The translations under genes were made by a program, and so were the position numbers. From contig CAZPGO010000032.1 of NCBI GenBank assembly GCA_964586355.1, positions 1 through 32,000 of the forward strand: a stretch of DNA of 32,000 nt, given 5' to 3'. Every line of letters starts with the position of its first letter. Position 1 is the first letter of the stretch. Positions 1 through 32,000 of this stretch are shown here, piece after piece. Source of the DNA: an uncultured archaeon. GTDB taxonomy: Archaea; Iainarchaeota; Iainarchaeia; Iainarchaeales; CSSED10-239. Below the pieces are notes generated by a model. The model searched no databases and was not told the origin of the DNA. It saw only the letters and a list, made by a program, of their open reading frames with translations.

Positions 1-10
1 GGTTTTTAAG

Positions 11-859
11 ATGAAAATTGCAATAACTAGTAAAAACAATAATTCCGATTCAGAGATTGATCCTGCTTTTGGAAGATGTAAATATTTTTTAATATTTGAG
101 GTTGAAGATAATAAGATTTTAGACACAAAAGTAATAGTAAACACAAGCACAGAAGAAGCACATGGTGCTGGAATTAGAGCTGCAGAAAATTTAGGTAATC
201 TAAAAGTTGATGTTTTAATTACTGGGCAAGTAGGACCTAATGCTGATGCTGTATTAAAAAAATTAAATGTTGATGTTTTGTTTAGATCTGGGATTGTAAA
301 AGAAGCATTAGCTGAATTTTTAGATAAATCTTTTACTACCAAAGAAGATCTAAAAGTCAAAGAAGATTCTAAAGCTAAAGAAGATCTAAAAGTCAAAGAA
401 GATTCTAAAGCTAAAGAAGATCTAAAAGTCAAAGAAGATCTAAAAGTCAAAGAAGATCTAAAAGTCAAAGAAGATCTAAAATTCAAAGAAGATCTAAATG
501 CTAAAGAAGAGAAACCAAACAAGATATTTTTTCCTCTATTAAACAATAACGGTTTATCTTCAGAAATTAGTTTGCATTTTGGGCATGCTCCTTTTTTTGG
601 GATTTATAATTTTAATACCAAAGATTTAGAAATGGTTAAAAACACTTTAGATCATACCAGTACAGAAAAAAGTCCAATATCTCAAATCTGTGAATTATTT
701 AAGGTAAATATGATCTTTGCAAAAGATATTGGGGGTAGAGCAATACAAGAAGCTCAAAATAATGGAGTCTCTTTAAAGACTGGCGATTTTAATACAATTA
801 AAGAAGTTATAGAAAATCTAGATAAGATAGAAAAATTAAATGAAAGTTGTGGGCATTAA
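11..859 (+). CDS. Two-domain NifX/NifB-C-terminal-like protein (dinitrogenase FeMo-cofactor-binding fold family); the domains are joined by a KEDLKV/KEDSKA repeat linker
   Basis: 282-aa ORF. Residues ~1-105 (MKIAITS..DPAFGRCKYFLIF..HGAGIRAAENL..VLITGQVGPNA) and ~172-275 (KIFFPL..HFGHAPFFGIY..MIFAKDIGGRAIQEA) each fit the small NifX/NafY-like domain pattern as I recall it. The middle is a charged repeat. Confidence 0.7.
   Translation: MKIAITSKNNNSDSEIDPAFGRCKYFLIFEVEDNKILDTKVIVNTSTEEAHGAGIRAAENLGNLKVDVLITGQVGPNADAVLKKLNVDVLFRSGIVKEALAEFLDKSFTTKEDLKVKEDSKAKEDLKVKEDSKAKEDLKVKEDLKVKEDLKVKEDLKFKEDLNAKEEKPNKIFFPLLNNNGLSSEISLHFGHAPFFGIYNFNTKDLEMVKNTLDHTSTEKSPISQICELFKVNMIFAKDIGGRAIQEAQNNGVSLKTGDFNTIKEVIENLDKIEKLNESCGH
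341..502 (+). repeat. In-frame 18-nt tandem repeat, 9 units (aaagaagatctaaaagtc / aaagaagattctaaagct variants), encoding (KEDLKV/KEDSKA)n
   Basis: Counted directly. Units start at 341, 359, 377, 395, 413, 431, 449, 467 and 485. Units 413-466 are identical copies; the others differ by 1-4 nt. Confidence 0.95.
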
Positions 860-861
860 AT

Positions 862-1704
862 ATGATTATTGCAATAACTGGTGGAAAAGGTGGTACTGGA
901 AAATCAACTGTTGCAACATCATTAGCTTACAAGCTATCAAAAACAAGTAAAGTTTTGTTGATTGATGCTGATGTTGATTGTCCAAATGATCATTTGTTAT
1001 TAGATATAAAGAGAGAACACTTAAAAAAAATAGAACAAAGAATACCAAAATTTGATTATAGCAAATGTAAAAAATGTGGGGCTTGTGCAAGTGTTTGTAA
1101 AAGTAATGCTATTGTTTCTGTTAAAGATCAATATCCCATATTCCTAGAAAATCAATGTAATGGTTGTGGTGCTTGCAAAATTGTTTGTAAGTTTGGGGCT
1201 ATTTCTTGGACTTTTAAGGAAGTTGGAAATATATATAGAGGTAAAAAAGATAATTTAGATTTATTATCTGGAGAATTAAAAACTAATCAACCGGTTTCTG
1301 AGTTTGTTGTAAATCATTTGAATAAGGAATTATTAAATATTAAAGACAGATATGACTATGTTATAATAGATACGGCCGCAGGAACACATTGTCCAGTTAT
1401 TGCAGCACTAGAAAATGCAGAAAAAGTAATTGCTGTAACTGAACCTACTCCGTTGGGCTCTCATGATCTTAATGTTATTTTAGGTTTATTAAAGAAAATG
1501 AATAAAGAGGGTTATGTTATTATTAACAGAGCAGATATTGGCAACAAAGATCAGATTATTTCTTTAGCAAAAGAGTATGATAGAAAGGTAATCTTAGAGA
1601 TCAAATTTTCTAAAGAGGTTATTGATTCTTATACAAATGGGAAACCAATAATCATACCAAATATAGAGAGTATATTTAATTTATTAAAAAGAGAGAGCAT
1701 ATGA
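862..1704 (+). CDS. MinD/ParA-type P-loop ATPase with an inserted 2x[4Fe-4S] ferredoxin domain
   Basis: Deviant Walker A GGKGGTGKST. Two CxxCxxCxxxC motifs (CKKCGACASVC, CNGCGACKIVC). DTAAGTHCPV Walker B-like region. The ORF track starts at TTG 847; I prefer ATG 862 (MIIAITGG), 2 nt after the upstream stop. Confidence 0.8.
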   Translation: MIIAITGGKGGTGKSTVATSLAYKLSKTSKVLLIDADVDCPNDHLLLDIKREHLKKIEQRIPKFDYSKCKKCGACASVCKSNAIVSVKDQYPIFLENQCNGCGACKIVCKFGAISWTFKEVGNIYRGKKDNLDLLSGELKTNQPVSEFVVNHLNKELLNIKDRYDYVIIDTAAGTHCPVIAALENAEKVIAVTEPTPLGSHDLNVILGLLKKMNKEGYVIINRADIGNKDQIISLAKEYDRKVILEIKFSKEVIDSYTNGKPIIIPNIESIFNLLKRESI

Positions 1705-2582
1705 AATCATTAGTAATATTATCTGGAAAAGGTGGGGTTGGTAAAAGTAGTATTGTAGCTTCACTAGCTTTAATAATCTCAAAATACAAAAAAGTTGTTT
1801 GTGCTGATTGTGATGTAGATGGTTCAAATTTATCTATTTTGTTTTCAAAGTCTATTGAAGCTTATGAAGAGTGGGAGAATTTATCTACAAATGAGATTGC
1901 TGTAATTGATCAAGAGAAATGTAGTGGTTGTGGTAAGTGTGTGGATAATTGTTATTTTAATGCTTTGGAGTTTAAAAATAATAAATTAAATGTAAAAGAT
2001 TTTAGTTGTGAGGGGTGTGGGGTTTGTAAGTTGGTGTGTCCAAATAATGCTATTACTCTTGAACCTATTGATAATGCGAAAATTGGATTTGCAAATACAA
2101 AATATAATTTTAAAATAGCTTCTGCGCAACTATTTCCTGGCAGTTCTGGTTCTGGTAAAGTTGTCTTTGAAGTAAAAAACAAAGCCAAAAAAATAGAACC
2201 TAGTGCAGATCTAATGATTATTGATTCTGCTGCAGGGATTGGTTGTCCTGTTATTGCGTCTGTTACTGGTAATGATTATGCTTTAATTGTTACAGAACCA
2301 ACTGCTCCTGGGTATGAAGATATGTTGAGAGCTATAGATATAATTAAACAATTTAATATTAATTATTCAATTATTATAAATAAATTTGATATTAATGAGA
2401 AATATTGTAAATTAATTGAAGATTTTGCAAAAAAGAACGATATTACCATAATTGAAAAAATTGCTTTTGATAAGTCTTTTGTTTACGCCATGGTTGATCA
2501 AACACCACTTGTTGAATATAATGACAAATATTTGCCAATTTTTGAAGATGTTGCAAAACAATTAATTTCAAAAATATTTTAA
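1701..2582 (+). CDS. Second MinD/ParA-type P-loop ATPase with a 2x[4Fe-4S] ferredoxin domain (paralogue of the upstream gene)
   Basis: GKGGVGKSS Walker A. CSGCGKCVDNC and CEGCGVCKLVCP clusters. DSAAGIGCPV. ATGA start/stop overlap with the upstream gene at 1701-1704. Confidence 0.8.
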   Translation: MKSLVILSGKGGVGKSSIVASLALIISKYKKVVCADCDVDGSNLSILFSKSIEAYEEWENLSTNEIAVIDQEKCSGCGKCVDNCYFNALEFKNNKLNVKDFSCEGCGVCKLVCPNNAITLEPIDNAKIGFANTKYNFKIASAQLFPGSSGSGKVVFEVKNKAKKIEPSADLMIIDSAAGIGCPVIASVTGNDYALIVTEPTAPGYEDMLRAIDIIKQFNINYSIIINKFDINEKYCKLIEDFAKKNDITIIEKIAFDKSFVYAMVDQTPLVEYNDKYLPIFEDVAKQLISKIF

Positions 2583-2599
2583 TGTGATTCTTAACAAAG

Positions 2600-2675
2600 G
2601 GTTTCTTTTTTTTGTAACCAATTTATTTGTAACCAATTTATATTTGTTATTTTGAAGGTTTCTTTTTTTTGTAAC
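2600..2675 (+). repeat. Intergenic nested direct repeats containing 8-T runs (probable archaeal-type terminator region)
   Basis: The identical 19-mer ggtttcttttttttgtaac occurs at 2600-2618 and 2657-2675. Tandem tgtaaccaatttat occurs at 2613-2626 and 2628-2641. The region lies just downstream of the stop at 2582. Confidence 0.5.
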
Positions 2676-2748
2676 TCTGTTTTTGTGTTTGTAGTTATTT
2701 TTATAAACATTTCTTTACATATTTATATTATTCTATAGAGAGATATTT

Positions 2749-3219
2749 ATGAAAAATAAATTATATTTAGGGTCCTGTGTAGGCTCATTAGTGGGTCTAA
2801 TTTTCTTAATTAATTTGATTTTATTTAATAAGATCAAGATACACAACTGTAGTTGTAATAATGTGATTTCTTACAATTATTTTTTTATGTTTCTATTTTT
2901 ATCTATTGTTTTTTTAGTGTCTTTATTTTATTATCTGTTTAGCCTAAAGCTTACCAAAAAAGAAGATATTATAAAAAGCAATTTTAATTTACTTTATTCT
3001 ATTTTAGATAATGATGAAAAAAAACTTTTTGATCTCATACAATCCAAAGGAGGAAAAATCCCACAATTAGAGATCTCTAGAAAATTTGGCAAGATAAAAG
3101 GATATAGATTAATAGAAAAATTAATTTCTAAGAAAATAGTTACTAAAAAAAGAAATGGAATAAATAACACAATACTAATAAATAAAAATTTATTATATTC
3201 TCTAAACTATAAAAAATGA
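2749..3219 (+). CDS. Membrane-tethered winged-helix (MarR/TrmB-like) transcriptional regulator
   Basis: Two N-terminal hydrophobic helices (LGSCVGSLVGLIFLINLILF; FFMFLFLSIVFLVSLFYYLF) flank a short HNCSCNN loop. The C-terminal part (LFDLIQSKGGKIPQLEISRKFGKIKGYRLIEKLISKKIVTKKR) looks like a wHTH. Confidence 0.55.
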   Translation: MKNKLYLGSCVGSLVGLIFLINLILFNKIKIHNCSCNNVISYNYFFMFLFLSIVFLVSLFYYLFSLKLTKKEDIIKSNFNLLYSILDNDEKKLFDLIQSKGGKIPQLEISRKFGKIKGYRLIEKLISKKIVTKKRNGINNTILINKNLLYSLNYKK

Positions 3220-3225
3220 TCAATT

Positions 3226-4533
3226 ATGGATAAAATAAACAAAAATATTTTTTGGGTTTTAATTATTTTGATAATAACAAGTGGAGTTTTTTCTAATTTT
3301 CTATTTGCAGAAGACACAAACAAGGTTGATGTTTTCTTGTTTATTGGAGAAACCTGTCCACATTGTGCACAATTAGAAGACTATTTAGGCACTATAGCAG
3401 AGAAATATGATTTAAATCTAAATATCTATGGTGTATACTATAGTGAAGAAAATCAAAAACTTTTTGAAGAAATGGCTTTAGAGTATGGAATATCAATAGA
3501 AAGTGTGCCTACTATGTTTATTGGCAAGCATCATTTTATAGGTTATACTCCTTATATGAATGATGATATTATTTCAGCAATAAACGAGGTTAAGCAAAAT
3601 AACCCAAATCAGGAATCTCCTATTGATTCTCCTAAAGAAGATCTAGAAAACACAGATAAAGAAAATATCTCTAAAATTTCAACAACTGCTGTAAATCTTC
3701 CTGTGCTTGGAAATATTGATCTTTCGTCAGTATCTTTACCTTTATTAACCATTATCTTAGGTTTTTTAGATGGTTTTAATCCTTGTGCTTTTTTTGTGTT
3801 GTTGTTTTTATTATCTATGTTAGTTTATGCAAAAAATAAAAAAAGAATGTTAATTATTGGTCTGACCTTTGTTTTCTTCTCGGGTTTAATATATTTCTTA
3901 TTTATGTCTGCTTGGTTAAACTTTTTTATGGTAACTAAAAGTATAACTTTAATTACAACTATTGCTGGTTTAGTTGCATTAATAATTGGAATAATAAACA
4001 TAAAAGATTTTTTTGCTTTTAAAAAAGGAATTTCCTTATCGGTATCAGATAAACACAGAAATAATTTACTAGAAAGAATGAGAGGGCTTTTAAAAGCAGA
4101 GTCTTTACCTTCAATGTTGTTTGGAGCTGTTACTTTGGCTATTGCTGCAAACATGTATGAGTTGTTATGTACTGCTGGTTTTCCTATGGTTTTTACAAAG
4201 ATCTTAGTTTTAAATGAGCTTAATAAATTAAGCTATTATTTGTATTTGTTATTTTATAATATAGTTTATATTCTACCATTACTTACAATAGTGCTAATAT
4301 TTACATTTACCTTTGGTGCCAAAAAATTAACACAATCACAAGGAGAAGCACTAAAACTTATGTCAGGGATGATGATGTTTTCTTTAGGTGCTTTGTTAGT
4401 TTTTGCTCCTGGTTTATTAAACAATGTCCTTGCAGCAATTGGAACTATTGTTGTTGCACTCTGTTTGACTGGAATTATTTTATTATTAAAAAAAATCTCT
4501 AAAGAAAAAGAGGTGAAATCAGATGAAGTATAA
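3226..4533 (+). CDS. Signal-anchored thioredoxin/glutaredoxin-like domain (CPHC) fused to a DsbD/CcdA-type multi-pass thiol-disulfide membrane domain
   Basis: N-terminal hydrophobic anchor, then FIGETCPHCAQLEDYL. The polytopic part carries GFNPCAFFVL and a second membrane Cys (YELLCTAGFP), resembling the two-Cys DsbD/CcdA transmembrane family. Confidence 0.7.
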   Translation: MDKINKNIFWVLIILIITSGVFSNFLFAEDTNKVDVFLFIGETCPHCAQLEDYLGTIAEKYDLNLNIYGVYYSEENQKLFEEMALEYGISIESVPTMFIGKHHFIGYTPYMNDDIISAINEVKQNNPNQESPIDSPKEDLENTDKENISKISTTAVNLPVLGNIDLSSVSLPLLTIILGFLDGFNPCAFFVLLFLLSMLVYAKNKKRMLIIGLTFVFFSGLIYFLFMSAWLNFFMVTKSITLITTIAGLVALIIGIINIKDFFAFKKGISLSVSDKHRNNLLERMRGLLKAESLPSMLFGAVTLAIAANMYELLCTAGFPMVFTKILVLNELNKLSYYLYLLFYNIVYILPLLTIVLIFTFTFGAKKLTQSQGEALKLMSGMMMFSLGALLVFAPGLLNNVLAAIGTIVVALCLTGIILLLKKISKEKEVKSDEV

Positions 4534-4933
4534 AGAATACGATTTGCCAGATGATCTTTTATATAACAAAGACTCTAGTTGGATAAAGGTAAAAGATAAT
4601 ATTGCAACTATTGGAATTATTGAGCCAATAGCAAAAATACTAAAAGAATTTGTTTTTATGAAATTACCAGAAATAAAAAAAATAAACAAAGGAGAAATAT
4701 ATGTTTCTTTAGAAACCTTAAAGTGGTCAGGTCATTTAACAGCCCCAGTTTCTGGAGAAGTTATTGAGGTTAATGAAGGTTTGTTTGATGATCCTAGTAT
4801 TATAAATAAAGACCCATATAATTCTTGGATAGTTAAAATAAAAATAGATAATATTAAGGATATAGATTCTTTATTTAAAGCAAAAGATGTTGTTGATTGG
4901 TTAGATAAAACAATAAAAGGTGGAAAAATATGA
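4523..4933 (+). CDS. gcvH: Glycine-cleavage H-type lipoyl carrier protein
   Basis: 136 aa. ATIGIIEPIAK..FVFMKLPE..LETLKWSGHLTAPVSGEVIEVNEGL..DPSIINKDPYNSWIVKIK matches the GcvH pattern. The lipoyl-Lys position is kept in ETLKW. Overlaps the upstream stop by 11 nt. Confidence 0.85.
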   Translation: MKYKEYDLPDDLLYNKDSSWIKVKDNIATIGIIEPIAKILKEFVFMKLPEIKKINKGEIYVSLETLKWSGHLTAPVSGEVIEVNEGLFDDPSIINKDPYNSWIVKIKIDNIKDIDSLFKAKDVVDWLDKTIKGGKI

Positions 4934-5259
4934 GTAATACAGAAGAATTAAAAAAAATAGATGATCTCTTTATTTATTTAAAAAAAAACTCTCCAGAAAA
5001 GTATTCTGCATTTGGTAATATGATGCAAGAAATAGAGAAAGATGGATTAGTCTCTTCAAAAATAAAAGAAGCTGTTGCCTTAGGTATTGCTATTAAGTCT
5101 CAGTGTAAAGGATGTATAGCATTTCACACAAAAAAAGCTTTAGAAAAAGGATTTAGTAAAGAAGAGATTTTAGAGATTGCTTGGGTTGCTGTTCTTATGG
5201 GTGGTGGTCCTTCTTTGATATATTTGTCTTATGTTAAAGAGGCCTTAGAAGATGAATGA
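4930..5259 (+). CDS. Carboxymuconolactone decarboxylase (CMD)/AhpD-like CxxC protein
   Basis: 109 aa with the CKGCIAFH (CxxCxxxH) motif typical of AhpD-like alkylhydroperoxidase-core proteins. ATGA overlap with gcvH. Confidence 0.7.
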   Translation: MSNTEELKKIDDLFIYLKKNSPEKYSAFGNMMQEIEKDGLVSSKIKEAVALGIAIKSQCKGCIAFHTKKALEKGFSKEEILEIAWVAVLMGGGPSLIYLSYVKEALEDE

Positions 5260-6025
5260 ATCCAAAAACACTTGGAGATTATTAGGTTTAGAAAAGACAG
5301 AAGACTCTTTTATGAAAATGGCAACAGAAGAAGCCATAATGAATGCTGTTAGAAAAAAAGAGGTTTTGCCAACCTTAAGATTTTATTCATGGAATAGACC
5401 TGCAGTTACTGTGGGCTATTTTCAAGAAGCAAAGAAAGAACTTAATTTAGAGGACTGTGAAAAAGACAATATAGAGATCTTTAGAAGACTTACTGGTGGG
5501 GGTGCTGTTTATAAATCTCCAGAATATGAAATAAATTATAGTCTAATCATAAGAGAGGATGAAGAGATTATCCCTAAAGATGTAGAAAAATCTTATTCTT
5601 TAATCTGTGATGCTATTATTGAGGGTTTTAAAAATTTGAATTTAGATCTTAAATTTAAACCAATAAATGATATTACTCTTAATGGTAAAAAAGTTTCAGG
5701 AAATGCACAAACAAGAGTAAATAATGTTATTCTTCATCATGGCACTATTCTTTTAAAACCAGAAGTGGAAAAAATGTTTAAGTATCTAAAAATAGATGAT
5801 AAGAAACTTTTAGAAAAAAAAGTAAGTTCTGCAAAAGATTTAGTTACTGGTGTTTTAGAGTATAGATCTGTTTCTAAAGAAGAGATTATGTTATCAATAG
5901 TTAAAGGTTTTATGAAAACTTTTGAAGTTAATTTTGTTGAGTCTAATCTAACTAATTTAGAAAAAGAAGATGCTAATAAATTATATTCTAAATACTCTGA
6001 TTCTGATTTTGTTTTTTGGAGATAA
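5252..6025 (+). CDS. lplA: Lipoate-protein ligase A, catalytic domain only
   Basis: RFYSWNRPAVTVGYFQ, RRLTGGGAVY and GKKVSGNAQ motifs of the biotin/lipoate A/B ligase family. 8-nt overlap with the upstream gene. Confidence 0.85.
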   Translation: MNESKNTWRLLGLEKTEDSFMKMATEEAIMNAVRKKEVLPTLRFYSWNRPAVTVGYFQEAKKELNLEDCEKDNIEIFRRLTGGGAVYKSPEYEINYSLIIREDEEIIPKDVEKSYSLICDAIIEGFKNLNLDLKFKPINDITLNGKKVSGNAQTRVNNVILHHGTILLKPEVEKMFKYLKIDDKKLLEKKVSSAKDLVTGVLEYRSVSKEEIMLSIVKGFMKTFEVNFVESNLTNLEKEDANKLYSKYSDSDFVFWR

Positions 6026-6105
6026 AAGGTTTTTTTAATAAGAAAGTTAGTAAAAAAAGAAAACTTTAAAAAAATATCTAAAAAATCTTTTTATTTTTTT
6101 TGTAT

Positions 6106-6150
6106 TTTAATATATATGTAGTCTTTTTTATAAAATATCAAATGAGGTGG
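6106..6150 (+). promoter_or_regulatory. TATA-like box (tttaatatatat) plus Shine-Dalgarno gaggtgg (6144-6150) upstream of hsp20
   Basis: The A/T box lies ~40-50 nt before ATG 6155. GAGGTGG lies 4 nt before the ATG. Position-based only. Confidence 0.3.
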
Positions 6151-6154
6151 TTTT

Positions 6155-6628
6155 ATGAAAAAACATACTATCTGGGACGAAATAAAAAGAATGCAAAGAA
6201 ATATGGATTCTTTGTTTAATGATTTTCTATATACAGAAAGTCCATATCTTTTAGATACCAACAACAGATCTAATGAAGTTTTAACACAAGAGAATTATAG
6301 AGAACCTATTTGTGATATAAAAGAAAATGATTCAAACTATACTTTGTCTTTAGAGATTCCTGGATCTAAAAAGGAAGACATTAAAGTAAATGTTATAGAT
6401 AACACTCTAGAAATAAAAGTAGAACACAAAAAAGAAGATAAGAAAGAGGATAAGGAAAAAGGATATTATAGCTATTCAAGTAACTATGTTGGGTATTATA
6501 GATCCTTTACTCTTCCAAAGAACACAGATTCAGAAAACATTGATGCAGAATACAAAAATGGAGTCTTGAATTTAAAGATTCCGAAAAAAGAAATAACAGG
6601 TTCTCAAAAATTAATAGAAATCAAATAG
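6155..6628 (+). CDS. hsp20: Small heat-shock protein, Hsp20/alpha-crystallin family
   Basis: Alpha-crystallin domain pattern: DIKENDSNYTLSLEIPGSKKEDIKVNV..LEIK..FTLP..D..NIDAEYKNGVLNLKIPKK. Confidence 0.9.
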   Translation: MKKHTIWDEIKRMQRNMDSLFNDFLYTESPYLLDTNNRSNEVLTQENYREPICDIKENDSNYTLSLEIPGSKKEDIKVNVIDNTLEIKVEHKKEDKKEDKEKGYYSYSSNYVGYYRSFTLPKNTDSENIDAEYKNGVLNLKIPKKEITGSQKLIEIK

Positions 6629-6766
6629 TTTTTCTTTTGTGAAAAATCTTTTTTTCCTTTTTTTTTTAATTAGTGTTTTAGCTTTTTTTAAAAACAAAAT
6701 ACTTATAAATTGTTTAAGAGCTTATTATTATATACAATTTATAACAAAAAAGGGGGTTGTTAGAAA

Positions 6767-6943
6767 ATGTTACAATTAATTTTAGGAATTTTAGGTTTAG
6801 TTGCAGCAATATGGGTAATATATGATGTTTTTACCAACAATAAAAAAATAAAAAAGGAACTAAAACTAGTTTGGACTATTTGTGCAATATTGTTTAGTAT
6901 TGTTACTGCTATTGTTTATTTTTTTATGTACAAATACAAATAG
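6767..6943 (+). CDS. Small two-TM membrane protein, PLDc_N-like (cardiolipin synthase N-terminal domain family)
   Basis: Absent from the ORF track because it is short. ATG 6767, TAG 6941-6943, 58 aa: MLQLILGILGLVAAIWVIYDVFTNNKKIKKELKLVWTICAILFSIVTAIVYFFMYKYK. Preceded by aggggg at 6751-6756. The IW..YDV...K..W....YFF pattern resembles PLDc_N small proteins. Confidence 0.55.
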   Translation: MLQLILGILGLVAAIWVIYDVFTNNKKIKKELKLVWTICAILFSIVTAIVYFFMYKYK

Positions 6944-6960
6944 TTTAGTTTTTGTAATTT

Positions 6961-6988
6961 GCCAAAGATAAATTTTGGCTTTTTTTTC
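6961..6988 (+). terminator. Hairpin followed by a T-run
   Basis: gccaaa (6961-6966) pairs with tttggc (6974-6979), followed by tttttttt. Lies 18 nt after the small ORF stop. Confidence 0.45.
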
Positions 6989-7038
6989 TGTTTTTAATAT
7001 GAAAAACATATAAAAACACTACTTATTAATATATTATT

Positions 7039-8130
7039 ATGTCAAAAGAAGAAATAATAATAGATGCATGGTCAAGTAATAAAATAGACAATTATGATCA
7101 TGTTTTTAAAGAATTTGGTCTGGAAAAATTTACAGATTATGATCTCTCAGACCATTATTTATTTAAAAGAAAAATAATAATTGCTCAAAGAGATTTTAAA
7201 AAAATAAGAAAAGTAATAGAAAATAAATCTAAATTTTTACAATTAACTGGAATAGCGTCCTCAGGAGATCTTCATTTTGGTCATAAGATAGATATTGATC
7301 TATTTTTACTTTTTAAACAATTAGGGGCAACAAGCAAATTTTGTATTTGTGATATTGATGCATATGTTAGTAGAGACGACTCAAAGATAAAAGATATGAA
7401 AATTGCAAAAGAAATTGCTGTAAAAAATGTTGCTGATATTATTGCTTTAGGAGTAGACCCAAAAGACATATATGTACAATCACAAAAAGAAAAAGAATAT
7501 TATCAATTTTCATATGAGATTTCAAAAAAGATAACACAAAATATGTTTGAAGCTATTTATGGGCATGTAAATCTTGGTAAAATGTCTTCTGTTTTTTTAC
7601 AAATATCTGATATTTTACATATGCAACTTCCTTTTATGTATGGTAAAGCACCAGAAATTACAGGAATTGGATTAGATCAAGATCCTCATGCAAGAATCAC
7701 AAGAGATGTTTCTAAGAGAGTAAATTATGATATAGAACCTCCCTCTTTTTTTTACTTTTTACATCAATCAGGTCTAAAGGAAGGAGAAAAAATGAGCTCA
7801 TCAGATCCAGACACTGCCATCTTTTTAAATGATAACCCAGAAATAGCAAAAAAGAAAATAAACAAGGCATTTACTGGTGGCTGTGTGACTATTGAAGAGC
7901 AAAAAGAAAAGGGTGGAAATCCTGATGTTTGTAAGATCTACGAGATGTTTAAATTTCATCATCCAGATAATGATTTTTTAGAAAAAACATATACTGACTG
8001 TAGATCAGGAAAACTACTTTGTGGAGAATGTAAAAAAAATTGTTCAGAATTTGTTTGTAAGTTTTTAGAAGATCATAAAAAAAAGAGAGATGACTCTTTA
8101 GAGATTGCTAAAAAAATTGTTTATGGTTAA
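7039..8130 (+). CDS. trpS: Tryptophanyl-tRNA synthetase, archaeal/eukaryal type
   Basis: Class I motifs HFGH (HIGH) and KMSSS. GLDQDPHARITRDVSKRV..FLHQSGL..EKMSSSDP..AIFLND parallels eukaryal/archaeal TrpRS. The C-terminal CRSGKLLCGECKK is typical of TrpRS rather than TyrRS. Confidence 0.8.
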   Translation: MSKEEIIIDAWSSNKIDNYDHVFKEFGLEKFTDYDLSDHYLFKRKIIIAQRDFKKIRKVIENKSKFLQLTGIASSGDLHFGHKIDIDLFLLFKQLGATSKFCICDIDAYVSRDDSKIKDMKIAKEIAVKNVADIIALGVDPKDIYVQSQKEKEYYQFSYEISKKITQNMFEAIYGHVNLGKMSSVFLQISDILHMQLPFMYGKAPEITGIGLDQDPHARITRDVSKRVNYDIEPPSFFYFLHQSGLKEGEKMSSSDPDTAIFLNDNPEIAKKKINKAFTGGCVTIEEQKEKGGNPDVCKIYEMFKFHHPDNDFLEKTYTDCRSGKLLCGECKKNCSEFVCKFLEDHKKKRDDSLEIAKKIVYG

Positions 8131-8187
8131 ATTTTTCCAATTCTCTTTTTTTAAACGTTTTTTTTTATAAATTTAAAAAAGAGTGTA

Positions 8188-8196
8188 TTTATATAT
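8188..8196 (+). promoter_or_regulatory. TATA-like box (tttatatat) centred ~26 nt upstream of the structured RNA 5' end
   Basis: Position relative to 8218 fits archaeal TATA spacing. Sequence-only. Confidence 0.35.
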
Positions 8197-8217
8197 TTTT
8201 TGTTTCTTAAATATAAT

Positions 8218-8347
8218 GGTGTGTAGAAGGGATTAGAAAGGTTTGCATCTTTCTTTGACTAGTATGCTTTAAGCTAGGTCTTTGTTGTTCTGTTGAGGAG
8301 TGTTCGCTTCGGTAGTTCTTTTTGACTTTGCAACTTTTCTGCACACC
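8218..8347 (+). rRNA. Structured 130-nt RNA; candidate divergent 5S rRNA (alternative: unclassified ncRNA)
   Basis: A G+C-enriched island in an AT-rich spacer. A 12-bp terminal helix pairs 8218-8229 with 8336-8347 and is followed immediately by T8. A three-way junction carries two ~50-nt arms. Arm 1 pairs 8231-8236 with 8274-8280 (bulged A) and GCAU 8245-8248 with AUGC 8264-8267; its ..AUGCUUUAAGCUAGG.. resembles the conserved 5S ..GAAGUUAAGC.. segment in the equivalent position. Arm 2 (8284-8334) is a long irregular hairpin capped by C(UUCG)G at 8307-8312. I could not see the loop E AGUA/GAA motif. Confidence 0.5.
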
Positions 8348-8375
8348 TTTTTTTTGGTTATTTTATAACTACTTT

Positions 8376-8966
8376 TTATTTTAAATAAATATTTATTAAT
8401 TCTTTTATTTCAATAAATGTTAAATCAGGGCAAATTTTTTGTAAAAACTTAAAAGCAGGATCTTTAGCATTTAATTGTCTTAATTTAAAATTCCCAAATG
8501 TTTTTGCAACATTTGTTTTTTCTAATCTGTTTATTGCTGATTGTATTTTTTTTTTTAAGTTTTTATTTTCTTTATATTTATTTGCAAAATCAATTCTTTG
8601 TCTTGTTATTCTGTATTCTTGTCTATATGGATCTTGGTTTATTCTTTTAATAACCTCTTCTCTAACTTTTGGATCTTTAGTATACATTCCAAATAAGTAA
8701 TTTAAGTGAGCTGTTTTTAGTTCACTAATTGTAAGATCCCCAAAATGTTTTTTTATAAGTTCAATTACTTGTTTATTCTCTACAGATTTAAATTTAGATA
8801 TGTGCAAAAATTCTAAAACAGACATTTTTGGACTACTATTTATTGCGTCTCTTAATCTTCCAGCAACATTTCTTTGATCTTCAAGGACTATTTCAAAGTT
8901 TGGTATTCTTTTTGCTGGTCTTTTTTGAGTTGTAGTTGTTTTTGTTATTTTTTTTACTGGTTTCAT
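8376..8966 (-). CDS. Hypothetical basic protein (196 aa)
   Basis: Long ORF 43 nt downstream of the NIF3 gene on the same strand. Lys/Arg/Thr-rich N-terminus (KKITKTTTTQKRPAKR). I recognise no family. Confidence 0.55.
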   Translation of the reverse strand: MKPVKKITKTTTTQKRPAKRIPNFEIVLEDQRNVAGRLRDAINSSPKMSVLEFLHISKFKSVENKQVIELIKKHFGDLTISELKTAHLNYLFGMYTKDPKVREEVIKRINQDPYRQEYRITRQRIDFANKYKENKNLKKKIQSAINRLEKTNVAKTFGNFKLRQLNAKDPAFKFLQKICPDLTFIEIKELINIYLK

Positions 8967-9009
8967 ATTTTTGCCTTTTAAAATTTTACTGATTATTTAA
9001 ATAAAATGA

Positions 9010-9852
9010 TCACATATCTTCTAAGATTGGTGTTCCTTCAATAAATTCAGAAGGCAGACCTTGTTTTTTAAAATAATCAACCATTAATATACAAGCAAAT
9101 TTTTCTGTAGAATAATGAGTTCCACCAAGCAGATTGATTTTTCTTTTTTTTAAATATTCATGTGCTTCTTTTGAATAATTATTTTTTGTGGTAATACCAG
9201 TTATAAATAAATTACACTCTTTAGGAATTTTTTCTAAGATTTCTAGATTATTTCCTCCGCCAGCAACTAAAGCGACCTTATTATTTATTATCTTAGAATC
9301 TCCATATTTGTATAACTTAATTTTGTGGCCAACAGCCTTTTCAAAATTTTTTTTAACATCTGTAACTTTATCAGTATCCGCAATACCTAAAACACCACAT
9401 AATCCACCAAAATAAGGACAAAACTGTGTTTCTACTTTTATATTTAGTGCTTTTGATAATGTGTTTGTTGTAGAAAATTTGCTGAAATTATCTAATGGAA
9501 CATGAAGGCAATAAATTGAAATTCTTCTTTCTTTAAAAATTTTTAAATATTTTTCAGGAATCTCCTCAAACACTTCTTTTTTTCTAATATCCCAAACTTG
9601 CGGGTGGTGAACAAATAACAATAGATCTGTTTCTTTTTTTGCTATTATTTTTTTAAGAACCTTCTCTTCTGGAAAAACAGCAGTGTAAACCTTTTTTATT
9701 TCTTTAGAAAAATCATAAACTACCCCCATAGATCTTTCTTTAAAATTATTTGATAAATATTTATTTGTTTTAGTAAATTTCCAGTCATCACTAAGACCTC
9801 TTCTTAATATAAAGTATTGTTCAAGTTTTTCATATATTTTTTTTGCAAGCAT
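9010..9852 (-). CDS. NIF3-family dinuclear metal-centre protein (YbgI/YqfO-like)
   Basis: FVHHPQVWD, CLHVPLD and LGGTHYSTEKF motifs are characteristic of the NIF3 family. Confidence 0.8.
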   Translation of the reverse strand: MLAKKIYEKLEQYFILRRGLSDDWKFTKTNKYLSNNFKERSMGVVYDFSKEIKKVYTAVFPEEKVLKKIIAKKETDLLLFVHHPQVWDIRKKEVFEEIPEKYLKIFKERRISIYCLHVPLDNFSKFSTTNTLSKALNIKVETQFCPYFGGLCGVLGIADTDKVTDVKKNFEKAVGHKIKLYKYGDSKIINNKVALVAGGGNNLEILEKIPKECNLFITGITTKNNYSKEAHEYLKKRKINLLGGTHYSTEKFACILMVDYFKKQGLPSEFIEGTPILEDM

Positions 9853-9919
9853 ACTAATAATAGATAAGATTTATATATAAATTCTTTCTATTTTTAATAT
9901 ATTATAAAAAGAGGATAAT

Positions 9920-10525
9920 ATGCCTGGCAAATATGAAAATATTGTTATGTTAGTTCATCCATTGTATGATCTTATCTATAATGATATTAATGATTTACTT
10001 AGTGAAAGAAAAGCAACCAGCTTAAATCTATTTATAAAAGACGCCTTAAAAGATCCAAAAATAAAACATCAATTAATAACAACAATAACAGAATATAGAA
10101 AAGAGCTTCTAAAATATCAAAAAGACCCTGCAACACTTCTGTTAATCTATTTGCCAACAGTAAAAAATACAGATCTAGATTTTATCTTTAAAAGGGTGTC
10201 TAAGGAACTTATAGTGGATCTAAAAAAAATATTTAAAGAAAGATTAATAATAAGCACTAGGTTTTCAGTAGATAATCTAATCTCAGAAATACCTCTAAAA
10301 AATTTTTCTAAGAAAATACAATTAAAGGCCTTTGGAGAATATAAAAATATTTGTGTAACAACCTATCTAGATTCTCTTGCAAATCAATTAGAGCAAAGAG
10401 GATTTAAAACAAGATCTAAAATACTTGCAAGAAAATCCTACTCTTCTTCTAATGGTAGATTTCCTGGGTTAGATCATAAGGCAAGGTTTAGATCTTTAAG
10501 AAGGTTTGTAAAAAGACCATTGTGA
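9920..10525 (+). CDS. Hypothetical protein (201 aa) with a basic C-terminal tail
   Basis: ORF with an upstream gaggat SD-like site. No confident family. The segment AFGEYKNICVTTYLDSLANQLEQRGF faintly recalls cysteine-hydrolase/isochorismatase-like folds, but this is weak. Confidence 0.5.
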   Translation: MPGKYENIVMLVHPLYDLIYNDINDLLSERKATSLNLFIKDALKDPKIKHQLITTITEYRKELLKYQKDPATLLLIYLPTVKNTDLDFIFKRVSKELIVDLKKIFKERLIISTRFSVDNLISEIPLKNFSKKIQLKAFGEYKNICVTTYLDSLANQLEQRGFKTRSKILARKSYSSSNGRFPGLDHKARFRSLRRFVKRPL

Positions 10526-10612
10526 TTCTCTAATCAAAACCATTATAAAAGATTTGATTAACTATTTTTAGTATATATTTTACTTAAATATATTTATTAA
10601 TAAAGATCTAAT

Positions 10613-13243
10613 ATGAATAAAGAAATTACTGGACTAACAACCATTGAAGCAAAAAAAGAACTAGAAAAATATGGATATAATGAGCTTAAAGAATCAAATA
10701 AAGCTTCCTGGTATTCTATACTATTTAGACAAGTGAAAAGTAATTTTATAGTCTATTTTTTATTTGTAGCAATGATCCTATCCTTTTTTGTAGAAAAATC
10801 AGTAACAGCTTATACCATTTTAGCAGTAATAGTTTTAGTTATTGGTGTTGGTTTTTTTCAAGAATATAAGGCAGAAAAAGCAGTTGAAGCACTAAAAGGT
10901 ATGTTAATGCCAATAAGTGTGGTTTTAAGAGATGGTAAGGAAAAAGAAATTCCATCTAAAGAAATAGTTCCAGAAGATATTATTTTTATAAGAACTGGAG
11001 AAAAGATTCCTGCTGATGCTGTGATTTTAGAAGAAAATCATTTGTTGATTAATGAATCAATATTAACTGGAGAATCCAAAGAGGTTAAGAAAAAAAAAAT
11101 GATCTCTATAGATGATATTACAAATGATAACAAAATATTTATGGGTTCTTTTGTAGTAAATGGAAAATGTAAAGCAAAAGTACTTCACACAGGAATGAAC
11201 ACCAAATTTGGAAAAATTGCTGGTTTAATTTCTGATACTGAAAAAAGTTTGCCTTTACAAAATAAATTAAATTATATAATAAGGTATATTACTTTTTTTG
11301 GAGTAATTTTAGCATTATTAGCAGGAATACTAGTTTTATTTAGATCAACACCAATAACTTCAGAAGTTATAATAGAAGTACTGATACTTGTAATTGCAAT
11401 AGGGGTTTCTGTTTTTCCAGAAGGTTTTCCAGTAGCACTTATAACCACTCTTTCTTTTGGTGCTTATAGAATGGCAAAGCAAAATGCAATTGTTAATAGA
11501 ATGTCAATTATTGAAACACTTGGAGAGACAACAGTAATCTGTTCAGATAAAACAGGAACTATTACAAAAGGAGAAATGACAGTAAAAAAGATCTTTGTAA
11601 ATAATCAGTTAATTGATGTTAGTGGTGCCGGTTATGAAAAAAAAGGAGAGTTTTTAATAAATAATAAACCAATTAAAGGGTTTGATGAGTTAGATCTTTT
11701 AATAAAAACTGGTGTTTTATGTAATAATTGTTTTGTTCAAGAAATAGAAAATGATATTAATTATAAGATAAGTGGCACACCAACAGAAGCTGCCCTTTTA
11801 GTACTGGGTACTAAAAAAAATATTTTTAAGGAAGATTATAAACTAGAAATAATCGATGAAATTCCTTTTAATTCTGATAAAAAGATGATGAGTGTTATCT
11901 ATAATGAAAACAATAGTTTTACTGTTTATTCAAAAGGGGCACCAGAAGTTATTATTAATAAATGTAATAAAATAATAGTAAATGGAAAAATAAAAACATT
12001 AACAGCTAAAGATAAAGAAGAAGTCTTAAAAGCAAATAAAGATTTAAATTTATTTGCATTAAGAACAATTGCTCTTGCATATAAAACTCAAAAATCAAAA
12101 GAAGATCCTGAAAAAGATCTAATATTTATTGGGCTTGTTGGTTTAGAAGATCCCCCAAGAGAAGAAGTTAAAGAGACTATTAAAATTTGTCAGAATGCAG
12201 GAATCTCTGTAAAAATGATTACTGGAGATAATAAAGAAACTGCTATATCAATTGCAAAACAAATAGGTCTAGATTCCAAAAATTATCTTTTAGGTAGCAA
12301 TCTAGATTCTATGACAGATGATGAACTAAAAAAAACCATTGAAAGCATAACAATTTTTGCAAGAGTAAGGCCAGAGCATAAGTTAAGAATTGTAAAAGCA
12401 CTAAAAGAAAATAATGAGATCGTAACAATGACAGGAGATGGAGTAAACGATGCTCCTGCGCTAAAAGAAGCTCATGTTGGTGTAGCTATGGGTAAAGCAG
12501 GGACAGATGTTTCTAGGTCTGTTGCAGATCTTATTCTAAAAGATGATAATTTTGCAACTATTGTTAATGCAGTAAAAGAAGGTAGGACCATTTTTAGCAA
12601 TTTAAGGAAATTTGTAACTTATCAGTTATCTTGTAACTTTTCTGAAATCTTTGTAATTATTATTGGTGTTCTTCTTGCGATTAAATTTGGATGGGTTGTG
12701 CCATTATTACTACCATTACATATTTTGTTTATGAATATGGTTACTGATAATCTGCCAGCAATAACACTAGGTCTTAATCCCTCTTCTAAAAACATAATGG
12801 CTCAAAAACCAAGACACAAAGGCATATTAACAAAAAACTTAATAATTTTGTTTTTGTTTACTGGTTTGGTTATGGGTGTTTTTACTTTAGCCACATACTA
12901 TTTTACTTTTAATTATTTAGGTCATTCTGTAGAGATTGCTAGAACCACAGCACTTGCAACATTAATAATATTGGAGTTAGTTGCTGCATATAGTTTTAGA
13001 TCTTTTAACAAAACAATACTTTCAAGATCTCCTTTTGTAAATAAATATTTGTTTTTTGCTGCTACTTTATCTTTTATAGCAACCATAATTATAATTTATA
13101 CACCTATAAATAAAATATTTTTAACAGTTCCAATAGTGTTAAGTGATTGGTTAGTTGTTATTTTGTTTTCTGTATTATTTGCAATAATATTTGATCTATT
13201 AAAAATATTAAATACTAAATATAATTTTTGGACAATAGAGTGA
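10613..13243 (+). CDS. P-type cation-transporting ATPase, type II (Ca2+/PacL-like)
   Basis: TGES, CSDKTGTITKGEM, MITGDN and TGDGVNDAPALKEA motifs. N-terminal LTTIEAKKELEKYGYNEL. About 10 TM segments. Confidence 0.9.
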   Translation: MNKEITGLTTIEAKKELEKYGYNELKESNKASWYSILFRQVKSNFIVYFLFVAMILSFFVEKSVTAYTILAVIVLVIGVGFFQEYKAEKAVEALKGMLMPISVVLRDGKEKEIPSKEIVPEDIIFIRTGEKIPADAVILEENHLLINESILTGESKEVKKKKMISIDDITNDNKIFMGSFVVNGKCKAKVLHTGMNTKFGKIAGLISDTEKSLPLQNKLNYIIRYITFFGVILALLAGILVLFRSTPITSEVIIEVLILVIAIGVSVFPEGFPVALITTLSFGAYRMAKQNAIVNRMSIIETLGETTVICSDKTGTITKGEMTVKKIFVNNQLIDVSGAGYEKKGEFLINNKPIKGFDELDLLIKTGVLCNNCFVQEIENDINYKISGTPTEAALLVLGTKKNIFKEDYKLEIIDEIPFNSDKKMMSVIYNENNSFTVYSKGAPEVIINKCNKIIVNGKIKTLTAKDKEEVLKANKDLNLFALRTIALAYKTQKSKEDPEKDLIFIGLVGLEDPPREEVKETIKICQNAGISVKMITGDNKETAISIAKQIGLDSKNYLLGSNLDSMTDDELKKTIESITIFARVRPEHKLRIVKALKENNEIVTMTGDGVNDAPALKEAHVGVAMGKAGTDVSRSVADLILKDDNFATIVNAVKEGRTIFSNLRKFVTYQLSCNFSEIFVIIIGVLLAIKFGWVVPLLLPLHILFMNMVTDNLPAITLGLNPSSKNIMAQKPRHKGILTKNLIILFLFTGLVMGVFTLATYYFTFNYLGHSVEIARTTALATLIILELVAAYSFRSFNKTILSRSPFVNKYLFFAATLSFIATIIIIYTPINKIFLTVPIVLSDWLVVILFSVLFAIIFDLLKILNTKYNFWTIE

Positions 13244-13267
13244 ATATAAACAAATAAAAGAGTAAAT

Positions 13268-13909
13268 ATGAGAAAAAGTAATTTACCATTAATTAGAAGA
13301 AAAATGGCTGCCTTTGGAGATATAGCAATAAGGGGAACAAATAAATTACATGAAAAAACAAATGGAAAAACATATAACGGATTTCATAATCATTTTATTT
13401 TTTCAAAAAAGTTATTAGATACAAATACATCAACAAGAGATCTAATCTCCAGAATTGGAAATGCAGTTAATGATGCTATGCACTATGCATTTAAGTATAG
13501 TGGCTTTCAATACAAATTAGTTGGAAACAAATTCAGTTATAAATATAATTCTAAAGATAAACCAACAGTTGTCTTTGTGATGTCAAAAGAAGGAATTGGT
13601 TTTGATGCTAATCTTCTAAAAACCACCTTGAGTTCAAAATTTGAAATCCCAGGATCAGAAAATATTCTTGGACTGACATATTCAGGGGGCATATTAGCAG
13701 ATAAAAAAAATGTTTTTTCTGTAACTATTGATAAAAAAGATTTAATAGATTTAAATTCTGCATTAAGTGAACATTTTAAAAAATTAGAAGCAAATAACCA
13801 GAAAATATATGGTAAAGAGATAAATGCTGATTATTTTTTAACAAATTTTTTAGTTAGAAGAATAATTTCTAAAGCTCTGGTGAAATATAGAAAAAGAGAA
13901 AAAAATTAA
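13268..13909 (+). CDS. Hypothetical soluble protein (213 aa)
   Basis: ORF 24 nt downstream of the ATPase gene on the same strand. I recognise no motif. Confidence 0.5.
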   Translation: MRKSNLPLIRRKMAAFGDIAIRGTNKLHEKTNGKTYNGFHNHFIFSKKLLDTNTSTRDLISRIGNAVNDAMHYAFKYSGFQYKLVGNKFSYKYNSKDKPTVVFVMSKEGIGFDANLLKTTLSSKFEIPGSENILGLTYSGGILADKKNVFSVTIDKKDLIDLNSALSEHFKKLEANNQKIYGKEINADYFLTNFLVRRIISKALVKYRKREKN

Positions 13910-15210
13910 TTTTTTCTGAATCTGTTTGGTCTTCTTTGTAGATTTGAAACATCTTTAAAACTTACAAAGTTTACATTCTTTTTATTACCAAAGGATTTAT
14001 TATTTGATTTTCTATTATTTGTTTTATTAGAAAAACTGGAATTAGATCTTCTGTTAGATTGTTTATTAGTTCTTTGTTTTTTTTCTAAGTGCTCTATTTG
14101 TATCCTTTCAAATCCTGGTGTTTTTATGGCTTTAAGTTTAAAACCAAAACTTTTTGCCATACCTACAAATTCGATCTCTTCTCTTACAGATAATAAACTT
14201 ATTGCTTTTCCGTCTTTTCCTGCTCTTGCAGTTCTACCTATTCTATGAATATATTGATTGTTTTCTTTTGGCAAATCAAAGTTATATATATGCTCTAAAT
14301 CTTCAATATGTATTCCTCTTGCAGAAACATCTGTAGAAATAAGTATAGCTGTTTTATTTTCTTTATAATTTTTTGTAATATTTGTTCTTCTGTTTTGTTC
14401 TAATCCACCATGTATCTTATAAACCTCTAAATTATGTTTTTTAAGGTTATTATAGATTAGATCTACTTCATCTCTAGTGTTACAAAAAACAATAGATTTT
14501 TTTTTTTCTGTTTTTAATAGATGTAATAATAATGAGATTTTTTCTGAAGATTTTATTATATAATATTCTTGTAATAACTTTGTAGGGTCTACCAAATGTT
14601 GAACTTTTATAATTTCTGGCTTTTTCATATACTTTCTTTCAATTTGATTTACATCTTTAGTAATTGTTGCAGAAAACAACAACATTTGTTTTCTATTTTT
14701 TGCAGAATCTATAATCTCAGTAATATCTTTGTAAAAACCCATGTCGCACATTCTGTCTGCCTCATCAAGAATGACAATATCTGTGTTATTTAGATTTAAT
14801 GTTTTTCTATTTAGGTGATCTAGTACTCTCCCAGGTGTTCCAATTACAATCACTGCTCTTTTAAGTTCATCTATTTGTTTATTAATAGGCATTCCACCAA
14901 AAACAACTGTGGAAAAAACTTTTTTATTTTTTGTAAGTGTTCTTGCTTCAGCATAGATCTGATTTGCTAATTCTCTTGTAGGGGTTAAGACAATAACATT
15001 TGCTTTTTTGTTTTTATCTAGTATTTGCAAAACACCAGATAAGAATGCAAAAGTTTTTCCTGTACCTGTAGCAGATTGTGCAATAACATCTTTTTTAGCT
15101 ATTATTTTTGGAATTGCTTTTTCTTGTATCTCTGTGGGTTTTTTATAGTCTAGTTTTTTTACAATATCTATAATATCAGAATCTAGACCAAGTTTTTGAA
15201 ATTCTTTCAT
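13906..15210 (-). CDS. DEAD-box ATP-dependent RNA helicase with an N/S/K/R-rich C-terminal tail
   Basis: Motifs AQSATGTGKT, PTRELA, TPGR, DEAD, SAT and HRIGRTARAG. Confidence 0.92.
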   Translation of the reverse strand: MKEFQKLGLDSDIIDIVKKLDYKKPTEIQEKAIPKIIAKKDVIAQSATGTGKTFAFLSGVLQILDKNKKANVIVLTPTRELANQIYAEARTLTKNKKVFSTVVFGGMPINKQIDELKRAVIVIGTPGRVLDHLNRKTLNLNNTDIVILDEADRMCDMGFYKDITEIIDSAKNRKQMLLFSATITKDVNQIERKYMKKPEIIKVQHLVDPTKLLQEYYIIKSSEKISLLLHLLKTEKKKSIVFCNTRDEVDLIYNNLKKHNLEVYKIHGGLEQNRRTNITKNYKENKTAILISTDVSARGIHIEDLEHIYNFDLPKENNQYIHRIGRTARAGKDGKAISLLSVREEIEFVGMAKSFGFKLKAIKTPGFERIQIEHLEKKQRTNKQSNRRSNSSFSNKTNNRKSNNKSFGNKKNVNFVSFKDVSNLQRRPNRFRKN

Positions 15211-15481
15211 AATTAATCACTTGTCCATTTTATTTTATTATTTAATTTTTTTATTGATCAAAAATAGTTTAATAAATTTTTTACTAAATATTTTTTATTT
15301 TTACAAATAAATTCAATAAATTATATATTATTTATAATAAGAAGCATTTAAAATATGGAAAGATTAGCTTCCTATTACCATCATTTTTTAAATATATAAT
15401 TATATATATTATTTATTAACTAATTTTTAGTACTATTTCTAATAATTAGTAATCTAAAGAAATAATTATTTGTGAGATTTT

Positions 15482-15820
15482 ATGAAAGATAATTTTGTTG
15501 TTTTAATAATTATGATTTTAGTGATTACTGTAATTGGTGAGATATTATTTATAATTCCTCACAACACAGAAAACACAAACAAAGTGAGTGTGGTATATCA
15601 ACCAATGCAATGTGAAGTAGAACCTTGGCAAGATGAAAACTTAAGTCTGGACATTTATTTTTCAAATAAAAATATAACTATAAGTGAATTTAAGAAAATA
15701 GAAAGATCAGAAATATTCTGTCAAGCTTGCGAGGTTTGCCCAAAAAGTTATTATTATACTATGAATGTATATGCCAAAGACCTAAGTCATTTAAAAAAAA
15801 TAGGCTTTAGCCAAATATAA
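15482..15820 (+). CDS. Small N-terminally anchored Cys-containing protein (112 aa), unknown function
   Basis: A single N-terminal hydrophobic helix, then CEVEPW and CQACEVCP. Lies 17 nt upstream of the FKBP gene. Confidence 0.45.
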   Translation: MKDNFVVLIIMILVITVIGEILFIIPHNTENTNKVSVVYQPMQCEVEPWQDENLSLDIYFSNKNITISEFKKIERSEIFCQACEVCPKSYYYTMNVYAKDLSHLKKIGFSQI

Positions 15821-15837
15821 AAAAAGGAGATGAAAAA

Positions 15838-16413
15838 ATGATAAAAGAAAATGATTGGATATCAATTGAATATGAGGGGAAATTTGAAGATGGGAAAGTC
15901 TTTGATTCTTCAAAAGAAAAACCATTAATCTTTAAGGTAGGTTCTGGAATGATAATTCCTGGATTAGATGAAGAAGTTGTTAATATGGCAGTAGGTGATA
16001 AAAAAACAATAACTATTCCTTGTGAAAAAGCATATGGTCCATTAAGTGATCAAGTTATGGATATTCCAAAATCTGCTTTTGGTGATTTTGATAATTTTGT
16101 TGAGGATACAGAATTACAGTTTGTTTCAAGTATGGGTCCTATTCTTTTAAAGATTATAAAGATCAATGAAGATAGCATAAGTGCAACAGTAAATCACCCT
16201 CTTGCAGGAAAAACATTAATATTTGATATAGAAATTAAAAAAATATTAACAGAAGAAGAATCTAAAGAACAAGAAGAAAAATTTAATAACTTTAGAGAGC
16301 AAATAGAGAAACTACACCACGCAGAAGAAGAATGTTCTTGTGAAAATTGTTCAGAATGTGCTGAAAGCTGTCAAGGATCTGTTTCTTCTGATTCTCAAGA
16401 AGATTGTGAATAA
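15838..16413 (+). CDS. FKBP-type peptidyl-prolyl isomerase, SlyD-like, with a Cys/acidic C-terminal tail
   Basis: GKVFDSS..FKVGSGMIIPGLDEEVVNMAVGDKK, plus an IF-like insert and HPLAGKTLIFDIEI. Tail: HHAEEECSCENCSECAESCQG. Confidence 0.85.
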   Translation: MIKENDWISIEYEGKFEDGKVFDSSKEKPLIFKVGSGMIIPGLDEEVVNMAVGDKKTITIPCEKAYGPLSDQVMDIPKSAFGDFDNFVEDTELQFVSSMGPILLKIIKINEDSISATVNHPLAGKTLIFDIEIKKILTEEESKEQEEKFNNFREQIEKLHHAEEECSCENCSECAESCQGSVSSDSQEDCE

Positions 16414-16522
16414 TTAGATTTTTCACAACCTTTTTTTTGATTTTTTTTAATATAATAAAGCTTTTTATAATCTTTTATACCTATTTATTTTATTTATAAT
16501 ATATATAATATGTGAAATAAAT

Positions 16523-17812
16523 ATGCTTGATATTAAATTTATAAGAGAAAACAAAGATCTAGTAAAAGAAAACACAAAAAAAAAAGGAAAAGATGCTCTT
16601 TTACCATTAGTTGATGAGATTATAGATCTGGATAAAAAATATAGAGAAGGAATCGTTCTTGCAAACTCTCTAAAACAAAAAAGAAATCAAGTCACAGAAA
16701 AAATTGCAGAAAATAAACAAAAAGGACTTGGAGTAGATGAGCTTATTTTAGAAGCCAGAGAGTTACCAGGCAAAATAAAAGAAATAGATGAAAAACAAAA
16801 AGAACTTTTTGAAAAAATAATAGATCTACAAAAAAAATTCCCAAATATTGTTTCAGAAAAAACACCAATAGGTAAAGATGAATCCGAAAATGTAGAGATA
16901 GAAAGATATGGCAAAATTAAAGAATTTGATTTTGAGCAAAAAACACATAGTGAACTTATAGAAAAATTAAATGTTGCTAATTTTGAAGCATCTAGAGAAG
17001 TTGCTGGTAAGGGGTTTTATTATCTTACTGGAGATCTTGCTCTGTTAAATAGAGCACTTATTAATTATGCTACTGATTATTTACAAAGTAAGAACTATAC
17101 CTATGTTTTACCACCAATATTAATTAACAAAAATGCATGTGATGGAGTAATTGATTTTGAATTTTTTAGAGACATGGTGTATAAGATAGAAAATGAAGAC
17201 CTTTATCTTATAGGAACTTCAGAACATCCATTAATATCTATGTTTATAAATAAGACAATTGATGAAGAAAAGCTACCAATAAAACTATTTAGCTATACTC
17301 CTTGTTTTAGAAAGGAAATTGGTAGTCATGGAATAGATGAGAGAGGTCTTTTTAGATTACATCAATTTGATAAAGTTGAGCAAGTTATTATTTGTGATCC
17401 ATTAAGTTCAACAGAACTTTTTGAAGAATTAAAAGAGAATACAATTAAATTATTTAAAGATCTAGACCTGCCAATAAGAGTATTAGAGATCTGTACAGGA
17501 GATCTTGGAGATACAAAGCATAGGCAGATAGATGTTGAAGTGTGGTCTCCTAGATCAAATAAGTATATTGAAGTTGGTTCTTGTAGTAACCTAACAGATA
17601 ATCAATCAGTAAAACTAAATATTAAAGCAAAAAATAAACAAAATGACAAACATTATGTTCATACCCTAAATGATACTGCAATTGCAACCTCTAGAGCACT
17701 TGTTGCAATTATTGAAAATAACCAAACAAAAGAAGGAACTATTCAAATTCCAAAAGTCTTACAGAAATATATGTTTGGTAAAACAGAGATTAAAAGAAAT
17801 AATCTATTTTAG
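16523..17812 (+). CDS. serS: Seryl-tRNA synthetase (standard bacterial/eukaryal-like type)
   Basis: N-terminal coiled-coil MLDIKFIRENKDLV. Class II motif 2 CFRKEIGSHGIDERGLFRLHQFDKVEQ. Motif 3-like region TLNDTAIATSRALVAIIENNQ. Confidence 0.92.
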   Translation: MLDIKFIRENKDLVKENTKKKGKDALLPLVDEIIDLDKKYREGIVLANSLKQKRNQVTEKIAENKQKGLGVDELILEARELPGKIKEIDEKQKELFEKIIDLQKKFPNIVSEKTPIGKDESENVEIERYGKIKEFDFEQKTHSELIEKLNVANFEASREVAGKGFYYLTGDLALLNRALINYATDYLQSKNYTYVLPPILINKNACDGVIDFEFFRDMVYKIENEDLYLIGTSEHPLISMFINKTIDEEKLPIKLFSYTPCFRKEIGSHGIDERGLFRLHQFDKVEQVIICDPLSSTELFEELKENTIKLFKDLDLPIRVLEICTGDLGDTKHRQIDVEVWSPRSNKYIEVGSCSNLTDNQSVKLNIKAKNKQNDKHYVHTLNDTAIATSRALVAIIENNQTKEGTIQIPKVLQKYMFGKTEIKRNNLF

Positions 17813-17916
17813 ATTTTTGTTTTTTATAATCCAATTATTTAAATAAAGTTTGCACTAAAATTATTAAGATCAATGATATTTATAGATATATATTAGAATA
17901 AAAAGAGAAAATCACC

Positions 17917-20900
17917 ATGCAGATAAAAGAATTAATAATAAAAAATTTCAAATCCTTTGATTATGCACAAATACCATTCAAAGATGGTCTTGGGGTTGTT
18001 GTTGGACCAAATGGATCAGGTAAAAGTAATATTATTGATGCTTTGTTATTTGTTTTTGGAATAACATCTCTAAAAAGACTAAGAGTAGATAAATTATCAG
18101 ATCTTGTAAACCATAATTCAAAAGAAAAAACAGCAAGAGTAAGATTAGTTTTTGAACATGGTGGTCAAAATGTTGATATTGTAAGAGAAATTGATGCTTC
18201 TGGTAAATCTGTTTTTTTACTTAATGAAAAAAGAAAAGCATTAAATGAAATTACTTCTTTTTTAGAAGAACTTGGACTAACTGCAGATAGTTATTATACA
18301 GTTCAACAAGGAGATGTAACTAGAGTCATCAACATGAGCTCAGAAGAGCGAAGAAAAATAATTGAAGATATCTCTGGTTTATCTTTGTTTGATGAAAGAA
18401 AAAAAGAGGCACAAGATAATCTTGATAAAGTAAATAAAAGACTAGAGAAAGTATCTATTGCTCTAAACGAGAGAAGGCCATATATAGAACAACTATCTAA
18501 AGAAAAAGAAGATGCTATTAAATATAAAGAATTGGATTTTAATGAACAACTTTTCACCTATACTCTTTATAGAAAACAAATAGAAGATGCCAAAAATGAG
18601 CTAGAACTAGAAGAAGCTACAATACAAAAAAAATTAATTGATATTGATAATTTACAAAAAGAAAAAAAAGAAATTTATATTAAAATATCAGATCTAGAAA
18701 AGAAACAAGAACAACTAAATATAGATCTAATTGCTCATTCTGAAAAAGTTCAATCAACTATTGGCAGAGAGCTTTCTGAGAGTAAAGCAAATAAAGAAAT
18801 TGTTTTAAATAATTTAAAACTTAGAGAAGAGAATCTAGAATCATTAAAAAAAGAAAACGAAAAAGCAGCAATAGATCTTTCTTTATTTAAAAAACAAAGC
18901 CAAGATGTTTTAGGAGTTATTAATGATCAAAAACAAAAACTAGATCTTAAAAAAATAACAAGAGATCAATTAAAGGAAAAAGTTGATAATAATCTTAAAG
19001 AGTATGAGAAATTAAGAGCATTAAAGGAAGAGTATTATCTTTCATTAAATAATATTAATAAAAAATTAGCTCTATTACAAGACCAATATCTAGAAAATAA
19101 AAACAAAATTAGTGCCTATAACTATCAAAAAGAAAGCTTAGAAAAACAAGAAAAAATTAGAGAACAAGAAAAAAAAGATCTTGAACAAAAAAGAAAAGAG
19201 ATAGAAGATGGATTAATTGTTTTAAGAAAAGATCTAGAAAAAACCGAAAAAGAAATTCTAGAAAATAATAAAGATCTTGATAAAATAAAAAAAGATCTTT
19301 TAGAAAAAACAGAAAAACAAAATAAATTTTCTATTGATCTTGCATCATTAAAAAAAGATCTCTCTTTTAGTGTTTCTGTTTTAGATAAAAAAGATAAAGT
19401 TAAAGAAAAATTAAAAAAATTTAGTAGTTATGTTGGATTTTTAGAAGATCATGTTTCATTAGACAAATCCCAAAAATCAATTTATTCTAATTATGTAATA
19501 TTAAAAGATGTTAGTGAGATCTCAAAAATAATAAAAGACATAGATATAAATATTTATTTTGTGGTATTATCTGCTTTAGATCTTAAATTAGAAGATCTGT
19601 TTGAAAACTTTAAAAAAGAAAAAACAAAACACACAAAACAATTAGAAATAGATGGATTCTATTTTGATGGTTTTTGTTATAAAAGAATACTTGTAAAAGA
19701 TAGTAAAGATCTAGAAACAAAGATTGGTAACTTAGAAAAAGAGATCTCAACTAATAAGGAGCAAATAAGTAAGTTAGAAGAAACCATTAAAGAAAAAACA
19801 GAAAAATTAAACTTTTTAATAAAAGAGCAAAACACTTATAACATTAAAATAAATACACAAGTAGGTCTGTTAGATGATCTAATCTCAAAAATATCAGATC
19901 TAAAAGAGAGAAAAGAATCTGTTGCTACAAAAACTATTACACAAAATCTTGGACAAACAGAAAAAGATCTTACTTTAATAGAAAAAGAGCTCTCCCTTAC
20001 AAAAACACAAAAGCAAGAAATTGATTCTAAGTTAAAGGAGATAGATCTTGGTTCTCATGATTCTCTAAGAGACGAATATGATTCTTTAGTTTTTGAAATT
20101 AATCAACTAGAACAAAGCTTAATCTCTAAAAATGCTGAAATAAAATCTTTTTCTGAAAAAAGTGATAGTAAGGTTAATTACATAGAGATAAATAATCAAA
20201 AAATAAAAGAATATGAGTTACAAGTAAATGAGTATAAAGATAAGTTATTAACTCTAGAAAACAAAATAAAAGAAGTTTCAGAAAAATACAGCAGAGAAGA
20301 AGAAAAAAAGCAACAAATGTTTGAAGAAAGATCTAAAATTAATCATGAAATTTCTCAATATAATCAACAAAATTATTCTTTAGAATCTGATATTAACGAG
20401 ATTAATTCTTTGATAAATGATTCAAAAATAAATCTTACAACCATAAAAAGTAAGATAACACAAACAGAGCAAAATCTAAAATTACTTGAAACTTCAATAG
20501 ATATTAAAAAAGAAAATATAGATCTCTCTATTGAAGAACTATACTCTAAGTTAAGATCTATAAAACGTGAAAAAAATGCACTAGGTAATATTAATTTTAA
20601 TGCAATTGAAAGTTATGAAAAGCTTGCAAAAGAATATGAAGAAATTATTCAAAAATATGATGTGATTATTAAAGAAAGAGAGCAAGTTGAAGCAATGCTT
20701 TCTGAGATTAATATGAAAAAGACTACAATATTTATGGATTGTTTTAATAAAGTAAATAAAGAATTTAAAGATGTTATTTCAAAAATGTCTAAAACCCTCT
20801 TAGGATCTCTTGAACTTGTTGGTGAAGATGAATTAACTTCTAAGTTAATGATAAATATTACCAAAAATAAAACCACTAAAAATATTGATATTATGTCAGG

Positions 20901-21168
20901 TGGAGAAAAGACCATTACAGCTCTTGCTTTTATCTTTGCTATTAATGCTTATAAAAAATGTCCTTTTTATATTTTGGATGAGGTTGATGCAGCATTAGAT
21001 GATCTAAATTCAGATAATTTATTAAACTATATTAAAGAGTTGTCTAAGAGTACAACCATAATTGCAGTAACACACAATAGTGCTTTAGTAAGTGGTGCTA
21101 ATCAGATTGTTGGTGTTACTTTGAAGGGTAATTCTTCTGTTATTGGTTTGGATATGGGCGGATATTAG
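17917..21168 (+). CDS. smc: SMC chromosome-condensation ATPase (1083 aa) with a short, atypical hinge
   Basis: Walker A GPNGSGKSNIIDA. Long coiled coils. Signature MSGGEKT. Walker B YILDEVDAALD. Confidence 0.88.
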   Translation: MQIKELIIKNFKSFDYAQIPFKDGLGVVVGPNGSGKSNIIDALLFVFGITSLKRLRVDKLSDLVNHNSKEKTARVRLVFEHGGQNVDIVREIDASGKSVFLLNEKRKALNEITSFLEELGLTADSYYTVQQGDVTRVINMSSEERRKIIEDISGLSLFDERKKEAQDNLDKVNKRLEKVSIALNERRPYIEQLSKEKEDAIKYKELDFNEQLFTYTLYRKQIEDAKNELELEEATIQKKLIDIDNLQKEKKEIYIKISDLEKKQEQLNIDLIAHSEKVQSTIGRELSESKANKEIVLNNLKLREENLESLKKENEKAAIDLSLFKKQSQDVLGVINDQKQKLDLKKITRDQLKEKVDNNLKEYEKLRALKEEYYLSLNNINKKLALLQDQYLENKNKISAYNYQKESLEKQEKIREQEKKDLEQKRKEIEDGLIVLRKDLEKTEKEILENNKDLDKIKKDLLEKTEKQNKFSIDLASLKKDLSFSVSVLDKKDKVKEKLKKFSSYVGFLEDHVSLDKSQKSIYSNYVILKDVSEISKIIKDIDINIYFVVLSALDLKLEDLFENFKKEKTKHTKQLEIDGFYFDGFCYKRILVKDSKDLETKIGNLEKEISTNKEQISKLEETIKEKTEKLNFLIKEQNTYNIKINTQVGLLDDLISKISDLKERKESVATKTITQNLGQTEKDLTLIEKELSLTKTQKQEIDSKLKEIDLGSHDSLRDEYDSLVFEINQLEQSLISKNAEIKSFSEKSDSKVNYIEINNQKIKEYELQVNEYKDKLLTLENKIKEVSEKYSREEEKKQQMFEERSKINHEISQYNQQNYSLESDINEINSLINDSKINLTTIKSKITQTEQNLKLLETSIDIKKENIDLSIEELYSKLRSIKREKNALGNINFNAIESYEKLAKEYEEIIQKYDVIIKEREQVEAMLSEINMKKTTIFMDCFNKVNKEFKDVISKMSKTLLGSLELVGEDELTSKLMINITKNKTTKNIDIMSGGEKTITALAFIFAINAYKKCPFYILDEVDAALDDLNSDNLLNYIKELSKSTTIIAVTHNSALVSGANQIVGVTLKGNSSVIGLDMGGY

Positions 21169-21233
21169 TTTTTTTGTTTAAATCCTTATCTTTTTATTCT
21201 TTTTGTTAGGTTATTGATTTCTATTTCCACCTT

Positions 21234-21289
21234 CTCTTTTTAAACTTAACTGCTTGTTTTTGATTCAGCAACTCTTTTTAAACTTAACT
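21234..21289 (+). repeat. 18-nt direct repeat ctctttttaaacttaact x2 in the smc/surface-protein spacer
   Basis: Identical copies at 21234-21251 and 21272-21289, counted directly. Confidence 0.8.
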
Positions 21290-21376
21290 AATCCATGTAT
21301 ATATATATTAACTATACAAAGTTAATTGTTGATCTTATGATTAACATAAGTAAAAACACAAAAACCCCCTTTTTTC

Positions 21377-21397
21377 GCCCTTTTTTAAAAAAAGGGC
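21377..21397 (+). promoter_or_regulatory. Perfect palindrome gcccttttttaaaaaaagggc, 27 nt upstream of ATG 21424
   Basis: GCCC T6 / A7 GGGC, read directly. Could be an operator or a 5'-UTR hairpin. Confidence 0.3.
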
Positions 21398-21423
21398 AAT
21401 ATTTATTTAAAAAAGGAATAATT

Positions 21424-22350
21424 ATGAAAAAAATTAGATCTTTAATTTTTATTTTTTTAGCAATCATTATGTTATCTATATTTGTAAAAAATGTTTTTGC
21501 TAGTGAGATCAACTATACCTTCACAGAAACAGTTGTTCTTAAGGATAAGCCTGTTTTTTATGATCTAACCCTGCATAATCCTTCTAATGAATCTCAATTG
21601 TACCAAATTAAGGCATATACCACGCCATTTAAAGTAACATTAATACCAGAAAAAATAAGACTAGCACCAAGAGAAACAGGAACAATCTCTTTTATGTTTG
21701 AGCCTCTCTTGGACCAATTAGAGTCTGTTTATGCCTCTAATTTTAAAATAACTTCTAATAATGAAAATAAAACAATATATTTTAATATTAATCAAAAATC
21801 TAACAAAATTTGTCCATTAACAATAACTATAGATGATATTATTAATGATGAAAATTTATCATTTATTTTAAGAGTAGAAAATAATAGTACTAGAGGGTAT
21901 AATCTAGAATTAATCTCTTTAGAAAATATTAATGATTTTAATAGATCTGTACTAAGATCTAACAGAGAAGAAATAATTGAGAAAACATATGTTTTTTCTG
22001 ATTTTAATAGAGATTTAGAAAGAACAATTCTTACCTATAAATGCAACAATATAGAAAACACAAAAGAAATAGAAATACCTAAACAAGAGAAAGAAGAAAC
22101 ACAAACAGAAGTTACAGGAGTAACAGGTTTTGTTGGTTTTTTAGATCTTGGTTTTGTAAATGTTTTTTTAGACTCATTTGCTGCAATTTTTTTGGGTTTT
22201 GTAAATGTTTTTTATAACTCTTTAATCTCTATTGATTTCTTAGTAATTTTAAATTCCACAATAACTCATATAATTTTAATAGTTATTTTAGTATTTTTAA
22301 TTTTATCTTTTACAACTAGATATATAAAATATCTCTATCTAAAAAAATAA
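21424..22350 (+). CDS. Secreted/membrane-anchored surface protein with Ig-like (CARDB-like) repeats and a hydrophobic C-terminus
   Basis: I prefer ATG 21424 (MKKIRSLIFIFLAIIMLSIFVKNVFA, signal-peptide-like) over the track start at 21295. Two beta-sandwich-like segments, an E/T-rich spacer, VTGVTGF, hydrophobic helices, then a basic end. Confidence 0.55.
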   Translation: MKKIRSLIFIFLAIIMLSIFVKNVFASEINYTFTETVVLKDKPVFYDLTLHNPSNESQLYQIKAYTTPFKVTLIPEKIRLAPRETGTISFMFEPLLDQLESVYASNFKITSNNENKTIYFNINQKSNKICPLTITIDDIINDENLSFILRVENNSTRGYNLELISLENINDFNRSVLRSNREEIIEKTYVFSDFNRDLERTILTYKCNNIENTKEIEIPKQEKEETQTEVTGVTGFVGFLDLGFVNVFLDSFAAIFLGFVNVFYNSLISIDFLVILNSTITHIILIVILVFLILSFTTRYIKYLYLKK

Positions 22351-22366
22351 AAAAATGTGATATATT

Positions 22367-24205
22367 ATGAAAAAAATGAATCTTGTAATAGGAATATTAA
22401 TAATATTCTCTTTTATAAATATTGGATTGGTTTCTGCTAATGCAATTAATAACATAGATCTAACCTTTGATAAAGAGTATTATTCTGTAATGGAAGATAC
22501 TAGTCTTAGAGTTGGATTTACAATAAAAAATAGAAACAATTTTGATGTTAAGTTATTTGCATACACTGAGTGTGATAATGATGATATTGTTTGTGATTAT
22601 AGTAAAACATTTGATATTTCCAAAAACTCAGAAAAAACAGGTTCTTTTTATGTTACTGGAATAGATGATTACAGTTCATCAGTAAGAATATATTTAAGAG
22701 GGATGGACACACAAACCTCTGGTCAAGAAATAGATTTTTATACAGATATAGATGTTGTAAGGGATTATGACGATTCAGATTTTGAAATTGATCTTAGAAA
22801 CCATTCTTTATGTATTGGTGAATCTAATGAACTAATATTAGAGATAGATAATTATAATCAAAATGACTTTTATGATCTAAAACTGGAAAGTAGTAAACTA
22901 ATCTTTGATCAAGTTACTAGTAATCCTGTATATTTAGGAAACGATCTAAAAGAAATAAAATATCTAGTAACTGTTCCAAAAGAGGTTTTACCAGGAACAA
23001 GTTATGATGTTATTTTAAGAATAGAAAATGATAGAGTTTCAGTAACTAATGAATTCTCTGTATCAGTTACTCACTGCCCCAAACCTGCTGATTTTAGTGT
23101 TAGTGGAGCTAGTGTGGTTTCATATTATTTAAATAAAGATGATTCAAAAACAGAAACCTATACAATATACAATAATTCTTCACATAAGAAAAAAATCTTT
23201 GTTGCAGAAACTCAAGAAGATAATGAGATCTTTGTAGAGATTGGTAATAGAGAGATAGAGATCTTACCAAGATCCAGTAAAACAGTAGAAATAACTTTTA
23301 ATGTTCCTAAAGAAATAGACTCTGGAACAAAGGAAATAGATCTATCTTTTTTTGATGGTTTGCATACTGTTTCTAAAAAAGTAAGATTACAGATAAATCC
23401 AGAATATAAGATAAGCACAAGAATACTACAAGGAAATGAAGTCACTTTACCAATAGGGCGATTTGTAGATGTAATGTTAGTTATTGAAAATAATGGAGAT
23501 CTTTATGAGACCTTTGATATTTTAACAAATGTTTCAGGGGATATTACTCTAAGAACAAGAGAAAACACTATAACAGTTTTGCCAAAAAGCAGTTATATTT
23601 TACCATTAACAGTTTCTGCAGGAAACCATATAGAAGAAGGGGACCTTGCAAGAATGGATGTTAGAGTTGTTGGTAGAAATAGTGATTATTTAAGAAATTT
23701 TTCAGTAAATTTTAATGTTGTAAGAAGTAAGGGTTCTTTACCTATTGAGTTTTTATCTTTTCCTAAAGAGGTTGCAATTGATGCAAATACTACTGTTAAT
23801 TTCCAAATAGAACTTAAAAACTTTAGTAATGAAGAGATAATTATTGATAGAATAGAAATAAATAGCCTTCCTCAAAACATAAATTACAGTACTCCACAAA
23901 ATATTTCTTTGGCATCTCAAGAGAGAAAAATTATAGATGGCTCTTTATATATTGGCAATCTACAATTACAACCAGGTGATGAAATATTAGCAAGAGTTGC
24001 TTTTATTGGTAGAGATGGAACTGTACTAGAAAAGAAATTACTTTTAAAAACACCAACAGATGTAAAGACAGAAGAACCTAAAAAATCAAAAGTTACTGGG
24101 TTTTTAAATCTAAGTAATTCTATTTTCTTAGGTTTGATTGTAATTTCAATATCAATAATCTTAATGTTTGCTTTAGGTGTTTTTAAGAAAAAAAATAGAT
24201 TTTAA
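22367..24205 (+). CDS. Surface protein: signal peptide, about five CARDB/Ig-like repeats, C-terminal TM anchor
   Basis: MKKMNLVIGILIIFSFINIGLVSANA signal. Roughly 105-aa repeats follow an 'x-IxNxg..-..I.l.P.SSK.v...v.vP' pattern. C-terminus: KSKVTGFLNLSNSIFLGLIVISISIILMFALGVFKKKNRF. Confidence 0.6.
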   Translation: MKKMNLVIGILIIFSFINIGLVSANAINNIDLTFDKEYYSVMEDTSLRVGFTIKNRNNFDVKLFAYTECDNDDIVCDYSKTFDISKNSEKTGSFYVTGIDDYSSSVRIYLRGMDTQTSGQEIDFYTDIDVVRDYDDSDFEIDLRNHSLCIGESNELILEIDNYNQNDFYDLKLESSKLIFDQVTSNPVYLGNDLKEIKYLVTVPKEVLPGTSYDVILRIENDRVSVTNEFSVSVTHCPKPADFSVSGASVVSYYLNKDDSKTETYTIYNNSSHKKKIFVAETQEDNEIFVEIGNREIEILPRSSKTVEITFNVPKEIDSGTKEIDLSFFDGLHTVSKKVRLQINPEYKISTRILQGNEVTLPIGRFVDVMLVIENNGDLYETFDILTNVSGDITLRTRENTITVLPKSSYILPLTVSAGNHIEEGDLARMDVRVVGRNSDYLRNFSVNFNVVRSKGSLPIEFLSFPKEVAIDANTTVNFQIELKNFSNEEIIIDRIEINSLPQNINYSTPQNISLASQERKIIDGSLYIGNLQLQPGDEILARVAFIGRDGTVLEKKLLLKTPTDVKTEEPKKSKVTGFLNLSNSIFLGLIVISISIILMFALGVFKKKNRF

Positions 24206-25839
24206 TCCTTAAGATTATCAAAAACATTTTTTTCTTTTTCTATATTTTTCATTTTATTTTCTATTAGTTTCATTGTTTGGTTCATTTTTTCTATATTTTT
24301 ATCAATTACTGCAATAAACTGCTCTTTAAATTTATCAATCTCATTTATTTTGTCTTGAGCAATTTGTATTTTTTTAATTTCTGATTCTACTTTTTCTTTA
24401 ATTTCATCTACTGTTCTTATTTTTCCTTTAACCTCTTGAGTTATTGCTGACTCATATATGTTTAGTGCCCCTGAGATCTTTTCATCAATACTTTCTAATA
24501 ACATCTTTTTAAAATCCACTAATTCATCTATCTTTTTTGAAATGATTTCTGGATCTGTTTTTGAAACTATGGTATTTTTTAGATTGTTTAGTTCCAAAAA
24601 TTGTTTGTCTATGTCGTTTTTATAAGCATCTTTTGCTTTTACTAAAAACTCTCTTTTAACTCCTTCAAATCTATCCTCATATCTGTTTGCTAGTTTTTGT
24701 TTAAAGGACTCTAGTTCAGACAACTTATCATAAAGTTCTTTTGGATTGATTTGGCTAGAGATTTTTTCCTTAAAGTCATTAAGTTTTTTAACCTCAGTAT
24801 TTATTGCACTTTGTGTGTTTTTTATTAGTCCTTGTGTTATTCTTGATTGAAGTGCTAAGATGTCATTAATTTCTTTTAGTTTTACATTTATTTTTGTGGT
24901 AGTGGTTACTGTTAGTTTATTAATATTATCCTGTATTATTTTACTATTTCCTTCCAGTTGTTCACCAAGTTCATTAACATTATTTATGGTCTTTTGTAAT
25001 TCTGATTTGCCACTATTTATTTCTTCAATTTTTTTATTTAGTTTTGCTTGTTCTATTTTAATCATTGCAAGTTGTTTTGTTATTTGTACATTTGCTGCTT
25101 GTTCTTGTTGACTAATCATATCTGTTAATTTAGAGATTAATAGTTGTTTGTTTGTTTCTTGAATTTTTTTGTATTTTATTAACTCTTGATCTATTTTTGA
25201 TTTTAAATATTCTTCTATTTTTTCTTGTTTAGACTCTATCTCAGAAAGTTTAGTGTTTATTGTGGTTGCAAGACCAGTTTCCCAAATATTTTGATCTTCT
25301 TTAATCTCTATTGGTGCTATTGCTGGCTTTGTTATTTTTTTTGTATTTTCTTTTTTATCTAGTTCTTCTATTTTTTCATTAAATTTATCATAAACATTTT
25401 CAGAGATTAGATCATCTTTTTCTTCTTTGTCTTTTCTGTTAAGTTGATCTAAATCTAGATCTTTTGTAATATCTGGAAGTTCTTCTTCTGTTTCTTCTTT
25501 TTTAGAATCTTCTTTTTTTTCATCACTAAGTTCTTTAACCCCTTGTTTTAGATCAGAGATTTCATCAGAATCAGAGTTAAAAAAATCAGAAGGAATTTCT
25601 TCTTTTTTAAAAGCTGATGCTACAGTTACTTTTTTTTCTTCTGGATTAGAAACAGAGATCTCTTTACTTCCATTTTGATCTGATTTCAATGGTTCTTTTT
25701 TAGAATCAGAATTAAGTAAATCATTACAATCTTTTTCAGAGAGACCCATTTTTAGCAAATTCTCTTTTATTTCTTTATCAGACATTCCTAAACTTTTTAG
25801 TTTTTTAATATTTTCAATAATTCTTGGGTCAGGAATCAT
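24202..25839 (-). CDS. Acidic coiled-coil protein (545 aa) with a small N-terminal helical module
   Basis: N-terminal IENIKKLKSLGMSDKEIKENLLKMGLSEKDCNDLL (UBA/Pex14-N-like three-helix look). Then an acidic low-complexity region and ~350 aa of heptad-like K/E/I/L/N/Q repeats. Starts 7 nt downstream of adk. Confidence 0.6.
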   Translation of the reverse strand: MIPDPRIIENIKKLKSLGMSDKEIKENLLKMGLSEKDCNDLLNSDSKKEPLKSDQNGSKEISVSNPEEKKVTVASAFKKEEIPSDFFNSDSDEISDLKQGVKELSDEKKEDSKKEETEEELPDITKDLDLDQLNRKDKEEKDDLISENVYDKFNEKIEELDKKENTKKITKPAIAPIEIKEDQNIWETGLATTINTKLSEIESKQEKIEEYLKSKIDQELIKYKKIQETNKQLLISKLTDMISQQEQAANVQITKQLAMIKIEQAKLNKKIEEINSGKSELQKTINNVNELGEQLEGNSKIIQDNINKLTVTTTTKINVKLKEINDILALQSRITQGLIKNTQSAINTEVKKLNDFKEKISSQINPKELYDKLSELESFKQKLANRYEDRFEGVKREFLVKAKDAYKNDIDKQFLELNNLKNTIVSKTDPEIISKKIDELVDFKKMLLESIDEKISGALNIYESAITQEVKGKIRTVDEIKEKVESEIKKIQIAQDKINEIDKFKEQFIAVIDKNIEKMNQTMKLIENKMKNIEKEKNVFDNLKD

Positions 25840-25845
25840 AAAAAT

Positions 25846-26406
25846 TTACACATTTTTTATTTTTTTTAAAATTTCTTTATGTACTTCTTCTATTGTTTGT
25901 TTTCCATTAATATCTAGTAATAACCCAGTTTTTTTATAATAATCTAAAACTGGTTTTGAATCTTTAAAGTAGATATTAAATCTATGTTCTATAATTTCTT
26001 TAGTGTCATCATATCTTTTTCTAAGAAGCATTCTTTTAACACATTCTTTTTTTGGCACATTTATGAAAAGTACTTTTTTTAGTTTATAATTTTTAGTATG
26101 TAAAAAATAATTAAAAATTATTGCTTGAGTATTAACTCTTGGAAAGCCATCTAAAATTATTTTGTTAGATCTTTCTTTTTGTATTTTCTTAAATAAAAGA
26201 TCGCAAGCAATTTCGTCTGGTGCTAGGTTACCTTTACTAATTAGCTTATGAATATATTTGCCGATTTTTGTTTTTTTCTTAATCTCTTCCTTTAAAACAT
26301 CGCTCATTACAATGTTTTTATATTTTAATTTTTTAGACAACAATTCATTTTGTGTGCTCTTACCACTACCAGCTGGTCCAAGTATAATTAGTATTTCTTT
26401 TGTCAT
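25846..26406 (-). CDS. adk: Adenylate kinase (short form, no zinc lid)
   Basis: GPAGSGKSTQ P-loop, ILDGFPR, and length 186 aa. Confidence 0.85.
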   Translation of the reverse strand: MTKEILIILGPAGSGKSTQNELLSKKLKYKNIVMSDVLKEEIKKKTKIGKYIHKLISKGNLAPDEIACDLLFKKIQKERSNKIILDGFPRVNTQAIIFNYFLHTKNYKLKKVLFINVPKKECVKRMLLRKRYDDTKEIIEHRFNIYFKDSKPVLDYYKKTGLLLDINGKQTIEEVHKEILKKIKNV

Positions 26407-26525
26407 GTTAATTTTTGTTATATTTTTTACTATTATATTTTAAAGGTTATATAATATATATCTATATATTAGTAATTATACTAATATTTAAAAAGATTGT
26501 TTTTTATAGTTAACTATTAAAATAT

Positions 26526-26600
26526 AGGCAAGTAGCATAGTCTGGATAATGCACAAGCCTCCTAAGCTTGGGATCGTGGGTTCGAATCCCACCTTGCCTG
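26526..26600 (+). tRNA. tRNA-Arg (anticodon CCU)
   Basis: Hand-folded cloverleaf. Acceptor AGGCAAG/CTTGCCT. D stem GCAT/ATGC. Anticodon stem CAAGC/GCTTG with loop CT-CCT-AA. Variable loop GGATC. T arm GTGGG-TTCGAAT-CCCAC. Discriminator G. No encoded CCA. Confidence 0.9.
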
Positions 26601-26653
26601 TTGGCTGGTTTTAGTAAATCAGCACTTAAAATATACAAAGTAGTACTAATATT

Positions 26654-27712
26654 CTATTTTTTAAGCTCAATTGTTTGTGTTGGAAATGCGAAATCTATTT
26701 TAGCTTTTTCAAATTCTTTTTTTATTGTTATGTTTATTTTGTCTTTGGTTTTTACATATTCGTTATAATCTAGAGAAATAATCCAATAAATAATTCTAAT
26801 ATTTAATGAAAAATCCCCAAACGATTCAAAAGAAACTAAAAAGCTATCCTGTTCAACATTTTTGTTTTTCTTTAAAATAGTTGTAACTATTTTTTTTGCT
26901 TGTTCTAGTTTTATAACACTAGTATCATAAGTTAGACCTAATGTGTAATTTTCTTTTCTTGCTCTTCTCTCAGAAATATTTTCTACTGAGTTTGTTGAAA
27001 GTAATCTGTTTGGGATTACTACTACGGTGTTATCAAAGGTTCTTATTTTTGTAGATCTTATGCCAATCTCTTCAACACTACCTAATCCTTCAGATGTTTG
27101 TAAAATATCCCCCATCTTAAATGGTCTTTCTATAAAAATAGTAACTCCAGAAATGAGATTTTCTAAAATATCTTTTGCAGCAAATGCTATTGCAATACCA
27201 CCAATACCAAGCCCTGCAAGTAATGCTGTAACATTATATCCTAGATTTGAAAGTATCACTAATATGGCAAAAGTTAATAGTACGATTTTCACCAAAGATT
27301 TTAGTAAAGGTATTAATTGATCATCATATTTGGAATCAGATTTTTTTGCATATTTTTCTAGGTATTCTTCAATTATTCCTATAAAAAACTTTATGAAAAA
27401 TAAAGTTATTGAGAGAACAACTACAATAAACGTTGCTTGTTTTACAAAGTTTTGTAATGCTAAAGAAGTGTTTAGATATTTAAAACCTATTGTAAAAAAT
27501 ATAAGTATTATAATAACTTTAATAGGCATGGGTTTAGATAATATTTTTGCAATAATATCATCTATTTTATTTTTTGTAAATTTTGTTAGTTTTATAAAAA
27601 TATTTTTAATTATAAATATTGTAAGCCAACTAACAAAGAATCCTAAGAATATAAAAAAAGAAAATAAGATCCAATTCATTATAGTACTTCCAAATATTAT
27701 TTGTTCTAGCAT
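26654..27712 (-). CDS. mscS: Mechanosensitive ion channel, MscS family
   Basis: N-terminal TM helices, then LAGLGIGGIAIAFAAKDILENLISGVTIFIERPFKMGDIL..G.VEEIGIRSTKIRTFDNTVVVIPN, the MscS core signature. Confidence 0.85.
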   Translation of the reverse strand: MLEQIIFGSTIMNWILFSFFIFLGFFVSWLTIFIIKNIFIKLTKFTKNKIDDIIAKILSKPMPIKVIIILIFFTIGFKYLNTSLALQNFVKQATFIVVVLSITLFFIKFFIGIIEEYLEKYAKKSDSKYDDQLIPLLKSLVKIVLLTFAILVILSNLGYNVTALLAGLGIGGIAIAFAAKDILENLISGVTIFIERPFKMGDILQTSEGLGSVEEIGIRSTKIRTFDNTVVVIPNRLLSTNSVENISERRARKENYTLGLTYDTSVIKLEQAKKIVTTILKKNKNVEQDSFLVSFESFGDFSLNIRIIYWIISLDYNEYVKTKDKINITIKKEFEKAKIDFAFPTQTIELKK

Positions 27713-27984
27713 TTTTATTTCCTTCTTTTATTTTTGTGTGTGATTTAATCAATTATATTTTTTTTTTAATCTGTTTCTTTGTTTTGATATTTCTTTTCTG
27801 CTTTATTTTAGTCAGATCTAATATATAATATAATACATAAGTATTATAAGTATTTTTTATTTACCAACTCTTCTTTATAAATCTACTAGTATTTATAAAA
27901 AGAACTACCTAAAAATAAAGAATATCTTTTTATATTGTTTTATTTTCTTTATCTATATATAATATTTTAAAAATGAGATAAAAA

Positions 27985-29430
27985 ATGTATACTAGATGGT
28001 ATTTAGATGTAATCTTTAAATATATAGGTCAATTGATCTATTATAGTAGTTATACTTTATTGATACCTGTTTTTTTATCTTTAATATTTAAGGAACCATT
28101 TGCAGTAACTGTTGCATATTTTGTGATTTTTTTAACTGTTTTTTTTATTGGTCTAATTTTATATAAAACCATTTCTTTAAATAAAAGACCATTTGTAAAT
28201 CTAAACTTTGTTCATTATCTTGCAATTATTTGTGGATTTTGGATTTTATTTTCTTTTTTTTCTGCTCTTCCATTAGTAATTGTAGGACAGTTTGCTATAA
28301 TAGATTCTATTTTTGAAACCATGTCTATGCTTACCACAACAGGATTAAGTGTTCTTCCAATATTACCAACACTTGCAAGTTTAATTTTTTGGAGATCTAT
28401 TTTAGCATGGATTGGTGGAATTGGTTTGATATTGTTGGCTTATTTTGGTGTTTTAAACTCTCACTCCAGTTTTAATAAGTTAATGAGAGCTGAAGGAAGA
28501 GAGCTTATAAGACCAAATGTTAAAAACACCATTAAGCATTTGTGGATGATCTATTCAATATTAACTATTTTTGGAATTATTCTTTTAATTGTTTTTGGAA
28601 TGAATCTATTTAATTCCATAAACTACACAATGGCTGCAATCTCAACTACTGGTCTGCAGATTGGTATAAACGATGCTTTGTTGTTAGAAAATCCTTTTAT
28701 TCAGTTGTCTTTAGTATTAATAATGGTGATTGGAGCAACATCTTTTTTAACACATTATTTTGCTTTAAGAAAAAAGTCAATTGTTGAATATTTTAAGGAT
28801 AATCAGTTTATTGCTTTTTTATCTTTAGTAGGTGTTTCTATATTTGTTTTTTTAGTAACTATTGGCTCTAAACACTCATGGACAAAGTTATTGTTTTTAT
28901 CAGTATCTGCAATATCTGGGGGCGGATTTAAGATATTTGGTGTTGAAGAGATTGTGGTTATTCCAGCAATTTCTCTTTTAATGATCATATTTTTAATGTT
29001 TATTGGTGGATCTACTAATTCTACAAGTGGTGGCATAAAGATGCATAGACTTGTTCTTTTATTTAAAACAATTTATTGGAAAATAAAGGAGATAATTCTT
29101 CCAGAAAATGCACATTTTTCAAGAAAATATAATGATGAGCAATATGATGATGAAAAGATTTCTTCTATATATTTTTTTTTGTTTATTTATTTTATATTTA
29201 TCTTAATAGGTACATTTGTTTTAGTTGCATACAATAACCCACTTCAAGAAAGCTTTTTTGAAGTAATCTCTGCTCAAAGTAATGTGGGTTTATCTAGTGG
29301 AGTTACTACTAGTGCATTACCAGTAATTCCAAAAGTGATGTTAATAATTAATATGTGGATTGGAAGATTAGAGATTATCCCTTTTTTGGGGTTAGTTGGT
29401 CTTTTGTTTCAAAAAAAAATATATTTATAA
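27985..29430 (+). CDS. trkH: K+ uptake membrane subunit, TrkH/KtrB family
   Basis: Four pore-loop glycine motifs (TTTGLSV, STTGLQ, SGGGFK, SNVGLSSG) and GGIKMHRL. Confidence 0.85.
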   Translation: MYTRWYLDVIFKYIGQLIYYSSYTLLIPVFLSLIFKEPFAVTVAYFVIFLTVFFIGLILYKTISLNKRPFVNLNFVHYLAIICGFWILFSFFSALPLVIVGQFAIIDSIFETMSMLTTTGLSVLPILPTLASLIFWRSILAWIGGIGLILLAYFGVLNSHSSFNKLMRAEGRELIRPNVKNTIKHLWMIYSILTIFGIILLIVFGMNLFNSINYTMAAISTTGLQIGINDALLLENPFIQLSLVLIMVIGATSFLTHYFALRKKSIVEYFKDNQFIAFLSLVGVSIFVFLVTIGSKHSWTKLLFLSVSAISGGGFKIFGVEEIVVIPAISLLMIIFLMFIGGSTNSTSGGIKMHRLVLLFKTIYWKIKEIILPENAHFSRKYNDEQYDDEKISSIYFFLFIYFIFILIGTFVLVAYNNPLQESFFEVISAQSNVGLSSGVTTSALPVIPKVMLIINMWIGRLEIIPFLGLVGLLFQKKIYL

Positions 29431-29452
29431 AAAATAAAGAAGGTGTTAGAAA

Positions 29453-30109
29453 ATGTATATTATTTTAGTTGGTGCAGGTGGTATTGGTTTAGCACTTGCA
29501 GAACTTTTAAATGCTGAGGATCATGATGTTGTTGTTATTGATAAAGATCCAATAAGAGCAAAAAAAATGTCTTTAGAAAAAGAGGTTGTAACAATTAATG
29601 GGGATGCAACAGATATTGCTGTTTTACAAAAAGCAGGTATCTCTCAAGCAGATCTTTTTATTTCTCTGACTGATAGTGATGAGATCAATTTAGTTGTGGG
29701 TTTAATTGCTAAAGAATATGGAGTAAAAACAGTTGCTATTTCTTTGATAAAAACAAATTATAAAAAAGAGGTCTTAGAAAAATTAGGAATAGATATGGTA
29801 ATACATCCAAATATTGCAGCAGCTGGTTATATTGCGCAAATGATTAGTTCTAAGGATATTTTAGATCTGTCCTTTTTCTCTGTTGGAGATGCTGAATTGA
29901 TTGAGCAAGTTATTACTAAAAAAACAAAATATCATGGATTACATATAGTTAAGTTTAAGGAATTATTACCACCAAATTCTACAGTTATCGGCTATTTTAA
30001 AAATGCTAAATTTTATGTGTATAACCAAGATGACAGAATAGAAGAAGGTCAAAAAATGCTTTTAGTTGCAAAAAAAGATGAAATAAATAATTTAAAAAAA
30101 TTATTTTAG
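29453..30109 (+). CDS. trkA: K+ uptake regulatory subunit, TrkA/KtrA (RCK N+C domains)
   Basis: MYIILVGAGGIGLALAELL Rossmann GxGxxG..D motif, 218 aa. Sits directly after trkH and is preceded by aaggtg. Confidence 0.85.
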   Translation: MYIILVGAGGIGLALAELLNAEDHDVVVIDKDPIRAKKMSLEKEVVTINGDATDIAVLQKAGISQADLFISLTDSDEINLVVGLIAKEYGVKTVAISLIKTNYKKEVLEKLGIDMVIHPNIAAAGYIAQMISSKDILDLSFFSVGDAELIEQVITKKTKYHGLHIVKFKELLPPNSTVIGYFKNAKFYVYNQDDRIEEGQKMLLVAKKDEINNLKKLF

Positions 30110-30861
30110 GTTATATGGGTTATTTTTTGTACTCCACTCTCAAAATGTATACAAAGAGTGTGACGATAAACCCTTTTCCCTCTTCTATCTGCTGTTACTA
30201 AACTTTTTGTTTCTTGCCATGATTTGGCATTTTTATTTAAAATAAGTGTTTGTAATATTTTTTTACTTTGATCTAAATTATCCAAATAGATATCTATTCC
30301 TGTTTTTTGTGGTTTCTCTTTGACTATATGTACTTGTTTAGAAATATTTTTTCTACTTTCATTCATTTCAAAGATCATATTTCTTGTTTGTGAAACTATT
30401 CTATCCATGATTTCTTCCTTTATATCTGAATTATCAAATCTTAATTGTAATATTGTTGTGTAATAATTTCCAGAAAGTCTTGAACATCTCTCACATTCGT
30501 TTTTTCTTAAAGAGATGTCTTTTTCCATTTTTATTTCTTTGATTTTATTGCCAATTAAGGCTTTTGCTGTAACAATTACATAATGTTCATGTAATTCATC
30601 ATCAAGAATCAGTTTTACAAAAATCTTTGCTTGATCTAGGTCTTTTGTTTTTATATGTTTTGCTAAATCTTTTTCTAGATCTTCAACTGTTTTATAATAT
30701 TTTTTTGCATATTTTAAGATTCCACATCTTGGGCAAAGAGTGATTTCAAAAGTTGGTGCATTTATCACTTGATGTTCTGATACATAGCACTCAATACAGA
30801 AACCATTTATTTGAGAATCATCATCAATCTCTTTACCACATTTTGGGCAAAATCTTTTCAT
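30106..30861 (-). CDS. NMD3-family protein (archaeal homologue of the 60S export adaptor), short form
   Basis: N-terminal CPKCG..CIECY..CPRCG Cys clusters with NMD3 spacing, plus a later CERCS. 251 aa. Confidence 0.7.
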   Translation of the reverse strand: MKRFCPKCGKEIDDDSQINGFCIECYVSEHQVINAPTFEITLCPRCGILKYAKKYYKTVEDLEKDLAKHIKTKDLDQAKIFVKLILDDELHEHYVIVTAKALIGNKIKEIKMEKDISLRKNECERCSRLSGNYYTTILQLRFDNSDIKEEIMDRIVSQTRNMIFEMNESRKNISKQVHIVKEKPQKTGIDIYLDNLDQSKKILQTLILNKNAKSWQETKSLVTADRRGKRVYRHTLCIHFESGVQKITHIT

Positions 30862-30876
30862 TTTATTTTTCCTTTT

Positions 30877-32000
30877 TTATTCTAATTCTATTACGTCGCC
30901 ATTTTGTGGATTAACAGCATCAATACCTAATCCTTTTAGTTCTTCTTTAAAGTTTATTGTTGTTTGTTTATCTCCATGAACACAAATGACTTTTCTTGGA
31001 TTAACTTTTTTTACTAACTCTAAAAGTTCTTCTCTATCTGCATGAGCGGAAAAACTATACTTCATTACTTTTGCTCTTGGTTGATAGCTTTTTCCATCAA
31101 TTAATAGCTTTCCTGTGTGTTCTAGTCTATATCCGTTTGTGCCTTTAACTTGATATCCACTAAGTATAATTTTGTTTTTAGGATCTGCACCAAGCTCTTG
31201 AATATATCCTAATACAGGTCCACCTTCTAGCATTCCTGCAGTAGAAATAATTATACATTGTTGATTAACTATTTTGCTTCTTTTTTTTCTGTTTTTTATA
31301 AATTCAACAACATCAACAGCTTTTTTAAAAGCTTTAAAATCTGTGAAAAATTCTGGATATTGTGAAAAAATCATTGTTGCTTTTTTAGACATTCCATCTA
31401 GATAGATTGGCACATTATTAATTTTATGCTTTGAGAGTATATTTATTAATTCTTGACTTCTCTCAATTGCAAATGCTGGTAAGATAACAGATCCACCATT
31501 TTCAATAGTTTCTAATATTTCTGTAATAAATAATTTTTCTTGATTTTTTCTATCTTTATGATTTTCTAAACCATAAGTTGTTTCTGTTATTAAGTAATCA
31601 ACAGCTGGTAATTTTTTATCATAACCTTTAAACATTTGACTTTCAGATCCTCTAAAGTCTCCAGTGTACATTACTTTTTTGTTTTCTTGTTCTACTACAG
31701 AAATAACACTTCCAACAATATGTCCTGCATCATAAAAGGTTACTTTTGTGTTTGGTGTTATTTCTATGTTTTTTTTATAATCTAAATAGTATGCAGAATC
31801 ATTTGCTGTATTAATATCTACTGGCTTAAAACCAGCTTCTGTTCCTGTTATTTTTGCAATCTTCATAGTGTCTTCCCATAAAAGGTTTGACAACTGTAGT
31901 GTTGGTGGTGTTAAAAACAAAGGAGTTATTGCTCCTGGTTTATATAAGTAAGGAATTGCACCAGAGTGATCTAGATGTGCGTGACTTAATATTATTGCAT
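30877..32000 (-). CDS. Metallo-beta-lactamase/beta-CASP ribonuclease (aCPSF / RNase J-like), 5'-partial (continues beyond the window)
   Basis: The frame stays open upstream of the track's TTG start. The reverse complement of 31921-31998 reads AIILSHAHLDHSGAIPYLYKPGAITP (HxHxDH). Downstream motifs: DAGHIVGS, ITETTYG, and FSAHADREEL..VICVHGD (beta-CASP motif C). Confidence 0.85.
   Translation of the reverse strand, partial: AIILSHAHLDHSGAIPYLYKPGAITPLFLTPPTLQLSNLLWEDTMKIAKITGTEAGFKPVDINTANDSAYYLDYKKNIEITPNTKVTFYDAGHIVGSVISVVEQENKKVMYTGDFRGSESQMFKGYDKKLPAVDYLITETTYGLENHKDRKNQEKLFITEILETIENGGSVILPAFAIERSQELINILSKHKINNVPIYLDGMSKKATMIFSQYPEFFTDFKAFKKAVDVVEFIKNRKKRSKIVNQQCIIISTAGMLEGGPVLGYIQELGADPKNKIILSGYQVKGTNGYRLEHTGKLLIDGKSYQPRAKVMKYSFSAHADREELLELVKKVNPRKVICVHGDKQTTINFKEELKGLGIDAVNPQNGDVIELE

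Follow-up and report, generated by a model that had tools for sequence, protein, structure and literature searches.

A conserved operon pairing a GcvH-like lipoyl carrier with a remote DsbD/CcdA homolog: a candidate transmembrane thiol relay in DPANN archaea and CPR bacteria

What would a lipoyl carrier do in an archaeal operon that lacks the partners of glycine cleavage and has a thioredoxin-fold membrane protein as its neighbor? This question is raised by the genes at positions 2749-6025 of the window, that is, the whole 32-kb stretch of DNA analyzed here, in which a GcvH-like protein and a lipoate ligase are encoded while GcvP, GcvT, Lpd and E2 genes were not found anywhere in the window, just as the original prediction had it. 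That prediction proposed a relay in which the lipoyl group passes electrons to an AhpD-like protein, then to a membrane cysteine pair and then to an external CPHC domain. No published description of this operon was found. The known systems for comparison include the DsbD/CcdA, ScsB and SoxV conduits with external thioredoxin-like partners (CcdA-ResA, CcdA-Etrx-MsrAB, SoxV-SoxW), as well as several lipoyl-protein systems discussed below.

Layout of the operon and its flanks

All five genes are located on the + strand and were confirmed as open reading frames. In order, they encode a membrane-anchored winged-HTH (wHTH) protein of 156 aa (2749..3219), a protein of 435 aa with a CPHC thioredoxin fold and seven transmembrane helices (Trx-TM, 3226..4533), a GcvH-like lipoyl carrier of 136 aa (GcvH*, 4523..4933), an AhpD-type CMD protein of 109 aa with a CxxCxxxH motif (4930..5259) and a single-domain LplA-family lipoate/octanoate-protein ligase of 257 aa (5252..6025). 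The tight packing claimed for these genes is borne out by direct reading of the junctions. The TGA of the wHTH gene (3217-3219) is separated by a 6-nt gap from the ATG of Trx-TM at 3226, and the ATG of GcvH* at 4523, with a GGTGA motif nearby at 4512-4516, lies inside the end of Trx-TM (TAA, 4531-4533), which gives an 11-nt overlap. GcvH* and CMD share an ATGA overlap (4930-4933), and the ATG of LplA at 5252 precedes the TGA of CMD at 5257-5259, with an overlap of 8 nt.

The wHTH protein, presumed to be the regulator of the operon, has two N-terminal TM helices (hydrophobic segments 5-29 and 38-69) and a C-terminal DUF7343-like wHTH domain, whose Pfam match is weak and below the cut-off (E = 7e-3); its homologs in two related loci, L001 and L145, do carry the DUF7343 call. 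Its sole invariant cysteine, Cys36, is located between the two TM helices and is 100% conserved in 27 sequences. Twelve of the first archaeal loci, as well as many from metagenomes, have a homolog directly 5' of Trx-TM. On the other side, an Hsp20 gene (6155..6628, + strand; PF00011, E = 6e-23) begins 129 nt downstream of LplA. It had been taken to fit a stress island, which is not borne out: among more than 140 related loci, Hsp20 is next to the operon only in the closest relative (L092, 88% identical), and the gene probably stands outside the unit.

A thioredoxin-fold domain fused to a DsbD/CcdA-like membrane domain

The Trx-TM protein consists of an N-terminal signal/anchor helix, a thioredoxin-fold CPHC domain (residues 34-125, nt 3325..3600), a disordered acidic linker and a 7-helix membrane domain (residues 171-434, nt 3736..4527); the pLDDT of its AlphaFold model is 74.5. 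Its more than 6,000 homologs, none with a Pfam assignment in the membrane region, belong to a family of 3,872 clusters at 50% identity. Within the 435-aa protein the thioredoxin fold gives only a weak domain match (E about 3e-3), and is confirmed by the AlphaFold model and by PDB profile matches to glutaredoxins, the MJ0307 thioredoxin (1fo5) and the DsbA N-terminus, as well as by Foldseek matches of the domain to thioredoxins with a probability of 1.00. It is a small Grx/MJ0307-type fold without the DsbA helical insert. The CPHC active site comprises residues 44-47 (nt 3355-3366) and the cis-Pro loop V94-P95, and C44, P45, H46, C47 and P95 are invariant in the alignment (A1). The domain is acidic (D+E 25, K+R 8) and follows the hydrophobic N-terminal helix, and a K/R-rich cytoplasmic loop is present in the membrane domain (residues 264-293). 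The positive-inside rule and the signal/anchor helix predict an extracytoplasmic location for the CPHC domain, in agreement with the original prediction. The separate small thioredoxins of related loci, which also contain CPHC, are likely to be outside as well, since they carry signal peptides and lipobox-like motifs. Single members of the Trx-TM family are fused to VKOR or to ZnuA, and another weakly matches SfLAP.

The AlphaFold model shows the helices of the membrane domain bundled as 3+3(+1), with one Cys in TM1 and one in TM4, both of which are kinked. The two motifs are D182-x-x-N185-P186-C187 in TM1 (Cys codon at nt 3784-3786) and N309-x-Y-E312-x-x-C315-T-x-G-x-P320 in TM4 (Cys codon at nt 4168-4170). 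Among 133 representatives their residues are 96-99% conserved, with 99% for the Cys and 96-98% for the acidic residues D182 and E312 beside them. Such an acidic residue beside the Cys of TM1 and TM4 is typical of DsbD-related cation transporters rather than of CcdA, and its near-invariance therefore counts against reading the domain as an electron conduit.

Is the membrane domain then related to DsbD at all? It matches no PDB sequence and, at E <= 10, no Pfam family including every DsbD model, and in the Foldseek search CcdA (5VKV) had the top TM-score (0.43/0.49), which is not significant. However, when the 133-sequence profile was aligned by hhalign with a CcdA/DsbD/DsbD_2 profile, a probability of 82% and P = 1e-5 were obtained over 243 columns with both Cys aligned, against P = 0.4 for the reversed-profile control. 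We consider the domain a previously unannotated, putative remote homolog of DsbD/CcdA. Consequently, the two-Cys, 3+3-helix character of the proposed conduit stands, whereas membership in the Pfam DsbD families does not; nor is the domain recognizable as a member of a non-redox transporter family, its nearest relatives being CcdA/DsbD.

The likeness to DsbD/CcdA extends to a core of two inverted repeats, of three helices each, in which TM1 and TM4 both contribute an essential Cys, to the outside location of the TM1 N-terminus, and to the extracytoplasmic CxxC thioredoxin-fold acceptor, which is fused as in DsbD or is a separate lipoprotein. Unlike DsbD/CcdA, Trx-TM has an extra seventh helix and the motifs D-x-x-NPC and E-x-x-C-T-x-G-x-P, with a near-invariant acidic residue in each, and in DPANN and CPR the linked cytoplasmic partner is a lipoylated H-protein paralog with a CoADR-like flavoprotein instead of thioredoxin and thioredoxin reductase.

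The lipoyl carrier and the conservation of the unit

GcvH* matches PF01597 (E = 2e-29) and is labeled 'glycine cleavage system protein H' by NCBI and JGI. However, it scores below all NCBIfam GcvH cut-offs (106.4 vs. 117; 86 vs. 115.85), and a gap separates its clade from other GcvH. It contains no cysteines, and the lipoyl-lysine K67 (nt 4721-4723) is invariant within the signature LETL-K-WSGHL (LKWSGH around Lys67). Judged by these features, GcvH* is a distinct GcvH-like subfamily with a remodeled Lys environment rather than a bona fide H protein, so that of the earlier assignment the GcvH-like lipoyl carrier is retained and the identity with GcvH proper is not. The catalytic domain of LplA matches PF21948 (E = 7e-50), with every NCBIfam LplA model below its cut-off; the catalytic-lysine motif GKKVSGNA is located at residues 145-152 (nt 5684-5707), and the protein lacks the C-terminal accessory domain.

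Across DPANN archaea and Patescibacteria, Trx-TM is immediately upstream of GcvH* in 41 of the 43 loci of the GcvH* clade. For 63 pairs the median gap is -8 nt, with 36 overlapping and 23 within 30 nt, and Trx-TM followed by GcvH* is thus a near-obligate core pair. Dozens of contigs that are unrelated and differ in their flanks show the same gene order, which places the arrangement far beyond chance, and the order looked for in relatives by the original prediction is kept. No P, T, L or E2 gene was found in the roughly 60 operon loci examined. Fuller operons read [HTH/ArsR]-TrxTM-GcvH*-(exported CPHC Trx lipoprotein / CMD / DUF169)-CoADR-like flavoprotein-LipA-LplA-LplB, and the operon in the window, where LplB, LipA, PNDR and the CoADR-like flavoprotein were not found, is a reduced form of them. 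Among 23 long GcvH* loci, LplA is present in 21, LplB in 14, bona fide LipA in 13, a flavoprotein with the motif EYSPCALPYV in 15 and CMD in nine. This flavoprotein provides the relay with a plausible electron source. It is of the single-Cys CoADR/Nox type and not a dihydrolipoamide dehydrogenase, which, like its absence from the window, speaks against the relay. Both members looked up, one from a Woesearchaeota genome and one from a Moranbacteria genome, are inside this operon type. Bacterial Trx-TM orthologs (44-51% identical) have no adjacent GcvH and often adjoin ArsC/ArsR/ArsP, CcdA or BioB; therefore, the lipoyl donor is not intrinsic to the Trx-TM family.

The CMD protein, cytoplasmic and without a TM segment, matches PF02627 (E = 2.4e-14) and exceeds the cut-off of the TIGR00778 AhpD core (38.3 vs. 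27.8), while its best NCBIfam matches are arsenic-linked AhpD-like proteins. In its motif C59-K-G-C62-x-x-x-H66 (nt 5104-5127), C59, C62 and H66 are 100% conserved among 19 operon-linked homologs. However, the slot after GcvH* is occupied by an exported CPHC thioredoxin lipoprotein in 13 loci, by CMD in 12, by DUF169 in six and directly by the flavoprotein in five. Consequently, the relay cannot require the AhpD-like protein, which had been placed as the link between GcvH and the membrane; it is better regarded as an optional cytoplasmic branch or adaptor, e.g., a lipoyl-dependent peroxide/disulfide reductase.

AhpD is reportedly reduced by a dihydrolipoyl protein in the AhpC/AhpD/DlaT/Lpd peroxidase system of M. 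tuberculosis. Common to both are a protein-bound dihydrolipoyl group, an AhpD-type CxxCxxxH motif and the use of lipoate as a thiol cofactor outside 2-oxoacid and glycine metabolism; here, however, AhpC, Lpd and E2 are missing, the carrier is GcvH-like, the AhpD-like protein is dispensable in most operon versions and the membrane conduit is the invariant partner. Sulfur oxidizers possess LbpA with sLpl(AB) and LipS1-LipS2 alongside sHdr, DsrE3 and TusA (Cao et al., 2018, PMC6067878; Tanabe et al., 2023, PMC10332631). As in that system, the genes of a GcvH-like lipoate-binding protein and of a single-domain LplA-like ligase dedicated to it lie together, and TusA, DsrE/DsrH, a YeeE/TsuA-type transporter and an ArsR-type regulator occur in some operon variants. 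In contrast, sHdr genes occur in none of the operon loci, Trx-TM is the constant partner, the two cysteines conserved in LbpA are missing from GcvH*, and sulfur is inserted by classical LipA instead of LipS1/LipS2. The GcvH-L/LplA2/SirTM/macrodomain oxidative-stress operon of Firmicutes (PMC4518038, PMC12440151) likewise encodes an additional GcvH paralog for a separate task, together with a dedicated lipoate ligase, and is linked to redox stress and not to glycine cleavage, but the operon here has no sirtuin or macrodomain and no sign of ADP-ribosylation, and the subfamily, partners and lineages differ.

A putative lipoyl-dependent relay and its alternatives

From the gene content, the conservation of the unit, the computed topology, the remote CcdA/DsbD homology and the conservation of the redox residues, we infer each step of electron transfer, the direction of flow and the external substrates. 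The best reading, with a probability of roughly 0.55, is a lipoyl-protein-dependent transmembrane thiol relay from flavoprotein to lipoyl-GcvH*, to the membrane Cys pair and to the external CPHC. The lipoate that LplA would attach to Lys67 of GcvH*, a dedicated H-protein paralog outside glycine cleavage, is possibly scavenged, as no LipA gene was found in the window. The CoADR-like NAD(P)H flavoprotein of the fuller operons, which in this genome may be unlinked, would reduce the lipoyl group, and the dihydrolipoyl arm would pass two electrons to the Cys187/Cys315 pair buried in TM1/TM4, directly or via the AhpD-type CxxC protein. The pair would then reduce the fused external CPHC domain and, elsewhere, also a separate exported CPHC lipoprotein; the external domain may keep the thiols of surface or exported proteins reduced, or repair them after damage by oxidants, sulfane sulfur or arsenic. 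Compared with lipoamide, DsbD-type conduits are reported to have higher potentials. The reductive flow would thus be downhill, with E0' = -0.29 V for lipoamide (quoted in PMC6067878). The original prediction is therefore partly supported: the conserved unit, the external CPHC and the DsbD/CcdA kinship are retained, while the obligatory AhpD step and the Hsp20 island are not.

Could the electrons flow in the reverse direction? The external CPHC would then oxidize exported proteins and electrons would move inward via the membrane Cys to oxidized lipoyl-GcvH*, a quinone-independent disulfide-bond formation in which GcvH* is re-oxidized by the CoADR/Nox-like flavoprotein (NAD+ or O2) or, via the AhpD-like protein, by peroxides. 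CPHC is also the active-site motif of DsbA, whose N-terminal segments are among the best profile matches, and both this motif and the VKOR-fused member hint at oxidizing roles. DPANN and CPR organisms generally lack quinones to our knowledge, so that DsbB or VKOR could not work there; lipoyl enzymes normally run from dihydrolipoyl to NAD+, the flavoprotein is named 'NADH oxidase' by JGI, and the CcdA or DsbD_2 genes that adjoin Trx-TM in several loci would be complementary, not redundant, if Trx-TM were oxidative. However, transfer from protein dithiols to lipoamide (-0.29 V) would be uphill, the domain lacks the helical insert of DsbA, MJ0307 with its CPHC is strongly reducing, a VKOR fusion would duplicate an oxidative conduit, and we know of no homologous CcdA/DsbD protein that is not a reductive conduit. 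We consider the reversed flow rather unlikely.

The conduit might instead carry ligands. In a relay like MerP/MerT, As(III), another soft metal(loid) or sulfane sulfur would move by ligand exchange through CPHC, the membrane Cys/Asp/Glu site and a cytoplasmic dithiol, with dihydrolipoyl-GcvH* as chelator or carrier and AhpD-like, DUF169, DGC or DsrE/TusA proteins as further acceptors. Dihydrolipoate is a classic As(III) chelator. Of 64 bacterial Trx-TM loci, 10-11 have a thioredoxin-type ArsC gene after Trx-TM, and ArsR, CcdA and ArsP_1 permeases are encoded close by. The archaeal operon is in some loci flanked by ArsR-Thioredoxin_3-ArsP_1(-DsbD_2) cassettes, and an SBF-family (PF01758) gene is upstream in L088. 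In addition, TusA-TsuA-DsrE-DsrE-DsrH and DGC genes occur inside long variants, and a DsrE gene precedes a distant plasmid-borne homolog. These ars-like and DsrE/TusA/TsuA contexts fit ligand exchange as well as electron transfer, and the conserved D182/E312, the ZnuA-fused and SfLAP-like members and the arsenic-linked matches of CMD also agree with it. However, homologs of the membrane domain could be detected only among the CcdA/DsbD electron conduits, the NAD(P)H flavoprotein and the full lipoylation pathway point to redox turnover, and the cis-Pro loop of the external domains is typical of thiol-disulfide oxidoreductases. The window and its closest relatives contain no ars or sulfur-relay genes, and neither an energy source for export nor a detoxifying enzyme for import is obvious. 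CcdA-type conduits also accompany sulfur enzymes merely as reductive repair, as SoxV/SoxW do. The resemblance to MerP/MerT, i.e., an external CxxC domain, an intramembrane Cys pair and a cytoplasmic dithiol acceptor, is analogy only: the proteins belong to other folds and families, and there is no MerA-like sink. Ligand exchange is thus judged unlikely. Much less probable still is that these are ordinary housekeeping genes, with GcvH and LplA left over from glycine cleavage or from lipoate salvage, or forming a Bacillus-like GcvH lipoyl relay to E2, and lying by chance beside an unrelated membrane thioredoxin. The database annotation would favor it, and in Firmicutes GcvH can relay lipoyl groups (Cao et al., 2018, PMC6067878), but the overlapping or near-abutting pair amid unrelated flanks, the separate clade with its altered lipoyl-lysine motif and the lack of P, T, L and E2 genes in the loci examined all argue against it.

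If the reductive relay is correct, it suggests that ultra-small archaea and CPR bacteria would send reducing power to the cell surface by lipoic acid, not by thioredoxin.

The five-gene operon and its recurrence

In the window, whose G+C content is about 26% and whose nearest protein relatives belong to Woesearchaeota and other DPANN archaea, five ORFs lie on the + strand at 2749-3219, 3226-4533, 4523-4933, 4930-5259 and 5252-6025, exactly the positions given by the original prediction. They encode, respectively, a membrane winged-helix (wHTH) protein, a thioredoxin-fold/membrane fusion (Trx-TM), a GcvH-like lipoyl carrier (GcvH*), an AhpD-type protein (CMD) and a lipoate ligase (LplA). As read from the sequence, the first gene ends in TGA 3217-3219 and is followed by ATG 3226 of the Trx-TM gene, whose TAA (4531-4533) is overlapped by the gene of GcvH* starting with ATG 4523, and a GGTGA motif is found at 4512-4516. 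GcvH* and CMD share an ATGA overlap at 4930-4933, and the TGA of CMD (5257-5259) is overlapped by the LplA gene starting with ATG 5252. The product of the first gene has two TM helices and a weak DUF7343 winged-helix match; its one invariant cysteine, Cys36 (nt 2854-2856), is located between the two helices, through which the protein may sense the thiol state outside the cytoplasm and so control the operon.

As had been noted before, neither the glycine cleavage P, T and L proteins nor a 2-oxoacid dehydrogenase is encoded in the 32-kb window. The 481-aa ORF at 27985-29430, considered as a candidate Lpd, was identified as TrkH. LipA, LplB and the pyridine-nucleotide disulfide oxidoreductase (PNDR) of fuller operon versions are also absent from the window, which together with its nearest relatives (L001, L002, L008 and L092-L096) displays the minimal form HTH-TrxTM-GcvH*-CMD-LplA. 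An Hsp20 gene was found downstream of the operon by profile search; its adjacency is not conserved, and the suggestion of a stress island was rejected.

Three further genes are located upstream of the operon, in the region 11-2582. One encodes a 282-aa protein in which a KEDLKV/KEDSKA tandem-repeat linker joins two Nitro_FeMo-Co (NifX/NifB-like) domains; after it come the overlapping genes of two MinD/ParA-type P-loop ATPases, both of which contain a 4Fe-4S ferredoxin domain as an insertion. These genes could form an Fe-S or cofactor-handling trio. In addition, five sizeable ORFs (9920-10525, 13268-13909, 15482-15820, 21295-22350 and 24202-25839) have no Pfam match, and the 612-aa ORF at 22367-24205 has a sub-threshold Fn3-like match and nothing else.

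Among the neighbourhoods of Trx-TM homologs, the five-gene order is repeated in Woesearchaeota and other DPANN contigs with unrelated flanks (L001 and L002), so the arrangement is kept in relatives of this genome. Based on a profile scan of species-representative genomes, at least 582 species contain a Trx-TM homolog. The first scripted survey covered 86 Trx-TM loci: in the DPANN loci a GcvH-like gene directly follows Trx-TM, while none of the 64 bacterial loci (from Nitrospirota, Thermodesulfovibrionia, Geobacter, Thiocapsa, Omnitrophota and others) has a gene for GcvH, CMD or LplA within 7 kb of it. The association was also counted from the GcvH* side, by a metagenome scan with the GcvH* clade and a second scripted survey. 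A Trx-TM gene on the same strand, ending between -120 and +150 nt of the GcvH* start, was found upstream in 41/43 non-identical loci with upstream sequence. The gap between the two genes has a median of -8 nt (n = 63 pairs), although the overlaps are possibly slightly overestimated, because the first ATG/GTG/TTG after a stop was taken as the ORF start in the scripted surveys. The GcvH* clade is distributed in DPANN archaea and Patescibacteria, for example on a 698-kb contig (L088) and a 1.3-Mb Moranbacteria contig (L146).

Only L133/L134 (6989-7363) and L123 contain a member of the clade without Trx-TM directly upstream, and L133 has CMD and a CoADR-like oxidoreductase about 1.6 kb downstream instead. 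Some DPANN contigs contain two Trx-TM paralogs less than 6 kb apart, just one of which is followed by GcvH*, such as L019 (761-1990 and 6890-7867) and L049 (3138-4400 and 6896-8569). On the question of a single origin of the GcvH-linked members, a neighbor-joining tree of Trx-TM domains gave two groups without resolution.

Sequence and structural features of the core proteins

The Trx fold of the 435-aa Trx-TM protein is weak in Pfam and clear from the AlphaFold model, Foldseek and PDB profile matches, the last being to glutaredoxins, the MJ0307 thioredoxin and DsbA. The model (pLDDT 74.5) consists of an N-terminal helix, the Trx fold (34-125), a disordered acidic linker and seven helices, with kinks in TM1 at N185-P-C187 and in TM4 at C315...P320, and a K/R-rich loop at 264-293. 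According to the helix map, the helices form two inverted three-helix repeats with one conserved Cys each in TM1 and TM4, which is the layout of the DsbD/CcdA type. By the positive-inside rule, the Trx domain is placed on the outer and the C-terminus on the inner side of the membrane, and this predicted topology agrees with the extracytoplasmic CPHC domain proposed earlier. No variation was seen among 28 sequences in the CPHC motif or at D182, N185, P186, C187, N309, E312, C315 and P320; among 133 representatives of 50% clusters, the membrane-domain residues from D182 to P320 are 96-99% conserved, and both Cys 99%. The family comprises 3,872 clusters at 50% identity, and many members stop after helix 6.

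No Pfam match at E <= 10 is common to 13 TM-only sequences, and the PDB sequence-profile search with the membrane domain gave no match. Foldseek returned thioredoxins only for the whole model, with nothing on the membrane part; for the TM-only model no hit was significant, and the best TM-score by far was that of the CcdA NMR structure 5VKV (0.43/0.49, E = 2.5). In a first hhalign comparison the profiles were shallow and the match was weak (P = 0.02). With the 133-representative profile, the alignment to a CcdA/DsbD/DsbD_2 profile, built from E. coli DsbD and CcdA-like ORFs of the surveyed loci, reached a probability of 82% (P = 1e-5, 243 columns), with both Trx-TM Cys aligned on the catalytic Cys of CcdA, and the reversed control gave P = 0.4. 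The original description of the domain as DsbD/CcdA-like can therefore be retained as remote homology with aligned Cys, although no Pfam DsbD model (PF02683, PF13386) was matched. It is concluded that the membrane domain belongs to the DsbD/CcdA superfamily as a remote branch without annotation. A few members have unusual features, that is, a C-terminal VKOR domain in P0054, a C-terminal ZnuA metal-binding domain in P0228 and a weak SfLAP (PF11139) match in P0347, which point to possible oxidative or metal-linked functions in certain branches.

GcvH* has the GCV_H fold (PF01597, 2e-29), and its K67, which is invariant, aligns with the canonical lipoyl lysine of the E-x-x-K hairpin. However, its scores are below the cut-offs of PRK01202 (106.4 vs. 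117) and TIGR00527 (86 vs. 115.85). The clade bears the signature LE(T/A)L-K67-WSGHL, compared with E(S/A)V-K-A(A/V)SD in canonical GcvH, so that K-W-S-G-H occupies the place of the lysine environment K-A-[AV]-S-D. About 59 clusters with at least 48% identity constitute the clade, and ordinary GcvH proteins are set apart from them, at no more than 45%. GcvH* contains no cysteine, and no P, T or L gene of glycine cleavage occurs in any related operon locus. The catalytic domain of the 257-aa LplA was recognized by PF21948 (7e-50), with the conserved lysine motif GKKVSGNA at residues 145-152; the protein has no C-terminal accessory domain, the window contains no LplB ORF, and all NCBIfam LplA models score it below their cut-offs.

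The 109-aa CMD protein matches PF02627 (2.4e-14) and the AhpD core model TIGR00778 (38.3, above the cut-off of 27.8), and C59, C62 and H66 of its CxxCxxxH motif are 100% conserved among 19 homologs. AhpD is said to act as a dihydrolipoyl-oxidising partner in mycobacteria, the precedent being that of Bryk et al. 2002. Neither a peroxiredoxin nor an Lpd partner is present in the window or the related operons. The original prediction made the AhpD-like protein an obligatory step of the relay, which could not be maintained: most versions of the operon do not contain it, and it is therefore treated here as an optional branch or adaptor.

Fuller operons and the contexts of Trx-TM

The long version of the operon has the order membrane wHTH or ArsR, Trx-TM, GcvH*, a small CPHC Trx, CMD or DUF169 gene, PNDR, LipA, LplA and LplB. 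In the 23 loci that extend 4.5 kb or more downstream, LplA was counted in 21, PNDR in 15, LplB in 14 and LipA in 13, while small Trx and CMD occur in nine each and DUF169 in three. The radical-SAM genes are not LipS1/LipS2, since they were identified as classical LipA above the NCBIfam cut-offs. The oxidoreductase is of the single-Cys CoADR/Nox type (motif EYSPCALPYV), and the 461-aa and 445-aa members were ruled out as dihydrolipoamide dehydrogenases by this motif and by their best NCBIfam match, CoADR. Its clade, whose members bear generic names only, does not extend beyond CPR and DPANN genomes, and both members looked up from the oxidoreductase side (2/2) are located inside the operon. The small Trx proteins share CPHC with Trx-TM and carry signal peptides that end in a lipobox-like motif (..SGC, ..AGC, ..TGC); therefore, they are taken as exported partners, and not as cytoplasmic shuttles replacing AhpD after GcvH*. 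DGC, TusA, a TsuA/YeeE-type transporter, two DsrE and DsrH are inserted in some variants.

In bacteria, a thioredoxin-type ArsC follows Trx-TM in 10-11/64 loci, with ArsR, ArsP_1 and CcdA nearby; the ArsC-like genes score 164-167 bits against an NCBIfam cut-off of 174. In Nitrospirota/Thermodesulfovibrionales the ArsC-like gene lies directly after a stand-alone Trx-TM, sometimes overlapping it, and ArsR is often upstream (L022, L028, L032, L034, L038, L044, L053, L076 and L085, at about 8200-8700, and L073, 3994-4428), which gives the family an ars-like setting there. In Omnitrophota/Elusimicrobia-like loci, the Trx-TM gene overlaps with a radical-SAM gene downstream of it (L040, 4978-5970; L054, 8328-9284; L066, 8262-9233). 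That of L040, the one scanned, is the biotin synthase BioB, above the cut-off, so that Trx-TM is associated with two radical-SAM enzymes that insert sulfur, BioB and, in archaeal operons, LipA. A cassette of ArsR, Thioredoxin_3 (a small MJ0307-like Trx) and an ArsP_1 permease, in some cases extended by DsbD_2/CcdA or DGC, recurs beside archaeal as well as bacterial Trx-TM operons (L091, 1686-4635; L145, 10330-12301; L099, 11394-13166; L075, 6218-10810). A distant homolog with 28% identity, annotated as 'glutaredoxin family protein', is encoded on the Pseudanabaena galeata plasmid pPg_03 (NZ_CP112877.1; L144, 5394-7302), where a DsrE-family gene precedes it and cysK and katG are nearby.

A proposed lipoyl-dependent relay

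We propose as the best-supported reading, with a probability of roughly 0.55, that the operon encodes a reductive relay. GcvH* would receive its lipoyl group through LplA, either alone or together with LplB and LipA; an NAD(P)H flavoprotein would reduce the lipoyl-GcvH*, which would pass electrons to C187/C315 of Trx-TM, and from there they would reach the external CPHC domain or domains and finally surface targets. This reading is favoured because the pairing of Trx-TM with GcvH* is nearly obligate and dedicated lipoylation and flavoprotein genes accompany it, because the membrane domain is homologous to reductive conduits, because of the predicted topology, and because the potential of lipoamide is low, at -0.29 V (PMC6067878). 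The genomic linkage in DPANN/CPR points to lipoyl-GcvH*, rather than thioredoxin, as the putative donor to Trx-TM. More tentatively, extracytoplasmic thiol-disulfide homeostasis in DPANN/CPR might be run by a lipoyl-protein couple, that is, a dedicated H-protein paralog with a CoADR-like 'lipoyl-protein reductase', in place of thioredoxin/thioredoxin reductase, the swinging lipoyl-lysine arm directly reducing the buried Cys pair.

Could the electrons flow in the reverse direction, in an oxidative folding pathway independent of quinone? The CPHC motif is DsbA-like, CcdA genes are co-located and the oxidoreductase bears the name 'NADH oxidase'. However, thermodynamics is against it, the Trx domain has a small Grx/MJ0307-type fold and the homology of the membrane domain is to reductive conduits; consequently, reverse flow seems rather improbable. 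Somewhat different evidence bears on the idea that As(III), soft metals or sulfane sulfur are relayed by ligand exchange, which would fit the ArsC genes and their ArsR, ArsP_1 and CcdA neighbours in bacteria, the ArsR-Thioredoxin_3-ArsP_1(-DsbD_2) cassettes flanking archaeal operons, the DsrE, TusA and TsuA genes within some operons and beside the cyanobacterial plasmid homolog, the position of D182 and E312 adjoining the Cys, and the fusions to ZnuA in one member and VKOR in another. The same contexts are also compatible with general thiol-stress repair, and we consider such a relay unlikely. That housekeeping GcvH and LplA genes are adjacent by chance is made very unlikely by the linkage statistics, and little weight is given to it.

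The reductive relay proposed here resembles several known systems. Its mode of working would be that of DsbD/CcdA with an external thioredoxin, from which it differs in the membrane family and in the genomically linked donor. A lipoyl protein takes part in thiol chemistry in the AhpD-lipoyl system, in LbpA/sHdr and in the GcvH-L/LplA2/SirTM/Macro operon. However, AhpC and Lpd are missing from the operon, no SirTM sirtuin or macrodomain genes are found in the window operon or related loci, and no Hdr-like genes are found in any annotated locus. LbpA/sHdr also has a dedicated single-domain LplA-like ligase alongside, as here (257 aa, catalytic domain only). LbpA contains two conserved cysteines that GcvH lacks, some archaeal LbpAs being exceptions (PMC6067878), and these N- and C-terminal cysteines are missing from GcvH*. 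In full-text literature searches, no published description of the Trx-TM/GcvH* operon was found.

Lipoate is a cofactor of 2-oxoacid dehydrogenases, of glycine cleavage and, more recently, of sHdr sulfur oxidation. To our knowledge, the genome-reduced DPANN/CPR symbionts generally lack 2-oxoacid dehydrogenase complexes. If the more tentative reading above holds, no earlier transmembrane electron relay would have depended on lipoate, and the cofactor may have no other use in genomes as reduced as these. To drive redox reactions outside the cell would be a new role for lipoate and would give a reason why these symbionts have kept lipoylation genes. An unannotated membrane family of about 3,900 clusters at 50% identity, in at least 582 species, thereby gains a testable functional setting, and since all parts of the operon are small and expressible, the experiment is tractable. 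Surface thiol chemistry of this kind could influence how these organisms attach to hosts and how well they tolerate anoxic habitats that are sulfidic or rich in arsenic.
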